From Gammaproteobacteria bacterium (GTDB taxonomy: Bacteria > Pseudomonadota > Gammaproteobacteria > Ga0077536), in assembly GCA_035325705.1 (NCBI GenBank), contig DAOKZI010000008.1, positions 61,451 through 125,450 of the forward strand: 64,000 nt of DNA, in the 5' to 3' direction. Under the pieces are notes generated by a model. It saw only the letters and a list, made by a program, of their open reading frames with translations, searched no databases and had not been told where the DNA came from. The position numbers and the translations under genes were made by a program. Below are positions 1-64,000 of the stretch, one piece after another (position 1 is the first letter of the stretch; each line of letters starts with the position of its first letter).

Positions 1-148
1 CCCGGGTTCCGCTCCGCTGCACCCGGGCTACGAAGATCACGCGGCACACGAGGTTCGTAGCCCGGGTGGAGCGCGCAGCGCGTAACCCGGGATCTTTCGC
101 CACGCCGATAGGCCGATCCCGGGTTCCGCTTCGCTGCACCCGGGCTAC
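1..148. repeat. REP family A cluster (three units)
   Basis: There is an inverted unit truncated by the window edge (1-31). A forward unit GTAGCCCGGGTGGAGCGCGCAGCGCGTAACCCGGGATC lies at 57-94 and an inverted unit at 115-148. The 92-bp pair 57-148, including its spacer TTTCGCCACGCCGATAGGCC, is almost identical to 10583-10674. Confidence 0.85.
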
Positions 149-798
149 GAAAGCGTAGGGGAGGCCGGCGCCTGCTGGTGCCAATGGCGGCCGCCGTCGG
201 CGAGATAGGCGAGCTCTGCGGGCGTCGAGGCGCGGCCGAGGATCGCATTGCGATGGGGAAAGCGGCCGTAGCGCGCGATCAGATCGCAGTGGTTGTGCGC
301 TTCGCGCAAGCATTCGCGGAACAGCCATTCATAGCCTGCGGCGGCGCGCGCGAGCTCGCGCTCGTAGGCGGCGATGCAGCGGTGCTGGATCTCGAGCGCC
401 TCGGCGTGTTCGAAGGGCAGGTAGCAGAACGGCACCTCGATCGGCGCGAGCCCGGCGGCCAGATCGACTGCTTCGGCTTCACTCGCGAGGGCGAGCGCGG
501 CGGCGTCGCAGGCATAGGCCAGCGGCGATCCGCGATGCACGTTGCGCGGTAGCTGATCGAGAACGACGAGCAGCGCCAGCGTGCCGCGCGGCGTCGCGCG
601 CCAGTGTGTGAACTCGTCGCGCAGCGCACGCGCCGGCCACTCGCCGAAGCGCGCGCGCAGCGCCGCGTCGAACTCGGGATGATGGCCGAACCAGATCTCG
701 ACTCGCCGCCGCGCCGCGGCCGGCGATGCGTGGGCGTCGGCGAACCAGAACTCGAGCAGGGCGGTGGCCTCGGCGGGCAGCGGGGTCATCGATTGCAT
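145..798 (-). CDS. DUF924 family protein
   Basis: This is the C-terminal 217 aa of ORF 145..1164. I chose the ATG at 796-798 (MQSMTPLPAE) because the upstream part is Arg/Gly-rich shadow sequence. The LDQLPRN and RYGRFPHRN blocks are typical of DUF924. The TAG stop lies inside a REP. Confidence 0.8.
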   Translation of the reverse strand: MQSMTPLPAEATALLEFWFADAHASPAAARRRVEIWFGHHPEFDAALRARFGEWPARALRDEFTHWRATPRGTLALLVVLDQLPRNVHRGSPLAYACDAAALALASEAEAVDLAAGLAPIEVPFCYLPFEHAEALEIQHRCIAAYERELARAAAGYEWLFRECLREAHNHCDLIARYGRFPHRNAILGRASTPAELAYLADGGRHWHQQAPASPTLS

Positions 799-1193
799 CG
801 GTACGCGTGTAAGCAAATGGAAACCGCCGGCATTGTAGGCGGCAAGTCGTATCAATTCGCCACGTTCGCTGTGAAGCAATTCACGCCGGACCGCGGGCCC
901 ATGACCTACTTTTGCTGCACGGGGCCTGCGCCGGCGACTGCCTCCTCCTATCGCATCTGGCTTCCCCCACGCCGCCAGATTTTCCGACGCGGGCCCCGAC
1001 TTCCTCCCCTTCGTAGCTGCGCCGGACCTCGTGTCCGGCGTTTTTTTGTATCGCTGCCGGCAAGCCTTGCCGTCCGCCGGCGCCGGTCTGCCGGCTGCCG
1101 GCCGCAATCCGCACGGCGCGCGCGGCGGCCCGCCGCGCGCTCGCGAGTGGCACGCGGCGTGCACGTCGTCGGCATTGCTCTTCGAGTTGCCGC

Positions 1194-1922
1194 GTGGAAG
1201 CCGTCACCGTCACCGCCAGTCCCGACAGCAGCAGCGCGTCCGCGCTCGGCGCCGTGCGCCGCCTCGGCCAGCGGCTGTTCGGTGACGACGGCTTCGGCTT
1301 CAAGGACATCCTCGATCTCGTCAATCCGCTGCAGCACATCCCCGTCGTCGGTAACGTCTATCGCAAGCTCACCGGCGACGCGCTCGCGCCCGCGATTCGC
1401 GTCGCCGGCGGCGCGCTGTTCGGCGGTCCGCTGGGCGCCGGGCTGTCGATGGTCGGCCTCGCGGTCGAGGAGGGCGCGAAGCGCGGCGCCGCTGCGGCCG
1501 CAGAGGCGGCGGCGGCCGAGCTGCCGAACGCCGTCGCGGCCGTCCCGCGGGCGGAAGTCCCGCGCGGCGGCTGGATGATCGCGGCGGCGACGACGGGCCG
1601 CATCGCGGGCTTCGCGCCGGACGAGGCGGTCGCGTCGAACGCGGCCGTGGCCGTCGCCGAAGCCGCCGAGACTCCGCTCGCGTCGATCCATGCAGCGGCC
1701 GGAGAGCGACCGCATGCGCCGTCCGCGAGCCCCGAGCAGCGCGCGCTCCGCTTGCCGGCGCGCCGCGCGATCCCCCCGCAGCCGCTGCCGGCCCAGTCCG
1801 CGCCGGCCTCATCGCCGCTCGCCGCGGCGACGCCGCGCAGCGATCCGCGCGCACTGGCGAGCTTCCTTACCTGGCAGAACGCGCTTGAGCGCGGGACGAT
1901 CGGGCTTACGGACTACGCCTGA
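1194..1922 (+). CDS. hypothetical protein
   Basis: GTG-start ORF of 242 aa. A conserved-looking block FGFKDILDLVNPLQHIPVVGNVYRKLTGD is followed by an Ala/Pro-rich tail. I recognise no family. Confidence 0.45.
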   Translation: MEAVTVTASPDSSSASALGAVRRLGQRLFGDDGFGFKDILDLVNPLQHIPVVGNVYRKLTGDALAPAIRVAGGALFGGPLGAGLSMVGLAVEEGAKRGAAAAAEAAAAELPNAVAAVPRAEVPRGGWMIAAATTGRIAGFAPDEAVASNAAVAVAEAAETPLASIHAAAGERPHAPSASPEQRALRLPARRAIPPQPLPAQSAPASSPLAAATPRSDPRALASFLTWQNALERGTIGLTDYA

Positions 1923-1986
1923 GACCTCGCGCGGCGGATGCCGGGCGTTATAGTGCAGCCTGCTGCAAACGCCGAGGAGGTGCTCC

Positions 1987-2637
1987 GTGAGCGCTCGACT
2001 CCATATCGATTTCGTCTCGGACGTATCCTGCCCCTGGTGCGTGATCGGACTGCGCTCGCTCGAGCAGGCGGTCGCGAACATGGACGAAGGGCTGGACGCC
2101 GAGATCAGCTTCCAGCCTTTCGAGCTCAATCCGCAGATGCCGCCGGAAGGTCAGGATCTCGACGAGCACCTGCTGGAGAAGTACGGCGCGACGCCGGCGC
2201 AGTTCGCGGCGACGCGCCAGGCGATCCGCGATCGCGGGGAGGAGCTCGGCTTCGAGTTCCGCATGGATCGCCGCAACCGGATCTACAACACCTTCGACGC
2301 CCATCGGCTGCTGCACTGGGCCGAAACGCAAGGCCGTCAGCTCGAGCTGAAGCACGCGCTGTTCCGTGCCTACTTCACCGAGGGTGAGAACCCGGGCGCG
2401 CGCGAAGTGCTGTTGCGCGTCGCGGCGGACGTCGGCCTCGACGCGCGGCGCGCGGCGGAGATACTCGATTCGGAGACCTACGCCGAGGAGGTGCGCGAGC
2501 GCGAACGACATTTCCAGTCGCTCGGCATCCACGCCGTGCCGGCCGTGATCGTCAACGGCAAATACCTCATCCAGGGCGGCCAGCCCGCGTCGGTATTCGA
2601 GCAGGCCCTGCGCGAAATCGCCGCGAAGGACGCGTGA
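1987..2637 (+). CDS. DsbA family oxidoreductase (FrnE/HCCA isomerase-like)
   Basis: The GTG start lies 6 nt after GAGGAGG. The N-terminal FVSDVSCPWC carries a CxxC thioredoxin-fold motif. Length is 216 aa. Confidence 0.9.
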   Translation: MSARLHIDFVSDVSCPWCVIGLRSLEQAVANMDEGLDAEISFQPFELNPQMPPEGQDLDEHLLEKYGATPAQFAATRQAIRDRGEELGFEFRMDRRNRIYNTFDAHRLLHWAETQGRQLELKHALFRAYFTEGENPGAREVLLRVAADVGLDARRAAEILDSETYAEEVRERERHFQSLGIHAVPAVIVNGKYLIQGGQPASVFEQALREIAAKDA

Positions 2638-2673
2638 GCTCGCTATGTTCGTTGCCGGTTCATATGCCGAATG

Positions 2674-2819
2674 AATCTAGCCACGGAGGGCACGGAGAAA
2701 GAAGGGATTTGGTGAGAGATCGCCGCCACGTCGGCGCTGCCATCGGCGCCCGCGTTACGGTATCGCCCAATCAATCCATTCCTTCTCCGTGCCCTCCGTG
2801 TCCTCCGTGGCTAGATTGA
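2674..2819. repeat. E-type inverted repeat built from CCACGGAGG-like 9-mers
   Basis: The left arm AATCTAGCCACGGAGGGCACGGAGAAAGAAGGGA lies at 2674-2707. The right arm (2775-2819) is its complement with one extra 9-mer (TCTCCGTGC CCTCCGTGT CCTCCGTGG CTAGATT). The spacer is about 67 bp. A degenerate REP follows at about 2840-2875. Confidence 0.8.
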
Positions 2820-2891
2820 AGGCCTATCAGGGCACCGACTTCCGGATTCCACTGCGCGGCTTCCGGGCTGCGGGAGTACGCAGGCGTCGGC

Positions 2892-3332
2892 TCAGCGCCA
2901 CTCTTCCTCGGTATGCAGTCGCGTGAGGCGGATCTTCTTCAGCTTCCAGCCGCCGGTTTCCTTGACGTAATCCTCGTGGTAATGGCCCCAGCCCTTGAAG
3001 GCGCAGGTCGGCAGGCGCACGTAGTCGAACATCGCCCAGATGGCCTGCGCAGTGGTCGCGCCGGTCAGCGTGATCTCGGGCATGAAGCCCTGATGCATCG
3101 ACACCGCACCCTTCATCAATGAGCTGACGCCCTCGATGAGCGCGGCGCGGCCTTCGCAGCCGATGTCCGTCGGCATGTCGCGACGCGGCCGCGGGGCGCC
3201 CTCGTAGAATGCGGAGACGTCCTCGGTGAAGCAGGACTTCCACGCCTCCCACTGCTGCGTGTCCATCAGGCGGAAATAGCGCGATTTCAACTGCCGGATG
3301 TCTTCGAGGTCCTGCAGCTTCTGCATGTCCAT
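2892..3332 (-). CDS. NTF2-like (SnoaL-like) family protein
   Basis: 146 aa. The N-terminal IRQLKSRYFRLMD block and the overall size and pattern fit a SnoaL-4/NTF2 fold. Confidence 0.8.
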   Translation of the reverse strand: MDMQKLQDLEDIRQLKSRYFRLMDTQQWEAWKSCFTEDVSAFYEGAPRPRRDMPTDIGCEGRAALIEGVSSLMKGAVSMHQGFMPEITLTGATTAQAIWAMFDYVRLPTCAFKGWGHYHEDYVKETGGWKLKKIRLTRLHTEEEWR

Positions 3333-3522
3333 GGTGTCTCCTCTCCTCTGTTGGGAATCGTGCGTCGAGCGGGCAGCATAGATCAGGCTCGTCGATTTGC
3401 GTCCGGGCGAGGGGCCTGTCGATCGTCATGCCGCTGTCGCCGCTGGCTGGTTGACGCACTGCAGCGAGCTCACGACAATCCGAGTTTTACGGAGCGCCGC
3501 ATGGCGCGTGGAGTGAGGACGA

Positions 3523-3795
3523 GTGAAGAAACTGGGAGTGATGGCATTCGCGGCGCTGGTGCTCGGCGGCCTCGCGGGCTGCGCCGGCAACACCATCGTG
3601 CCGAGCTACGCGACCTCGAATCCGAACATCCAGGTCGGTGGCGACAAGCCGATCGACGTGGCGCCGACGATCGAGAACGCGGGCTCGTTCTGCCTGCAGG
3701 TGACCGAGCTGTGGCACGAGGACGGCAAGACGCCGGACGGCCAGAGGCTCTACGCGAAGGACACGCAGCGCAAGGTCGTGCCGTGCGAGCCGTGA
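3523..3795 (+). CDS. small lipoprotein
   Basis: GTG start after GAGGAC. The signal peptide MKKLGVMAFAALVLGGLAGC ends in a lipobox LAGC. Confidence 0.7.
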   Translation: MKKLGVMAFAALVLGGLAGCAGNTIVPSYATSNPNIQVGGDKPIDVAPTIENAGSFCLQVTELWHEDGKTPDGQRLYAKDTQRKVVPCEP

Positions 3796-3858
3796 GCTGA
3801 GCGCAGCGGGAATCGCGTACACTCCGGGCCTCCCCGCCATCCACAGGAGGCCGCCGCG

Positions 3859-5043
3859 ATGTCCGCCGCACTGCGCACCACGCTCGACAGCATACTCCGC
3901 TACACGACGAACAACGCCGGCGGCGCGCCGGGCGTCGTCGCGATGGCGACCGACCGCGAAGGCAATTTCTACGAAGGCGCGGCCGGCCGGCGCCAGCTCG
4001 GCCAGGACGCGCCGATGACGACCGACAGCGTGATGCTGCTCGCGTCGTGCACGAAGGCGGTGACGGGCGTCGCCGTCATGCAGCTCGTCGAGGAGGGACT
4101 CGTCGGGCTCGACGATCCGGCGCGCAAGTACGTGCCGGAGATCGGCGAATGCCGCGTGCTCACGGGCTTCGACGCCGCCGGCCAGCCGCTGCTACGCGCG
4201 CCGAAACGTGAGATCACGCTGCGCCACCTGATGCTCCACACGGCGGGGCTGGTCTACGAGTTCTTCAGCGCCGACGAGGCGCGCTATCGCGCGGCGGCCG
4301 GCGTGCCGTCGATCTTCGCGAGCTGCTTCGACGCGATCAAAAGCGTGATGATCTTCGATCCGGGTGAGGCTTGGGCCTACGGGCCGAACATCGACTGGCT
4401 CGGCAAGATCGTCGAAGCGCTGCGCGGCAAGCCGCTCGGCGCGGTATTTCGCGAATGCCTGTTCGAGCCGCTCGGCATGCAGGACATCGGCTTCGAAATG
4501 AGCCCGGCGATGCGCGCGCGGCTCGCCGTCGTGCATCAGCGCGCGCCGGACGGCGGGCTCACGCCGCCTCCCGAGCTCGTGCTGCCGCAGCCGCCGCTGA
4601 TGGACATGGGCGGCCACGGGCTGTATGCCACGATCGGCGAGTACATGAAGTTCATCCGCATGATCCTCAACGACGGCGACGGCCCGCACGGCCGCGTGCT
4701 CGAGGCGCGGACGGTCGCCGCGATGGTGCAGAACGGGCTCGGCGATTTGACGTGCAGCGCGTGGGAGTCGGCGATGCCGCCGCTCGCGAACAGCGGTGAT
4801 TTCTTTCCCGGCCTGCCGAAGTCCTGGGCCTACACCTTCCAGCGCATCGAGGAAGATGCGCCGACCGGCCGCCCGGCCGGCAGCCTGCACTGGGCCGGGA
4901 TCGCGAACTGCTATTACTGGATCGATCGCAAGAACGGCATCGGCGGCATGTGGGGATCGCAGGTGCTGCCGTTCATGGACATCGGCTCCTATCCCGGCTT
5001 CGTCGAGTTCGAGTCGGCCGTCTACCGTGCGCGGCGCCGCTGA
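3859..5043 (+). CDS. serine hydrolase, beta-lactamase/esterase (class C-like) family
   Basis: 394 aa with an SxxK motif (ASCTK) near residue 60 and an RBS CAGGAGG upstream. Confidence 0.9.
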   Translation: MSAALRTTLDSILRYTTNNAGGAPGVVAMATDREGNFYEGAAGRRQLGQDAPMTTDSVMLLASCTKAVTGVAVMQLVEEGLVGLDDPARKYVPEIGECRVLTGFDAAGQPLLRAPKREITLRHLMLHTAGLVYEFFSADEARYRAAAGVPSIFASCFDAIKSVMIFDPGEAWAYGPNIDWLGKIVEALRGKPLGAVFRECLFEPLGMQDIGFEMSPAMRARLAVVHQRAPDGGLTPPPELVLPQPPLMDMGGHGLYATIGEYMKFIRMILNDGDGPHGRVLEARTVAAMVQNGLGDLTCSAWESAMPPLANSGDFFPGLPKSWAYTFQRIEEDAPTGRPAGSLHWAGIANCYYWIDRKNGIGGMWGSQVLPFMDIGSYPGFVEFESAVYRARRR

Positions 5044-5184
5044 ACGAGCCGAAGCGAAGGGTCGCGTAGAAAAAACCTGTGCATCGATGGGGAACGTCTC
5101 GCTCGCTCGTACGTCGAACGTAGCGGGACGGCGCGCCGGAGGGCGCGGCCATCGCCGTGCTTGAGAACGCGCACGGCGGCCCCA

Positions 5185-5529
5185 ATGTTCGATATTACGT
5201 TCACCGCGGAAACGACGGACAGACCGATGCGTCATCGACCTCCTCCTTTTCTCTTCCTGAGCGGCAACGGACGCCCGCCGTCGCTGCTCGGCCGGATGCT
5301 CGCGAGCGTCGCGGCCGTCGGCATTTTCGTGCTGGCCTTCACGGTGTCGATCTTCGTGCTCGCCGGCGCTCTGGCCGTCGGCGCCATCGCATGGGGCTGG
5401 CTCATGTGGAAGACGCGCGTGCTGCGTCGCGATCTGCGCGCGCAGATGGAGGCCGCGCAGCGCGGCGAGGCGCGCGAGATCACGGTCATCGAAGGCGAAG
5501 TGATTCGCGAGGAATCGCGCAGGCGCTGA
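5185..5529 (+). CDS. small membrane protein, unknown function
   Basis: This is the in-frame ATG of ORF 5161..5529, whose track start is TTG. It has two hydrophobic helices (MLASVAAVGIFVLAFTVSIFVLAGALAVGAIAWGWLMW) and a charged tail. Third-position GC is high. Confidence 0.5.
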   Translation: MFDITFTAETTDRPMRHRPPPFLFLSGNGRPPSLLGRMLASVAAVGIFVLAFTVSIFVLAGALAVGAIAWGWLMWKTRVLRRDLRAQMEAAQRGEAREITVIEGEVIREESRRR

Positions 5530-5610
5530 TCGCGGCGTGCGAGATCGTTCCATCGCGCGCCCAAACGGCCGATACTGCGCGCTCCGCTCGTAAGGAAAGG
5601 AGGTGATCCA

Positions 5611-5685
5611 ATGTCTAGTGAGATTTACATGGTATCGACGCAGCCTTTGGATCCCGTCACGACCACGGTGGAGGCATCGCGGTAA
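5611..5685 (+). CDS. 24-codon mini-ORF (MSSEIYMVSTQPLDPVTTTVEASR) behind an extended Shine-Dalgarno
   Basis: The ATG at 5611 is preceded by AAGGAGGTGATCCAA (5597-5611), a perfect complement of the 16S rRNA 3' end. The TAA stop is at 5683-5685 and a terminator lies about 55 nt downstream. The ORF is too short for the supplied track. Confidence 0.3.
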   Translation: MSSEIYMVSTQPLDPVTTTVEASR

Positions 5686-5739
5686 GACGGGAGTCGCGAA
5701 AGCGATCGATTCCGGAGCTCGAAGATATCGATCTCACTG

Positions 5740-5768
5740 AAGGCCGCAGCGATGCGGCCTTCTTTATT
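5740..5768 (+). terminator. rho-independent terminator candidate
   Basis: An 8-bp stem AAGGCCGC / GCGGCCTT with loop AGCGAT (5740-5761) is followed by CTTTATT. Confidence 0.55.
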
Positions 5769-5787
5769 GGTGGCGCCCAGCCTCTTC

Positions 5788-6186
5788 GTAGCCCGGAAGC
5801 GCAGCGAATCCGCGGTTCGGCGCCTCCGGGACTCATGCGTCCGAGCAGGGACCGTAGGTTGGGCTGACGCAGGAAGCCCAACAGAAGCTGGCACTGCGCG
5901 CTGCCATTCGCTCTCGCCGGGGATCGCTCGGTGTCGAGGCTCCCAAGTTGGGCTTCCTGCATCAGCCCAACGGTCATGACGCGCGCGTCACCCGCAGTCA
6001 TGAAAGAGGCGTGGTGAGCCCCCTCCCGGATTCCGCGCCGCTGCGCGCCGCTCCTTCCGGGCTACGAAGAAAGCAACGATCAAGACGGCGGCGTTCAGGC
6101 TTTTTCGCGGCACCCCACGAAGCTTGCGAGGCCCCGAATAATTCTTTTTCTCTCCGTGCCCTCCGTGTCCTCCGTGGCTGGATTGA
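5788..6186. repeat. REP mosaic (B-degenerate, D, D, F, C-inverted, E arm)
   Basis: A degenerate REP-B lies at 5788-5815. A D hairpin GTAG-GTTGGGCT-N9-AGCCCAAC is at 5854-5882 and a second D hairpin with complementary loop at 5947-5971. The F module TCATGACGCGCGCGTCA..CATGAAAGAGGCG is at 5974-6012. An inverted REP-C is at 6024-6065 and a single E arm (CTCCGTG 9-mers) at 6143-6186. Confidence 0.8.
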
Positions 6187-6215
6187 TCGGCGCTCGAAGT
6201 GGCACTAACCCCGGC

Positions 6216-7106
6216 TTACACCTCGTCGACTGCCGCCTGTGCGAGGCTCGCCAAGCTCACGAGGGTGATCTCGGCCGTGAAGAGCCGTTCGCCGCGCGCG
6301 GTGTAGGCGCGGCAGCGGTGCACCATGCGCGGCTGGCCGGCGGGCTCCTCGCTGACGACGAGATTCAGGCGATCGTTGCTGCGCAGACGCGCGAGCACCT
6401 CGCGATCGGTGGTGATGAGATGCTGGGCATAAATCATCGGCTCGCGCACGAAGTCGTGGCGGCGGTGGATGCCGCGCTCGAGCAGCGCGCTGGAGATCAG
6501 GCTCGCCGGGTAGAGCTCCGGAAACTGCACGCGATCCGCGAGCTCGTCGAAGTAGCGAAACGCATCGACGCCGGCGGCGGACAGGAAGTTCTTCGCGTTC
6601 GAGGTCAGCATGAACTTGCGCTTCAGGAACCACGCTCCGCCGGGCACGACGTGCCGGTCGGGCAGGCCATCGAGCGCCAGCGCGAAGCGGAGATCGTCGA
6701 TCGCATCGTCCTCGCCCGGCATCCGAGTCTCGGCGCGCAGGCTGCCGAGCACGGCGGCACGTCCGTGGCGTCTCAGCACGAAGCGGCTCGCGACGCCGTC
6801 GCCGTCGAGCGCGGCGCGCGCCGGCTTCACCTCGACGGCGAGCGGATCGCCGGCGCGCACGGCGTCGACGAAGCGCAGTTGCACGGTGCTGTAGCGATGA
6901 TAGTCGTGCACGAGGGCCGCGCGCCGCCACGCCTCGCGCACCGTCTCGACGATGAACGCGCCGAGCTGGAAGCCGAGCGCAATCGGGCCGCCGAAGGGAT
7001 TGCCGGCGATGTCCTGCCACTTGTGCTTGTCGTGGAAGGGATTGAAGTCGTCGGACGCGTAGCGCGCGACGTCGATGTGCAAGGGCGTGTAGACGATCTC
7101 GGCCAT
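6216..7106 (-). CDS. MaoC-like (hot-dog fold) dehydratase family protein
   Basis: I chose the ATG at 7104-7106 (MAEIVYTPL). YASDDFNPFHD resembles the MaoC hydratase motif. The 296 aa length suggests a double hot-dog. Confidence 0.75.
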   Translation of the reverse strand: MAEIVYTPLHIDVARYASDDFNPFHDKHKWQDIAGNPFGGPIALGFQLGAFIVETVREAWRRAALVHDYHRYSTVQLRFVDAVRAGDPLAVEVKPARAALDGDGVASRFVLRRHGRAAVLGSLRAETRMPGEDDAIDDLRFALALDGLPDRHVVPGGAWFLKRKFMLTSNAKNFLSAAGVDAFRYFDELADRVQFPELYPASLISSALLERGIHRRHDFVREPMIYAQHLITTDREVLARLRSNDRLNLVVSEEPAGQPRMVHRCRAYTARGERLFTAEITLVSLASLAQAAVDEV

Positions 7107-7158
7107 GTCCCGGCCCTCCCTGGACCCCCGACTTCTATCGGCCATGCGCCGCGATCTT

Positions 7159-7239
7159 GTAGCCCGGGTGCAGCGCGCAGCGCGGAACCCGGGATCGGAG
7201 GCTCCGATCCCGGGTTCCGCTACGCTGCACCCGGGCTAC
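7159..7239. repeat. REP-A inverted pair
   Basis: A forward unit (7159-7196) and an inverted unit (7206-7239) are separated by a 9-nt spacer. The CTAC end supplies the TAG stop of the downstream minus-strand lipoprotein gene. Confidence 0.85.
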
Positions 7240-8048
7240 GCGCGCGGCCGCCCGCTGACGTGCGCGGCGAGATCGCCGCCGAGGGCGGCGATGGCCTGCG
7301 CGATCTCGGCTTCGAAGCGCGCGCGGGCCGCGGCCGGATCGCGCGCGATCGGCAGCGGCCGGCCGCGATAGGCATAGCGGCGTTCGGGCGAGTCGGCGCC
7401 TTCGCCGCAGCGGCCGCTGCGCGCGCGGATCACGAGGACGAGGCGATACTGGAAGCCCGGCTCGAGCTCGAGCTCCAGGCGCACGACGTCGACGGCGGTC
7501 ACCGCGCGCGGGCGCGGATCGCCGGCGCGCAGGCAGCCGTCCGGGGCCGGCGCGTCGACTGCGACGGCGGCGTCGCCCATCGCGCCCAGGCGCGCGAGGG
7601 CATCCTCGACGATGCGCTGTCCCAGTGCGCTCGCATAGGACGGATCGGGCGCGAAGACCTGGCGCAGTGTCGCTTCGTCGGCCGCCGCGCTGCCGGGCTG
7701 CGACAGGGCCGTCACGGCGCTCTCGGTGACGCCGGCGACCGCCGCGCCGCCGAGCAGCACGCCGGCGCAGGGACCGAACAGCGGGCCCAACGCGGCGCAG
7801 AGTATCAGCGAGGACTCGACGGCGTGCTCGTACGGCAAGGGCTCGCCGGCGATGCCCGCGGCCCGGTACTGCGGACGCAGCCGGCCGCGGGTTTCGAAGC
7901 GCACCTCGCCGGCCGGTGCCGCGTAGAGCGCATGCGCGGCCGCTGCACCGGGCGAGGGCGGCGCAGCGGACGGCGCGTGCGCGCAGGCCGCGAGCAGCAG
8001 CGCCGCGCCGAGCAGCGGGTGCGCGATGGCGCGCGCGGCCGCGCTCAT
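7236..8048 (-). CDS. lipoprotein of unknown function, coupled to copD
   Basis: The internal ATG at 8046-8048 gives MSAAARAIAHPLLGAALLLAAC (signal peptide plus lipobox). It overlaps the copD stop as ATGA. The upstream part of ORF 7236..8336 is shadow sequence. Confidence 0.7.
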   Translation of the reverse strand: MSAAARAIAHPLLGAALLLAACAHAPSAAPPSPGAAAAHALYAAPAGEVRFETRGRLRPQYRAAGIAGEPLPYEHAVESSLILCAALGPLFGPCAGVLLGGAAVAGVTESAVTALSQPGSAAADEATLRQVFAPDPSYASALGQRIVEDALARLGAMGDAAVAVDAPAPDGCLRAGDPRPRAVTAVDVVRLELELEPGFQYRLVLVIRARSGRCGEGADSPERRYAYRGRPLPIARDPAAARARFEAEIAQAIAALGGDLAAHVSGRPRA

Positions 8049-9646
8049 TCGCGATAGAAGAGCAGCAGGAAGCCGATCATCACGAGACTGCCCGTCCACA
8101 GCACGCCCGTGATGCGCGGCGCCGGCGGCGGCAGGCGCAGCTCCAGCCAGCGGCCGATGCCGGCGAGAATCGCGAACACGGCGATGCTCGCGTGCGAGAC
8201 CTCGATCAGAAACTCCTGCTTGGTGCCGAGCGCGGTGTGCGTGTGCGTCAGCATCACGGCGCCGCCGAGAAAGCACAGCAAGGGAAAGGTGTAGCGCCAG
8301 CGCGTGGCGGCCAGCGTGCCGACCTGCACGCGCCACTCCATCACGCCGATCACGAGCGGCAGCAAGGTCGCGAGTCGATGTTGCAGGACCGACGGGCTGC
8401 GCATCTGTTCGAAGAAGCCTTCTGGCCCGAGCGGCCAGCCGGTCGGCTGCGCCGTCAGCAGCAGGAACAGCGTGAACGGCAGGAACACCAGCGGCCAGTG
8501 GCGCGCCCAGTGCGCGAGCCGGAGCTTGTGCAGGATCGCGAGCACGCCGATCAGCAGCACGAAGGCGCCGGACATGTTGTGATTGAAATTGCTCTGGATG
8601 CGCTCGGTCGCCGTCGACGGGTTGAAGAAGTCGAGCGGCGAGGAGTAATCGGCCATCAGCGCGGCGTAGTCCGGCGGCCTGAGCTGCGGCATCTTCACCT
8701 TCAGCGTGTCGACGACTTCGGCGAAGCTCGCGCGCTCACTCGCGAGATCGGCGGCCGGCGGCGTCGCGGCGAGGCTCGCGCCGAGCAGCACGATCGCGAG
8801 CAGCGCGCAGGTCTCGGCTTCGATGTAGACCGGTACGCGCGTCATCGCGCCGCGCGCATCGCCGTGCCGGCGCCAGCGGTGGGTGTGCACGAAGTTCAGC
8901 CCGGCGAGCGACAGCGCCATCGCGAGCAGCAGCCATTTCGCGATCACCATGATGCCGTAATTGGTGCCGATGACCGAGGCCCAGTCGCCGACGTAGTGAG
9001 CCGCGATGTAGAGCCCGGCGCCGACCAGCGTCAGCACGCAGGCGAGGCCGATGGGCGAGAAGCGTGCGAGCAGGCGCGGCCACAGCGTCGAATCCGCCGC
9101 GCGTCGCGCGTCCGTGCACAGCAGGAGACCGATCGCGCCGCCCAGCCACACGACGGCCGCGAGCTGGTGGAGGATGGTGCTCACCATCAGCGGCACGACG
9201 TGCTCGAGCCGGCTGACCGCATGGACGGCCCAGGCGCCGCTGACGATCGTCGCGAGCATCGAGCTCAGGGTCAGCCGCCAGCGCGTCGCACTCGCCGGAC
9301 GGCCGCGCAGCCAGGCGAGCAGGCCGGCGTAGCCGATCAGCAGCACGAGCCGGACCAGGCTCGCGTGCGCGAAGCTCGTATCGAGATAATCCCCGAACGG
9401 CCAATGGCCGTCGTCTCCGGCGAGCGCCCACGGCCCGACGAGCAGCACGCCGGCAAAGGCAGCGATCGCAAGCACGGCCGCCCACTGCGCCACGCGCAGC
9501 ACGCGCAGCTCATAGGGTGTCGCCGTCGCGGCGACGGCGGGCCGCAGCACGCCGAGCACGAAGACGATGCAGCCCATGCTCGCCGCGAGCCCGACGAGCG
9601 CCAGCGCGTGCAGCAGTACGTTCAGATAGCTGGCGAGCTGGACCAT
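8045..9646 (-). CDS. copD: copper resistance protein CopD family, long form with extra C-terminal membrane module
   Basis: 533 aa polytopic membrane protein directly downstream of copC. The N-terminal roughly 290 aa are CopD-like. The C-terminal roughly 240 aa add His-rich TM segments (MLTHTHTA, EVSHAS). Confidence 0.85.
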   Translation of the reverse strand: MVQLASYLNVLLHALALVGLAASMGCIVFVLGVLRPAVAATATPYELRVLRVAQWAAVLAIAAFAGVLLVGPWALAGDDGHWPFGDYLDTSFAHASLVRLVLLIGYAGLLAWLRGRPASATRWRLTLSSMLATIVSGAWAVHAVSRLEHVVPLMVSTILHQLAAVVWLGGAIGLLLCTDARRAADSTLWPRLLARFSPIGLACVLTLVGAGLYIAAHYVGDWASVIGTNYGIMVIAKWLLLAMALSLAGLNFVHTHRWRRHGDARGAMTRVPVYIEAETCALLAIVLLGASLAATPPAADLASERASFAEVVDTLKVKMPQLRPPDYAALMADYSSPLDFFNPSTATERIQSNFNHNMSGAFVLLIGVLAILHKLRLAHWARHWPLVFLPFTLFLLLTAQPTGWPLGPEGFFEQMRSPSVLQHRLATLLPLVIGVMEWRVQVGTLAATRWRYTFPLLCFLGGAVMLTHTHTALGTKQEFLIEVSHASIAVFAILAGIGRWLELRLPPPAPRITGVLWTGSLVMIGFLLLFYRE

Positions 9647-9695
9647 GACTCGGGCAAGGGGGCGGTATGCGGCAGGAGGATGATCGCCGACGCGC

Positions 9696-10070
9696 TCAGG
9701 GCAAGCCCTTCAGCGTGAAACGCAGCACCCCCTGCGTGGCATGTCCGTCCGTCGCGAGCACCTTGTAATGCAGCGTGTAAGCGCCTTCGGGCAGATCGGC
9801 CGGCAGCGCCGCGCGTACGCGTGAGGGCTCGGGCGCGACGTCGGTCAGCGTCTGGGTCGCACCGTCGGCGCGATCGAGCTTCACGTGCACGAGCTTCTTC
9901 TCGAGCTTGGCGTTGAAACGCAGCTCGATCTCCGGCGGCACGCGCGTCAGGACGGCGCGATCGGACGGTGTCGACGCGACGACGATCGCATGCGCCGAGG
10001 CGAGCCGCGGAAACGGCAGCGCGAGGAGGGCGTAGACCAGGGCCGCGTAGCGGAAACTTCGACGTATCAT
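9696..10070 (-). CDS. copC: copper resistance protein CopC
   Basis: 124 aa. The signal peptide ends ..LASA, followed by the mature N-terminus HAIVVASTP (N-terminal His typical of CopC/YobA). HYKVLATDGH is also present. Confidence 0.9.
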   Translation of the reverse strand: MIRRSFRYAALVYALLALPFPRLASAHAIVVASTPSDRAVLTRVPPEIELRFNAKLEKKLVHVKLDRADGATQTLTDVAPEPSRVRAALPADLPEGAYTLHYKVLATDGHATQGVLRFTLKGLP

Positions 10071-10172
10071 CGGCGAATCTTAGCGGATCTCGACGCCGCG
10101 GCGGCGACTTCACGGGCAAGGATGTCGCGCGGCGTCCCGTTGCAGCAGAATGACGTCAACGGAGGTGAGCCG

Positions 10173-10568
10173 ATGAGCGTTCGCATCGTACGTTTGGGAA
10201 GTCCGCGCCGTCGCGGCGAAGGACTGCGTCTCGGCACCGTGCGCCATCCGCCGCGCGGCGTGCCGAAAGCCGAGTTCGCCCGCCGCAATTTCTATGATCT
10301 CTGGCTGCCGACCCTCGCCCCGAGCCAGGACCTGCTGCGCACCAGCGGCGGAGGCGGCGACGTCTCGCAGGTCTGGCCGGCCTTTGCGCGCGGCTATCGC
10401 GCCGAGATGAAAGCCCCGGACGCCGCGCATCTCCTCGATCTGCTCGCCGCCCTCTCGCACACCACCAATTTCTCGGTCGGCTGCTACTGCGAGGACGAGA
10501 CTTACTGCCACCGCTCGCTGCTGCGCGAGCTGCTGGCCAAACGCGGCGCGCGCATCGCCGCCACGTAG
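10173..10568 (+). CDS. DUF488 family protein
   Basis: The ATG lies 6 nt after GGAGGTGAG. WLPTLAPS and the CYCEDETYCHRSLL motif are typical of DUF488. The upstream part of ORF 9885..10568 is shadow of copC. Confidence 0.85.
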   Translation: MSVRIVRLGSPRRRGEGLRLGTVRHPPRGVPKAEFARRNFYDLWLPTLAPSQDLLRTSGGGGDVSQVWPAFARGYRAEMKAPDAAHLLDLLAALSHTTNFSVGCYCEDETYCHRSLLRELLAKRGARIAAT

Positions 10569-10582
10569 CCGCCGTAACCGAC

Positions 10583-10674
10583 GTAGCCCGGGTGGAGCGC
10601 GCAGCGCGCAAGCCGGGATCTTTCGGCACATCGATAGGCCGATCCCGGGTTCCGCTACGCTGCACCCGGGCTAC
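10583..10674. repeat. REP-A inverted pair (92-bp MITE-like unit)
   Basis: A forward unit (10583-10620), the spacer TTTCGGCACATCGATAGGCC and an inverted unit (10641-10674). It is a near copy of 57-148. A further degenerate unit lies at about 10721-10752. Confidence 0.85.
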
Positions 10675-10752
10675 GAAGTGCGCTAGGTAATTCGGAGATT
10701 CGACGGCGCGCGATTGCAAAGGCCGCGGGTTTCGTTACGCTGCACCCGGACC

Positions 10753-11217
10753 ATGCCCCGATCGTTTTCTTTTCATCAGGATCTGCCCGTGGCGCACGTA
10801 TTCTCGATAGCCGAGCGCGAAGCCTTTCTCGCCGAGGTGCGCGTCGCCGTCGTCGCGATCGCGGCTCGAGATCGCGGACCGCTCGCGGTGCCGGTCTGGT
10901 ACGCCTATGCGCCGGGCGGGGAGATCGGCCTGTGGATGGACGGCGCGTCGGCGAAAGTGCGGGAGCTGCGGCGCGAGGGGCGGCTGACGCTCTGCGTGCA
11001 GGACGCGACGCGGCCTTATCGCTATGTCAGCGTCGAAGGGCCGGTGACGGGCATCGCGCCGATCGACGTCGAGCGCGAACTGCGGCCGCTGATCGCGCGC
11101 TACCTCGGCGCCGACGCGGTCGAGGCTTATCTCGCCGGCTTCGGCGGCGCGGACGGCGTGCGCGGCGACGTATGGGTACGCGTCGCGCCCGCGCACTGGC
11201 GCGCGGAACAACTGTGA
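10753..11217 (+). CDS. pyridoxamine 5'-phosphate oxidase family (PPOX-class) protein
   Basis: I chose the ATG at 10753 because the track start 10714 falls inside a REP. The pattern VAVVAI..GPLAVPVWYAY..G...W resembles split-barrel flavin/F420 binders. Confidence 0.7.
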   Translation: MPRSFSFHQDLPVAHVFSIAEREAFLAEVRVAVVAIAARDRGPLAVPVWYAYAPGGEIGLWMDGASAKVRELRREGRLTLCVQDATRPYRYVSVEGPVTGIAPIDVERELRPLIARYLGADAVEAYLAGFGGADGVRGDVWVRVAPAHWRAEQL

Positions 11218-11251
11218 GGGCGCGCGCGGCGCGCATCGATCGCTCGCGTCC

Positions 11252-12469
11252 ATGAGCGTCGCGCCCGCGCACTGGCGCATGCTGCTGCTCGCGATGAGCG
11301 CGCAGGTCGCCGTGTCGATCATCATCCAGGGCGTGCCGACGCTCGCCCCTTTCCTGCAGGCGGATCTCGGTCTCACGCGCGGGCAGGTCGGCCTGTTCAA
11401 TTCGGCGCTGATGTGCGGCTCGCTGCTCGCGATGTTCGCCGCCGGCTGGGTCGTCGACGTGAAGGGCGAGCGCGTCGCGCTCGTCGGCGGCAATCTCGTC
11501 GTCGGCTGCTTCTGCTTCGCGATGCTGACGACCGATGGCTTTGTCACGGCGCTCGCCGTGATGTTCGGCGCCGGCATCGGCGGCGCCTTCCCGACCCCGG
11601 CCGGCAGCAAGGCCGTGATGGGCTGGTTTCCGCTGCACCAGCGCGGCACGGCGATGGGCATCCGCCAGACCGGCATTCCGGTCGGCGGTGCGCTCGCGGC
11701 GGCGCTGCTGCCCGCGATCGCGCTCGCGGCCGGCTGGCGCACGGCGGTGGCCGCGGGCGGCATCGGCTGCTTCGTGACCGCTGCGCTGTGCGCCTGGGCC
11801 TATCGCAATCCGCCGGAGGCGCCGATGCCCGCGAAGCCCGCGCGCGGCGTCACGCGGCTGCGCGATCGCTTCACGCGCGACCTGCTGCTCATCGGTCTCG
11901 CGGGCGCGCTGCTGACGCTCGGCCAGTTCACGCTGATCACCTATCTCGCGCTGTACCTCAAGGAAACGCAAGGCATCGCCGTGGCGGTGTCCGCGGGCCT
12001 GCTCGTGCTCGCGCAGATCGCGGGCGCCGCCGGTCGCATCCTGTGGGGCGTCGGCAGCGATCGGCTGTTCCAGCATCGGCGCAAGCCGGCGCTGCTGCTG
12101 TCGAATGTGTTGGCGGCATTGGGCGCGTTGGCGCTGGGCTGGCTGCCGCTGCCGACGCCGCACTGGCTGCTGTACGTGCTCGTCGCGGCCTATGCGTTCA
12201 ACACGCTCGGCTGGCACGGCTGCTGGATATCGCTGCTGGTCGAAACCGCGGGCAGCGCGCAGCAAGGGCGCACGGTCGGTCTCGGCATGACGATCATGTA
12301 TCCGGGCATCATTCTGCTGCCGCCGCTGTTCGGCTGGTTCGTCGACACCACCCATTCCTGGCCCTGGGCCTGGACCCTGCTGTCCGCGCTGCTCTTGCTC
12401 GGCACCGCGCTGCTCGTGCCGGTGCGGGAGCAGAGGGAGCGCGCCGCCCCGTCCTCTTCGCCCGCGTAG
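11252..12469 (+). CDS. MFS transporter
   Basis: 405 aa with about 12 hydrophobic helices and a GWVVDVKGER-type loop motif. The TAG stop is the GTAG head of a REP. Confidence 0.9.
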   Translation: MSVAPAHWRMLLLAMSAQVAVSIIIQGVPTLAPFLQADLGLTRGQVGLFNSALMCGSLLAMFAAGWVVDVKGERVALVGGNLVVGCFCFAMLTTDGFVTALAVMFGAGIGGAFPTPAGSKAVMGWFPLHQRGTAMGIRQTGIPVGGALAAALLPAIALAAGWRTAVAAGGIGCFVTAALCAWAYRNPPEAPMPAKPARGVTRLRDRFTRDLLLIGLAGALLTLGQFTLITYLALYLKETQGIAVAVSAGLLVLAQIAGAAGRILWGVGSDRLFQHRRKPALLLSNVLAALGALALGWLPLPTPHWLLYVLVAAYAFNTLGWHGCWISLLVETAGSAQQGRTVGLGMTIMYPGIILLPPLFGWFVDTTHSWPWAWTLLSALLLLGTALLVPVREQRERAAPSSSPA

Positions 12470-12555
12470 CCCGGGTGCAGCGCGCAGCGCGGCACCCGGG
12501 ATCGGGGCTCAATCGCGGGAAGATCCCGGGTTTCGCTACGCTGCACCCGGGCTAC
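12466..12555. repeat. REP-A inverted pair
   Basis: A forward unit (12466-12503) and an inverted unit (12522-12555) with an 18-nt spacer. Confidence 0.85.
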
Positions 12556-12580
12556 GAAATGCCTGCAATCGGTATGCTCG

Positions 12581-13663
12581 TCAGCGCAACGACGGCATCA
12601 CCATGTCCGCGAAGTCACGATAGACCTTGCGCTGGTGATCGGCCGGCGGCAGCAGGGTCACCTCGTCGATGCCGGCGGCCGCGAGTGCCTCGATGCGCGC
12701 GCGGATCTCGGACGGCGAGCCGACGATGCAGCTCGCGCGGATCGCGTCCGGCGTGACGAAGCAGCGTTCCTCGGGCTGGAGAAAAGTGCAGTGGCCGTCG
12801 TGGATCTGCCGGAAGCGCGCATTCTCCGGCAGGCTGTAATGCGCGACGCGCTCGCAATAGCGCTCCCAGACATCGGCGAAGTACGGCGGGATCAGCTCGT
12901 CCTTCTCGCCGTGCTGCTTCCACACTTCCCACGCGAAGTGCAGCACGCAGGTGACCATCGAGCCCGTCTCGTCGATCACGCGATCGTCGGTCAGCTTGTC
13001 GCCGGCGCGCAGCACGCAGGCCGAGGTCACGCAGGCGCTGTAGAAATCGGCGGGCAGCGTGCGTCCCGCCTTCTCGGCGCCCTGGCGCACCAGCGCCAGC
13101 GCATCGCGCACCATGTCCGGATCCGTGGTGATCGTCATCCAGCCGTCGCCGTATTCACCCGTCGTCTTCAGGGCGAGCGGGCCGTTGGCCGCGACGTAGA
13201 TCGGGATGCGATGCTCGAGATCGATGTAGTGTCGATCGCGATGCAGGAAGGCGATGTTGCGCGTGTGGCCGGCGTAGGTGTAATCGACGGCGCGTCCGGC
13301 GAGCAGCTCGCGCACGACGCGCAAGTATTCGCGGAACTCCCGCAGCGGCATCGGGTCCTGACCCATCACGCGCATCGCGGTGTGGCCGGTGCCGAGGCCG
13401 AGGAACACGCGGCCCGGCGCGAGCCGGCTGATGCTCGCAATCGAATGCACGGTGACCGGCGCGATGCGCGTGCCCGCGATCGATACGCCCGTGCCGATGC
13501 GGATGCGCTGCGTATTGACGGCGGCGAGGGCGAGCGTCGCGTAGCAGTCGGACCACAGCATCTGCGAGTCCGGCACCCAGGCCGCGTCGTAGCCGAGCTC
13601 CTCCGCGTAACGAATCAGATCCCACTTGTCGACGTGCGTATCGAACATGATGCCGAATTTCAT
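12581..13663 (-). CDS. LLM-class flavin-dependent oxidoreductase
   Basis: 360 aa with a luciferase-like pattern (MKFGIMFD..GYDAAWVPDS..LGLGTGH). Confidence 0.9.
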   Translation of the reverse strand: MKFGIMFDTHVDKWDLIRYAEELGYDAAWVPDSQMLWSDCYATLALAAVNTQRIRIGTGVSIAGTRIAPVTVHSIASISRLAPGRVFLGLGTGHTAMRVMGQDPMPLREFREYLRVVRELLAGRAVDYTYAGHTRNIAFLHRDRHYIDLEHRIPIYVAANGPLALKTTGEYGDGWMTITTDPDMVRDALALVRQGAEKAGRTLPADFYSACVTSACVLRAGDKLTDDRVIDETGSMVTCVLHFAWEVWKQHGEKDELIPPYFADVWERYCERVAHYSLPENARFRQIHDGHCTFLQPEERCFVTPDAIRASCIVGSPSEIRARIEALAAAGIDEVTLLPPADHQRKVYRDFADMVMPSLR

Positions 13664-13725
13664 GGCTGCTGCCCTCGTGGTGATGGGTGACGACGAAGCG
13701 CCGCTGGCGCGCCTCGATGATGCAC

Positions 13726-13930
13726 GTTACCACGGAGAACACGGAGAACAGGGAGGGCGGAAAGAGATTGTTCGGAGCTCTCGCAGTCGTAGCCCGGACG
13801 AGCGCAGCGAAGCCGGGATCGAGCCGTAGGTTGGGCTGACGAAGGAAGCCCAACATCGGGCGCTGAACGTTGGGCTTCCTTCGTCAGCCCAACCTACGTT
13901 TTCGATTTTCTTCTCCGTGTTTTCCGTGGC
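13726..13930. repeat. nested REP mosaic (E arm, B, D, D-inverted, E arm)
   Basis: The E left arm is at 13726-13757. REP-B is at 13789-13820. A D hairpin lies at 13826-13854 and its exact reverse complement at 13869-13897. The E right arm is at about 13907-13930. Confidence 0.8.
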
Positions 13931-13958
13931 AGCGCGCAGCGCAAAAAAACCGTCGCAC

Positions 13959-14708
13959 TCACGCCGCGTCATGGAAGATGATGCCGAGCGTGTGGCGCCG
14001 ACCGCGCGTGAGCCGGCTCACGCCGTGGCGCATGTTGACGCGATAGCTGCCGCGGCTGCCCTCCACGGGGCGCTGATGCACGGCGAAGATCGCGGCGTCG
14101 CCGCGCGCGAGCGGCACGACCTCGACGCGCGTCTGCATGCGCGGCCGCTGCTCGGTCAGCACGAATTCGCCGCCGTCGAAGTCCTCGCCCGGCTGCGAGA
14201 GCAGGATCGCGAGCTGCAGCGGAAAGACGTGCTCGCCGTAGAGATCCTGATGCAGGCAGTTGTAGTCGCCGGCCTCGTACTGCAGCAGCAACGGCGTCGG
14301 ACGGCCTTGGCCCGCGGCGTGGCAGCGGGCCAGGAACTCTGCATGCGTGGCCGGGAAGCGCGTCTCCGTCTTCATCGCCGCCTGCCAGCGGTTCGCGATG
14401 CGGGCGAGCGGCGGGTAGAGGCTTGTCCGCAGCTCGGCGATCAGCGGCGGCAGCGGATAGGCGAAATAGCGGTACTCGCCGCGCCCATAGCCGTGCCGCG
14501 CCATCACGACGCGGCTGCGGAACAGGGCGGGATCGGCATACAGTGCCGCGTGCGCGCGGCATTCCGCGGCGGACAGCAGGCCGGGCACGACGGCGCAGCC
14601 CCGCGCATCGAGATCCGCCGCGATGCGCGCCCAGGCTTCGTCGTCGACGCGGTCGCCGCTTGCGGCGGCCGCGCATTCCTCGGCTGGCGCGAACAGGTCT
14701 GCCGTCAT
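13959..14708 (-). CDS. 2OG-Fe(II) oxygenase family protein
   Basis: The internal ATG at 14706-14708 (MTADLFAP) overlaps the ada stop as ATGA. It carries the HxD (CLHQD) ... H (NMRHG) ... R facial triad pattern. Length is 249 aa. Confidence 0.85.
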
Positions 14709-16171
14709 CGCAGGCCCTCGCGTTCGAGCAGGGCGCGCTTGCGCTGTACGCCCCAGCGATAGCCGGACAGGGCGCCGTCGCTGCGCACCACGCGATGACA
14801 GGGGATCGCGACGGCGAGCGCGTTCGCGGCGCAGGCCTGGGCGACGGCGCGCACCGCCTTCGGCCGTCCGATGCGCGCCGCGATGTCGGCGTAGCTCGCG
14901 GTCGTGCCGGCCGGGATCGCGCGCAGCGCCTGCCACACGCGCTGCTGGAAGGCCGTGCCGCGGATGTCGAGCGGCAGATCGAGCCCGACGCCCGGCGCTT
15001 CGACGAAGCCGACGACGAGCGCGACGGTGCGCGCAAAGTCTTCGTCGTCGCCGCGCAGCGTCGCGTGCGGAAAGCGGTCCTGCAGCTCGCGCGCGAGCGC
15101 GTCGGCATCGTCGCCGAGCAGGATCGCGCACAGGCCGCGCGCGGTGGCCGCGACGAGGATCGCGCCCAGCGAGCACTCGCCGATGGCGAAGCGAATCTCT
15201 TCCCGGCTGCCGCCGGCGCGGTAGACGCTCGGCGTCATGCCGAGGATCGCCGGCGCATCGTGATAGAAGCGCGCATTGGAGTTGTAGCCCGCGGCGTAGA
15301 TCGCGGCGGTCACCGGCGCGCCGGCGCAGAGCGCCTCGCGCACGCGGCGGCTGCGCCAGGCCGCGGCATAGGCCTTCGGCGTCACGCCCGTCACCGCCTT
15401 GAACTGGCGATGGAAGTGGAAGCGCGAGAGCCCGGCGAGCGCCGCGAGCGTCGCCAGATCGGGCAGCTCCTCGGCCGCCTCGATCGCCCGGCACGCGGCG
15501 ACGATGCCGGGATGCGCGGCGTCCGCGCTGAGCGCGTCCGGCTTGCAGCGCTTGCAGGCGCGATAGCCCGCGGCGCGCGCCGCGGCCGGATCGGCATGGA
15601 AGCTGACGTTCTCCGGCCGCGCCGGCCGCGACGGGCAGGACGGCTTGCAGTAGACCCCGGTGCTGCGCACGGCGTAGACGAAGCGGCCGTCCGCCGCCCG
15701 ATCGCGGGTGCGCACGGCTTGCCAGCAGGCTTCGGTATCCAGATCGGCGGCGGGGGCGGGCGAGTGGCGAGTGCTTGCAAGCATGGTCGGACCTCGGTCG
15801 AGAGTGGATGTCGCGGATACTGTGCGCCGCCGACGCGCGGCCGGCACTCCGCGGTTTGCGGCGGAATCGATCGCCGCGGCCGCGCCGCCGAGACCCAGCG
15901 CGCGCCGGAGCGCCGGCGCATCGGGACGGCGCGCGAGCAGCGCTTCCTTGGCTTGCTTGGACAGCCGCTTCAGCGCGTGCTCCGCGCGCAGCGCTTCGCC
16001 GCGCGTGCCGAGCGCAATCGCATGCACCAGCGTCAGCGGGCCGCGCGCGCGCAGCGCCTTCGCGCCGCGTCCCGTCGCGTGCTCCGCGCAGCGCCGGGCG
16101 ACGTCGGTCGTGATGCCGGTGTAGAGCGCACCCTGCCGCGTGCGCAGCACATAGAGATGCCAGCCGTCCAC
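14705..16171 (-). CDS. ada: GIY-YIG (YhbQ/UPF0213-like) domain fused in frame to bifunctional Ada (N-Ada Zn domain, AraC HTH, O6-methylguanine-DNA methyltransferase)
   Basis: This is a single open frame. The GIY-YIG block reads [22 protein letters not shown]. The N-Ada block is [29 protein letters not shown] and the MGMT site is IPCHRVV. Candidate starts are GTG 16171, TTG 16189 (track) and the internal ATG 15784, which would give a 359-aa stand-alone Ada. Confidence 0.8.
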
Positions 16172-16209
16172 GCGCGCATTGTGCCGCAAGCGTCCCGGCC
16201 GCGGGCGCT

Positions 16210-17139
16210 ATGATCGAGCCCGCGATGTCGACGCCCTTCCTGCATCACTACGCGCTGTCGCCGTTCTCGGAGAAGATCCGTCTCGTCTTCGGTTTGAAAG
16301 ACCTCGCGTGGGGCTCGGTGCAGATCCCGGATCGGCTGCCGAAACCCGACTATCTCGCGCTGACCGGCGGCTATCGCCGGACGCCGAGCCTGCAGATCGG
16401 CGCAGACGTCTACTGCGACACGGCGCTGATCGCGGAGGAGCTGGAGCAGCGCTGGCCGACGCCGACGCTGTGGCCGGACGCCGCGGCCGGGCTGCATCGG
16501 ATCGTCGAACGCTGGGCGGAGACGGCGCTCTTCTGGCCCTGCGCGCTCTACGTCACGGGCGTGAACGCCGAGGCCTTGCCGGCGGCCTTTCACGCCGATC
16601 GCGCCGCGATGCGCGGCCGCCCGCCGCCGACGCCGGCCAGTCTGCGCGCGGCCGGCGAGCGCGCCCGCGAGCGGATCGCGTCGCAGTTGCTGTGCGTCGA
16701 GCAGCTACTCGACGGCGGCCGCGATTTCCTGCTCGGCGAGGCGCCGGGTCTCGCCGATCTCGCGGTCTATCACGCGCTGTGGTTCCTCGAGCAGCTACCG
16801 CGCCGCCTGCTCGCGAGCCTGGCGCCGTCGGCCGCGCTGATGCGGTGGTTCGCGCGCGTCGCGGCACTGGGCCACGGCGCGCGGACGGAGCTCGACGCCG
16901 CCGCGGCGCTTGCGATCGCGCGGGATTCCTCGCCGCTGCCCGCCGCCTGCGAGGGCGCCGTCCCGTGGCCGTACGGGCGGCGCGTGGCCGTCGCACCGGC
17001 GGAAGAGACCTCGGCCGCGGTCCTCGGCGAGCTCGTCGGCTGGAGCCCGACGCGGCTGGTCCTCGCCCGCGAAGACCCGCGCACCGGCCGCGTGCACGTG
17101 CATTTCCCGCGGGCGGGCTATCGCGTCGATCCGGCGTGA
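16210..17139 (+). CDS. glutathione S-transferase family protein
   Basis: It has a GST N-terminal thioredoxin-like pattern (ALSPFSEKIRLVF..TPSLQIG). An alternative ATG lies at 16225. Confidence 0.8.
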   Translation: MIEPAMSTPFLHHYALSPFSEKIRLVFGLKDLAWGSVQIPDRLPKPDYLALTGGYRRTPSLQIGADVYCDTALIAEELEQRWPTPTLWPDAAAGLHRIVERWAETALFWPCALYVTGVNAEALPAAFHADRAAMRGRPPPTPASLRAAGERARERIASQLLCVEQLLDGGRDFLLGEAPGLADLAVYHALWFLEQLPRRLLASLAPSAALMRWFARVAALGHGARTELDAAAALAIARDSSPLPAACEGAVPWPYGRRVAVAPAEETSAAVLGELVGWSPTRLVLAREDPRTGRVHVHFPRAGYRVDPA

Positions 17140-17161
17140 AGACGCGCGTCGCGGCGAGCCC

Positions 17162-17527
17162 TCAAGGCTTCCCTTTCAATAGATCCGCGAGCCCCGCGAA
17201 GGCCTTGCCCGTGGCGCGGCCGCCGCCGGCGCCGCCGCCGGGCGCCGAGCCCGCGCCGCGCGCCGCGTCGACCAGGCGCTGGTGCTCGTTGTCGTGGCAG
17301 TACAGGCACAGCAGCTCCCAGTTGCTGCCGTCCTCCGGGTTGTAGTCGTGATCGTGGTTGCGATGGTGCACCGTCAGCTCGCGCAGGTTGGCGCGCGTGA
17401 ACTCGCGCCCGCAGCGGCCGCAGACCCAGGGATAGAGCTTCAGTGCCTTCTCGCGATAGTCCTGCTCGCGCAGCTCGCGCTGCCGCCGCGCGGCGGCCAC
17501 CACCTTGTCGAGCTTGTTCGTATCCAT
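17162..17527 (-). CDS. yajD: YajD-family HNH endonuclease
   Basis: The ATG at 17525-17527 follows GAGGAGG. It matches C..C..E..LTVHHRNHDH..N...NWELLCLYCHDNEH. Length is 121 aa. Confidence 0.85.
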   Translation of the reverse strand: MDTNKLDKVVAAARRQRELREQDYREKALKLYPWVCGRCGREFTRANLRELTVHHRNHDHDYNPEDGSNWELLCLYCHDNEHQRLVDAARGAGSAPGGGAGGGRATGKAFAGLADLLKGKP

Positions 17528-17694
17528 CGTGCTGCCTCCTCGCGTGCAGTATAGAAGGGGTGTCCGCTTTCCCGGCATCCTCGGGCGCCGGGACGAGCCC
17601 GGTGCGTGACGACAGCCGACCGGCGCGCCGACGATTCGACAAGCGCCGCGCCGCGGCGTTACAGTCCAGGCAAAACCACGGGGGAGGAAGGGTC

Positions 17695-18204
17695 ATGGTG
17701 CAAGCGATGCGCATGAATCACATCGGGATCAGCGTGCCGGACATCGAGGCAGCGGTGCGCTGGTACGCCGAGGTGCTGGGCTGCTACGTGCTCGTGCCGC
17801 CGGTCGATGCGAAGAACGACGGCAGCCACTTCGGCAATGCGGTCAAGGACATCTTCGGCAGCCGCTTCGAGGCGGTGAAGATGGCGCACCTCTCGACCGC
17901 CGACGGCGTCGGCATCGAGCTGTTCCAGTTCATCGAGCCGAAGACCGAAGTGCCGGCGAATACCTTCGAGTACTGGCGCGGCGGCATCTTCCACTTCTGT
18001 CTGACGGCGGTCGACATCGAGGCGACGGCCGAGCGCATCGGCGCCAACGGCGGCAAGGTCTTGAGCAAGGTATGGAAGCTGTGGAAGAACAAGGAGTACA
18101 AGGCGGTCTATTGCCAGGACCCCTGGGGCACGATCGTCGAGCTGTGCAGCCGGCCCTACGAGCAGTTCTGGTCGAACCTGATGGAGCATCACGAGTCGTA
18201 CTGA
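17695..18204 (+). CDS. VOC (glyoxalase/bleomycin resistance/dioxygenase) family protein
   Basis: The ATG follows GGGGAGGAAGG. MNHIGISVPDIEAAVRWY is typical of the VOC fold. Confidence 0.85.
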   Translation: MVQAMRMNHIGISVPDIEAAVRWYAEVLGCYVLVPPVDAKNDGSHFGNAVKDIFGSRFEAVKMAHLSTADGVGIELFQFIEPKTEVPANTFEYWRGGIFHFCLTAVDIEATAERIGANGGKVLSKVWKLWKNKEYKAVYCQDPWGTIVELCSRPYEQFWSNLMEHHESY

Positions 18205-18219
18205 GCGCGAGGATTCCCG

Positions 18220-19236
18220 ATGACTACGATAGCGATGGAGCAATGGGGCCGGCGACTCAGCGATACGCTGCGCGCAGCGCTGCGCGAGGGCGATTTCGAG
18301 CGGGCCGCGGCGCTCGTCGCGCACGGCGACGGCATGGCGCGCAGCCTCGCCAAGGAATACAGCCTGATGTATCGCGGCCTCGGCATCACGATCCGCGTGA
18401 TGCTCGAGTCGCTGGCGGGACTCGCGCGCGAGTGGGGCGTCGAAGACGCGCTCGTCGCGCACTGCCGCGCATTCGTCGGCGATCTCAATCGCCTCTACGC
18501 GGCCGCCTGGCAGGGGGCGGCGCAGCCGGTACCGGCCGCGATGTCGGTCGCCGAGGCGAGCGCGCTGGTCGGCGCGACGCTCGCGGCCGGAGAGCTCGAC
18601 TTCGATCGCGCGCACGGCGCGAATGCGCAGGCGACGCTCGCCGCGATCCAAGCTCGGGACGCCGCCGCGGCGCTCGCGCTCGTCGACGTCAAGGAGCGCG
18701 CGCTGTATCTGCCGCTGCACGATCGTTTCGTGCGCTTCATGGCGGACAGCATGGCTTTCGCGCTGAAGCACGGACGCGACGAGGGCCTGATGCGCTTCCA
18801 GATGGAAACCGCGGAAGGCCAGAAGGCGGGCTTCGACAAGTGGGAGGAGATGTCGGCGGCCGAGTTCGCGCAGGTCTCGGCCTTTTTGCTGAAGCTGCAC
18901 ATGGGCGAGGTCACCGTCACCGAGGACGCCCAGCGCTATACCTTGCAGCAGAAGCTCTGCGGCAGCGGCGGCCGCCTGCGCACGATGGGCGCCTACGAGG
19001 GGCCGAACGCGCTGCCCTTCGTCGAGCAGCGGGGGCCGCTGACCTTCGGCCAGCCGCGCCTGCCCGTCTACTGCAGCCACTGTCCCGTGTGGAACGGCGT
19101 CGCGACGCTCAAGTGGTACGGCCGCGTGCACTGGCTGTTCGAGGACGCGGCGCGCGCGGACGGCGGCTGCACCGCCCATATCTACAAGCGCAAGGAAGAT
19201 CAGCCCGAGGCGCTGGTGGCGCCGCTGCGCGGCTGA
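18220..19236 (+). CDS. hypothetical protein with C-terminal Cys cluster
   Basis: 338 aa, 15 nt after the VOC gene, with balanced composition. The cysteines are LCGSGG, YCSHCPVW and GGCTAH. I recognise no family. Confidence 0.7.
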   Translation: MTTIAMEQWGRRLSDTLRAALREGDFERAAALVAHGDGMARSLAKEYSLMYRGLGITIRVMLESLAGLAREWGVEDALVAHCRAFVGDLNRLYAAAWQGAAQPVPAAMSVAEASALVGATLAAGELDFDRAHGANAQATLAAIQARDAAAALALVDVKERALYLPLHDRFVRFMADSMAFALKHGRDEGLMRFQMETAEGQKAGFDKWEEMSAAEFAQVSAFLLKLHMGEVTVTEDAQRYTLQQKLCGSGGRLRTMGAYEGPNALPFVEQRGPLTFGQPRLPVYCSHCPVWNGVATLKWYGRVHWLFEDAARADGGCTAHIYKRKEDQPEALVAPLRG

Positions 19237-19304
19237 GCAGTCGTGCCGAAATCCAGCAAGATCTACGGTCTCTGATAGGCCGTTTTTACACAGGCCGTCG
19301 TCTT

Positions 19305-19597
19305 GTAGCCCGGAAGGAGCGCCGCGCAGCGGCGCGGAATCCGGGAAGGGGGCTCACCACGCCTCTTTCATGATGGCGGGTGACGCGGGCGTCATCACCC
19401 CCAATCATGAAAGCCTTCCAACGTGAACGGCGCTTTCGTAGCCCGGGTGGAGCGCGCAGCGCGTAACCCGGGATCCGGCGCTCGCCGTCTCTCATGCATT
19501 CGAGGAGATTCGGCGCGGTGCGCGCCGCGCAGGGCCGAAAGCCTTTGCGTATCGGGCATGTCGGATCCCGGGTTCCGCTACGCTGCACCCGGGCTAC
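19305..19597. repeat. REP mosaic: C, F module, A-long element
   Basis: REP-C GTAGCCCGGAAGGAGCGCCGCGCAGCGGCGCGGAATCCGGGA is at 19305-19346. The F module is at 19348-19412. The 160-bp A-long element (19438-19597) consists of REP-A, an 88-bp core and an inverted REP-A. Further copies lie at 34267-34426 (inverted) and 35404-35563. Confidence 0.85.
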
Positions 19598-19695
19598 GAG
19601 AACGGGGGCTTCCTCTTTCACGGCAACCTACGATGCTGCCACCGTCGCTCGTCTGCGGCCATGAGCACCAGCGTTACGGAGACTCCGTCAATCTA

Positions 19696-19763
19696 TTTCT
19701 TTTCTCGTGTTCTCCGTGGCAGCGCGTAGCGCACTTCATCCGCCCTCGGTGTTCTCCGTGGCC
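19696..19763. repeat. E-type CTCCGTG repeat arms
   Basis: TTTCTTTTCTCGTGTTCTCCGTGGCAGCGCG lies at 19696-19727 and GTGTTCTCCGTGGCC at 19749-19763. The second overlaps the last codons of dusC. Confidence 0.7.
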
Positions 19764-20776
19764 AAAGCGGCCGGTGGGCGGCAATTGCACGGGGCCGCGG
19801 CCTGCGCGAGGTAGGCGCCGATCGCGTCGGCGTCACGCAGCTCGCGTACGCGTTCGAAGAGCTGCGCGGCCTGCGGGTAATGCCGGCGCAGCAGGTTCAG
19901 CCACTGCTTTAGGCGGCCCGGCGCATGGCGGGGCGCGAGATCGCGCGTCACGCGCTGCCAGTAGTCGTCGAGCATCGGCAGCAGCCGCGGCCAGTCTTCC
20001 GCATGCGCACGATCGGGAACGCCGGCGAGGCGCGCGCGGATGCGCTCGACGAGGAAGGGATCGGCGACGGCGCCGCGGCCCAGCATCGCGTCGGCGCGGC
20101 CGCTCTCGGCGCGGCAGCGCAGATAGTCCTCGACGGTCCAGATTTCACCGTTGGCGACGACGGGCACCCGCACCGCCTCCGCGATCCGCGCGACCCACGT
20201 CCAGTGCGCGGGCGGCCGGTAGCGCTCGTCGCGCGTGCGGGCGTGCACCACGATCACTTCGACCCCCGCAGCCTCGAGCGCCTGCGCCGCCTCGATCGCG
20301 CGCGAGCAGTCCTGCACGCCGAGCCGCATCTTGGCACTGAAGCGCGTGCGGCCGCCGATCGCGCCGCCGACCGCCGCGGTCACCGCGTACAGCAGCTCCG
20401 GTTCGTCGAGCAGCACTGCACCGCCGCGGTGGCGGTTCACCTGCGGCGCAGGGCAACCGAAGTTCAGATCGATGCCGGCCGGGGCGAGCGTCAGGAGCCG
20501 CGCCACGTTCGCGACCAGGCGCTCGGGATCCGAGCCGAGCAACTGCACGCGCAGCGGAACGCCGCTCGCGGTCCGCGACCCCGTTGCGAGTTCGGGCGCC
20601 ATGCGCAGGAAATAGCGGCGCGGCAGCACTTCCTGCGTCACGCGCACGAACTCCGTCACGCACCAGTCGTAGGATGCCACGCCCGTCAGCACCGCGCGCA
20701 GACGCGCGTCGAGCAGGCCCTCCATCGGGGCGAGCAGCAGGCGCGGGGGCGGGCGGAGTGAAGTCGGAACTGGCAT
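19736..20776 (-). CDS. dusC: tRNA-dihydrouridine synthase (DusC-like)
   Basis: I chose the ATG at 20774-20776 (MPVPTSL). LLAPMEGL, IDLNFGCP and a TIM-barrel Dus pattern are present. The C-terminal roughly 10 aa run into an E repeat. Confidence 0.85.
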   Translation of the reverse strand: MPVPTSLRPPPRLLLAPMEGLLDARLRAVLTGVASYDWCVTEFVRVTQEVLPRRYFLRMAPELATGSRTASGVPLRVQLLGSDPERLVANVARLLTLAPAGIDLNFGCPAPQVNRHRGGAVLLDEPELLYAVTAAVGGAIGGRTRFSAKMRLGVQDCSRAIEAAQALEAAGVEVIVVHARTRDERYRPPAHWTWVARIAEAVRVPVVANGEIWTVEDYLRCRAESGRADAMLGRGAVADPFLVERIRARLAGVPDRAHAEDWPRLLPMLDDYWQRVTRDLAPRHAPGRLKQWLNLLRRHYPQAAQLFERVRELRDADAIGAYLAQAAAPCNCRPPAALATENTEGG

Positions 20777-21053
20777 CGGACCGGCGCACGGCAAGCGGCG
20801 AGGGCCGGCATGGTAAGCGAATCCGCCGCGCGCGTCGGCCCATCGGCGGCCGATCGCCCCCCTACGTCGTTCCCGGGGCGGCGGGAACCCGGTCCGCCTC
20901 ATGCGGCACGATCCGATGCGCCTCCAGCGGCCCCCGCCCTTCGCAAGGCAGGCTCGGACGGGGATGACCAAATCCGAATAGCCGGTGGAGCGCCCGGTTA
21001 TCTAGAATGGCGCCAGGCCGCCGGCCCCCTATCCTTCCAGTCGAGTCAGCACC

Positions 21054-21776
21054 ATGGGACGCATATTCGAGACCCGCAAGCACACGATGTTCGCGCGCTG
21101 GGACCGCATGGCCAAGCAGTTCACGCGCATCGGCAAGGACATCGCGATCGCGGTGCGCGCCGGCGGCGGCGATCCGGCGAACAACCCGGCTCTGCGCCGC
21201 GTGATTCAGAACGCCCGCGCCGTGAACATGCCGAAGGACAAGATCGAAGCCGCGATCAAGCGCGCGCTAGGCAAGGACGCGACGAACTACGAGACGGTCG
21301 TCTACGAAGGCTACGCGCCGCACGGCGTCGCGCTGCTCGTCGAGACCGCGACCGATAACCCGACGCGCACCGTGGCCAGCGTGCGCAGCGCCTTCAACAA
21401 GCACGGCGGGAATCTCGGGATCAGCGGCAGCGTCAACTTCATGTTCAAGCGCATGGGCGTGTTTCGCATCAATCCCGAGGGCATCGATCAAGACGATCTC
21501 GAGCTCTACCTCATCGATCACGGTCTCGAGGAGATGGGCGAGAGCACCGGCGAGAAGGGCGAGCCGCAGATCCTCGCGCGCTGCGACTTCCCGCATTTCG
21601 GCCAGATGCAGAAGGCGCTGGAAGACCGCGGCGTCGCCGTCATCTCGGCCGAAAGCGAATACATCTGCCTCACGCCGACCGAGCTGCCCGAAGATCGGGC
21701 CAACGAAGTGATGGAGCTGGTCGACAGGCTCGAGCAGGACGACGACGTGCAGAAGGTGTATCACACGCTGGCATGA
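21054..21776 (+). CDS. yebC: YebC/PmpR family DNA-binding transcriptional regulator
   Basis: 240 aa with the near-canonical N-terminus [30 protein letters not shown]. Confidence 0.95.
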
Positions 21777-21784
21777 GGCGGTCC

Positions 21785-21976
21785 GATCCCGGATTCGCTG
21801 CGCTCATCCGGGCTACAAGAAGGACCTCATAGCCCGCAAGCAGCGCAGCGGAATGCGGGTGCCGGTCGTAACGGCCGAGCCATGCCCTCCCAGATTCCGC
21901 GCCGCTGCGCGGCGCTCCTTCCGGACCACAAGACAAGGGTCTTCGTAGCCCGGATGAGCGCAGCGAATCCGGGATC
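21785..21976. repeat. 192-bp REP mosaic with order B-inverted, G, C-inverted, B
   Basis: The units are at 21785-21816, 21829-21860, 21888-21929 and 21945-21976. The same order recurs at 41247-41439. Confidence 0.85.
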
Positions 21977-22005
21977 CGGCCTCCAATCAAAACGCCGCCG
22001 TCGCT

Positions 22006-22644
22006 TCACGCCGCCTCCGCCACCGCCCGCAGACGCGCGCGCCGCAGGCTGCGGCGCAGCCGCCAGCCGAGCAGCAGCGCGAGGACCGCGGCGTAGATCC
22101 ACACGTCCTCGTAGTGATGCTTGCCGCTGCGCATCCAGAACAAATGCAGCAGGCCGAGCAGGGCGATCGGATAGACGAGCCGATGCAAGGCCTGCCAGCG
22201 GCGCGGGCCCAGCGCGCGCAGCGCACGCGTCGTTGACGTGGCGGCGAGCGGCAGGAGCGCGAGAAAGGCGGCGAAGCCGACGAGGATGAACGGACGCTTC
22301 GCGATGTCGCGTGCAATGTCGGCAACGACCAGACCTTGATCGAACACCGCATAGCACAGCAAATGCAGCACGGCGTAGGTGAAGGCGAACAGGCCCAGCA
22401 TGCGCCGATAGCGCGCGAAGGCGGCGATCCCGGTCGCGACGCGCAGCGGCGTCAGCGCGAGGCAGGCATAGAGAAAGCGCAGCGCCCAGTCGCCGTTGGC
22501 ACGGATCAAGGTCTCCGCCGGATTCGCGCCGAGCTCGTCCATGGCGGCGCCGGCGATCAGCGAGGCGAGCGGCAGCAGACACAGTGCGAACACGAGCGGC
22601 TTCACGAGCCGCGTCCGCTCGACCACGCGCAGCAGGCGTTTCAT
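22006..22644 (-). CDS. msrQ: protein-methionine-sulfoxide reductase heme-binding subunit MsrQ
   Basis: 212 aa with six TM segments and conserved His residues (YAVLHLL, ALHRLVY, LHLFWM). Its ATG overlaps the msrP TGA by 1 nt. Confidence 0.9.
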   Translation of the reverse strand: MKRLLRVVERTRLVKPLVFALCLLPLASLIAGAAMDELGANPAETLIRANGDWALRFLYACLALTPLRVATGIAAFARYRRMLGLFAFTYAVLHLLCYAVFDQGLVVADIARDIAKRPFILVGFAAFLALLPLAATSTTRALRALGPRRWQALHRLVYPIALLGLLHLFWMRSGKHHYEDVWIYAAVLALLLGWRLRRSLRRARLRAVAEAA

Positions 22645-23636
22645 CAGTAGAACTTCGCGAGATCCATGCCGGCGTAGAGCTCGGCGACCTGCGGCGCATA
22701 GCCGTTGAAGAGCAGCGTGCGCCGGCGGCGCGCGAACAGTCCGCTGCCGTCGCCGAGGCGGCGCTCGGTCGCCTGACTCCAGCGCGGATGATCGACGTCG
22801 GGATTCACGTTCGCGTAGAAGCCGTACTCGCGCGGGGCGGTCTTCTCCCAGGCCGTGATCGGCCGCTGCTCGACGAGCCGCAGGCGCGCGAGCGACTTGG
22901 CGCTCTTGAAGCCGTACTTCCACGGCACGACCAGCCGCAGCGGCGCGCCGTTCTGATTCGGCAGCACTTCGCCGTACATGCCGAAGGCGAGCATCGCCAG
23001 CGGATGGAGCGCCTCGTCGAGCCTCAAGCCTTCGCGATAGGGCCAATCGATGACGGAAGAATTGAGGTTCGGCATGGTGTCCGGATCGGCGAGGCTCGTG
23101 AACTCCACGTACTTCGCGCTGCCCAGCGGCTCGACTTCGCGCAGCAGCCGCGCCAGCGAGTAGCCCACCCACGGGATCACCATCGACCAGCCCTCGACGC
23201 AGCGCAGGCGATAGACGCGTTCCTCCATCGGCGCCAGCGCGAGCAGCGCGTCGAGATCGAAGCTGCGCGGCCGCGCGACGAGACCCTCGACGGTGACGGT
23301 CCACGGCCGCGTCTTCATCGCCGGCGCATGGGCGGCGGGATCGGTTTTCTCGAAACCGAACTCGTAGAAATTGTTGTAGTTCGTCGCCTCACGCGCGGCC
23401 GTGATCGGATCGGTCGCGCGGGCGCCCGGCAGCGCGGACGGCGTGGGATGCAGCGCCGTCGGCGGCGGATGCGGGGCCGCGCGGGCCTGGCGGCCGGCCC
23501 AGGCCGCGAGCCCGCTGCCGGCCGCGCCCAGCGCGAGCGCCTGCAGCAGCCGGCGACGGCCGAGGCAGACTTCGCGCGGCGTGATTTCACTGGGGATGGG
23601 ATGATCGTAGCCGCGATCGCGATAGGCTCGGTTCAT
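22644..23636 (-). CDS. msrP: protein-methionine-sulfoxide reductase catalytic subunit MsrP
   Basis: I preferred the ATG at 23634-23636 (MNRAY) because GAGGAGG lies 6 nt upstream. The Tat signal is [15 protein letters not shown] and CVEGWS are molybdopterin oxidoreductase motifs. Confidence 0.9.
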
Positions 23637-23863
23637 CGAGGACCTCCTCGTCATCGTCGTCGGTTCGCCGCCGGCGCGCTCCGGTGTCGACCGCGGCGCG
23701 CGCGAGAAATTCCATCCATCGGCTGCACGCGCGGCGAGGGGCTTCCGGCGCTCGGCGACCCGCCGCGACGCCGGGGGAGGACAACATTCTCGAGCGCCGG
23801 GACGCGAGCATCGTCGCTGGCCGCACGGTCGCCGGTCGAACGCCCCGGCCGCCCGTCTGCGGG

Positions 23864-25210
23864 ATGATCGCATGCGCGGACTCCCGTACGATGGCGCGAG
23901 CCGCGCGGCTCGCCTCCCGCTGCGCGCGCGTCGAGCTTCAGGAGTTGCGGGTCTTGCTGCGTGTTCTCGGCTGGTTGGCGCTGCTCGCCGGTGTGGGCCT
24001 GATCGCCGCCGTGTTGGCATTGCCGTTTGCTCTCGTCGACGACGTCCCGCGGGTCGAGGCGAGCGCGCGGCTCAAGCCGCCGCAGATTGCGCGCGCGCGC
24101 GCGCTGCTTGCCGAGCACGATCCGCGCCGTCTGCGCGACGGTGACGTCCGCGCCTTAAAGCTGTCGGCCGACGAGCTCGGCCTGATGGCGAACTACGTGC
24201 TCGCGCAGCTCGGCGGCGGCGCCTCGCGCGTTCAGATCGGTCCGCACCTGCTGGAGGCGTTCATGACCGCGCGGCTGCCGCCGAATCCTCTCGGCCGCTA
24301 TCTCAACGTCGAGCTCGGGCTCAGCGAAACCGCCGCGATGCCGCTCGTCGATCGCCTGCGCGTCGGCCGCATCGAAGTGCCCAGCCTGTTCGTGAACCCG
24401 CTGCTCGCCGGCGCGCTGCACCTTGCCTATGCGCGCGTGGGACTGGCCGATCCGGGCTCACTGCTCCACGGCGTCGAATTCGGCGACGATGGCATCGTCG
24501 TGCACTACCAGTGGCGCACGGCCATCGCCGACGCCGTGCGCAAGCAGCTCGTACCGGTGGAAGACGCCGTGCGCCTGCGCGAGTTCCACGGCGTGCTCGT
24601 CGCGCTGACGCGGCAGGGCGCGGGCGCGCTGCCGCTGCCGCAGCTCCTCGCGCCGCTGTTCGAGCTCGCGGCCTCACGCGCCGCGACCGGCGATCCGCAG
24701 GCCGACAATCGCGCGCTGCTGCTGGTGCTGTCGAGCTATCTCAGCGGCCGGCGTCTCGATGCGCTGGTGCCCGGCGCCGCCGATTGGCCGAGCGCGACCC
24801 GCCGCAGCGTGCGGCTGCACGGTCGTGTCGATCTCGCGAAGCATTTCGTGAATTCCGCCGCGCTCGCGGCGACGGGCGGTCAGGCGGTGGCGCAGACGCT
24901 CGGGCTCTTCAAGGAGCTCGACGACTCGCGCAGCGGCTCCGGCTTCAGCTTCATCGATCTGATGGCCGACGAAGCCGGTACGCGCTTCGGCAAGCGCGCC
25001 ACCGAATCCCGCGTGATGGCGCGCGCCCTGCAGCCGCGCGCCGCGACCGCGCTCGCCGATGCGGACTGGATGCCGACGCCGGAGGGCTTGCGCGAACACA
25101 TGAGCGAAGCCGAATTCAATCGCCGCTACGGCGGCGTCGACGGCCCCGGCTATCGCGAAGTCCTCGCCGACATCAGCCGCCGCGTCGACGACCTGGCGCT
25201 TTACCGATGA
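23864..25210 (+). CDS. hypothetical membrane-anchored protein
   Basis: The start is ATG 23864 or 23891. It has a single N-terminal TM segment ([22 protein letters not shown]) and then about 400 aa of well-composed sequence. I recognise no family. It lies divergent from msrPQ. Confidence 0.65.
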
Positions 25211-25238
25211 TGGGACCCACGAACGGCGCCATCCTCTT

Positions 25239-25270
25239 GTAGCGCGCAAGGAGCGTAGCGGAATGCGGGT
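25239..25270 (+). repeat. REP family G unit
   Basis: The unit reads GTAGCGCGCAAGGAGCGTAGCGGAATGCGGGT. Confidence 0.75.
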
Positions 25271-25392
25271 TCCTGCCCTTACGATTTGAAGGCTCGAGCC
25301 CGCCGGCGAGCGGCGGCGGATCGAACCCCACGAGTCATGGGGCTATCGCCGCCGCCGTGTCCCGCGCGGACGCTTCCGGTCATAATCGGCGG

Positions 25393-26244
25393 ATGAAAAT
25401 CCAGCTCATGAGCGACCTGCATCTCGAGGTCAACGCCGAGTTCGTGCCGCAGCCCGCACCGGAAGCGGAGCTCCTCGTCCTCGCCGGCGACATCGGTGCC
25501 GGCCCGGACAGCCCGCTTGCCTCGCACGGAGCGGCCGACTGGTGTCTCACGCGCTTCTCGCCGCGCCTCGGCCACTGGCCGGTGCCGGTGCTCTACGTGC
25601 CCGGCAATCACGAATATGACGGCCGCGACTTCGACGACTGCCATGCGCGGCTGCGCGAGCTGGTCGAGACGCTCGGGATCACGTGGCTGGAGCGCGAAGT
25701 GCTGACGCTGGACGGCGTGCGCTTCATCGGCACCACGCTGTGGGCGGATTTCGACGCACTGTCCGATCTGCCCTCGCACGTGCCCGGTTCGATGACGCAC
25801 AACCTGCGCATGCGCGAAAAGGCGTTTCGCGCCGCGAACTACTACCTCGAGAAATCGCGCACCCTGCGCGACGGCGTGCTGTTCGATGCGGCGGCGATGC
25901 GCGAGGAATCGCTGCGCTGTCAGCGTTGGCTGCGCGCGGCACTGGCCGCGCCGCACGCGGGGCCCACGGTCGTCGTCACGCATTTCGCGCCCAGTCTCGC
26001 GAGCCACGATCCGCGCTACGGCATCACGCCGGGCACGGCCGGTTTCTGCAATGTGATGGACGATCTGGTGCCCGCCGCCGATCTGTGGCTGCACGGCCAT
26101 CTGCACTGCTCGAACGACTATCGCATCGGCCACTGCCGCGTGCTCGCCAATCCGCTCGGCTATGCCTATCAGGACGAGCAGGCGGGCTACCTGCCCCACT
26201 GCGTGATCGACACCGCCGAGCTCGCCGAAGCAGGCCACGCGTGA
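25393..26244 (+). CDS. metallophosphoesterase
   Basis: I chose the ATG at 25393. MKIQLMSDLHLE, GDIG and GNHEY are calcineurin-like phosphoesterase motifs. Confidence 0.85.
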   Translation: MKIQLMSDLHLEVNAEFVPQPAPEAELLVLAGDIGAGPDSPLASHGAADWCLTRFSPRLGHWPVPVLYVPGNHEYDGRDFDDCHARLRELVETLGITWLEREVLTLDGVRFIGTTLWADFDALSDLPSHVPGSMTHNLRMREKAFRAANYYLEKSRTLRDGVLFDAAAMREESLRCQRWLRAALAAPHAGPTVVVTHFAPSLASHDPRYGITPGTAGFCNVMDDLVPAADLWLHGHLHCSNDYRIGHCRVLANPLGYAYQDEQAGYLPHCVIDTAELAEAGHA

Positions 26245-26948
26245 CGAAGACACTGCCGCTCGTACTCTGTCCGGGCCTGCTGTGCGACGCCGCGCTGTGG
26301 GCGCCGCAGATCGAGGCGCTGCGCGATCTCGCCGAGATCTACATTCCGGATGTGGCGCAGGAAGACACGATGAGCGGCATGGGTGCCGCGGTGCTGAGCG
26401 CGGCGCCGTGGCCGCAGTTCGCGCTCGCCGGCCTGTCGATGGGCGGCTACGTCGCGCTCGAAGCCTTCATGCAGGCGCCGCGGCGCGTGACGCGGCTCGC
26501 GCTGCTCGATGCGCGCGCGCGGCCGGAGACCGCGGCCGATCGCGCGCGTCGCGACCAGTTGATCGCGCTCGTGCAGCGCGAACGCGGCTTCGCGACGCTG
26601 ACGCGCCAGCTTTTGCCGCTGATGGTGCACGCCTCGCGCCTCGACGACGCCGGACTGCGCGATACGCTCGTCGGCATGGCCGAGCGTACCGGCGTGGAGG
26701 TGTATGCGCGCCAGCAGCGCGCGATCGTCTCGCGCCGCGATTTCCGGCCGCTGCTGCGCCACGTCGACGTACCGACGCTCGTGCTGTGCGGTTGCGACGA
26801 TCAGATCACGCCGCTCGATTGCAGCGAGGAAATGGCGGCCGCGATCCCGGACGCGACGCTCGTCGCGATCGAGGACTGCGGGCACCTGTCGACGCTCGAA
26901 GCGCCCGCCGCCGTGAACGCCGCGATGCGGCGCTGGCTCGCCGCCTGA
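26241..26948 (+). CDS. alpha/beta hydrolase
   Basis: The GTG start overlaps the preceding stop as GTGA. The nucleophile elbow is GLSMGG and a C-terminal DCGH is present. Confidence 0.85.
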   Translation: MTKTLPLVLCPGLLCDAALWAPQIEALRDLAEIYIPDVAQEDTMSGMGAAVLSAAPWPQFALAGLSMGGYVALEAFMQAPRRVTRLALLDARARPETAADRARRDQLIALVQRERGFATLTRQLLPLMVHASRLDDAGLRDTLVGMAERTGVEVYARQQRAIVSRRDFRPLLRHVDVPTLVLCGCDDQITPLDCSEEMAAAIPDATLVAIEDCGHLSTLEAPAAVNAAMRRWLAA

Positions 26949-26959
26949 ACGACCCACCG

Positions 26960-26997
26960 GATCCCGGATTGCGCGCTGCGTGTTCCACCCGGGCTAC
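26960..26997 (-). repeat. REP unit, A/B hybrid
   Basis: The unit reads GATCCCGGATTGCGCGCTGCGTGTTCCACCCGGGCTAC. Confidence 0.75.
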
Positions 26998-27226
26998 GAG
27001 CAACGATCGCCGCGCGAAAAGGAGCTCAAGGCCGACGCATTTCGGCCGCTGAGATCGGGTACAGCCACCTTCCGGTTTGCGCCCCGCACGGGACGGTCGG
27101 TCGGCCTCTCACTGTGAACAATTGATCCGCCTGCCGGATCCCTGCGCCCGTTCCGGCGCCGGGGCGGTCGCGCTCGTTACAGTGGGAAAGGCCCCAGGCT
27201 CCCGGTCGGTAGACAAGGACGCGGAG

Positions 27227-28774
27227 ATGATCCAGCAACCCAGCAGCCTCGACAGCACGGATCGCACGCTGCGCGCCGCGCGCCAGGCGCATGCACAGGA
27301 CGTGTCGGCGGCGATCGCGCGCATCGAAGTGCTCGCGAACCTTCCGCGTGAGTACCTGCAGACGCTGGTCGGCGCCGCCGACGTCGTGCACTACGGCGCG
27401 AACGCGACGGTGGTCGGCCACGGCGGCTCGCCGCACGTGCTGTTCCTGCTGCGCGGTACGGTGACGGCGAAGAGCGCCGACGGCCAGTCGCTGCGCTACG
27501 ATGCGAACCAGGCGCCCGTCGCCCATCCGGTCTACCAGAGCGGCGATCCGACGGAACTCAGCACCGTGCGGCCATCGACGCTGCTGCGTTTTCCGCACGC
27601 CGTCTACCTGCGCCAGCTCGGTCTCGCGACCACCGCGTCCCCGCAGCGCGGTGCCGAAGTGCATTACCTCGAAGACTGGGACCAGATGGACGGCCTCGAG
27701 CGCGCGCTGAGCTTCGGTGCGCTGTCGCACGTACCGCCGGCGAACATCCAGCAGATTCTCTCGCGCATCGAGGAGATCCCGGTCAGTCCCGGCGAGCTCG
27801 TCTTCGCGCAGGATCTGCCCGCGCACGGCTATTACATCGTGAAGTCGGGCACCGCCGAGGTGTGGCGCGCCGACACTCACGGTCGCCGCTACCGCCTCGC
27901 GGTGAAGGTGCCGGGCGACGCCTTCGGCGACGATGCGCTGGTGCTCGAGGGTCTGCGCAGCGCGAACGTGAGCATGCTGACGGCCGGCACGCTGATGCGC
28001 ATCTCGAACGAAGATTTCAGCAGCCTCATCCGCGCGCCGCTGCTGCGCACGCTGAGCCGCGCTCAGACGGACGCGCTGCTCGAAGGCAACGGCCGCTGGC
28101 TCGATCTGCGGGACGCCGAGCAGTTCGCGGCCGGCGCCCAGCCGGGTGCCCTCAACGTGCCGATCTCGCTGCTGCGCCTGAAACGCCGCGCGCTCGCCAG
28201 CGACGTCAGTTATCTCGTCTACGCCGAGGATCGCCACACCGAGGAGCTCGGCTGCTATCTGCTCGCCGAGTGCGGCCTGAACGCCTACATGCTGGAGGAG
28301 CCGCTCGCCGAGTATCACCGGCCGCCCGCGCCGAGCGCTCCCGATCCGGCGACGCTGGACGCGCTGCTCGGCGCGATCGCCGCGCCGCTCGACGTGTCCA
28401 CGACTCAGGACATCCGTCGCCACGCGCGGGACGAAGCGCCGCCGCCGTTGCTCGAAGTCGCCGAGGGCGTCGATCTCAAGGCGCTGCTGCAGGTCGAGCG
28501 ACTGCGCTACGAGCGCCTGCTCGCCGAACGGACGCGCATCATCAAGGAGGCGGTCGAACGCCAGGCGAACGAGCAGCTCGCGAAAAAGGACGCCGAGATG
28601 CGCGAGCAGGTGCTGGCGAAGATGCGCGTCCTGCGCGAGGAGCGCGATCGGCTGCTCGCGCATGCGAAGCAGCTCGACGAGCAGCGCAAGGCGCTGCATG
28701 CGGAGCGCGTCGCCCTGGACGCCGAAAGCCGGGCTCTCGAAGCACTGCGCAAGGCAGTCGAAGCCACGGCCTGA
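27227..28774 (+). CDS. cyclic nucleotide-binding domain protein with inactive rhodanese-homology domain and C-terminal coiled coil
   Basis: The ATG at 27227 follows AAGGACGCGGAG. The CAP-ED-like block is GELVFAQD..YYIVKSGTAEV...GDAFGDDAL. The rhodanese-like block WLDLRD..NVP..YLVYAEDRH has Ala where the catalytic Cys would be. The tail is a heptad-rich Glu/Arg/Leu segment. Confidence 0.85.
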   Translation: MIQQPSSLDSTDRTLRAARQAHAQDVSAAIARIEVLANLPREYLQTLVGAADVVHYGANATVVGHGGSPHVLFLLRGTVTAKSADGQSLRYDANQAPVAHPVYQSGDPTELSTVRPSTLLRFPHAVYLRQLGLATTASPQRGAEVHYLEDWDQMDGLERALSFGALSHVPPANIQQILSRIEEIPVSPGELVFAQDLPAHGYYIVKSGTAEVWRADTHGRRYRLAVKVPGDAFGDDALVLEGLRSANVSMLTAGTLMRISNEDFSSLIRAPLLRTLSRAQTDALLEGNGRWLDLRDAEQFAAGAQPGALNVPISLLRLKRRALASDVSYLVYAEDRHTEELGCYLLAECGLNAYMLEEPLAEYHRPPAPSAPDPATLDALLGAIAAPLDVSTTQDIRRHARDEAPPPLLEVAEGVDLKALLQVERLRYERLLAERTRIIKEAVERQANEQLAKKDAEMREQVLAKMRVLREERDRLLAHAKQLDEQRKALHAERVALDAESRALEALRKAVEATA

Positions 28775-28840
28775 GCCGGGCTGGCACCGAGTGCCGGCTG
28801 CGCGTATCGTGCCGCGCAGCCTTTGCTTCCGATCCACTCG

Positions 28841-29857
28841 ATGAGCGCGCGCCCGATCAACCGTCAAGATCTCGCTACCTGGGGCATCGCGACCGCGGCC
28901 CTGTTGCTGATCCTCTACCTCAAGCTGCTGCCGGCGCTGATCGCGGGCCTGCTCGTCTACGTGCTCGTGAATCAGTTGACGCCGCTGCTCCGTCGCAACC
29001 GCTGGCTGTGGGGCGAATGGCCGCGGCTGGTCGCGGTGTCGATCATCGCCGCGATCGTGATCGCGGTGATCGGGCTCATCGGCATGTATGCCGCGAGCCT
29101 CCTGCGCGGCAGCCAGGACAGCATTCCGGCCTTGATCACGCGCATGGCGGAAATCATCGAGCAGTCGCGCACCCAGCTACCGGACTGGGTGTCGAACTAC
29201 ATTCCGGCCAATGCCGACGAGCTGCAGCAGTCGATCGTCGGCTGGCTGCGGGCGCATGCGGCGGTGTTTCAGACCGCGGGCACCGGGCTCGGCCGCGCCT
29301 TGGCGCACATCGTCATCGGCATGGTGATCGGCGGCCTGCTGTCGCTGGAGACCGCGGTGCCCGCGCAGTCGCGCGGGCCGCTCGCCTCCGCGCTCGCCAA
29401 GCGCAGCTATCGCCTGAGCGTCGCCTTCCGTCGCGTGGTCTTCGCGCAGCTCTGGATCTCCGCGCTGAACACCACCTTCACCGCGCTCTATCTCGCGGTC
29501 GCACTGCCGCTGTTCGGCGTCGATCTGCCGTTCACGAAGACGCTGATCGTGGTCACCTTCGTCGCCGGGCTGCTGCCGATCCTCGGCAACCTGATCTCGA
29601 ACACGGTGATCTTCATCGTGAGCTTCAGCCAGTCGCCGCTCGTCGCCCTGGTGTCGCTCGCGTATCTGATCGTCATCCACAAGCTCGAATATTTCTTGAA
29701 TGCCCGCATCATCGGCAGCCACATCCGCGCCCGCGCCTGGGAGATGCTGCTCGCGATGCTGCTGATGGAAGCGGCCTTCGGCATCCCCGGCCTCATCGCC
29801 GCGCCGATCTACTATGCCTACATGAAGAGTGAACTGCGCGAGAAGGGCCTGATCTGA
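28841..29857 (+). CDS. AI-2E family transporter (PerM/YhhT-like)
   Basis: I chose the ATG at 28841; the track start is TTG 28823. It has multiple TM helices and the conserved C-terminal segment GIPGLIAAPIYYA. Confidence 0.9.
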   Translation: MSARPINRQDLATWGIATAALLLILYLKLLPALIAGLLVYVLVNQLTPLLRRNRWLWGEWPRLVAVSIIAAIVIAVIGLIGMYAASLLRGSQDSIPALITRMAEIIEQSRTQLPDWVSNYIPANADELQQSIVGWLRAHAAVFQTAGTGLGRALAHIVIGMVIGGLLSLETAVPAQSRGPLASALAKRSYRLSVAFRRVVFAQLWISALNTTFTALYLAVALPLFGVDLPFTKTLIVVTFVAGLLPILGNLISNTVIFIVSFSQSPLVALVSLAYLIVIHKLEYFLNARIIGSHIRARAWEMLLAMLLMEAAFGIPGLIAAPIYYAYMKSELREKGLI

Positions 29858-29875
29858 TCGCGCCGGAGACTGCCG

Positions 29876-30550
29876 ATGTTGACGCTCTACCACTGCGCCG
29901 GTGCGCGCTCCTTCCGCGTACTGTGGACGCTGGAAGAAATGGGCCTCGCCTACGAGCTGAAGATGCTGCCGTTCCCGCCGCGCGTGCACCGGCGCGAGTA
30001 CCTGGAGGTGAATCCGCTCGGCACGGTGCCCGCCTTCTTCGACGGCGAGCTGCGCATGACGGAGTCCGCGGCCATCGCGCAGTATCTCGTCACGCGCCAC
30101 GGCCCGAGCCCGCTCGCCGTGGCGCTCGACGAGCCCGACTACGGGCGCTGGCTCAACTGGCAGTATTTCGGCGAGGCGACGCTGACTTTCCCGCAGACGC
30201 TGGTGCTGCGCTATTCGGTGATGGAGCCGCCCGAGCGGCGCAATCCGCAGGTCGCCGAGGACTACGCGAAGTGGTTCCTCGCGCGCCTGCGCGGCATCGA
30301 CGCCGTGGTCTCGCAGCAGGACTACCTGTGCGCGGGGCGCTTCACGACGGCAGACGTCTCGGTCGGCTATGCGCTGCTGCTCGCGAGCTACCTCGGGCTC
30401 GACGCGCGCTTGCCGCCGGCCGTCACGGCCTATTTCGGGCGGCTGCAGGCGCGAGAGGGATACCGGCGCGCCGTCGATGCCGAGCAGCGCGCCGCGCGCG
30501 AGCAGGGCGTGGAATTCGAGCTCGGGCGTTTCATCGCCGCGCGGGAATGA
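29876..30550 (+). CDS. glutathione S-transferase
   Basis: 224 aa. It starts MLTLYHCAGARSFRVLWTLEE and contains GTVPAF and ESAAIAQYL. Confidence 0.9.
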   Translation: MLTLYHCAGARSFRVLWTLEEMGLAYELKMLPFPPRVHRREYLEVNPLGTVPAFFDGELRMTESAAIAQYLVTRHGPSPLAVALDEPDYGRWLNWQYFGEATLTFPQTLVLRYSVMEPPERRNPQVAEDYAKWFLARLRGIDAVVSQQDYLCAGRFTTADVSVGYALLLASYLGLDARLPPAVTAYFGRLQAREGYRRAVDAEQRAAREQGVEFELGRFIAARE

Positions 30551-30556
30551 TCGCGC

Positions 30557-32128
30557 TCAGCCGCTCAGGCGCGCGACGTTTCCTTCTTCGCCGGCGGTGA
30601 CGGCGATGGCGCGGCCGAACACCTCCCCGCTCGCGATCGCCGCAATGCTCGCCGCATCCTCGTTCGAAATGCGCGCGAAGAAGCGCGCGCTGCCGCTTTC
30701 CGTCATCGCGGACACGTAGACGGCCTCCGGCCGTCCCTTCTTCATCGCCATCACGTAGCTCTCGATCACGCCCGTTGCGGGTGCCGGATCGGCGAGCGGC
30801 ATCGCGGGGATCGCGGCGAAGCGATGCGCGATGTCGGTGCAGTCGACGGGCCGCCACGGCGCGTCGAGCCGGCCCGCATACAGACCGGCCGAGTGCTTCG
30901 ACAGATAGCCGCCGTTGGCGACGACGAGCGCCGTCGACGCGCGGTCGGCGCGCACGCGCGCGACGGCCTCGCAGATCGCATGCATGCTGTAGTTGTTGCC
31001 GGGACCGCCGAAGAAGGGCAGGCCGCCGGTCAAGGTCAGCGCGCGGCCGCGCTGCCAGTCGAGGCCGAGCGCGTCGCAGGCGCTGAATACCGCGATCGGA
31101 AAGCAGCTATAGAGATCGAGGTGCGCGATGTCCTCGATCTGCGCGTCGGCCGCGTCGAGCACGCGCTCGAGCACGAGCTCCTGCGCGAGCGAGCGCTCGA
31201 GCAGGGTGCGCGCGCTGACCGTGCGATCGTCGAGATCGGCGTGGCTCTTCAGGAAGGCCCACTGCGCGGGCGGGAGGCCGAGGCGACGCGCGACGCCGAC
31301 GGAAGTGAGCACCACGGCCGCGCCCTGGTTCACCGCGTCCTGCGCGACCAGCGCCTTCGTATAGGGCTCGGAGACGAGATAATTGTCGGCATCGACGGTC
31401 GCGAGCGCCGCGGCCGTCCGCGCGTGGGGAAACTGCGCATAGGGATTCGCGGCCGCGACGGCGCTGAAGGGCGCGAACAGCGCGCCCATCTCGGCGCGGT
31501 ACGCGGCGCAGGTCAGCGCGCGCCGCCGCCGTCGCGCGTGCTCGAGCAGGGGATAGGTCCGCAGCGGCAGGAACAGGCCGTGCGCGCGCTCATAGGGGGT
31601 CGAGAGCTTGTCCTTTTCCCATTCGTCGATGCACTCGCCGCCGATTTCCTCGCGCCAGTCGAACACGCGCTGGGTGCGCGCGGCGTGCTTGATCGTCGCA
31701 ATTGCCTCGGCGCCGACGAGCAGCACGGCCTGCGTCTCGCCGCGCTGGATCTCGGCGCAGAAGCGGTTGACGAGGCGCTGCGGCGTCTGGCCGCCGACGT
31801 CGGCGTAGATCGCACGTCGCGGCGCGGCGCCGACGCGCCGTGCGATCGCGCGCGGCACGTTGTCGCTGCAGCCGAAGGGGTGAGCGACCATCTCGCCGCC
31901 CTTCGTCGAATGCTCGAAGAAACGGATCGCGACGACGGTGTCCACGAGCGCTGCGAGCGCCGCCCCGCGGCCGCTGTCCGCGAGCGCCTTCGAAGCGGCG
32001 ACTGCGGCGAGCGCGACCGGCGACAGCGTGGCGCTCGCCGCCTCGCGTTCGACGTGCTGGCCGACGCCGACGAGGATCGGCGTGGCCTCATCCAGCGCGG
32101 TCGTCGCCAGCGGTGCGCGCGCGCTCAC
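30557..32128 (-). CDS. thiolase-like (acetyl-CoA acetyltransferase family) protein
   Basis: 523 aa with a C-terminal thiolase-like GGLPFFGGPGNNYSMH pattern. It overlaps the upstream hydrolase stop as ATGA. Confidence 0.8.
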   Translation of the reverse strand: MSARAPLATTALDEATPILVGVGQHVEREAASATLSPVALAAVAASKALADSGRGAALAALVDTVVAIRFFEHSTKGGEMVAHPFGCSDNVPRAIARRVGAAPRRAIYADVGGQTPQRLVNRFCAEIQRGETQAVLLVGAEAIATIKHAARTQRVFDWREEIGGECIDEWEKDKLSTPYERAHGLFLPLRTYPLLEHARRRRRALTCAAYRAEMGALFAPFSAVAAANPYAQFPHARTAAALATVDADNYLVSEPYTKALVAQDAVNQGAAVVLTSVGVARRLGLPPAQWAFLKSHADLDDRTVSARTLLERSLAQELVLERVLDAADAQIEDIAHLDLYSCFPIAVFSACDALGLDWQRGRALTLTGGLPFFGGPGNNYSMHAICEAVARVRADRASTALVVANGGYLSKHSAGLYAGRLDAPWRPVDCTDIAHRFAAIPAMPLADPAPATGVIESYVMAMKKGRPEAVYVSAMTESGSARFFARISNEDAASIAAIASGEVFGRAIAVTAGEEGNVARLSG

Positions 32129-33075
32129 GGAATGTCGACCACGTCGCCCGGCGGGCCTTTGTGCTCGGGACGCGGCTCGTGCGCCGGCTTCACCGGCGGG
32201 CCACTGACCGGGACGGTGCGCGAGAGGAATTCGATCACCGCGTGGCCGAAGATGTCGTTGCGATCGCCGGCGACCATGTGGCCGGCATCGGTGATGTTCA
32301 CGTACTCGCTGTGCGGCGCGAGCTTCAGGAAGGCCTGCGCGCCTTCTTCGGTGAGCACGTCGGACAGGCCGCCGCGCACGAGCAAGGTCGGCAGGTTGAG
32401 CGCCTTCGCGCAGGCCTCGAGCCGCTGCACGCGCTTGTCGAATTCACGCCGCAGCATCAGGAAGCGCGGATCCCAGTGCCAGCGGTACTTGCCGTCGGGC
32501 GCGCGGCGCAGGTTCTTCGCGAGCCCCGCGAGATCCTTCGGCGGCTTGCGATGCGGCTGATAGGAGGCGATCGCCTGCGCGACTTCCTCGAGCGAATCGA
32601 AGCCCTCCGGCTTCTGTCCCATGAAGGCCTGGATCTTCTGCACGCCCTCGGGCTGGATCTGCGGGGCGATGTCGACGAGCACGAGCGCGGTGGCGTCCAC
32701 GCGATCCTCGCCGACGGCGACGAGGCTGGTGCCGCCGCCCATCGAAGCGCCGACCAGCACCGGCCGCCGCCCGCCGAGCGCCGCGATCACGCAGCACAGG
32801 TCTTCGACCATGATGTCCTGGCCGTATACGCCGTCCGGCGCCCAGTCCGAGTCCCCGTGGCCGCGCGCGTCGAAGGCGACGGCGTAATAGCCGGCGCAGC
32901 CCAGGGTCTCGCCGACGTTCTTCCACGCGTGCCGCGTCTGCCCGCCGCCGTGCTGGAGGAGAATCAGCGGCCCGGCCGGATCGCCCCAGCAGTCGCCTGC
33001 GATCGTGACGCCCTGCGCGCCGGGCCAGCGACACATGGGATCTGGAGTTCCTGGAAGGCGTTCACCGGCGCTCAT
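32125..33075 (-). CDS. alpha/beta hydrolase
   Basis: The oxyanion region is LLQHGGGQTRHAW, the nucleophile elbow is GASMGG, and the His is at DAGHMV. Confidence 0.9.
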   Translation of the reverse strand: MSAGERLPGTPDPMCRWPGAQGVTIAGDCWGDPAGPLILLQHGGGQTRHAWKNVGETLGCAGYYAVAFDARGHGDSDWAPDGVYGQDIMVEDLCCVIAALGGRRPVLVGASMGGGTSLVAVGEDRVDATALVLVDIAPQIQPEGVQKIQAFMGQKPEGFDSLEEVAQAIASYQPHRKPPKDLAGLAKNLRRAPDGKYRWHWDPRFLMLRREFDKRVQRLEACAKALNLPTLLVRGGLSDVLTEEGAQAFLKLAPHSEYVNITDAGHMVAGDRNDIFGHAVIEFLSRTVPVSGPPVKPAHEPRPEHKGPPGDVVDIP

Positions 33076-33256
33076 GGGGTTTCTCGGGACAGTAGAGACC
33101 CGTGCATTCTAGCCTGCGGGTCCGGCGCTGGGTGCCCCTAAGGCGGAGGAGCGCACGGCGCTCTCGCGCGGCAGCGCGTGCCGCCGGCTCGCGTCGCCAC
33201 CGTCACCGTCGCGGACTTAGAATGCCCGGCAGTTCATCGAACGAGGGGAGAGTGCC

Positions 33257-34045
33257 ATGCAGGTCGCGAGCATCGGACGAGTCTACGTCAAGGCCACCCG
33301 CTTTCAGGGCCCCGACAGCGTCGTCGTCGATGCCGACGGCATTCGCGACGATCGCGCTTTCGCGCTGGTCGAGGCCGATGACAAGTTCGTGAACTCCGAT
33401 CAGCACCGCGTGTTCCTGCCGCTCTCCTTCGACTACGACGCGGCGGCCGATCGTCTTACGCTGGACGTCCCGGACGGCCGCCGCGTCGAGGGCCCCGCGG
33501 CGCCGGCGGGCCGCCGCTTCGCGGTCGATCACTTCGGGCTGCGCACGATCGACGTCGCGGAGGTCGACGGCCCGTGGCGCGCAGCGCTGAGCGAATTCGC
33601 CGGCCGTCCGATCGGCCTCGTGCGCTGCCTGTCCAAAGGCCGCGCGCTCGACGTCTTTCCGATCACACTGCTCACCACCGGCTCCCTCGCGCGACTCGCG
33701 CGCGAGCTCGGCGACGGCGTCGACGCCCCGCGCTTCCGCGCCGGCTTCGTGATCGAGCATCCGGACGAACACGCTGAAGACGGCTGGGACGGCCGCAGCC
33801 TCAAGCTGGGCGACGTCGTGCTTCGCGTCCGCACCTCGGTCCCCCGCTGCGCAATCCCCGGCTTCAACCCCGCCACCGGCGAACGCGACAAGGACGTGAT
33901 GAAGAGCCTGATGCGCTACCGCGACAAGGTAGGACTGCCGGACGGCATGATGCCGGGCTACGCGACGCCGGGATTCGCGAGCTATGCGGAGGTGCTGCGG
34001 CCGGGGAGGGTGAGGGTGGGGGATGAGGTTGAGTTGCTGTCTTGA
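33257..34045 (+). CDS. MOSC domain-containing protein
   Basis: 262 aa. The conserved Cys context SVPRCAIP and the beta-barrel N-terminal domain pattern are present. Confidence 0.85.
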   Translation: MQVASIGRVYVKATRFQGPDSVVVDADGIRDDRAFALVEADDKFVNSDQHRVFLPLSFDYDAAADRLTLDVPDGRRVEGPAAPAGRRFAVDHFGLRTIDVAEVDGPWRAALSEFAGRPIGLVRCLSKGRALDVFPITLLTTGSLARLARELGDGVDAPRFRAGFVIEHPDEHAEDGWDGRSLKLGDVVLRVRTSVPRCAIPGFNPATGERDKDVMKSLMRYRDKVGLPDGMMPGYATPGFASYAEVLRPGRVRVGDEVELLS

Positions 34046-34144
34046 GTCGACTCGATTTCGTTCCTGCATCGCGTTCTCGGGCGATGGTCGACGATGCTTT
34101 CGAGCCCGCGATGAAAACGGTTGCTTGCCTCTCTTGCCAGCCCG

Positions 34145-34261
34145 ATGGCGGGCGTGGCGGCGGCGTTCGGCGGCGCCATTGCCGTCCCTGTAATCCTCCT
34201 TGGGGCTGGAGCAGGCGCAGTGCTCAGTGCAATCGTGGAAGAGTTAACTCGAGGTAAGTAG
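34145..34261 (+). CDS. possible 38-aa glycine-zipper membrane peptide
   Basis: It reads MAGVAAAFGGAIAVPVILLGAGAGAVLSAIVEELTRGK and could be TTG-extended from 34121. It is below the track cut-off, has no clear RBS, and its codon bias is mixed. Confidence 0.2.
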   Translation: MAGVAAAFGGAIAVPVILLGAGAGAVLSAIVEELTRGK

Positions 34262-34266
34262 TTCTC

Positions 34267-34522
34267 GTAGCCCGGGTGCAGCGTAGCGGAACCCGGGATC
34301 GAGCATGCCCGATACGCAAGGGCTTTCGGCCCTGCGCGGCGCGCACCGCGCGGGGTCTTCTCGAAGGCAGGAGAGACGACGAGCGCCGGATCCCGGGTTA
34401 CGCGCTGCGCGCTCCACCCGGGCTACGACACCGCCGTTCGCGCTGAAGGACTATGCCTCTTTCATGAGGGCGGGTAACGCGCGCGTCATGATCGTTGGGC
34501 TGACGAAGGAAGCCCAACCTAC
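34267..34522. repeat. 256-bp REP mosaic (A-long inverted, F-like module, D hairpin): left arm of an inverted pair
   Basis: The A-long element is at 34267-34426, the F-like module at 34427-34493 and the D hairpin at 34494-34522. It is the reverse complement of 35306-35563, roughly 85-90 percent identical by eye. Confidence 0.85.
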
Positions 34523-34546
34523 GGGCCGAAGCACCAGGAGAACGCC

Positions 34547-35272
34547 ATGGCGATCGCAAAGAAGCAGTCCGGGACACAGGTCGACGAAATTGCCGACGGG
34601 ATCTACCGCATCAGTACGGCGGTGCCTCTTCCCGGCGGCGGCTTTTCGTTCAATCAGTACCTCATCGTCGACGACGAGCCGCTGATCTTCCATACGGGGC
34701 CGCGCAAGATGTTTCCTCTCGTGCACGAGGCGGTCGCGAGCGTGATCCCGCCCGGGCGTCTCCGTTACATCGCCTTCTCGCACGTCGAGGCCGACGAATG
34801 CGGATCGCTCAATCAATGGCTAGCCGCGGCCCCGCAGTCTTCGCCCTTGTGCGGAACCGTCGCCGCGATGGTGTCCATCGACGATCTTGCGGACCGGCCG
34901 CCTCGCGCACTCGGCGACGGCGAGTTGCTGTCGCTCGGGAAACACAGCGTCCGGTGGCTCGATACCCCGCATCTGCCGCACGCATGGGAATGCGGCTGCC
35001 TGATCGAAGAACGGACCCGAACCCTCCTGTGCGGCGATCTGTTCACGCAGGGCGGCGCCCACAATCCGGCGATTACCGAGTCCGACATCCTCGGGCCGAG
35101 CGAGGCCTTCCGCCATCAAATGGATTACTTCTCGCACACCAAGAACGCCCGCCAGATGCTGGAAAGATTGGCTTCGAGCAAACCCACGACGCTCGCCTGC
35201 ATGCACGGCAGCGCATGGCGCGGCGACGGGGCCCAGCTCTTGCGCGCTTTAGCCGATGCGATATGTATGTGA
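34547..35272 (+). CDS. MBL-fold metallo-hydrolase / ODP-like di-iron domain protein
   Basis: 241 aa with RBS AGGAG. It resembles the N-terminal domain of flavodiiron proteins (FNQYLIVDDEPLIFHTG, SHVEADECGS, LDTPHLPH). Confidence 0.75.
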   Translation: MAIAKKQSGTQVDEIADGIYRISTAVPLPGGGFSFNQYLIVDDEPLIFHTGPRKMFPLVHEAVASVIPPGRLRYIAFSHVEADECGSLNQWLAAAPQSSPLCGTVAAMVSIDDLADRPPRALGDGELLSLGKHSVRWLDTPHLPHAWECGCLIEERTRTLLCGDLFTQGGAHNPAITESDILGPSEAFRHQMDYFSHTKNARQMLERLASSKPTTLACMHGSAWRGDGAQLLRALADAICM

Positions 35273-35305
35273 ACGGGCTCGCGTCTAAATGACTGCTCGG
35301 AGGCC

Positions 35306-35563
35306 GTAGCTTGGGCTGACGAAGGAATACCAACGGTGATGCGACGCGCGCATCCCTTTCAATCATGAAAGAGGCATAGTCCTTCAGCGCGAACGGCGGT
35401 GTCGTAGCCCGGGTGGAGCGCGCAGCGCGTAACCCGGGATCCGCGCCCGCCGTCCTTTCATGCATTCGAGAAAACCCGGCGCGGTGCGCGCCGCGCAGGG
35501 CCGAAAGCCCTTGCGTGTCGGGCATGCCGGATCCCGGGTTCCGCTACGCTGCACCCGGGCTAC
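35306..35563. repeat. 258-bp REP mosaic (D hairpin, F-like module, A-long): right arm of the inverted pair
   Basis: A degenerate D hairpin lies at 35306-35334, the F-like module at 35335-35403 and the A-long element at 35404-35563. Confidence 0.85.
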
Positions 35564-35601
35564 GAGGCATTGGACGCCGTGCGCGTCGGGCTTCCGCTGC
35601 C

Positions 35602-36633
35602 TCAGTCCGCAAACGCGGGCATCACCTCGGTCGCGAACAGCCGCAAGGAGCGCTCGAGCTTCTCGGTCGGCAGATCCGGCATCTGCATGCGCAGGACGAT
35701 CTCGGTGGGCGCGAGCGCGTCCTTCAGGGCCTGCACGCGTTCCCGCACGACGGCCGGATCGCCGATGAGATAGCGCGAGCCCATCGCGCGGTACTGGACC
35801 ATCGAGAGATCCGTCACCAGCTCGCCGCCGTCGGTCTTCAAGGCCCGTTCGCCCTGCGCGGACTTGCGGCCGTAGATCCCGAACAGCGCGTCGGTCCCGG
35901 GCACGCCGTAGCGCTCGGCCTCTGCGACGGTATCCAGCACCAAGGCCTCGCGGAAGATGGGCCGCTCAGCAGGCACGTAGCCCACGCGGGCGGCTTCCGC
36001 CAGGTAGTGCTCGAAGTGCTCGCCGAGCTCGGCGGTGGTGTGGCGGGGAGAAGCCACCAGCACCGCGCGCCGGCGCGCCGCCCGCTTCAGCAACTGCGGA
36101 CCGGAGACGCCGTACCACAGCGGCAGCTCGCGCTGGATCGGCGTGGGTCGCAGCTTGAGGGACGGGATCTGGAAGTACCGTCCCGCGAAGCCGATGTCGT
36201 CCGGGTTCTGCCAGGCGTGCTGGAGGAAGTCGATGATTTCCTCGTGCAGCTTGAAGCGCTCCGCGTACGGCACGCCGCGGCCCGCGAACTCTTCGGACGC
36301 ATAGCCCGGCGCCGTGCCGAAGATGAGGCGGCCCTCGGACAGGTTATCCAGCGTCGCCAAGTCCTCGAGCAACTGTACGGGCCGGTACAGCGTACTGACG
36401 AGAATGTTCGGCACGAGCTTCACACGCTGCGTAAGGCCCGCGGCCTGCGCGAGCGCGAGCAAGGGACTCGGCAGAAAGCCGTCGGGCTGGAAGTGGTGCT
36501 CGGTCACGTGCAGGCCGTGATAGCCGAGCTCCTCGATCAGGGGCGCGAAGCGGCGCCATTCGCGGAAAGTATCGAGATGCGTAGTGCTCGAGCCGGGCGG
36601 GGCGACGAAGCTGAAGATGACGGAAAACTTCAT
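35602..36633 (-). CDS. LLM-class flavin-dependent oxidoreductase
   Basis: 343 aa with a luciferase-like pattern (GYHGLHVTEHHF, GRLIFGTAPG). It lies divergent from a LysR gene. Confidence 0.9.
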   Translation of the reverse strand: MKFSVIFSFVAPPGSSTTHLDTFREWRRFAPLIEELGYHGLHVTEHHFQPDGFLPSPLLALAQAAGLTQRVKLVPNILVSTLYRPVQLLEDLATLDNLSEGRLIFGTAPGYASEEFAGRGVPYAERFKLHEEIIDFLQHAWQNPDDIGFAGRYFQIPSLKLRPTPIQRELPLWYGVSGPQLLKRAARRRAVLVASPRHTTAELGEHFEHYLAEAARVGYVPAERPIFREALVLDTVAEAERYGVPGTDALFGIYGRKSAQGERALKTDGGELVTDLSMVQYRAMGSRYLIGDPAVVRERVQALKDALAPTEIVLRMQMPDLPTEKLERSLRLFATEVMPAFAD

Positions 36634-36746
36634 CGGGATACCTCCTAGGCTAAGGATGGGGCCGGCCGGATGGATACGTCGTCTCTGCGTGCGGCGGCGC
36701 TGGCGGGACGATAAATCCGGCGCGCGGGATAACCCAACGAATTCTA

Positions 36747-36777
36747 TTGATGGTGCCTCATCAGGAATTTTTATACT
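36747..36777 (+). promoter_or_regulatory. candidate promoter/operator in the LLM-LysR divergent region
   Basis: An AT-rich patch contains TTGATG (36747-36752), a 19-nt spacer and TATACT (36772-36777). The imperfect palindrome TGATG-N6-CATCA lies at 36748-36763. The 19-nt spacing is suboptimal. Confidence 0.3.
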
Positions 36778-36809
36778 GTCGTTCTCCGTTTCAAGCCCGG
36801 ACGCGCCCG

Positions 36810-37724
36810 ATGGCCTTCTCCCTGCGCCAGCTCCGCTACTTTCACGCCGCGGCGGAAACCGGCCAGATCAGCCGCGCCGCGATCGAGCTCAACATCACGC
36901 AGGCGGCCGTCACGACGGGCATCCGTCAGCTCGAGGCCTCACTGGGCGCTACCTTGCTCGTGCGCTCGTCCAGCGGCGTCGTGCTGACGGCGGCCGGGGA
37001 GCGATTCCTGCGCCACGTGTGCGACATCCTCGCGTCGGTCGAGCGGGCACAGCAGGTCGTCCCCGACGTCGAGGAAGCGGCCGGCGTGGTGCGCGTCGGC
37101 GTCACCTATACGATCGTCGGCTATTTCCTCGCGCCGCTGCTCGGGCGTTTTCGCCGCCTGTATCCCGGCATCACGCTGCAGCTCGACGAGGCGCGACGCC
37201 ACGAGGTCGAGCAGATTGCGGCAAAGGGCCGCTGCGACTTTGCCCTCGTGATGACGCAAGGCGAGCGCGTCGCGACGAGTCCGCGCTTGAAATCGCGCAT
37301 CCTCTATCGCTCGGCGCGCCGTCTGTGGCTGCCGGCAGGACATCCCCTGCTCGATGCCGCGCGCGTGAGCTTCGCCGACGTGAGTCGAGAGCCCTATATC
37401 GCGCTGACCGTCGACGATGCGTGGGCGAACGCGCAGGACTACTGGAAGAAGGCGCGACAGACGCCGCGCGTGGCCTTCGAGACGGCGTCGATCGAGGGGC
37501 TGCGGACAATGGTCGGCATGGGGCTGGGCGTGACCATCCTGTCCGATATGCTCTATCGTCCCTGGTCCATCGAGGGCCATCGCATCGAGACCCGCGATCT
37601 CGATGCACCGGTGCCGCTGCTGAACGTCAGCATGCTGGTGCCCGTGGATAGACCGCTCAGCACCGCCGCCCGCAGCCTGGTGGCTTTCCTGCAGCGCTCG
37701 AACAATCTCGTGCACGGCGGCTGA
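36810..37724 (+). CDS. LysR family transcriptional regulator
   Basis: I chose the ATG at 36810. The N-terminal HTH is MAFSLRQLRYFHAAAETGQISRAAIELNITQAAVTTGIRQLE. Confidence 0.9.
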   Translation: MAFSLRQLRYFHAAAETGQISRAAIELNITQAAVTTGIRQLEASLGATLLVRSSSGVVLTAAGERFLRHVCDILASVERAQQVVPDVEEAAGVVRVGVTYTIVGYFLAPLLGRFRRLYPGITLQLDEARRHEVEQIAAKGRCDFALVMTQGERVATSPRLKSRILYRSARRLWLPAGHPLLDAARVSFADVSREPYIALTVDDAWANAQDYWKKARQTPRVAFETASIEGLRTMVGMGLGVTILSDMLYRPWSIEGHRIETRDLDAPVPLLNVSMLVPVDRPLSTAARSLVAFLQRSNNLVHGG

Positions 37725-37851
37725 GGCGCCGCGCTCGGGCAATGACACGGCGCGATGCAAACATGCCGAGCCCGCGGCCGGAAGACAGTGAATGAAACCC
37801 GCTGAGGCGCACCGGCCGCGCGGGCCTTGAGAACGGCACGGTCGACTCCTG

Positions 37852-38259
37852 ATGCCTTACGCGCTATTGGCCGACGCGGTGCTGCTCCTCCATTTCGGCG
37901 TCGTGCTCTTCGTCGTGGGCGGTCTCGTCCTCGTCGTGCTCGGCAATCGCTGCGGCTGGCGCTGGGTCAACGGCTGGTGGTTCCGGCTGGCGCATCTCGC
38001 GGCCATCGCTTTCGTCGTTCTCCAGAGCTGGTTCGGGCAGATCTGTCCGCTGACGACGCTGGAGTCCCGGCTGCGCGTGCGCGCCGGCGCGCCCGCCTAT
38101 GACGCGAGCTTCATCGAGCACTGGGTTCAGCGCTTGCTCTACTACGAGGCGCCGAGCTGGGTATTCGCGGCGGCCTACACCGCGTTCGGCCTGTTGGTCG
38201 TCCTCGCGTGGCGGCGTTTCCCGCCGCGCCGCGCACGCGCGCGGCGTCGCGGCGATTGA
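37852..38259 (+). CDS. DUF2784 domain-containing membrane protein
   Basis: 135 aa containing the conserved CPLTTLE motif. Confidence 0.8.
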   Translation: MPYALLADAVLLLHFGVVLFVVGGLVLVVLGNRCGWRWVNGWWFRLAHLAAIAFVVLQSWFGQICPLTTLESRLRVRAGAPAYDASFIEHWVQRLLYYEAPSWVFAAAYTAFGLLVVLAWRRFPPRRARARRRGD

Positions 38260-38382
38260 GGTCGCGGCTCGACGCCGGAACGCAGCGCGATCTCGTGACC
38301 TCCAATGTAGTACCCCCGCGCTGCGGGCGGTGCCCGGCCCGCCGAGGTGCTGGGCCGGAATTTGCAACAGAGGAGTACTGTC

Positions 38383-38931
38383 ATGAATTTCAAGCACACG
38401 GCACGGATTCTCGTGCTGAGCGCCGCCGTCGCCGCCTTCGCGGCGCAGGCGCAAGGGCCCACGGATCCGCAGATCGCCGCAATCGTCGTCACCGCCAACC
38501 AGGTCGACATCGACGCCGGCAAGCTCGCCAAGTCGAAGGCGCACGCCAAGGAGGTGGCCGCCTTTGCCGAGCGCATGGTCGTCGATCACGAAGGGGTCAA
38601 CCAATCGGCGCGTGAGCTCGTGAGCCGACTGCAGGTCACGCCGGAGCCGAATGCCACGAGCGAGAGCCTGCAGCAAGGCGGCGACGAGAACCTGGCGAAG
38701 CTCGAGAAGCTCAGCGGCCAGGCTTTCGATCGCGCCTACGTCGAGCACGAAGTCGCCTATCATCAGGCGGTGCTCGACGCCGTCGACAAGACGCTGATCC
38801 CGAGCGCGCAGAACGCGGAGCTGAAGGCGCTGCTCGTCAAGGTCCGGCCGGCCTTCGTCGCGCATCTCGAGCACGCGCGGCAGTTGCAGGCGAGCCTCGA
38901 GCAGGTCGGCGGCCTCGAGCACGGGGAGTGA
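38383..38931 (+). CDS. DUF4142 domain-containing protein (secreted)
   Basis: The ATG lies 7 nt after AGGAG. A signal peptide is present. The ferritin-like repeats are DIDAGKLA...MVVDH and AYVEHEVAYHQ. Confidence 0.85.
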   Translation: MNFKHTARILVLSAAVAAFAAQAQGPTDPQIAAIVVTANQVDIDAGKLAKSKAHAKEVAAFAERMVVDHEGVNQSARELVSRLQVTPEPNATSESLQQGGDENLAKLEKLSGQAFDRAYVEHEVAYHQAVLDAVDKTLIPSAQNAELKALLVKVRPAFVAHLEHARQLQASLEQVGGLEHGE

Positions 38932-38938
38932 GTGCGCC

Positions 38939-39289
38939 ATGCCGGTGAATGCCTATGCGCGCACACACCGGGGCTTCGTCCTCGCCTGCGCGCTCGCGGC
39001 TCTCGCGGCAGCGGGGATGAGCGCGGCAGGCAACGGCGCGCAGGAATACACGATCGCAATCGAAGCGATGCGTTTCGTGCCCGCGACGCTGAGCGTGAAA
39101 CGCGGCGATCGCGTGACGTGGGTCAACAAGGACTTGGTGCCGCACACCGCCACGGCGTCGGCAAAGGCCTTCGATTCCGGCAGTATCGCGCCGGGCGGCT
39201 CTTGGACCTATGTTGCGACGGAAGCGGGCACGCAGGCCTACGTCTGTGCCTTCCACCCGACGATGAAAGGCGAGGTGAGCATCCGATGA
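38939..39289 (+). CDS. cupredoxin (amicyanin/plastocyanin-like type-1 copper protein)
   Basis: It has a signal peptide. The copper ligands are VPHTA and C-x2-H-x2-M (VCAFHPTM). Confidence 0.85.
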   Translation: MPVNAYARTHRGFVLACALAALAAAGMSAAGNGAQEYTIAIEAMRFVPATLSVKRGDRVTWVNKDLVPHTATASAKAFDSGSIAPGGSWTYVATEAGTQAYVCAFHPTMKGEVSIR

Positions 39290-39990
39290 ATCGTTCCTTG
39301 GCAGCGGAGCCCGCAGCGTCGACGGTCGACGATGCCGCGCTGGTCGAACGCCTGGTCGCGGGCGATCGCGCGGCCTTCGAGCTCCTGATGCGGCGCTACA
39401 ATCGGCGCCTCTATCGCATGGCGCGCGCCGTGCTGCGCGATCCCACGGAAGCGGAGGATGCGTTGCAGGACACCTACCTGCGCGTCTGGCGCGCCATCGG
39501 CCAGTTTCGCGGCGAGGCGGCGCTGTCGACCTGGATCGCGCGCCTGCTGCTCAACGAGTGCTCGAGCCGTCTGCGCCGCAGTGCCCGTCGCCAGAACGTG
39601 ATTCCGATGGTAAGCGCCATCCCCGAAGCGGAGATCGACGCCGTGGCCGACACCCATGCCGAACTCCCCGAGCAGACCCTCGCGAGGCTGGAGGCCCGCG
39701 CGCTGATCGAACGCAAGCTCGAGGAGCTGCCCGAGCGCTTCCGGCTCGTGTTTCTGCTGCGCTCGGTCGAGGAGCTCGACGTCGATACCGTCGCCGAGCT
39801 GCTCGACATTCCCGCCGCCACCGTGCGCAGCCGGCATTTTCGCGCCAAGGCAATGTTGCGCGAGCTGCTGGCGCGCACGCTCGACATCGCGGAGCGCGAA
39901 GTGTTCGAGTTCGGCGGCGAGCACTGCGATCGGCTGGTGGCGCGGGTCATGGTGCGTTTGGAGGCCGGCGAGGCGATGCGCGACCTCTGA
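39286..39990 (+). CDS. ECF-type RNA polymerase sigma-70 family factor with about 37-aa C-terminal extension
   Basis: The ATG overlaps the cupredoxin TGA as ATGA. Region 2 reads DALQDTYLRVW and region 4 reads ELPERFRLVFLLRSVEELDVDTVAELLDIPAATVRSRHFRA. The tail is EREVFEFGGEHCDRLVARVMVRLEAGEAMRDL. Confidence 0.9.
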   Translation: MNRSLAAEPAASTVDDAALVERLVAGDRAAFELLMRRYNRRLYRMARAVLRDPTEAEDALQDTYLRVWRAIGQFRGEAALSTWIARLLLNECSSRLRRSARRQNVIPMVSAIPEAEIDAVADTHAELPEQTLARLEARALIERKLEELPERFRLVFLLRSVEELDVDTVAELLDIPAATVRSRHFRAKAMLRELLARTLDIAEREVFEFGGEHCDRLVARVMVRLEAGEAMRDL

Positions 39991-40114
39991 TCTGCTCGGC
40001 GCGCGGCGCAGGCCGAGCCGTCCGCCGCGCGCGTCTGCCATGCGGCCGCGCTACTTCGTTTTTGCCGCCGGTGCCGGGCATACTCGGAGCGGGCGCTTTT
40101 TGCCCCAGCCTGCG

Positions 40115-41140
40115 ATGAAACGAGGCGCACCGATGTCGCTCGCCCCGCTGCTGCGGTTGATGAAAAAGGGTCAGCTCCTGCCCGCGCTGCGCGCCAGTGC
40201 GCGCTACGAGCCCTACTACGCGCTGTGCTATCTGGCGGGCGCCAAGAACGCCGGTCTGCTCGAGAGGCTCGCGAACGAGCCGGCGAGCATGGACGAGCTG
40301 GCCGATGCGCATTGCCGCGACGTCGAAGCCCGCGAAGCCTTGGAAGCGTGGTTGCAACTGGGCGTCCGTCTCGGACTCCTCCGTCATCGAGGCGAGCGCT
40401 ATTCCTTGCGCGGGCTGGCGCTCGCGCTGTCCCGGCCCGAGAACGACGCGACGCTGGCGCTCGTGCAGGAAGTGGTCACGCTGCACCACAAGCTCATCGT
40501 CGATACGCCGGTGCGGCTGCGCGAAGGGAGGCCGTGGCAGCTCGAAGATCAAGATGGCGCGTTGACGGCGCGCTCCTCGCGCGCCCTCGAAGCATTCCAG
40601 ATCGAAGCCATCGACAAGAGCTTTCCGGCTGCCGGGCCGGTGCGCCTGCTCGAAGTAGGTTGCGGATCGGCGTTCTACCTGCACTACGCGGCGATGAAGA
40701 ATCCTGCGCTGCAGGCCGTCGGCGTGGAGCTGCAGCGCGAGGTCGCGGCGATTGCGCGCGCCAACGTCGAACGCTGGGGCCTGGGCGATCGCGTCGCGAT
40801 AGAAGCGGGCGACATCCGCGACAAGGCGGCGACGCCGACCTTCGACATCGTGACGCTCTACAACGACATCTACTACTTTCCCGTCGCAGAGCGCGTGCCG
40901 CTGCTGGCGAGGCTGAAGGAATTCCTCGCGCCCGGCGGCTTTCTGCTGCTGACCACGTGCTGCCAGGGCGGCAATCTCGGCATGGAGGTGCTCAATCTGT
41001 GGGGAGCGGCGACGGCCTCCGCGGGGCGACTGCCGAGCGTCGGCGAAATGCAGGCGCAGTTGGCAGCGGCGGGCTATGCAGGGGTGGACACCATGCGCCT
41101 GATTCCGGGCGATGCGTTCTACGCATTTCGGGCGCGCTGA
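40115..41140 (+). CDS. class I SAM-dependent methyltransferase (O-methyltransferase-like, with N-terminal dimerisation/wHTH-like domain)
   Basis: Motif I is LLEVGCGSA. The start is ATG 40115 or 40133. Confidence 0.8.
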   Translation: MKRGAPMSLAPLLRLMKKGQLLPALRASARYEPYYALCYLAGAKNAGLLERLANEPASMDELADAHCRDVEAREALEAWLQLGVRLGLLRHRGERYSLRGLALALSRPENDATLALVQEVVTLHHKLIVDTPVRLREGRPWQLEDQDGALTARSSRALEAFQIEAIDKSFPAAGPVRLLEVGCGSAFYLHYAAMKNPALQAVGVELQREVAAIARANVERWGLGDRVAIEAGDIRDKAATPTFDIVTLYNDIYYFPVAERVPLLARLKEFLAPGGFLLLTTCCQGGNLGMEVLNLWGAATASAGRLPSVGEMQAQLAAAGYAGVDTMRLIPGDAFYAFRAR

Positions 41141-41246
41141 ACGGCGGGATCCGCAGGGGCCGGCGTCTTTCACGCCGGGTCGGTGCCTCGCGCGTGAGCA
41201 CGCGGCGATTGTCGTGCGGAAGTCGGGTCGCTTCGTCGCCGCGTGC

Positions 41247-41439
41247 GATCCCGGATTCGCTGCGCGCATCCGGGCTACGAAGAGAATGTCCTAGCCCGCA
41301 AGCAGCGCAGCGGAATGCGGGTTTCGGCCATGCGCCTGTGCCGCATTTCCCGGATTCCGCGCCGCTGCGCGGCGCTCCTTCCGGGCTACGTAAAGGGCGC
41401 CTCTCTCGTAGCCCAGATGAGCGCAGCGAATCCGGGATC
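41247..41439. repeat. 193-bp REP mosaic with order B-inverted, G, C-inverted, B
   Basis: The units are at 41247-41278, 41291-41322, 41348-41389 and 41408-41439. The order and spacing match 21785-21976. Confidence 0.85.
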
Positions 41440-41484
41440 GGGCCTGCACGAGCCGCCGACACGCCCACGATCGCATCGCCATGA

Positions 41485-41542
41485 TTTTGTCCTAATACAA
41501 AACAAAACGCTTTTTGACAAAAACAGTGTCACGACGGATATT
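41485..41542 (+). promoter_or_regulatory. sigma-70-like promoter with overlapping inverted repeat (candidate IclR operator)
   Basis: This is the only strongly AT-rich patch here. It contains TTGACA (41514-41519), a 17-nt spacer and GATATT (41537-41542), 32 nt before the ligase ATG. The inverted repeat is TTTTGTC (41485-41491) / GACAAAA (41516-41522). Confidence 0.45.
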
Positions 41543-41573
41543 GCCCGGCATCCACAAGCGGTGATCGGCCGAA

Positions 41574-43139
41574 ATGAGCGCCATGGTCAAGCTCACGGAA
41601 CTGAGCTCCTATGCCGACGCACAGCGTCACTACAGCCCCGAGAAGCTGTGGGAGCTGTTCGACGGCAATAGCGATAGATTCAACATTGCGCATGAATGCG
41701 TGGATCGCTTTGCCCGCTGCGGGCGCGACGCCGCGATCGTCGCGCATGCAGACGGATCCGACGAACGCATCTCCTTTGCCGATCTTGCGGCCGACTCTTC
41801 GCGGTTCGCCCACTGGCTCGCCACGGCAGGCGTCAAGGCCGGAGACCGCGTCGCCCTCATGCTGGAGCCCTCGCTGGCTTTCTACGTGTCGCTCTTCGGC
41901 ACGCTCAAGACCGGTGCCATCGCCGTCCCGCTGTTCACGCTGTTCGGGCCGGAGGGCGTGCGACTGCGCATCGCGGACTGCAATCCGACGGTGATGGTGA
42001 CCAATGCCGAGAAAGCCGCCGAGATCGGCCGCGTCGAAGGCCTCGAGATCGCCGTCTTCGACGACGACTTCCTGAGCGGACTGAAGGCGTTCAACACCGA
42101 CTTCGAGACCGAGACATCGGCCGGCGACATGGCCGTGTTTCAATACACCTCCGGCACGACGCGAGAGCTGCCGGAAGCGGTCCGCCATACTCACCGCGCG
42201 CTGGTCACGCTGATGCTGGCGGGTCTCTACGGAACGGGTCTACGCCCCGGAGATCGGTTCTTCTGCCCATCGTCCCCCGCGTGGGGACACGGTCTTTGGC
42301 ACGGGACGTTCGCGCCCCTGGCGCTGGGGATAGGCGTCGGGGCTTACGGCGGAAAATTCGATCCCGAGCGCTTGCTGCGGGCCTTGGCCGAACACCGCAT
42401 CACCAACCTATCCGCGGCCGCGACGCATTACAGGATGATGCGGAACAGCGGCGCCGCGGGTCGCTATCGGTACTGCATCGAGAAGCTGTCGTTCACCGGC
42501 GAGCCGATCGACAGCGAGACCGCGGAATGGGCGGAGAAAACCTTCGGTCGGCCGGTATGCAGCATGTACGGGACGACCGAGATCGGCGTGATCCTGGTGA
42601 ACTATCCCGGCGCGCCGGACTTCAGAGTCAAGCCCGGCTCGCTGGGACGGCCGATACCCGGTTTGAAGATAGAGGTGCAGGACCCGCTCGGAATGCCGGC
42701 CGCGCCGGGCGTCACCGGCGAGCTCAAGCTGTGGCGCCGCGGCGCGTGGATAGCGACGAAGGATCTGGCGCGCGTCGACGAGGACGGCTACTTCTGGCAC
42801 GGCGGCCGCGCGGACGACGTGATCATCTCGGCCGGCTGGACCATCGGCGCGGTCGAAGTCGAAGACGCCATCATGAAGCACAAGGACGTCTCCTCGGTCG
42901 CCGTGATCGGCGTGCCCGACCGCGTCCGCGGCCAGATCGTGAAGGCGTTCGTCGTGAGCAAACGTCCCGGCGACGCTGCCTTCGAGGACGAGATCAAGCA
43001 TCTCGTCCGCACCCGGCTCAGTCAGCACGAGTATCCGCGGATCGTCGCTTTCGTCGACGATCTGCCGCGGAATCCGGCGGGCAAAATCAATCGCAAGGCG
43101 CTGCGAGAGCAGGAAGCGGCCGCAGCGAAGCAAGCATAG
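41574..43139 (+). CDS. AMP-dependent acyl-CoA synthetase/ligase
   Basis: 521 aa. The AMP-binding motifs are FQYTSGTTRELPEA, YGTTE and the C-terminal PRNPAGKINRKALR. Confidence 0.9.
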   Translation: MSAMVKLTELSSYADAQRHYSPEKLWELFDGNSDRFNIAHECVDRFARCGRDAAIVAHADGSDERISFADLAADSSRFAHWLATAGVKAGDRVALMLEPSLAFYVSLFGTLKTGAIAVPLFTLFGPEGVRLRIADCNPTVMVTNAEKAAEIGRVEGLEIAVFDDDFLSGLKAFNTDFETETSAGDMAVFQYTSGTTRELPEAVRHTHRALVTLMLAGLYGTGLRPGDRFFCPSSPAWGHGLWHGTFAPLALGIGVGAYGGKFDPERLLRALAEHRITNLSAAATHYRMMRNSGAAGRYRYCIEKLSFTGEPIDSETAEWAEKTFGRPVCSMYGTTEIGVILVNYPGAPDFRVKPGSLGRPIPGLKIEVQDPLGMPAAPGVTGELKLWRRGAWIATKDLARVDEDGYFWHGGRADDVIISAGWTIGAVEVEDAIMKHKDVSSVAVIGVPDRVRGQIVKAFVVSKRPGDAAFEDEIKHLVRTRLSQHEYPRIVAFVDDLPRNPAGKINRKALREQEAAAAKQA

Positions 43140-43159
43140 TGCTGAAGGAGCGTTACGAA

Positions 43160-44296
43160 ATGACGAGAATCGAGCGCAGCTTTCCGAAGATCACGGACAG
43201 CGCACTGGATGACTTGAGGCGCCGCATCGGCGTGAAGATCACGAACACGGTGGAGCCCTGGTGCCATGAGGCCACGCGCGACAACATCCGTCACTACGCG
43301 CACGGCATCGGCGACGACAACCCGCTCTGGTGCGAGCCCGAATACGCGAGAAAAACGAAGTATGGCGACGTCATCGCCCTGCCCAGTTTCCTGTTCACGA
43401 CGAGCCGCATCGTCTCCGGCTACGTCGGCGGACTGTCGGGTGTGCACGCAATGTGGTCCGGCGCCGACTGGACCTGGCACAAGCCCGTGGTCCGCAACGA
43501 CGCCATCAGCACCGAGGCGGTGCTCAAGGATCTCGTTTCGCATCAAACGGCGTTCGCCGGGCGGGCGATCCAGCAGATCTACGCGGTCAAGTTTTACAAC
43601 CAGCACGGCGATCTCGTCGCCGAGGCCGATAGCTGGTGCTTCCGCACCGAGCGCGATCACGCGCGGGAAGCCGGGACCAAGTATCGGGATCTGCGTGCGC
43701 GCGAGCAGCGGGTCTATACGGATGAAGAGCTCGAAGCGGCGTTCGAGCTTTATCACCGGGAAGAAATACGCGGCGCCGTGCCGCGCTACTGGGAAGACGT
43801 CGAAGAAGGCGAGGAGCTTCCCGTCCTGTTCAAGGGCCCGATGACCGTGACCGGCTTCATCGCTTACGCGCAAGGCTGGGGCGGGCTCTACATTCGAGCC
43901 AACAAGCTGGCCTGGAAGTTGATGCGCGAGCACCCGGGTGTCGGCATCAAGAACCGCTTCGGCATCCCCGACTGCCCGGAGCGAGTGCACTGGGAAGAAG
44001 CGTTTGCATTGGAAGTGGGCGCCCCGGGCGCATACGACTACGGCCCGGAGCGCTGCTCCTGGCTGACGCATCAGCTCACGAACTGGATGGGCGACGACGG
44101 TTTTCTGCACAAGGCCCACTGCAAGATTCGCCGCCACAATCCCGAGGGCGACATGCTGTTCATCAAGGGCAAGGTCAAGCGCAAGTTCGTGGAGAACGGC
44201 CAGCATTACGTCGAGATAGATCAGGTCGCGCACAACCAGGACGAGGCGCTCTCGGTCGTGGGAGGCGGGATCGTACGCCTGCCGCTGCGCGGGTGA
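43160..44296 (+). CDS. MaoC/FAS1-like acyl dehydratase (double hot-dog)
   Basis: The ATG follows AAGGAG. This is the in-frame tail of track ORF 41696..44296, whose first 488 codons are shadow of the ligase. IRHYAHGIGDDNPLW is typical of the MaoC N-terminal dehydratase domain. Confidence 0.85.
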   Translation: MTRIERSFPKITDSALDDLRRRIGVKITNTVEPWCHEATRDNIRHYAHGIGDDNPLWCEPEYARKTKYGDVIALPSFLFTTSRIVSGYVGGLSGVHAMWSGADWTWHKPVVRNDAISTEAVLKDLVSHQTAFAGRAIQQIYAVKFYNQHGDLVAEADSWCFRTERDHAREAGTKYRDLRAREQRVYTDEELEAAFELYHREEIRGAVPRYWEDVEEGEELPVLFKGPMTVTGFIAYAQGWGGLYIRANKLAWKLMREHPGVGIKNRFGIPDCPERVHWEEAFALEVGAPGAYDYGPERCSWLTHQLTNWMGDDGFLHKAHCKIRRHNPEGDMLFIKGKVKRKFVENGQHYVEIDQVAHNQDEALSVVGGGIVRLPLRG

Positions 44297-44302
44297 GGGC
44301 GC

Positions 44303-45181
44303 GTGGGGTCTCGCGCCTCGTCCAAGTCGGTGCGCTCTCCCCGGCGCGAGGCCGACGCAGCGCGGGCGATCGACACGGATCCCGCGTCGAAAAAGTCGGC
44401 GCCTAAACGAGCCAAACGCAAGGAGCCGAGGATACGGCCCGTGCCCGCGGTGTCGCGCGCCCTGGCCATCCTGCGCTTGCTGGACAGGGCTGCCGCGCCG
44501 ATGGGCGTGAAGGCGATCGCCGAGGAGCTCGGTCTCGTCTCCAGCACCTGCTTGCACATTCTCCGCGTCCTGGTGGCCGAGGAGCTGGTCAGCGTGGATC
44601 CCGACAGCAAGCGCTACGAGCTCGGCGTCGGCATGCTGGCACTCACCAGAAATCTGATGAGCAAGGCAAGTTTCGCGTCCCTGGCGCAGCCGGCCCTCGC
44701 CCGCATTTCCAAGAAGCACGGCGTGACGGCGCTGTCCGTCGATATTCGCGGACCGAAGAATATGACCGTGGTCGGCCTGGCGCGGGCGCCGACGCCTTTC
44801 AGCCTGCACGTGGAGGTGGGGAGTCGATTCCCGTCGATGACCAGCGCGACGGGCCGCTGCATCGCCGCCTTCGGTGAATTCTCGACTGCGGCGCTGAAGG
44901 ACAGGTTCCGGAGCGCTCGATGGCACAGAGCGCCGAGCTTCAAACAGTGGCTCGAGGAAGTCGAAGAAGTCCGCCGGTCGGGCGTGGCAATGGATCGAGG
45001 AAATTACATCGCCGGGATCACCGTGCTCGCCGTGCCCGTGTTCGGAGCGGCCGCTGCCCTCATGTATACGCTCGTGTGCATCGGCGTTTCCGATCAGATG
45101 GACGGCGAGCGCACGGCGCAAATCGTCCGCGACATGAAGCAGGAGGCCGAGTCCATCTCTCAATTACTCGTGCGCGGCTAG
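44303..45181 (+). CDS. IclR family transcriptional regulator
   Basis: GTG start followed by a basic N-terminal tail. The wHTH reads SRALAILRLLDRAAAPMGVKAIAEELGLVSSTCLHILRVL. A C-terminal IclR effector domain is present. Confidence 0.9.
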   Translation: MGSRASSKSVRSPRREADAARAIDTDPASKKSAPKRAKRKEPRIRPVPAVSRALAILRLLDRAAAPMGVKAIAEELGLVSSTCLHILRVLVAEELVSVDPDSKRYELGVGMLALTRNLMSKASFASLAQPALARISKKHGVTALSVDIRGPKNMTVVGLARAPTPFSLHVEVGSRFPSMTSATGRCIAAFGEFSTAALKDRFRSARWHRAPSFKQWLEEVEEVRRSGVAMDRGNYIAGITVLAVPVFGAAAALMYTLVCIGVSDQMDGERTAQIVRDMKQEAESISQLLVRG

Positions 45182-45240
45182 CGGCGGCTGCGCTTCGCTG
45201 CCGACGTCGAGAGGCTCAATTTAGCTGCGTGAAAGGGGAA

Positions 45241-45576
45241 GATCCCGGATTCGCTGCGCTCACCCGGGCTACGAAAAGCGGGCGCCTCGTTCAGGCCTGT
45301 CGTAGCCCGGGTGCAGCGGAGCGGAACCCGGGATCTTCGAGCCGCCACACCGCACCGAAGATCCCGGGTTACGCGCTGCGCGCTACACCCGGGCTACGAA
45401 AGGCTACGAAAAGCGGGCGCCTCGTTCAGGCCTGTCGTAGCCCGGGTGCAGCGGAGCGGAACCCGGGATCTTCGAGCCGCTACACCGCGCCGAAGATCCC
45501 GGGTTACGCGCTGCGCATTACACCCGGGCTACGAAGAGGATTTCGTAGCCCGCAGGGAGCGACGGCATGCGGGCTC
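45241..45576. repeat. REP array containing a 135-bp tandem duplication
   Basis: A B/A hybrid unit is at 45241-45272. Unit 1 (45269-45403) and unit 2 (45404-45538) each hold a forward REP-A (45302, 45437) and an inverted REP-A (45360, 45495). A G-like unit follows at 45545-45576. Confidence 0.85.
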
Positions 45577-45592
45577 GGCCGCGACGATCGCG

Positions 45593-46630
45593 CTATACGC
45601 CCAGACGTCGCGCCTCTTCGTCCATGACGATCGCAATCCGCCCGATCGCGCGGCGGGACAGCACATCGCTCATCGCCTGCTGGAAATTCTCGAGCGAGTA
45701 GGCCGCACCGAGCACGGGATCGATCTGGCCGAGCTCGAACCAGCGGAAGAGCCGATCCATGTTCGCGCGCACGCGGTCCTCGTACTCGTAGCGGAGATCG
45801 ACCGGGGTCCACCCGTAGTAGAGGCCCATGTTGAGACCGCAGACGGTGAGGTTCTTCACGAGCAGCAGGTTCGCCGGGATCTGCGGGATCTCGCCGCCGG
45901 CGAAGCCGACCGGCATGATGCGCGCCTCGGGCGCCATGCAGCGCAGCGACTGCATGAACACTTCGCCGCCCACCGGATCGTAGACCGCATCGACGCCGCG
46001 GCCCTGGGTCAGGGCGAGCACGGCGTCGCGGAAATTCTGCGTGCGGTAGTTGATCGCGTGCGTCGCGCCGTGGCGGCGCGCGATCTCGAGCTTCCCGTCG
46101 CTGCCGGCCGTCGCGATGACCGTCGCGCCGAGGATGCGGCCGATCTCGCAGGCCGCGATGCCGACGCCGCCGGCCGCGCCGTGCACCAGCAGCCGATCGC
46201 CGCGCTGCACGTTCAGGAGATGCGGCCAGGTCAAGGCCGCGGCGGAGGTCGCGTACGAGTTCGTGAAGGCGATGGCGCGCGCGAACTCGAGCGTCGGCGG
46301 CAGTGCGAACACGTTCACTTCCTTCGCGATCGCCTGCTCGGCGAGCCCGCCCCAGTCGAGCACGGCGCAGACGCGATCGCCGACGCGAAAGCGCGTCACC
46401 TCGGCGCCGATGTCGGCGACGATGCCCGCGACCTCCGTGCCCGGCACGAAAGGCAAGGGCGGCTTGCGCTGGTACTTGCCCTGCACGACCAGGCTGGTCG
46501 CGAAGCTCATGCCCGCGGCCTGTATGCGCAGGCGCAGTTCCTTCGGTCCGGGCGCCGGCACCGGCAGCTCCTCGAGCCGCAGATGCTCGAAGGGCATCCA
46601 GTCGCGAACGAGCACGCCGCGCATCGTCAC
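45593..46630 (-). CDS. NADPH:quinone oxidoreductase / zinc-type alcohol dehydrogenase family (MDR)
   Basis: 345 aa with the Rossmann motif VHGAAGGVG. GTG 46630 overlaps the upstream stop; the ATG at 46624 is an alternative. Confidence 0.9.
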   Translation of the reverse strand: MTMRGVLVRDWMPFEHLRLEELPVPAPGPKELRLRIQAAGMSFATSLVVQGKYQRKPPLPFVPGTEVAGIVADIGAEVTRFRVGDRVCAVLDWGGLAEQAIAKEVNVFALPPTLEFARAIAFTNSYATSAAALTWPHLLNVQRGDRLLVHGAAGGVGIAACEIGRILGATVIATAGSDGKLEIARRHGATHAINYRTQNFRDAVLALTQGRGVDAVYDPVGGEVFMQSLRCMAPEARIMPVGFAGGEIPQIPANLLLVKNLTVCGLNMGLYYGWTPVDLRYEYEDRVRANMDRLFRWFELGQIDPVLGAAYSLENFQQAMSDVLSRRAIGRIAIVMDEEARRLGV

Positions 46631-47418
46631 GGGCCCCGGCCGAAACGCGGCGCGCGCTTTTCCAGAAACGCGCGCATGCCTTCGCGCGCATCGGGCGAGA
46701 GAAACAGCGCGGACTGCGCCTGCAGCTCGAAGGCGAGCGTCTCCGGCAGGCTCGCCTCGGCGCCGCGCTGTACGCCCTGCTTGATCAGCATGAGCGTCTC
46801 CGGCGGGCCCTCGGCGAGCAGTTTCATGCGCGAGCGCACCTCGGCGTGGAACACCGCATCGGCGAACACGCGATTGACGAGACCCAGCCGAAGAGCCTCG
46901 GCAGCGTCGATGCGCTCGCCCGTCATCATCAGTTCCATCGCGCGCGCGGTGCCGACGAGCCGCGGCAGCAGATAGTGCCCGGCCCAGTCCGGCACGAGGC
47001 CGATCTTCACGAAGCTCTGCGCGAACTTCGCCGAGGCCGCGGCGTAGCGGAAATCGCAGGCGAGCGCGAGGTTCATGCCGGCGCCGGCCGCCGCGCCGTT
47101 CACCGCGGCGACGACGGGCTTGGCCATCGTGCGGATGAACTTGACGATCTCGCCGCCTGTCAGCATGCGCTGGCGGATCGGCGTGACCTCGTCCTGAGCC
47201 TGCAGCGCGGCCATGTCCGCGATGTCGCCTCCCGCGCAGAAGGCCTTGCCCGCGCCGGTGATGAGGACGCAGCCGACACCGGCGTCCGCTTCGGCTTCGC
47301 GCAGGCGATGGTAGAGCTCCTCGCGCATATCGCCGCCGAAGGCGTTCATCGCGTCCGGACGGTTCAGCGTGATGGTCGCGACGCCGTCGGCGACGGTGTA
47401 GAGAATGGTCGGGTTCAT
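46627..47418 (-). CDS. enoyl-CoA hydratase/isomerase family protein
   Basis: The ATG at 47416-47418 follows GAGGAAG. The crotonase motifs are ITGAGKAFCAGGD and AAVNGAAAGAG. Confidence 0.9.
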   Translation of the reverse strand: MNPTILYTVADGVATITLNRPDAMNAFGGDMREELYHRLREAEADAGVGCVLITGAGKAFCAGGDIADMAALQAQDEVTPIRQRMLTGGEIVKFIRTMAKPVVAAVNGAAAGAGMNLALACDFRYAAASAKFAQSFVKIGLVPDWAGHYLLPRLVGTARAMELMMTGERIDAAEALRLGLVNRVFADAVFHAEVRSRMKLLAEGPPETLMLIKQGVQRGAEASLPETLAFELQAQSALFLSPDAREGMRAFLEKRAPRFGRGP

Positions 47419-47425
47419 GGCTTCC

Positions 47426-47944
47426 TCAGGCAGCGGGCTTGCGGACCTCGTCGAGGCGGCACAGCGCCCCGCGCACGGACTCGAAGGCAACCCGCTGCAG
47501 ATCGATGTCTTGCACGCGCATCCAGTGCAGCGCCGCGGCCTCCTCGTTCGGCACGAAGGGCGGGATCCGATCGACTTCGAAGCCGAAGAACACGTCGACC
47601 GTGCGATAGCGAATGCCGTGATACTCATAACGGTTCGGGATCGAAAACAGATAGCGCGGGCGGCGCAGCTCGAGGCCGATTTCCTCCCGCACTTCCCGGA
47701 TCACGGCCGTTTCCAGCGACTCGTCGCCTTCGACGAAACCGCCCGGCAGATCGAGCAGGCCCCGGCCCGGCTCGTTCGCGCGCGTGATCAGCGCGATTTC
47801 CTCGCCCCGCGCGATCACCGCCGCGACCGCCGCGGCGGTGTTGTGGAAATAGGTGTAGCCGCAGTCGGTGCAGCCGTAGAGCTTGTTGTCGACGGTGTCG
47901 AGGGCGGCGAGGCCGCAGCGGGGGCAGTAGTAAGTGGCGGCCAT
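47426..47944 (-). CDS. NUDIX hydrolase with N-terminal zinc ribbon
   Basis: I chose the ATG at 47942-47944. The zinc ribbon is CPRCG..CTDCG and the Nudix box is GGFVEGDESLETAVIREVREEIGL. Confidence 0.85.
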   Translation of the reverse strand: MAATYYCPRCGLAALDTVDNKLYGCTDCGYTYFHNTAAAVAAVIARGEEIALITRANEPGRGLLDLPGGFVEGDESLETAVIREVREEIGLELRRPRYLFSIPNRYEYHGIRYRTVDVFFGFEVDRIPPFVPNEEAAALHWMRVQDIDLQRVAFESVRGALCRLDEVRKPAA

Positions 47945-48107
47945 CGACTTGCCGGGCTTGGGAGGAAACCGGATCTTCGTCCAAAGCCACGCTCGCTGCC
48001 AACCGGCGCGCCGGTGCGCCAAGCTGGCCAAGGCCGCGCCCGCGCCCTAGGATACCGGTTATCCCCGCGCCTCGCGCGGATATTCGATCAAATCAAGGAA
48101 CAGCAAC

Positions 48108-49016
48108 ATGCTTCTGAAAGGCAAGGTCGTCCTCGTCACGGGCGCGGGGCGCGGCGTGGGCCGCGCGATAGCGCTGGAAGCCGCGAAAGCGGGCGCCGCG
48201 GTCGCGGTCAACGATCTCGGCGTCGGCCTCGGCGGCGACGGCCGCGACGAAGGTCCGGCGATGGAAGTCGTGCGCGAGATCGAAGCCATGGGCGGCAAGG
48301 CCATCGCGTTGACGAAGAGCGTCGCCTCGTGGCAGGACGCGCACGAGATGGTCGCGGAAACCGTCGATCGCCTCGGCGGGCTCGACGGTCTCGTCAACAA
48401 CGCCGGCAACCTGCGCGACGTCATTTTCCACAAGATGACCGAAGACGACTGGGACGCCGTGATCGCGGTGCACCTGAAGGGTTCGTTCAACATGGCGCGC
48501 GCCGCGGCCAACGTCTTCAAGGAGCAGGCCAGCGGCGCGATGGTGCACATGACCTCGACCTCGGGCCTGATCGGCAATTTCGGTCAGGCGAACTACGCGG
48601 CGGCCAAGCTCGGCATCGCCGCGCTGTCGAAGTCGATCGCGCTGGACATGGCGCGCTTCAACGTACGCTCGAACTGCATCGCGCCCTTCGCATGGACGCG
48701 CATGATCGATTCGATCCCGATCACCAGCGTCGAGCAGGCGCAGCGCGTCGAGAAACTCAAGAAGCTCGTGCCGGAAAAGGTCGCGCCGGTCGCCGTCGCG
48801 CTGCTGTCCGACGCCGCGGCGAAGGTCAACGCCCAGATCATCGGCGCCCGCAACAACGAGATCTACCTGTTCTCCCAGCACCGTCCGATCAAGACCGCGC
48901 ATACCTCCGACGGCTGGACGCCGGAGACCTTCATCGAGCGCGTGATCCCGCAGTTCGAGCGCGACTTCCTGCCGATGGTGCGCTCGCCCGAGCTGTTTAG
49001 CTGGGATCCGGTCTGA
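48108..49016 (+). CDS. SDR family oxidoreductase (MFE-2-type 3-hydroxyacyl-CoA dehydrogenase-like)
   Basis: The motifs are TGAGRGVG, NNAG and YAAAK. Length is 302 aa. Confidence 0.9.
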   Translation: MLLKGKVVLVTGAGRGVGRAIALEAAKAGAAVAVNDLGVGLGGDGRDEGPAMEVVREIEAMGGKAIALTKSVASWQDAHEMVAETVDRLGGLDGLVNNAGNLRDVIFHKMTEDDWDAVIAVHLKGSFNMARAAANVFKEQASGAMVHMTSTSGLIGNFGQANYAAAKLGIAALSKSIALDMARFNVRSNCIAPFAWTRMIDSIPITSVEQAQRVEKLKKLVPEKVAPVAVALLSDAAAKVNAQIIGARNNEIYLFSQHRPIKTAHTSDGWTPETFIERVIPQFERDFLPMVRSPELFSWDPV

Positions 49017-49035
49017 ACACGGCGAGGTTTGCGGC

Positions 49036-49824
49036 ATGGACTACACGACGATCGCGATCGCGCACGACGGCGCCGTCGACTGGCTGTGCCTGAACCGGCC
49101 GGATCGACTCAACACGATCACGCCGGCGATGTGCGACGAGCTCCAGCACTATTTCGAAGGCCTGGAGCGCAATCACGCGGTGCGCATCGTCGTCCTGCGC
49201 GGCGCCGGGCGCGCGTTCTGCGCCGGCTATGACCTGAAGGCCGCGGGCCCCGTCAGCGCGGGGCCGATTATCGGCATGCGCGTGCAGCGCCAGGTCAGCG
49301 AGGTGTTCATGCGCATGCGCCGCTGTCCGCAGCCGATCGTCTGCCTCGCGCACGGGGCGACGACCGGCGGCGGCCTCGCTTTCGCGCTCGCGAGCGACGT
49401 GCGCATCGCCGCGCGCGACGTGAAGATGAACGTCGCGATGGTGAAGGTCGGGCTGACGGGCTGCGACGTCGGGATCAGCTACTTCCTGCCGCGCGCGGTC
49501 GGCAGCAGCGTCGCCGCCGAAATGATGATGACCGGCCGCATGATCACGGCCGAGCGCGCGCTCGCCGTCGGCCTCGTGTCCGAAGTGGTCGCGCCGGACG
49601 CGCTCGAGGCGGCCGGCCGCGCGATGGCCGAGGACATGCTGAAGACCTCGCCGATGGGTCTGCGCCTGACCAAGGAAGGCTTGCGGCTGAACCTCGACGC
49701 GCCGAGCCTGGAGGCCGCGGTCGCGCTCGAGGATCGCGGCCAGATTCTGTGTGCGAGTGCCGGTTTCTTCCAGGAAGGCATCGACGCCTTCCTCGAGCAG
49801 CGCGCCGCGAACTACCCCGATTGA
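49036..49824 (+). CDS. enoyl-CoA hydratase/isomerase family protein
   Basis: LRGAGRAFCAGYDL and GATTGGG fit the crotonase fold. Confidence 0.9.
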   Translation: MDYTTIAIAHDGAVDWLCLNRPDRLNTITPAMCDELQHYFEGLERNHAVRIVVLRGAGRAFCAGYDLKAAGPVSAGPIIGMRVQRQVSEVFMRMRRCPQPIVCLAHGATTGGGLAFALASDVRIAARDVKMNVAMVKVGLTGCDVGISYFLPRAVGSSVAAEMMMTGRMITAERALAVGLVSEVVAPDALEAAGRAMAEDMLKTSPMGLRLTKEGLRLNLDAPSLEAAVALEDRGQILCASAGFFQEGIDAFLEQRAANYPD

Positions 49825-49833
49825 GGAGGACCC

Positions 49834-50628
49834 ATGGAGCTCGAACTGAAGAACAAGGCCGTCGTCGTCACCGGCGCCGCCTCGAACATCGGCCGCGCAA
49901 TCACACTCGGCTTCGCGCGCGAAGGCGCCAACATCACGCTGGCCGACATCGACGAAGCCCAGGCCGCGACCGTCGCCGCGCTGGCGCGCGAGGCCGGCGC
50001 CGCGGGCGCCGAGGTCGTGCGCTGCGACGTCACGCAACTCGAGCAAGTGCAGGCGATGTTCGCGCGCACCGTCGAGCGCTGCGGCACCGTCGACGTGCTC
50101 GTCAACAACGTCGGCTGGGACCGGTTCATGTACTTCACGCAGACCACGCCCGATCTCTGGCAGCGGCTCATTCAGGTGAACTTCGTCGGCATGCTGAACT
50201 GCACCTGGACGGCGCTCGGCATCATGGTACCCAAGCAGCAGGGCGCGATCGTCTCGATCAGCTCGGACGCGAGCCGCCAGGGCGAGCCGCGCGAGGCGGT
50301 CTACGGCGCGATGAAGGCCGGTATCAATAGCTTCATGAAGACGATCGCCAAGGAAAACGGCCGCTACGGCATCCGTTGCAACGTGGTATGCCCGGGCGTG
50401 ACGATCCCGGGCCAGGGAGAGATGAGCGGCACGAGCATGTGGGCCGATGAGGGCACGTCCTTCACCCCCGAGCAGACCGCGCAGATTGCCAAATCCCTAC
50501 CTTTGAAGAGGATGGGCCGGCCGGAAGACGTCGTCGGTACGGTGCTGCTCCTGGCCTCGAACAAGGTGGCGAGCTACCTCACCGGACAAGTGATCAGCGT
50601 CAGTGGCGGCTACACGATGATCGGGTAG
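49834..50628 (+). CDS. SDR family oxidoreductase (BadH/FabG-like)
   Basis: RBS GAGGAGGA. The motifs are TGAASNIG, VNNVGWD (as I recall for BadH-type enzymes) and YGAMK. Confidence 0.9.
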   Translation: MELELKNKAVVVTGAASNIGRAITLGFAREGANITLADIDEAQAATVAALAREAGAAGAEVVRCDVTQLEQVQAMFARTVERCGTVDVLVNNVGWDRFMYFTQTTPDLWQRLIQVNFVGMLNCTWTALGIMVPKQQGAIVSISSDASRQGEPREAVYGAMKAGINSFMKTIAKENGRYGIRCNVVCPGVTIPGQGEMSGTSMWADEGTSFTPEQTAQIAKSLPLKRMGRPEDVVGTVLLLASNKVASYLTGQVISVSGGYTMIG

Positions 50629-50667
50629 ACAGAGACTCGCATTCCAATCCTATCAGAGGAACGTCAC

Positions 50668-51465
50668 ATGGCCGATTACGAAGACATCCTGCTCACGCGC
50701 GAAGGTCGCACCGCGACGATCTGCATCAATCGCCCGAAAAAGTACAACGCGTTCCGGCCGCGCACGGTCGTCGAACTCCTCGACGCCTTCCTGCGCGTCG
50801 GCTGGGACAAGGACGTCGGCTCGATTGTGCTGACCGGCGCCGGCGACAAGGCCTTCTGCACCGGTGGCGATCAGTCCGATCACGCAGGCGGCCAGTATGG
50901 TGACAACGATGCCCGCGGCTCCGTCGGCATGCCCGTCGAAGAGCTGCACTCGGTCATTCGCGACGTGCCGAAACCCGTCATCGCGCGCGTACGGGGCTAT
51001 GCGATCGGCGGCGGCAACGTGCTCGCGACGCTGTGCGACATGACGATTGCGTCGGAGAACGCGATCTTCGGCCAGGTCGGGCCGAAGATGGGCTCGGTCG
51101 ACCCAGGTTTCGGTACGGCCTATCTCGCGCGCGTCGTCGGTGAGAAAAAGGCGCGCGAAATCTGGTACATGTGCAAACGCTATTCCGCGCAGGAAGCGCT
51201 CGCGATGGGCCTGGTCAATACCGTCGTCCCGGACGACAAGCTCGACGCGGAAGTCGCCGCGTGGTGCGCGGAGCTCAACAAGCGCAGCCCCACCGCGATT
51301 GCGCTCGCGAAGAAGAGCTTCAACGCCGACACCGAGTCGATCCGCGGCATGGGCGGCCTCGCGATGCAGGCACTGCGCCTGTACTACCACACGGCCGAGT
51401 CCCAGGAAGGCGTCAAGGCGCTGAACGAGAAGCGCGAGCCGGATTTCATGAAGTACTACAAGTAG
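50668..51465 (+). CDS. MenB/BadI-subfamily crotonase (2-ketocyclohexanecarboxyl-CoA hydrolase-like)
   Basis: 265 aa. GAGDKAFCTGGDQ, GQVGPKMGSVDPGFGTAYLARVVGEKKAREIWYMCKRY and the C-terminal EGVKALNEKREPDF match my recollection of BadI more closely than MenB. The TAG stop is the GTAG of a REP. Confidence 0.85.
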   Translation: MADYEDILLTREGRTATICINRPKKYNAFRPRTVVELLDAFLRVGWDKDVGSIVLTGAGDKAFCTGGDQSDHAGGQYGDNDARGSVGMPVEELHSVIRDVPKPVIARVRGYAIGGGNVLATLCDMTIASENAIFGQVGPKMGSVDPGFGTAYLARVVGEKKAREIWYMCKRYSAQEALAMGLVNTVVPDDKLDAEVAAWCAELNKRSPTAIALAKKSFNADTESIRGMGGLAMQALRLYYHTAESQEGVKALNEKREPDFMKYYK

Positions 51466-51809
51466 CCAGCGCCGCTGCGCGGCGCTCGTTCCGGGCTACG
51501 CAGGATGCTCTTCTTGTAGCCCGGATGAGCGCAGCGAATCCGGGGTCGGACGTTCTCGCGCTGTCATCATTCCTAAGAACGCAGGATTCACAGCTCGAGG
51601 CATCGATCGCACGTATGCGCCGCGCTGACCGAAGATCCCGGATTCGCTGCGCTCATCCGGGCTACGAAGAGTGAGTTTGTAGCCCGGAAGAAGCGAAGCG
51701 GAATCCGGGTCGAGGCCGGCAAGGCCGTTGGCGCCTATATGCGAGCGTGGAGTGCCTTGCCAGCACTATCCGGATTCCGCGCCGCTGCGCGGCGCTCCTT
51801 CCGGGCTAC
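51462..51809. repeat. REP mosaic: palindromic C-like unit, B-long element, H, C-inverted
   Basis: The C-like unit is at 51462-51499. The B-long element (B forward 51516-51547, 86-bp core, B inverted 51634-51665) follows. H (GTAGCCCGGAAGAAGCGAAGCGGAATCCGGGT) is at 51679-51710 and inverted C at 51768-51809. The same order recurs at 54006-54270. Confidence 0.85.
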
Positions 51810-51843
51810 GAAGAGGGGGCTGCGTGCCCGCCGGCGCCCTCGT

Positions 51844-52536
51844 TCACGGCACCGGGGGCAGCGGGGTGGTCGGGCCCGTGATCGGCGCGCGATGGGGCGT
51901 GGGCGCGGGCGGCGCCGACGCGGGATCGATCTCGGTTGTCGTCGGCGGCCACGGTGAAGCGGGGAGAACGGCGGGCGTTGCCGTCGTGTCCTCGATCGGC
52001 GCTTGCGCCGGCTTCTGCAAGCCTTCCGACGCCGGCGGTACGGCCAGCGCCGCGAGCGGCGCAAGCTCGGCCGGCCACTTCGGCACCAGCGTCCGCGCCG
52101 CCGCGCTCGCGCGATCCTCGACCGCCGTCTGCAGCTTCTCGCTCAGAATTTCCGTCACGCCGTCCTTGTGCAGCAAGGCGGCGAACTGGTTCGTGTCCTT
52201 GTTCCACACGAGACCGGCCTTGTCCGCGATCTGCGGCACCGGCGTATAGCGCGACACCACGTAGAACAGCGGCCCTTCCTGCTTCAGTTCGTCCGCCGTG
52301 CGCACGAGCTGCATCACCGGCGCGTAGCGCTCACCGAGGAACGCGCTCAGCCGGCTCTTGATCGCGGGCTGCTCCCACAGATTCACCATGTTCGGATCGA
52401 AGCCGACCAGCGGCTTCAGCAGCGCCCAGATCACCTGGCTGGAGCTCGGCATCAGCAGCGCGGGGGCGGCGCAGCCGGCGAGGCAGGACAACACGACGAG
52501 GAACAGGACAGGGCGTGACGAGAACGAGCGGGGCAT
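51844..52536 (-). CDS. lipoprotein with Pro/Thr-rich C-terminal tail
   Basis: I chose the ATG at 52534-52536. The signal peptide plus lipobox reads VLSCLAGC. I recognise no family. Confidence 0.7.
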   Translation of the reverse strand: MPRSFSSRPVLFLVVLSCLAGCAAPALLMPSSSQVIWALLKPLVGFDPNMVNLWEQPAIKSRLSAFLGERYAPVMQLVRTADELKQEGPLFYVVSRYTPVPQIADKAGLVWNKDTNQFAALLHKDGVTEILSEKLQTAVEDRASAAARTLVPKWPAELAPLAALAVPPASEGLQKPAQAPIEDTTATPAVLPASPWPPTTTEIDPASAPPAPTPHRAPITGPTTPLPPVP

Positions 52537-52968
52537 ACGGGCAACGGGTAAGAAGCGGGCGCGCATTGTGCGACGACCGCTCGGTGAAAGCCATGCGCGA
52601 GCGCGTCGCCCGAGTGCCGGTCCGAAGTCGCCGGAGACGATCGGCCGGCGGCCGCGCTCCGCCGTCGCAGCCGGCGCTGCGCGAGGATCGCGAGCGACAG
52701 GCTTTGACGAAGAGCTGATGATCGCGGGGCAGGATCAGCAGCGCGTCGCGCGCGTCGGCGACGCCGGCCAGCAGCGATGAGAGCAGGACGAGGCAGCGGA
52801 GGCCACCGGCGTACCTCGCTCGCACTGCGTGAAAGAGGCGCATGGTCGAGCAGTGTAGCCGGTGAGTAGCAGTGTCGCCGTGTCGTTTCGTCACGCCGGG
52901 CCACGGGCAAAACGAATTGGTGCCGACGATATGGTGCCCGCGCCGCGCGAGACGATGTTCTTGTTCTT

Positions 52969-53071
52969 GTAGCCCGGATGAGCGCAGCGAATCCGGGGTT
53001 CGGCGGTCGGCAGGCGCAGGCGCGCGAACCCGGCACCCGATCCCGGATTCGCTGCGCTTCTGATGGGCTAC
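52969..53071. repeat. REP-B inverted pair
   Basis: A forward unit (52969-53000) and a degenerate inverted unit (53039-53071). Confidence 0.8.
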
Positions 53072-53184
53072 GGAGGACGGCGGCCCGGCGCCCGATGATC
53101 TTGCCGCGCGTCACGACCGCCGATTGGCGGCACCGCCGGCCGCGACTAAGCTCTCCTCTCCCGTTCCTTGATGAGAGCGCAGGC

Positions 53185-53964
53185 ATGAAACTCCCGTCCC
53201 GCATCGTCGACATCTCGCAGCCGCTCGACAACGACACCGTTGTCGATCCGCCTTTCATGCGACCCTCGATCCGCTACGTCACCGGCAAGGAGAACGCGAA
53301 GATGCTGTGCGAGCTCTTTCCGGGGCTGAAGGAAGAAGATCTGCCGGGCGGCGAAGGCTGGGCGATCGAGCACATCGCGCTGACGACGCACAACGGCACG
53401 CACATGGATGCGCCGTATCACTACAACTCCCGCGACAGTCGCGGCAATCCGATGCCGACGATCGATCAGATGCCGCTGGACTGGTATTTCCGGCCGGGCG
53501 TGAAGCTCGACTTCCGGCACTTCGACGACGGTTACGTCGCGACTGCTGCGGACGTGGAGGCGGAGCTGAAGCGCATCGGCTACGAGCTCCAGCCGATGGA
53601 CATCGTGCTCGTCAACACGCGCGCCGGCGAGATGTACGGCTCGGATCGGTACATCCATTCGGGCTGCGGCGTCGGCCGCGAAGCCACGCACTGGTTGACG
53701 CAGCGCGGGGTGCGCGTGACGGGCATCGACGGCTGGAGCTGGGACGCGCCGTTCTCGAAGACCTTGGAGCGCTGGCTGGCGACCAAGGATCCGAAGATCA
53801 TCTGGGAAGGTCACTACGCCGGGATCGACACGCCCTACTGCCACATGGAGAAGCTGCGCCACCTCGAAGCGCTGCCGCCCTACGGCTTCGTCGTCGCCTG
53901 CTTCCCGTGCAAGATCAAGGGCGCGTCCGGCGGGTGGACGCGCGCGGTCGCGATGTTCGATTGA
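53185..53964 (+). CDS. cyclase family protein (kynurenine formamidase-like)
   Basis: I chose the ATG at 53185. HNGTHMDAPYH is the cyclase/formamidase metal motif. Confidence 0.85.
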   Translation: MKLPSRIVDISQPLDNDTVVDPPFMRPSIRYVTGKENAKMLCELFPGLKEEDLPGGEGWAIEHIALTTHNGTHMDAPYHYNSRDSRGNPMPTIDQMPLDWYFRPGVKLDFRHFDDGYVATAADVEAELKRIGYELQPMDIVLVNTRAGEMYGSDRYIHSGCGVGREATHWLTQRGVRVTGIDGWSWDAPFSKTLERWLATKDPKIIWEGHYAGIDTPYCHMEKLRHLEALPPYGFVVACFPCKIKGASGGWTRAVAMFD

Positions 53965-54005
53965 ACGCCTTCCGCAGTACACGCGCCGCGCGGAACGATC
54001 CTCTC

Positions 54006-54270
54006 GTAGCCCGGATGAGCGCAGTGAATCCGGGCGGGATCGGGCATCCACGGGCTGCCAGCATTCCCAAGAACGCCGGCGTCACCGCTAGAAACATCGA
54101 TCGCCCGGATGCGCCGCGCTCATCCGGGCTACGAAGATAAAAAAGGGGATTTGTAGCCCGGAAGAAGCGAAGCGGAATCCGGGTGCGGCATGTCGGCGGT
54201 CGCCGGCGTTGAAATTCTCACCCCCGCCTCCCGGATTCCGCGCCGCTGCGCGGCGCTCCTTCCGGGCTAC
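54006..54270. repeat. REP mosaic: B-long (degenerate), H, C-inverted
   Basis: B forward is at 54006-54037, degenerate inverted B at 54103-54132, H at 54153-54184 and inverted C at 54229-54270. Confidence 0.85.
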
Positions 54271-54344
54271 AAAGAGGGCTCCAGGATGAGCGCTCGCGAT
54301 GCCGATCGTCGGGCGCCCGATCTACATGCGGATGTGCCGGCGCC

Positions 54345-54839
54345 TCAGGCCGCCTTCGGTCGGCCCAGGCGGCCGGACACGAAGTCGTCGAAGGTCGCGG
54401 TGACGAGGACATTGCCGTCCTTGTCGAGCACCTCGAACATGCGTCCGTCGTCCGCTTGCATCGCGAACAGCATCATGCAGCCGTTCGGGCCGGCGCGTTC
54501 CATGTGCACTTCGTTGTCCGGCGTGAGGCCGGTGAAGTCGGGCTGGCGGATCTTGTGCACCGTCTCTTTCGGCCGCGTCTCGATCACGTGCTGCTCGCCT
54601 TCGATCACCAGCGAGACGGTCGTGCACACGTGGCGGTGGAAGTGGCAGTAGGCGCCCGGCGCCCACTTCACGAGCAGATCCAGCCGGCCCGCCGCGCGGT
54701 CGGCGTAGGTGACGGCGATAGAGTAGTCGATCGGATAGTCGAACTGGGGACTGCCGGCGAGCGGGATCCAGTCGACGCGGTCGAGATCGAGATCGGCCGG
54801 CAGTTCGGCGCGGAAAGGAAGGGGCGTGCTCATGAGCAT
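54345..54839 (-). CDS. cupin domain-containing protein
   Basis: The start is ATG 54839 or 54833. The block WAPGAYCHFHRHVCTTVSLVIEGE is cupin-like. Length is about 164 aa. Confidence 0.7.
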   Translation of the reverse strand: MLMSTPLPFRAELPADLDLDRVDWIPLAGSPQFDYPIDYSIAVTYADRAAGRLDLLVKWAPGAYCHFHRHVCTTVSLVIEGEQHVIETRPKETVHKIRQPDFTGLTPDNEVHMERAGPNGCMMLFAMQADDGRMFEVLDKDGNVLVTATFDDFVSGRLGRPKAA

Positions 54840-54969
54840 GGTCCTGCTTCGGGGTGGACGGGCCGATCGCGGCAGCGATCGGATCTGTCGGGCAATATAG
54901 CAATCGACCGCCCCCAGGGCACCGATCCGCGCGGCCGCGACCCGGTCGCGCCTATGTAAGGAGGGACTC

Positions 54970-55296
54970 ATGCCCGTTTACGAACTGCGAACCTACAGCC
55001 TGCACTGCGGCAAAATGGCCGAGGCGGTGAAGCTCTACTCCGAGATCGGTTACCCGGTGCTCGAGAGATCCGGGCTCGCGAAGAAACTGGTCGGCTACTT
55101 CCAGGCCGACACCGGCGTCATCAATCAGCTCGTGCACCTGTGGAAGTTCGATGACGATGCCGATCGCCGCGCGCACTGGGCCGCGCTGTACGCCAATCGC
55201 GAATTCGTCGATGACTTTGCGGCGCGGATTCGGCCGCTGATCGCCCAGCAGGAGGTCAAGCTGCTGCTGGCCGCTCCGTGGGGACCGCATCCCTGA
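54970..55296 (+). CDS. NIPSNAP family protein
   Basis: 108 aa with RBS AAGGAGGGA. It starts MPVYELRTYSL and contains LWKFDD. Confidence 0.85.
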   Translation: MPVYELRTYSLHCGKMAEAVKLYSEIGYPVLERSGLAKKLVGYFQADTGVINQLVHLWKFDDDADRRAHWAALYANREFVDDFAARIRPLIAQQEVKLLLAAPWGPHP

Positions 55297-55319
55297 GACT
55301 TGGGAGCGGTGGGGAAGGC

Positions 55320-55353
55320 GCAGAGCCGGACGGATTAGACCGTCCGGCTCTGC
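55320..55353. terminator. bidirectional terminator hairpin between convergent genes
   Basis: A perfect 14-bp stem GCAGAGCCGGACGG / CCGTCCGGCTCTGC carries the loop ATTAGA. Only a weak A/T tract (GAAAAATT) is adjacent. Confidence 0.5.
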
Positions 55354-55368
55354 CAGCGAAAAATTCGC

Positions 55369-55638
55369 TTACCAGGCGTTGCGGCGCGGCCGCTCTTCGC
55401 GCGGCTTTGCTTCGTTCACGCGGATGTTGCGTCCCTTCAGCGGCTTCTCGTTCAGGGCGCGGATCGCGGCATTCGCCTCAGACGTGTTCGGCATCTCGAC
55501 GAAGCCGAAGCCCTTCGACTGACCGGAGAACTTGTCGGTGATGATGGAAGCGCTCGAGACTTCGCCCGAGGCGCCGAAGGCTTCGCGGAGATCGGCGTCG
55601 GTGACGCTATAGGCCAGATTGCCAACGTAAATATTCAT
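55369..55638 (-). CDS. RNA-binding protein, RRM (RNP-1/RNP-2) type
   Basis: 89 aa. RNP-2 is IYVGNL and RNP-1 is KGFGFVEM. Confidence 0.9.
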   Translation of the reverse strand: MNIYVGNLAYSVTDADLREAFGASGEVSSASIITDKFSGQSKGFGFVEMPNTSEANAAIRALNEKPLKGRNIRVNEAKPREERPRRNAW

Positions 55639-55900
55639 TCACTACTCACTACAGATTACGTGCCTTGTCCTTTTTCACCTCACGCGACTCCAATGACACA
55701 AGTATGTCGCGTGACGATTCGCCGCAGGGCGGCAAATACGGTTGCTCGGGCAGCGGGCGAGGGGAACTCCTGGGGGCCAGCGGCGGGGCGTAGAGCCGGC
55801 TCGAAGCGCCGGCGGATGGAGGCACTCTACGCGAATTCCCCGCGGAATGGCAGCGCCGCGTGCCCGCCGCCCGATCCGGCCGGTGGCGGCGCGGTGAGGA

Positions 55901-56308
55901 TCACTCCGGCACGTAGGCGTTGACCTGGATTTCGACCACCTGACCCGGGAAGCTCAGCGCGGTCACGCCGATGCCGGTCCAGGCCGGCGGCGGGTTCGTG
56001 CGCAAGAGGTAGCGGTCCTTTACCTGGCAGAAAAGCGCGAGCTGCTCCTGGATACCCACGTGATAAGTCGTCATCGCATAGACGTGCTCGAGCCCCGCGC
56101 CGGCCGAGGCCAGCACCGTCTTCACGTTCTCCCAGGCCTGCACGATCTGCGCTTCGAGATCTTCGGCCACGCGCATGTCCGCGTCGCGGCCGACTTGTCC
56201 CGCGCAGCTCACCCACGGCCCGATTCGCACCGCCGGCGCATAGTGGAAACGCTCGACGATATTCTGCATCGTCGGCGGCACGCAGGTCTCACGTTTCATC
56301 ATCGACAT
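55901..56308 (-). CDS. RidA/YjgF family protein
   Basis: 135 aa with a YjgF-like pattern (VSCAGQVG ... VEIQV). Confidence 0.85.
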   Translation of the reverse strand: MSMMKRETCVPPTMQNIVERFHYAPAVRIGPWVSCAGQVGRDADMRVAEDLEAQIVQAWENVKTVLASAGAGLEHVYAMTTYHVGIQEQLALFCQVKDRYLLRTNPPPAWTGIGVTALSFPGQVVEIQVNAYVPE

Positions 56309-56379
56309 GGTGGCTCTCCGTTGGTCTGTGTCGAAAGAATGTAAGCCGGGGATATTCGTCGCACGTCGTTCACGGCAGC

Positions 56380-56564
56380 GATCCCGGATTCCGCGCTATC
56401 CGGGGCGCTCCTCTTGTAGCCCGGATGAGCGCAGCGAATCCGGGATCGGGTCCACATGAGCCGCCGACATTTCGCAGAACGCGAGCTTCACGGCTCGAGG
56501 CACGGCCGAACCGATGCGCCGCCTTGGCCGAGGATCCCGGATTCGCTGCGCTCATCCGGGCTAC
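56380..56564. repeat. degenerate C-inverted unit plus 149-bp B-long element
   Basis: The degenerate C unit is at 56380-56413. B forward is at 56416-56447, the core is 85 bp, and B inverted is at 56533-56564. Confidence 0.85.
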
Positions 56565-56573
56565 GAAGAGGGG

Positions 56574-57152
56574 TTACGGCGCGGGCGGCAGACGCCGCGC
56601 GATGTCCTGCGCCAGCGCGCCGACCGCGTCCGACGCGGCGGCGACGATCGCATCGTAATCATCCGCCGCGCCCGTCACCGGCAGCGCGATCGCGCTGTCG
56701 AAGGCCTGCGGGGCTACGCCGTCGGCCGCCTGCACGGTCCAGCGCGCGTTGAGGTGCAGCACGCCTTCCGCGCCGCGTTCGAAGCGCTGCACGTCGACGG
56801 TGATCCGGCGCGGCGGCGCCGGCGCGCCGCGCCACGGCCACGGGACCAGTTGTGCGTCGGGCAGCGCCTGCGCGAGGCGCGCGAACAGCGCGCGCGAGAA
56901 GCTCTGCGCCAGCGGCTCGGCCCAGCGATGCTGCTGCGAGAGATGCAGCCGCGTCGCGCTCTCCCAGCTCACGATCTGCGGGCGATCGAGGTAGGCCGGC
57001 AGGCGCACGGGACCGAGGCCGAGGCGCGGCCCGCCGGCCTTGCCCACCGTCGTCGCATCGGGCGCATGGAGCAGGTAGTACTGCGCGGGCGGCGTGCGCG
57101 CGCAGCCGGCGGCGAGCATCAGCGCGAAGACGAGCAGCAGCGGCCGGCTCAC
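56574..57152 (-). CDS. ABC-type transport auxiliary lipoprotein (PqiC/YmbA, DUF330-like)
   Basis: The lipobox is LAAGC. YYLL and the DRPQIV pattern are present. It overlaps the MCE gene stop as ATGA. Confidence 0.8.
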   Translation of the reverse strand: MSRPLLLVFALMLAAGCARTPPAQYYLLHAPDATTVGKAGGPRLGLGPVRLPAYLDRPQIVSWESATRLHLSQQHRWAEPLAQSFSRALFARLAQALPDAQLVPWPWRGAPAPPRRITVDVQRFERGAEGVLHLNARWTVQAADGVAPQAFDSAIALPVTGAADDYDAIVAAASDAVGALAQDIARRLPPAP

Positions 57153-58204
57153 GGCGCGTCTCCGCGGCGGCCGCTCAACACGGACTCGGGCTGGGCTTCG
57201 AGCGCTTCGGCGAGCAGGCGCAGGGCGCGCGCCGCGGCGGTCGTCTCTTCCAGCATCTCGCTCAACTGATAATGCGTCACCGAGTTCTCCCCCGCGGCGT
57301 CGCGTAGCGCCTTCGCCGTGTTCGCGAGCTCCTCGCTGGCATGCGTGATCGCGCGCATCGGCGCGCTGTCGCCGCGCGTGAGCGCGGCGACGTTGCGCGC
57401 GCCTTCGTCGATGCGCGCGAGCGTCTGGCGGCCCGCGCGCAGCGTTTCCGCGCTTTCCTCCAGCGTCGCGCGCGTCGTGCGCAGGGTCGCGGCCGCCTCG
57501 TCCATGACCGTCTGCACGTCCCGGCTGACGACGTTCGCACGCTTGTCGAGGCGCGCCGTCAGCGAGGACAGGTGCTCCAGCGTCTGGTCGAGACTCGCCA
57601 GCGCGTGCGCAACCTCGGGCGAGGTCACCAGCTCGCGCACGGACTCGGAGATCGTCGAGATGTCCTCGACGAGCTGCTCGACGTTCAGCTTGTCGAGCTT
57701 GTTCGTGAACTCCTCGACCTCGGTCGGCAGGGTCGGGATTTCCGGGATGCCCTCGCCCTTGCCGTGCAGGGTCAGCGGGCGATCCTGATAGAAGTCGAGA
57801 TCGATGTAGAGCTGCCCGGTGAGAAAGCTCCAGGTCTTCAGCCGCGCGCGCAGTCCGCGCTGCAGGAGCTCGGAGTTTTCCGCGATGTCGTCGAGCGCGA
57901 CCGACTTGCCCTCGACGTTCTTCAGCACGTACTGATCCGTGCGCACGACGACGGGCACGAGGAAATCGAGCCGGCTCTCGTCGACCGACAGGCCGATGCT
58001 CTCGACGCTACCGATCTTCACGCCGCGAAACACCACCGGCGATCCGACTTGCAGGCCCGTCGCCGAGCCTTCGAAGTACATGATGTAGCGCGGTCGATCG
58101 CGCCAGAAGCCGCCGTCGGCGAGCAGCAGCACGGCGGCGACGATCAGCGCCGCCGCGCCGAGCACGAAGCCGCCGACGAGCTTCGGGTTAGCCTGCCGGC
58201 TCAT
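57149..58204 (-). CDS. MlaD/MCE family protein
   Basis: It has an N-terminal TM segment, the MCE core GLQVGSPVVFRGVKIGSV, and a long helical C-terminus. Confidence 0.9.
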   Translation of the reverse strand: MSRQANPKLVGGFVLGAAALIVAAVLLLADGGFWRDRPRYIMYFEGSATGLQVGSPVVFRGVKIGSVESIGLSVDESRLDFLVPVVVRTDQYVLKNVEGKSVALDDIAENSELLQRGLRARLKTWSFLTGQLYIDLDFYQDRPLTLHGKGEGIPEIPTLPTEVEEFTNKLDKLNVEQLVEDISTISESVRELVTSPEVAHALASLDQTLEHLSSLTARLDKRANVVSRDVQTVMDEAAATLRTTRATLEESAETLRAGRQTLARIDEGARNVAALTRGDSAPMRAITHASEELANTAKALRDAAGENSVTHYQLSEMLEETTAAARALRLLAEALEAQPESVLSGRRGDAP

Positions 58205-58947
58205 GCACCCCCCCGCTGCAGGAAGCTCCGGACCTTCTCGATCGGCCCGTGCGCGAGCGCTTTCGGATCGCCGGTCGCGATCATGGTCTTGGTATCCGCA
58301 TCGAGAAACACCGAGTTGTTGGCGATCGCAAAAATGCTCGCGAGCTCGTGCGTGACGAGCACGACCGTCGCGCCGAGGCTGTCACGCAGCTCGAGGATCA
58401 GCTCGTCGAGCCGCCGCGAGCTCAGCGGATCGAGGCCGGCCGAGGGCTCGTCGAAGAACAGGATCGCCGGGTCCAGCGCGATCGCGCGCGCGAGTCCCGC
58501 GCGCTTCTTCATGCCGCCGCTGATCTCCGACGGATAGAAGCCCTCGAAGCCGGCGAGGCCGACCAGGGACAGCTTCAGCGACACGATCTCCGCGACGAGA
58601 TCGCGCGGCAGCTCGGTAAATTCCTGCAGCGGCAAGGCCACGTTCTCCGCGAGCGTCAGCGAGCTCCACAGCGCCCCGGCCTGGAACAGCACGCCGAAAC
58701 TGCGCTGGCGCGCGAGCTGCGCCTCCGGGGGCGCCGACCAGTAATCCTCGCCATCGTACAACACGCTGCCTTGCGCCGGCCGGATGAGGCCGATCATCTG
58801 CTTCAGCAGCGTGCTCTTGCCGCAGCCGCTGCCGCCCATGATGACGAAGATGTCGCCGCGATTGACCGTGAAATTCAGATCGCGCTGGATGACGTAGTCG
58901 CCGTAGGCCATGGTCAGATCGCGGACCTCGATGTGCGCGGCCCCCAT
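58201..58947 (-). CDS. ABC transporter ATP-binding protein (MlaF-like)
   Basis: Walker A is GGSGCGKST, the signature is ISGGMKKR, and Walker B is ILFFDEP. Confidence 0.9.
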   Translation of the reverse strand: MGAAHIEVRDLTMAYGDYVIQRDLNFTVNRGDIFVIMGGSGCGKSTLLKQMIGLIRPAQGSVLYDGEDYWSAPPEAQLARQRSFGVLFQAGALWSSLTLAENVALPLQEFTELPRDLVAEIVSLKLSLVGLAGFEGFYPSEISGGMKKRAGLARAIALDPAILFFDEPSAGLDPLSSRRLDELILELRDSLGATVVLVTHELASIFAIANNSVFLDADTKTMIATGDPKALAHGPIEKVRSFLQRGGA

Positions 58948-58948
58948 C

Positions 58949-60118
58949 TCAGATCCCGAGCTTGTGGAACACGATGGTGAGCACCGAGGCCGAGATCGTG
59001 ATCAGCAGGATGCCGAGCACGACGGCCGAGGTCGTGGCTTCGCCGACCGCCTGGGCGCTGCGGCCGCACTGCATGCCGCGCAGGCAGCCGGCGTAGGCGA
59101 CGAGCGCGCCGTACACCGTGCCCTTGACGAGGCCGACGGCGAAGTGCTTCAGCTCGAGCGCGGTCAGCGTCTCGTTGTAGTACTCGTAGACGCCGACGTC
59201 GAACACGGCGACCGCGATCAGCATGCCGGCGAGGATGCCGACGATGCCGGCATAGAGCGTCAGCAGCGGCACCATCATCACCAGCGCCAGCATGCGCGGC
59301 AGCACGAGATAGTCGATCGGCGAGACGCCGAGCGTGCGGAAGGCGTCGATCTCCTCGTTGACCTGCATCGTGCCGAGCTGCGCGGCATAGGCGGCGCCGG
59401 TACGGCCGGCGAGGATGATGCCCGTCATCAGCGCTGCGACCTCGCGCACCACGCCGATGCCGACCAGATCGGCGATGTAGATCTGGGCGCCGAACAGCGC
59501 GAGCTGCACCGCGCCCATGTACGCGAGGATGGTGCCGACGAGGAAACTGATCAGCGAGACGATGGGCAGCGCGCGCGGGCCGACTTCCTCGATGAGCCAG
59601 GCGAGCTCTTCGCGGCGGTAACGGGCGCGCCCCGTGACGAAGCGCGCGAAGGAGAGAGCGATCTCGCCGGCGAACTCGATCATCCGCGGCAGATCGCGCC
59701 CGATCGCGAGCGTGGCCTGACCGAGCGTCGCGAGCAGGCCCGCCCGCTCGGCGGCGGCGCGCGGCGGGGCGGGCGGCACCGCGAAGGCGAGCGCGAGCAG
59801 GCGGCGCAGGCCCTCCGGGAGCGCGCTCTGATCGAGCTCGATGCCGCGCGCGCGGCAGTCGCGCAGGAGCGCGGCGAGAAAGCTCACGAGGCTCGTGTCC
59901 CAGTCGCGCAGCCCGTCCGCCGTCACCCGCATGCGCTGCGCCTGCGCGAGGCGCGCGGTAAAGCTTCGATAGCGCGGCACGCGGCCACGCAGCGACCAGT
60001 TGCCATGGAGCCGGATCTCGGGGGCCGCGGGCGTGCCGTCGATGACGATCAGATCGCGCCACTCGGCGCTGTCGTCGGCCGCCATGGCGGCGCGGGCCTC
60101 GCGGGAAGGACTCGGCAT
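58949..60118 (-). CDS. MlaE-family ABC permease with N-terminal STAS-like domain
   Basis: 389 aa. The C-terminal roughly 260 aa are MlaE-like (EIDAFRTLGVSP). The N-terminal roughly 110 aa form a soluble extension. Confidence 0.9.
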   Translation of the reverse strand: MPSPSREARAAMAADDSAEWRDLIVIDGTPAAPEIRLHGNWSLRGRVPRYRSFTARLAQAQRMRVTADGLRDWDTSLVSFLAALLRDCRARGIELDQSALPEGLRRLLALAFAVPPAPPRAAAERAGLLATLGQATLAIGRDLPRMIEFAGEIALSFARFVTGRARYRREELAWLIEEVGPRALPIVSLISFLVGTILAYMGAVQLALFGAQIYIADLVGIGVVREVAALMTGIILAGRTGAAYAAQLGTMQVNEEIDAFRTLGVSPIDYLVLPRMLALVMMVPLLTLYAGIVGILAGMLIAVAVFDVGVYEYYNETLTALELKHFAVGLVKGTVYGALVAYAGCLRGMQCGRSAQAVGEATTSAVVLGILLITISASVLTIVFHKLGI

Positions 60119-60219
60119 GCGGGCATTATACGGGCCGTGTGCGAGGTCAGGATGACGCGCGGGTGGACTTGCGCGCGGCTTTGCTCGATTCTGCCGGCGT
60201 CCAGTCTCGGGAGTCCGCC

Positions 60220-61095
60220 ATGCCCGTTCCCTACATGGAAACCATCGCGCGCCGCTACGCGCAGCTCGGCTATCAGGCCTACCGCTGGTTCGCGGCCGAC
60301 GCGCCCGCGGCCTTCACGCCGCTCGCCAAGCCGCTGGCGCAGGCCAGGCTCGGCATGCTGTCGAGCGCCGGCGTCTATGCGCTAGGCCAGGTCGCCTACC
60401 ACTACCGCGACGACTGCTCGATCCGCGAGATCGCGGCGACGACGCCGGACGCCAAGCTGCGTTTCTCGCACATCACGGAAAACTACCTCGTCGATCCGCG
60501 CCGCGATCCGGGCTGCATCTTCCCGCTGCGCGCGCTGCGCGAGGCGGTCGCGCAGGGTCTGATCGGCCGGCTCGCCGACGTCGTGCTGTCGTGCATGGGC
60601 GGCGTCTATTCGCAGCGCCGCGTGCGCGAGGACGTGGCGCCCGCCGTGCTGGCGGCGATGCAGCGCCAGGAGGTCGACGCCGCCTTGCTGATCGCGATGT
60701 GACCCGTGTGTCACCAGACCGTGAGTCTGGTCGCACGGCACCTCGAAGCGCACGGCATTTCGACGGTCTGCGTCGGCAGCGCCTACGACATCCTGGCCGC
60801 GGCGCGTCCGCCGCGCGCTTGCTACGTCGACTATCCGCTGGGCCATACGACCGGCAAACCCTTCGACCGGGCCGATCAGGCGAGCATCCTGCGCGCGGCG
60901 CTCGCCCTGCTGGAAAAGGCGACGGGACCGGACACGCTGCTCACCTTGCCCAATCGCTGGGGCGACGACGCATGGCGGGAAGAAGCCGCCTCGACGGAGG
61001 CGAAAGACACGCGCCAGCCGCGCGACGAGACGCCTCAATTCCAACTGCCCGCCGATCGCGCCGCGGCGATTGCGAGCGGCGCCTTCACGCCGTGA
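60220..61095 (+). CDS. GrdB/PrdB-family reductase-like protein, candidate selenoprotein (in-frame TGA at 60700-60702)
   Basis: Track ORFs 60139..60702 and 60706..61095 share one frame and are separated only by TGA. Read-through gives LLIAM-U-PVCHQTVSLVARHLEAHGIST. The ATG at 60220 lies 7 nt after GGGAG. The product would be 291 codons including the UGA. Confidence 0.65.
60708..60736 (+). promoter_or_regulatory. SECIS-like recoding hairpin candidate
   Basis: The upper stem ACCAGAC / GUCUGGU (60713-60719 with 60725-60731) carries the loop CGUGA and starts 10 nt after the UGA. A lower stem (60708-60711 with 60733-60736) follows a C-C mismatch. Confidence 0.4.
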
Positions 61096-61125
61096 TCGGA
61101 AGAACACGCCCCAGATCAATCTTCC

Positions 61126-61204
61126 GTAGCTTGGGCTGACGAAGGAAGTCCAACGTCTTCGTCGCAGCGCCGAACGTTGGGCTTCCTTCGTCAGCCCAAG
61201 CTAC
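61126..61204. repeat. D-hairpin inverted pair
   Basis: GTAGCTTGGGCTGACGAAGGAAGTCCAAC lies at 61126-61154 and GTTGGGCTTCCTTCGTCAGCCCAAGCTAC at 61176-61204. A degenerate REP follows at about 61224-61250. Confidence 0.85.
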
Positions 61205-61283
61205 GGTGTTCACCTGCGGTGTTCGTAGCCCGAACGAGCGCACACCCCGGGCGGCCGCTGCCGGCGGCCGCGCGGGTTGGGGC

Positions 61284-61574
61284 TCACTGCGGATCGATGC
61301 GGCCGTCGTTGTCGTCCGGGATCGGCACCAGGCTGTCGCGCTCCGCGCCGGGTCCGATATCGGGACCCGACGGGGCCTGGCGCACGTTCAGATTGTCCTG
61401 CTCCGTCGTCTGCGGGCGGTTCAAGGCCGGATCGCTGGCCGGAATGTCCGCGCTGTCGCCGTAGCTCGGCGCATCGGTCGCGTGCCGGTGATCGTCGGCG
61501 TACACGAACGTCGTGGCCATCGCGAGACAGATGCCGCAGAGCGTCGTCGTGAGGGTCGGATGCTTGCTGAACAT
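61284..61574 (-). CDS. small secreted acidic protein
   Basis: The ATG at 61572-61574 lies 6 nt after GGAGGAA. The signal peptide is MFSKHPTLTTTLCGICLAMATTFVYA. The 70-aa mature part is Asp/Pro-rich. The remainder of ORF 61284..61931 is shadow. Confidence 0.6.
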   Translation of the reverse strand: MFSKHPTLTTTLCGICLAMATTFVYADDHRHATDAPSYGDSADIPASDPALNRPQTTEQDNLNVRQAPSGPDIGPGAERDSLVPIPDDNDGRIDPQ

Positions 61575-61751
61575 GCGTGTTCCTCCATGAACGTAATCGG
61601 CCTTCACTATGAGCCCGCCCGCCGTGCGCGTGATGCCGGACACGGCGCGTCGCGGTGTCGCAGTGAGGTCGTGCGCCGCGTGTGCCTCGCCGACACGCGG
61701 CCGGGCGATCGCCGCTGGTGCGCGGCGATCCGCATGGGAAGAATGAGCTTC

Positions 61752-61937
61752 ATGGCGAAATACGGACCCAAAGCGAGCCGCAAGGTCGGCAAGGCGCTGC
61801 ACGAGATGAAGGCCGGGCGGCTGAAGTCCGGCAGCAGTGGGCGCAAGGTGAAGAATCCGAAGCAGGCGATCGCGATCGGGCTGTCGGAAGCGCGCGCCGC
61901 CGGGGCCAAGGTGCCGCCACCCCCGCGTCACAAGTGA
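61752..61937 (+). CDS. DUF6496-like small basic protein
   Basis: It reads MAKYGPKASRKVGKALHEMKAGRLKSGSSGRKVKNPKQAIAIGLSEARAAGAKVP. The start could instead be 61734 or 61743. Confidence 0.7.
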   Translation: MAKYGPKASRKVGKALHEMKAGRLKSGSSGRKVKNPKQAIAIGLSEARAAGAKVPPPPRHK

Positions 61938-61941
61938 GATC

Positions 61942-62820
61942 TCAGGAGCGACGCGCTGCCTCGCTCGCGCTGGCGGCCACGGCGGCGCCGAACAGGAAGG
62001 CTTGCGCCGCGTAGTACATCCACAGCGCGAGCACCGCGAGGCTGCCGGCCGCGCCGTAGATCGACACCACGCTGGCGCGGCCGATGTAGAGGCCGACGAG
62101 CTGCTTGCCGCCGGTGAACAGGATCGCGGCGACGAGCCCGCCGCTCACGGCGTGCGGCCAGCGTACCGGCCGATCCGGCAGCCACTTCAGGATGGCCGCG
62201 CTCACCGCCCACACGCCGAGCAGTCCGACGAAGAGATTGGCGAGATCGGCGAGCAGGGCGATTTCGCCCAGCGCGCTCTCGAGGCTCGCGGCCAGCGCCT
62301 GCAACAGCGCGCTCAACACGAGCGACACCAGCAGCAGAAAGCCGAGCGTCAGCAGCAGCGCGACGGCGAGCAGGCGTTTGCGCAGCGCCGCGACCAGACC
62401 GCCCGTCGCCTGTGCCGGCCGGAACACGTGATTGAGCGCCGTCGACAAGGTCGTCAGCGCGCCGCTCGCGCCGACGATCAGCGCCCCTAGCGCGAGCAGC
62501 GAAGCGAGGCCGCTGCTCGGTTCGACGCGCGCTGCGAGCACGGCGCGCTCGATCAATGCCGCGCTGTCGGCGCCGACCAGGCCCGCGAGCTCCTTGAACA
62601 CATAGCCCTGCGCGGCGTCGGTGCCGAAGACGAAGCCGGCGACGGCGATCACCACGACCAGCACGGGTGCCAGCGAGAAGATCGCGTAGTAGGCGAGCGC
62701 GGCGCCGAACAGCAGGCAGTCCTCCGCCAGATAGCGGCGCCCGGCCGCGATCAACACCCGCCCGATCGCGCGCGTCCGCTTCACCAGGCCGGCGGATCGC
62801 TGGCCGGAAACGATTCCCAC
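61942..62820 (-). CDS. YihY/BrkB (virulence factor BrkB) family membrane protein
   Basis: It has six TM helices. AAALAYYAIFSLAP is typical of the family. The start may lie downstream of 62820 because of a 40-nt overlap with the next gene. Confidence 0.85.
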   Translation of the reverse strand: MGIVSGQRSAGLVKRTRAIGRVLIAAGRRYLAEDCLLFGAALAYYAIFSLAPVLVVVIAVAGFVFGTDAAQGYVFKELAGLVGADSAALIERAVLAARVEPSSGLASLLALGALIVGASGALTTLSTALNHVFRPAQATGGLVAALRKRLLAVALLLTLGFLLLVSLVLSALLQALAASLESALGEIALLADLANLFVGLLGVWAVSAAILKWLPDRPVRWPHAVSGGLVAAILFTGGKQLVGLYIGRASVVSIYGAAGSLAVLALWMYYAAQAFLFGAAVAASASEAARRS

Positions 62821-63095
62821 GAGGCTTCATCGACCAGATCGCGCGTGCCTTCGCCGTAGCGCAACTGCAGATCGGGACGGACCTCGGCCGCGGTGCGCAG
62901 ACCCGTCTTCTCGAGCAGCACGCAGCGCCCCGTCGCGGCCCGGTGCAGCAGCCAGGCTGCGGGCAGCCAGCGCAGGGCCCAGGGCAGTCCGGGCGGCAGT
63001 GCGAGCGCGACGAGCGCGCCGACGAAGGACAGCTCGCGCTCGCGCGAGCTCAGATTCTGCCGTCGCTCGACGGCGAGATTGTCGGGATGCGTCAT
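62781..63095 (-). CDS. DUF2892 (YgaP-like TM) domain protein with C-terminal SFPASDPP motif
   Basis: I chose the ATG at 63093-63095 (MTHPDNL). The NLSSRERELSFVGALVALAL pattern and the tail DEASWESFPASDPPAW are present. Confidence 0.55.
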   Translation of the reverse strand: MTHPDNLAVERRQNLSSRERELSFVGALVALALPPGLPWALRWLPAAWLLHRAATGRCVLLEKTGLRTAAEVRPDLQLRYGEGTRDLVDEASWESFPASDPPAW

Positions 63096-63161
63096 CGACG
63101 GTCTCCGCGGCGGGATGCCGGAGGGCAGCAAAGGCGGTGCCAGCGCGCGGCACGCCCAGTC

Positions 63162-63342
63162 GTAGCCCGGGTGGAGCGCGCAGCGCGCAACCCGGGATCG
63201 TACATTCAGCAGCCGCCGACACGGCGAAGAGCGCGGGCTTCTCGGTTCGAGGCATCGGCCGAAGGTATGCGCCCCGCTGGCCGAGGAGCGGGCGCGCGTT
63301 AAAGGACGAGATCCCGGGTTCGCTACGCTGCACCCGGGCTAC
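63162..63342. repeat. 181-bp element: REP-A termini around the core otherwise seen in B-long elements
   Basis: A forward is at 63162-63199 and A inverted at 63310-63342. The core 63200-63309 aligns by eye with the cores at 56448-56532 and 51548-51633 (..GCCGCCGACA..TCGAGGCA..ATGCGCC..GGCCGAGG). Confidence 0.8.
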
Positions 63343-63397
63343 GGAAGGCGTTGCGAAACGGCGTTGCGTGTAATTTTTGCCAAGGCTTCCGCAGGTC

Positions 63398-64000
63398 CTA
63401 CACGGCGCTGCGCATCAGCTCGCCGACCACGCGTTCGAGTTGGCGCAGCGAGCGGCAGGGCTCGACGCGATCGCAGGCGCTGGCGAGCTTGAGCATTTCG
63501 GAGTCGCCGATCTGCCAGAACGCGCGCGGCTCGGGGTTCAGCCAGATCACGCGCTTCGCGCGAGCGTGGACGAGCCGCAGCTCGCGCAGCCCCGCATAGC
63601 CGTAGTTCGAGCGCGCGTCGCCCAGGATCAGCACCGTCGTGCGGTGGTCGATGTCGCCCAAGGCCTGCTCGACGAGCTGCGCGAAGGCCATGCCGTAGTC
63701 GGTGGACCCCCAGCCGTAGCGCTGCAGCGCGATCGCCACGGCTTCCTCGACCGCGTGCGTCGCGAACAGCGCCGTGACCTCGGCGAGCACCGAGGAGAAC
63801 ACGAAGGAGCGCACTTTCGGCAGCACTTCGGACACGCTGTAGAGGAAGAGCAGCAGGAAGCGCGCGACGGCCGCGACCGAGCCGGACACGTCGCAGACCG
63901 CGACGATCTTCGGGCGCTCGATCTTCTTTCGCCGCCACACGACGTCGAACAGCAGGCCGTCGAACTCGATGTTGCGGCGGATCGTGTGGCGCACGTCGAG
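63398..64000 (-). CDS. VWA domain-containing CoxE-like protein (5' end beyond the window)
   Basis: VAVCDVSGSV (MIDAS-like), ILGDARSN and WLNPEP are present. The ORF is open to the window edge. Confidence 0.85.
   Translation of the reverse strand, partial: LDVRHTIRRNIEFDGLLFDVVWRRKKIERPKIVAVCDVSGSVAAVARFLLLFLYSVSEVLPKVRSFVFSSVLAEVTALFATHAVEEAVAIALQRYGWGSTDYGMAFAQLVEQALGDIDHRTTVLILGDARSNYGYAGLRELRLVHARAKRVIWLNPEPRAFWQIGDSEMLKLASACDRVEPCRSLRQLERVVGELMRSAV

Follow-up and report, generated by a model that had tools for sequence, protein, structure and literature searches.

Two open reading frames that lie in the same frame and abut near the 3' end of the 64,000-nt window (the whole stretch of DNA analysed here) raise the question of whether they represent two genes, a decayed gene, or a single gene whose internal UGA is read as selenocysteine (Sec). 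The ORF listing gives the halves separately, at 60139/60220-60702 and 60706-61095 of the forward strand, with a GTG at 60706, 4 nt past the TGA, as the start of a 129-aa ORF. The initial annotation held that the two are parted by the TGA alone, and this was confirmed: from the ATG at 60220, 160 sense codons lead to the TGA at 60700-60702, which is followed by 130 in-frame sense codons and the stop at 61093-61095. The coding sequence of the PrdB-like candidate selenoprotein, with the stop counted in, thus spans 60220-61095 (forward strand), and its read-through translation has 291 residues, with the motif ...LLIAM-U-PVCHQTVSLVARHLEAHGISTV at the junction. The ATG is backed by the N-termini of homologues in the alignment (MPVxYM...), and a Shine-Dalgarno-like GGGAG, read from the sequence, is found 6 nt 5' of it (60209-60213, forward strand). 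By column comparison, UGA codon 161 (60700-60702, forward strand) would encode Sec as the first residue of U-P-V-C-H. As had been anticipated, gene callers split the locus into 160 aa and 129 aa, both on the source contig and in relatives; in essentially all metagenome-assembled genomes examined, the gene and its relatives stand as a 160-aa and a 129-aa "hypothetical protein". Judged from comparative sequence analysis, the two adjacent "genes" at 60220-61095 are almost certainly one, with the internal UGA read as selenocysteine. Five more strongly coding same-frame ORF pairs parted by one TGA are present in the window (at 3793, 18202, 28772, 29855 and 49822); as selenoprotein candidates these were rejected, since their junctions have no redox motif and they resemble ordinary abutting genes.

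For the family assignment, profile matches were scored on the 291-residue protein with Cys in place of the stop. A match to TIGR04483 (PrdB; E = 1.2e-35, 123.1 bits) runs in one stretch over residues 28-246 and spans the TGA, which bears out the membership in the PrdB/GrdB superfamily proposed in the initial annotation. This score falls far short of the 300 bits that the model requires as its equivalog cut-off. The GrdF, GrdH, GrdB and TIGR01918 profiles gave weak matches in the region of the Sec site, with E-values from 1e-7 to 1e-3 and TIGR01918 scoring 20.3 versus a cut-off of 65.45, and the Pfam GRDB model (PF07355) reached 15.9 versus a gathering threshold of 22, its match covering positions 283-345 of the 347 in the profile and stopping at residue 158. 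None of the curated Pfam or NCBIfam models attains its cut-off on the window protein. In all matches examined, the alignment to PF07355 runs out immediately before Sec, at profile position 344-347 of 347. The model was apparently built from proteins cut off at the UGA, which would account for its weak scores on these proteins.

A homologue search covering 5.8 billion proteins recovered about 50 full-length homologues (288-297 aa, 50-67% identical) and more than 60 fragments of exactly 160 aa (65-98% identical), the latter ending in ...LL(V/I)(A/S)M. When aligned, the full-length homologues have Cys in the TGA column (M-C-P-V-C-H-Q); the nearest Cys form is 67% identical to the window protein, and every closer relative is truncated at the TGA. 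One full-length homologue (P0003) has Arg at the Sec/Cys position (M-R-P-V-C-H-Q), which is consistent with a change from TGA to CGA in an inactive variant, or with a sequencing or assembly error. Among 1.84 billion cluster representatives (50%-identity clusters), 613 matched the N-terminal fragment. Where the match reaches the end of the fragment, 73 of 84 representatives stop exactly at the Sec site, and the 10 distant ones that continue past it have Cys in nine cases and Ser in one. Another distant representative of 593 aa (P0198) has a Gly_reductase domain (PrdA/GrdE-type) fused to a GRDB domain, and its sequence breaks off at the Sec site.

Annotated prdB genes for comparison were found by tblastn against plasmid records. 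The translation of the Terrisporobacter prdB (L091) reads ...LLTAG*GTCHRSAVLVQRAIEEAGIPTV, and the prdB of Peptoclostridium acidaminophilum gives the same reading at the Sec site, so the clostridial Sec context given in the initial annotation (TAG-U-GTCHRSAV.VQRAIEE.GIPT) was right. In a MAFFT alignment, the TGA of the window shares a column with the annotated Sec of both clostridial proteins (AM-U-PVCH-Q / AG-U-GTCH-R), and Cys164, His165, Arg173, Glu176 and Gly179 are invariant in all eight sequences aligned with true PrdB. The UGA column is equivalent to the Sec/Cys column of the family, being occupied by Sec in clostridial PrdB and by Cys in the full-length homologues.

These results could be read as pointing to a genuine D-proline reductase PrdB whose PrdA partner is encoded at another place in the genome: of the curated models, TIGR04483 matches best, at the E-value given above, the protein has the U-x-x-C-H motif and Sec column of PrdB, and several homologues are named "D-proline reductase (dithiol) PrdB" by JGI. 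We consider this very unlikely, given the 123 bits against a cut-off of 300, the identity of only 28-29% to clostridial PrdB, the extra N-terminus, and a conserved C-terminal extension of ~45 residues. Moreover, true prdB adjoins prdA, as in Terrisporobacter (L091), where prdB is two genes after prdA, whereas tblastn with Terrisporobacter PrdA gave zero matches in the window and in 89 fetched loci (972 kb), which upholds the earlier statement that no prdA is nearby. The same holds for grdA and grdE, which had also been reported as missing from the neighbourhood: as far as labels go, neither GRDA (PF04723) nor Gly_reductase (PF09338) is present among the Pfam-labelled neighbours in six loci, one of them on the source contig. 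The gene occurs in proteobacteria, and genes for a caa3 cytochrome oxidase are found on its source contig, the 229-kb ENA ERZ794915 NODE_26, at 6-10 kb from the selenoprotein gene, which points to an aerobic host. Finally, the recurrent neighbours differ from those of prdB, being either an acyl-CoA dehydrogenase with a CoA-transferase III or a methylamine-dehydrogenase-like cluster (see below). By the tests run, which placed it below the PrdB, GrdB and Pfam cut-offs and found no PrdA, the window protein is not a D-proline reductase.

The fate of the codon itself was followed in other genomes. With each GTDB species represented by one genome, a scan identified 342 genomes with a relative, and the analysis was carried out on the best 80 of these 342 loci, all of them from uncultured Gamma-, Beta- (Burkholderiales) and Alphaproteobacteria. 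Codon 161 is TGA in 78 of these 80, TGC in one and TGT in one; orthologues thus carry either TGA or Cys at this codon. In 79 of the 80, the frame after the TGA continues for 110 codons or more without a stop, and the exception ends at a contig edge. For random pairs among 80 TGA forms, the median dN/dS is 0.233 over the 140 codons before the TGA versus 0.238 over codons +11 to +124, i.e., a single frame is under selection on both sides of the codon. Equal dN/dS and an open frame together rule out a pseudogene, and two independent genes become very unlikely. In addition, the AlphaFold model of the closest Cys homologue (P0001, 67% identity) is one compact alpha/beta chain (pLDDT 90, pTM 0.90). 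A Foldseek search of this model against the PDB returned nothing at E <= 0.001 (best TM 0.34), and no PrdB or GrdB relative was found in the PDB by sequence; the fold offered no basis for transferring a function.

An alternative in which the UGA terminates translation, and the 129-aa ORF from the GTG at 60706 is translated separately or never, would agree with the 160-aa and 129-aa calls, with a potential start only 4 nt past the stop, and with the lack of visible Sec machinery in the window. It is nonetheless even less probable than a true D-proline reductase. The TGA is kept in 78 of 80 species with selection equal on both halves, and the split would cut through the invariant C/U-P-V-C-H motif, in a single-domain protein that is continuous in the Cys homologues and modelled as one compact chain (pLDDT 90). 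Furthermore, the hairpin that follows the codon is maintained only where that codon is TGA.

This hairpin, of SECIS type, was examined by RNA folding and covariation. Folding of 60697-60760 gave a 7-bp stem (60713-60719 with 60725-60731) closed by the 5-nt loop CGUGA (60720-60724), the whole element spanning 60713-60731 of the forward strand and beginning 10 nt after the UGA. It sits exactly where the initial annotation had placed it, and it is selected in the TGA forms. The fold energy is unremarkable, with z = -1.7 and 14 of 200 shuffles folding as well in this DNA of 69% GC; the significance of the hairpin thus rests on the comparison with relatives and not on the single sequence. Rfam (4227 families) gave no gathering-level match in the window, and the weak matches near the hairpin (E <= 10) are unrelated to Sec. 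Pairing was scored on an ungapped alignment of 69 TGA-form sequences, in which the seven pairs of the upper stem are formed in ~99% of cells. Compensatory changes are found at pair 18-34, from C-G to U-A in 17 sequences, and at pair 21-31, from G-C to A-U in five, and go through synonymous or conservative codon changes. When partners were slid by 1-3 columns, pairing fell from 85% to 23-42%. A lower stem that would extend the hairpin (60704-60710 with 60732-60738; element 60704-60738, forward strand) had also been proposed. It is predicted in the fold of the window sequence, but is not conserved in the family: its pairs form in 16-59 of 68 sequences (16-38 of 68 for pairs 8-42, 9-41 and 12-38), with no compensatory change.

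Constraint on the codons shows the same confinement to the TGA forms. Over 80 sequences, the synonymous entropy at third positions is 0 bits at codons +6 to +9 (ACC GUG xGU yUG) and 0.34 at codon +5, and rises to 1.6-2.0 bits at +1, +2, +11 and +12. Of the 80 TGA forms, 71 have the complete seven-pair stem and the remaining nine have six of its pairs, while a complete stem is found in none of seven Cys forms. Since the Cys-form genes differ in amino acid at codons +6 to +9, the protein itself has no need for those residues. The loop reads C-G-U-G-N, with its G residues kept in the TGA forms, and a small apical loop containing G is a hallmark of bacterial SECIS elements (PMC1088965). In the true prdB genes, a hairpin starts 12 nt after the UGA, over homologous codons. 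Going by these alignments, conservation of the hairpin as an RNA element is confined to the TGA forms, and its pairing is specific to genes with UGA at codon 161.

With regard to the decoding machinery, the 64-kb window contains no tRNA gene of any kind and no SelA, SelB or SelD homologue, and the extra 6.5 kb of the source contig likewise contains no SelA, SelB or SelD homologue. In a relative, the Sec machinery is encoded right beside the gene: in L054 (region 6001-11249), the gene at 6001-6870 is followed by tRNA-Sec (6887-6982, minus strand), selB and selA. In L028 (region 3666-4667), selD is 1.3 kb upstream of the homologue. A SelO gene is found near the homologues of the Roseomonas plasmid (L097) and of L087, both Cys-form loci, an adjacency that is not recurrent. 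A stop at UGA tends to be leaky when the next base is C, and here that base is an invariant C. Simple read-through, or decoding as Cys, Trp or another residue without SelB, is barely credible all the same, as this C belongs to an invariant Pro codon, a selected structured element stands at SECIS spacing, L054 has tRNA-Sec, selB and selA next to the gene, and the family had been independently placed among the selenoproteins (PMC1088965, PMC2398784).

Taken with these data, it is highly probable that 60220-61095 is a single gene whose product is a cytoplasmic selenoprotein of ~32 kDa belonging to the PrdB/GrdB superfamily, in which UGA-161 is recoded, Sec161 and Cys164 form a redox pair, and no PrdA is required. 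From established bacterial Sec biology, SelB carrying Sec-tRNA(Sec) would be expected to bind the hairpin 10 nt past UGA-161, and through the bound SelB the codon would be decoded as selenocysteine and not as a stop. By analogy with D-proline reductase PrdB, Sec161 and Cys164 of the U-P-V-C-H motif would then constitute the redox-active pair: the selenolate would attack the substrate, Cys164 would resolve the adduct to a selenenylsulfide, and a dithiol reductant would presumably regenerate the enzyme. The dependence on SelB, the selenenylsulfide cycle and the nature of the reductant are what we infer from those systems, and the catalytic cycle is carried over from a PrdB at 28-29% identity with the PrdA partner absent. 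As the protein would have no need of PrdA, the pyruvoyl subunit, D-proline is most probably not its substrate.

Gene neighbourhoods offer leads to the role of the protein. In the window, the gene is divergent from an operon encoding MlaE(+STAS), an ABC ATPase and MlaD, which agrees with the Mla-like lipid transporter initially described at this place. This MlaE/ABC/MlaD operon, along with downstream BrkB and VWA-CoxE genes, is common only to the four closest relatives. A REP-like palindrome at 61124-61206, 28 nt past the stop of the selenoprotein gene, has 33-nt arms that are 97% complementary and a 17-nt spacer. Its 20-nt core, GCTTGGGCTGACGAAGGAAG, recurs at 5857, 13829/13875, 34493 and 35309, with 0 occurrences expected by chance, and the palindrome may act as a terminator or an mRNA stabiliser.

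Clustering of ORFs across 82 loci revealed no universal partner, the top flanking gene cluster being present in no more than 19 of the 82, but two contexts recur. The first, in ~11 loci, consists of an IclR regulator, an acyl-CoA dehydrogenase and the gene, with a CoA-transferase III and a Zn-ADH divergent from them; it includes loci with Sec (L023, L035, L042, L045, L051, L054) and with Cys (L047, L087, L088), as well as L089 (4784-6891), where the CoA-transferase gene and the start of the homologue overlap. Overall, a CoA-transferase III is encoded within 6 kb in 16 of 87 loci. The second context, in 10-13 loci, is a methylamine-dehydrogenase-like (TTQ) cluster, mauB-mauE-mauD-mauA plus a small ORF, directly upstream and on the same strand. 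It encodes the heavy chain (PF06433), MauE, a MauD-like thioredoxin, the light chain (PF02975) and the product of the small ORF, with the Sec homologue last, and was identified in L021 (2628-6870), L022, L037, L039, L040, L049, L052, L059, L064, L072 and L073, as well as in L012 and L015, where it is cut by contig ends. In L021, a stop/start overlap is found. The small ORF between mauA and the gene has no Pfam match, and our literature search retrieved no paper tying methylamine dehydrogenase to a selenoprotein. In addition, on plasmid pOT1-1 of Haematobacter massiliensis (L093, 2153-5888), a Cys homologue with 38% identity comes directly after the gene for a 901-residue protein of the class-III PLP aminotransferase fold.

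We take these recurrent contexts as leads to function and not as proof; the selenoprotein status itself is not new in kind, and the operon contexts are the most useful new, and testable, leads to the real role of the PrdA-less proteins in aerobes. One tentative possibility is that the clade of the window gene comprises PrdA-independent selenoenzymes of aerobic Proteobacteria which act on a new substrate and are not proline reductases, the Sec/Cys pair carrying out reductive cleavage of C-N (or C-X) bonds in substrates whose activation depends either on a CoA thioester or on a carbonyl cofactor different from pyruvoyl. If true, such PrdA-independent cleavage would give the aerobic metabolism of amines or acyl-CoA a new step that depends on selenium.

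Among known systems, the likeness to GrdB, GrdF and GrdH consists of distant homology around the Sec site and of a redox-active Sec followed by Cys. GrdB is larger (~435 aa versus 291 aa) and has the motif U-x-x-C-x-x-C (PMC13188914), whereas the window motif, U-P-V-C-H-Q-T, has no third Cys, and the window protein falls below every Grd cut-off. With the D-proline reductase PrdB of Clostridia (TIGR04483; Kabisch et al. 1999, as cited in PMC13188914), it shares the superfamily, the Sec column in U-x-x-C-H and a hairpin 10-12 nt after the UGA. At 28-29% identity, it is ~50 residues longer than PrdB and has conserved motifs of its own, with ~20 extra residues at the N-terminus and the conserved C-terminal extension of ~45 residues (W..W..D.R.PRDETPQFQ..DR.AA). 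In addition, clostridial prdB is found beside prdA, whereas the window gene has neither prdA nor prdC as a neighbour and belongs to a family whose hosts are aerobic proteobacteria.

The closest known counterparts are environmental sequences. In the Sargasso Sea, "proline reductase PrdB" (U-x-x-C) was reported as the third most abundant selenoprotein family, with 42 Sec and 1 Cys sequences (Zhang, Fomenko and Gladyshev 2005, PMC1088965), and in GOS the "PrdB" family was again among the top ones, with 235 Sec and 110 Cys sequences (Zhang and Gladyshev 2008, PMC2398784). PrdA is never named in the GOS paper and both studies file the family under PrdB, a name under which recent reviews give the clostridial D-proline reductase alone. 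In the Sargasso supplement (PMC1088965), the U-PVCHQ motif appears 14 times, the two entries examined carry it in proteins labelled PrdB, and in one of these the TGA is followed by CCAGTTTGCCACCAGACCGTGAGTTTGG, the same hairpin core. Some Sargasso "PrdB" selenoproteins thus resemble the window gene in having the in-frame TGA in U-P-V-C-H-Q and the hairpin core CCAGACCGUGAG(U)yUGG directly after it, and the window protein is 44% identical to AACY01093821 (BLASTP, E = 9e-47). The features of the environmental "PrdB" family, namely a PrdB-homologous ORF with a TGA in U-x-x-C and then a bacterial SECIS, are all present in the window gene.

Regarding novelty, the selenoprotein proposed in the initial annotation is real, but it is less new than was implied, as U-x-x-C proteins of PrdB type from aerobic waters were published in 2005 and 2008. 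This family, which ranks in oxic waters with the most abundant families of selenoproteins, has for two decades been known under the name of a strictly anaerobic Stickland enzyme, without the obligatory partner of that enzyme. Since it has been recognised computationally since 2005, the window gene is an added member of a recognised selenoprotein family; and, since the motif CMGG[VI]YSQRR of the window clade is found in no published Sargasso sequence, it belongs to a sister subfamily of the Sargasso proteins.
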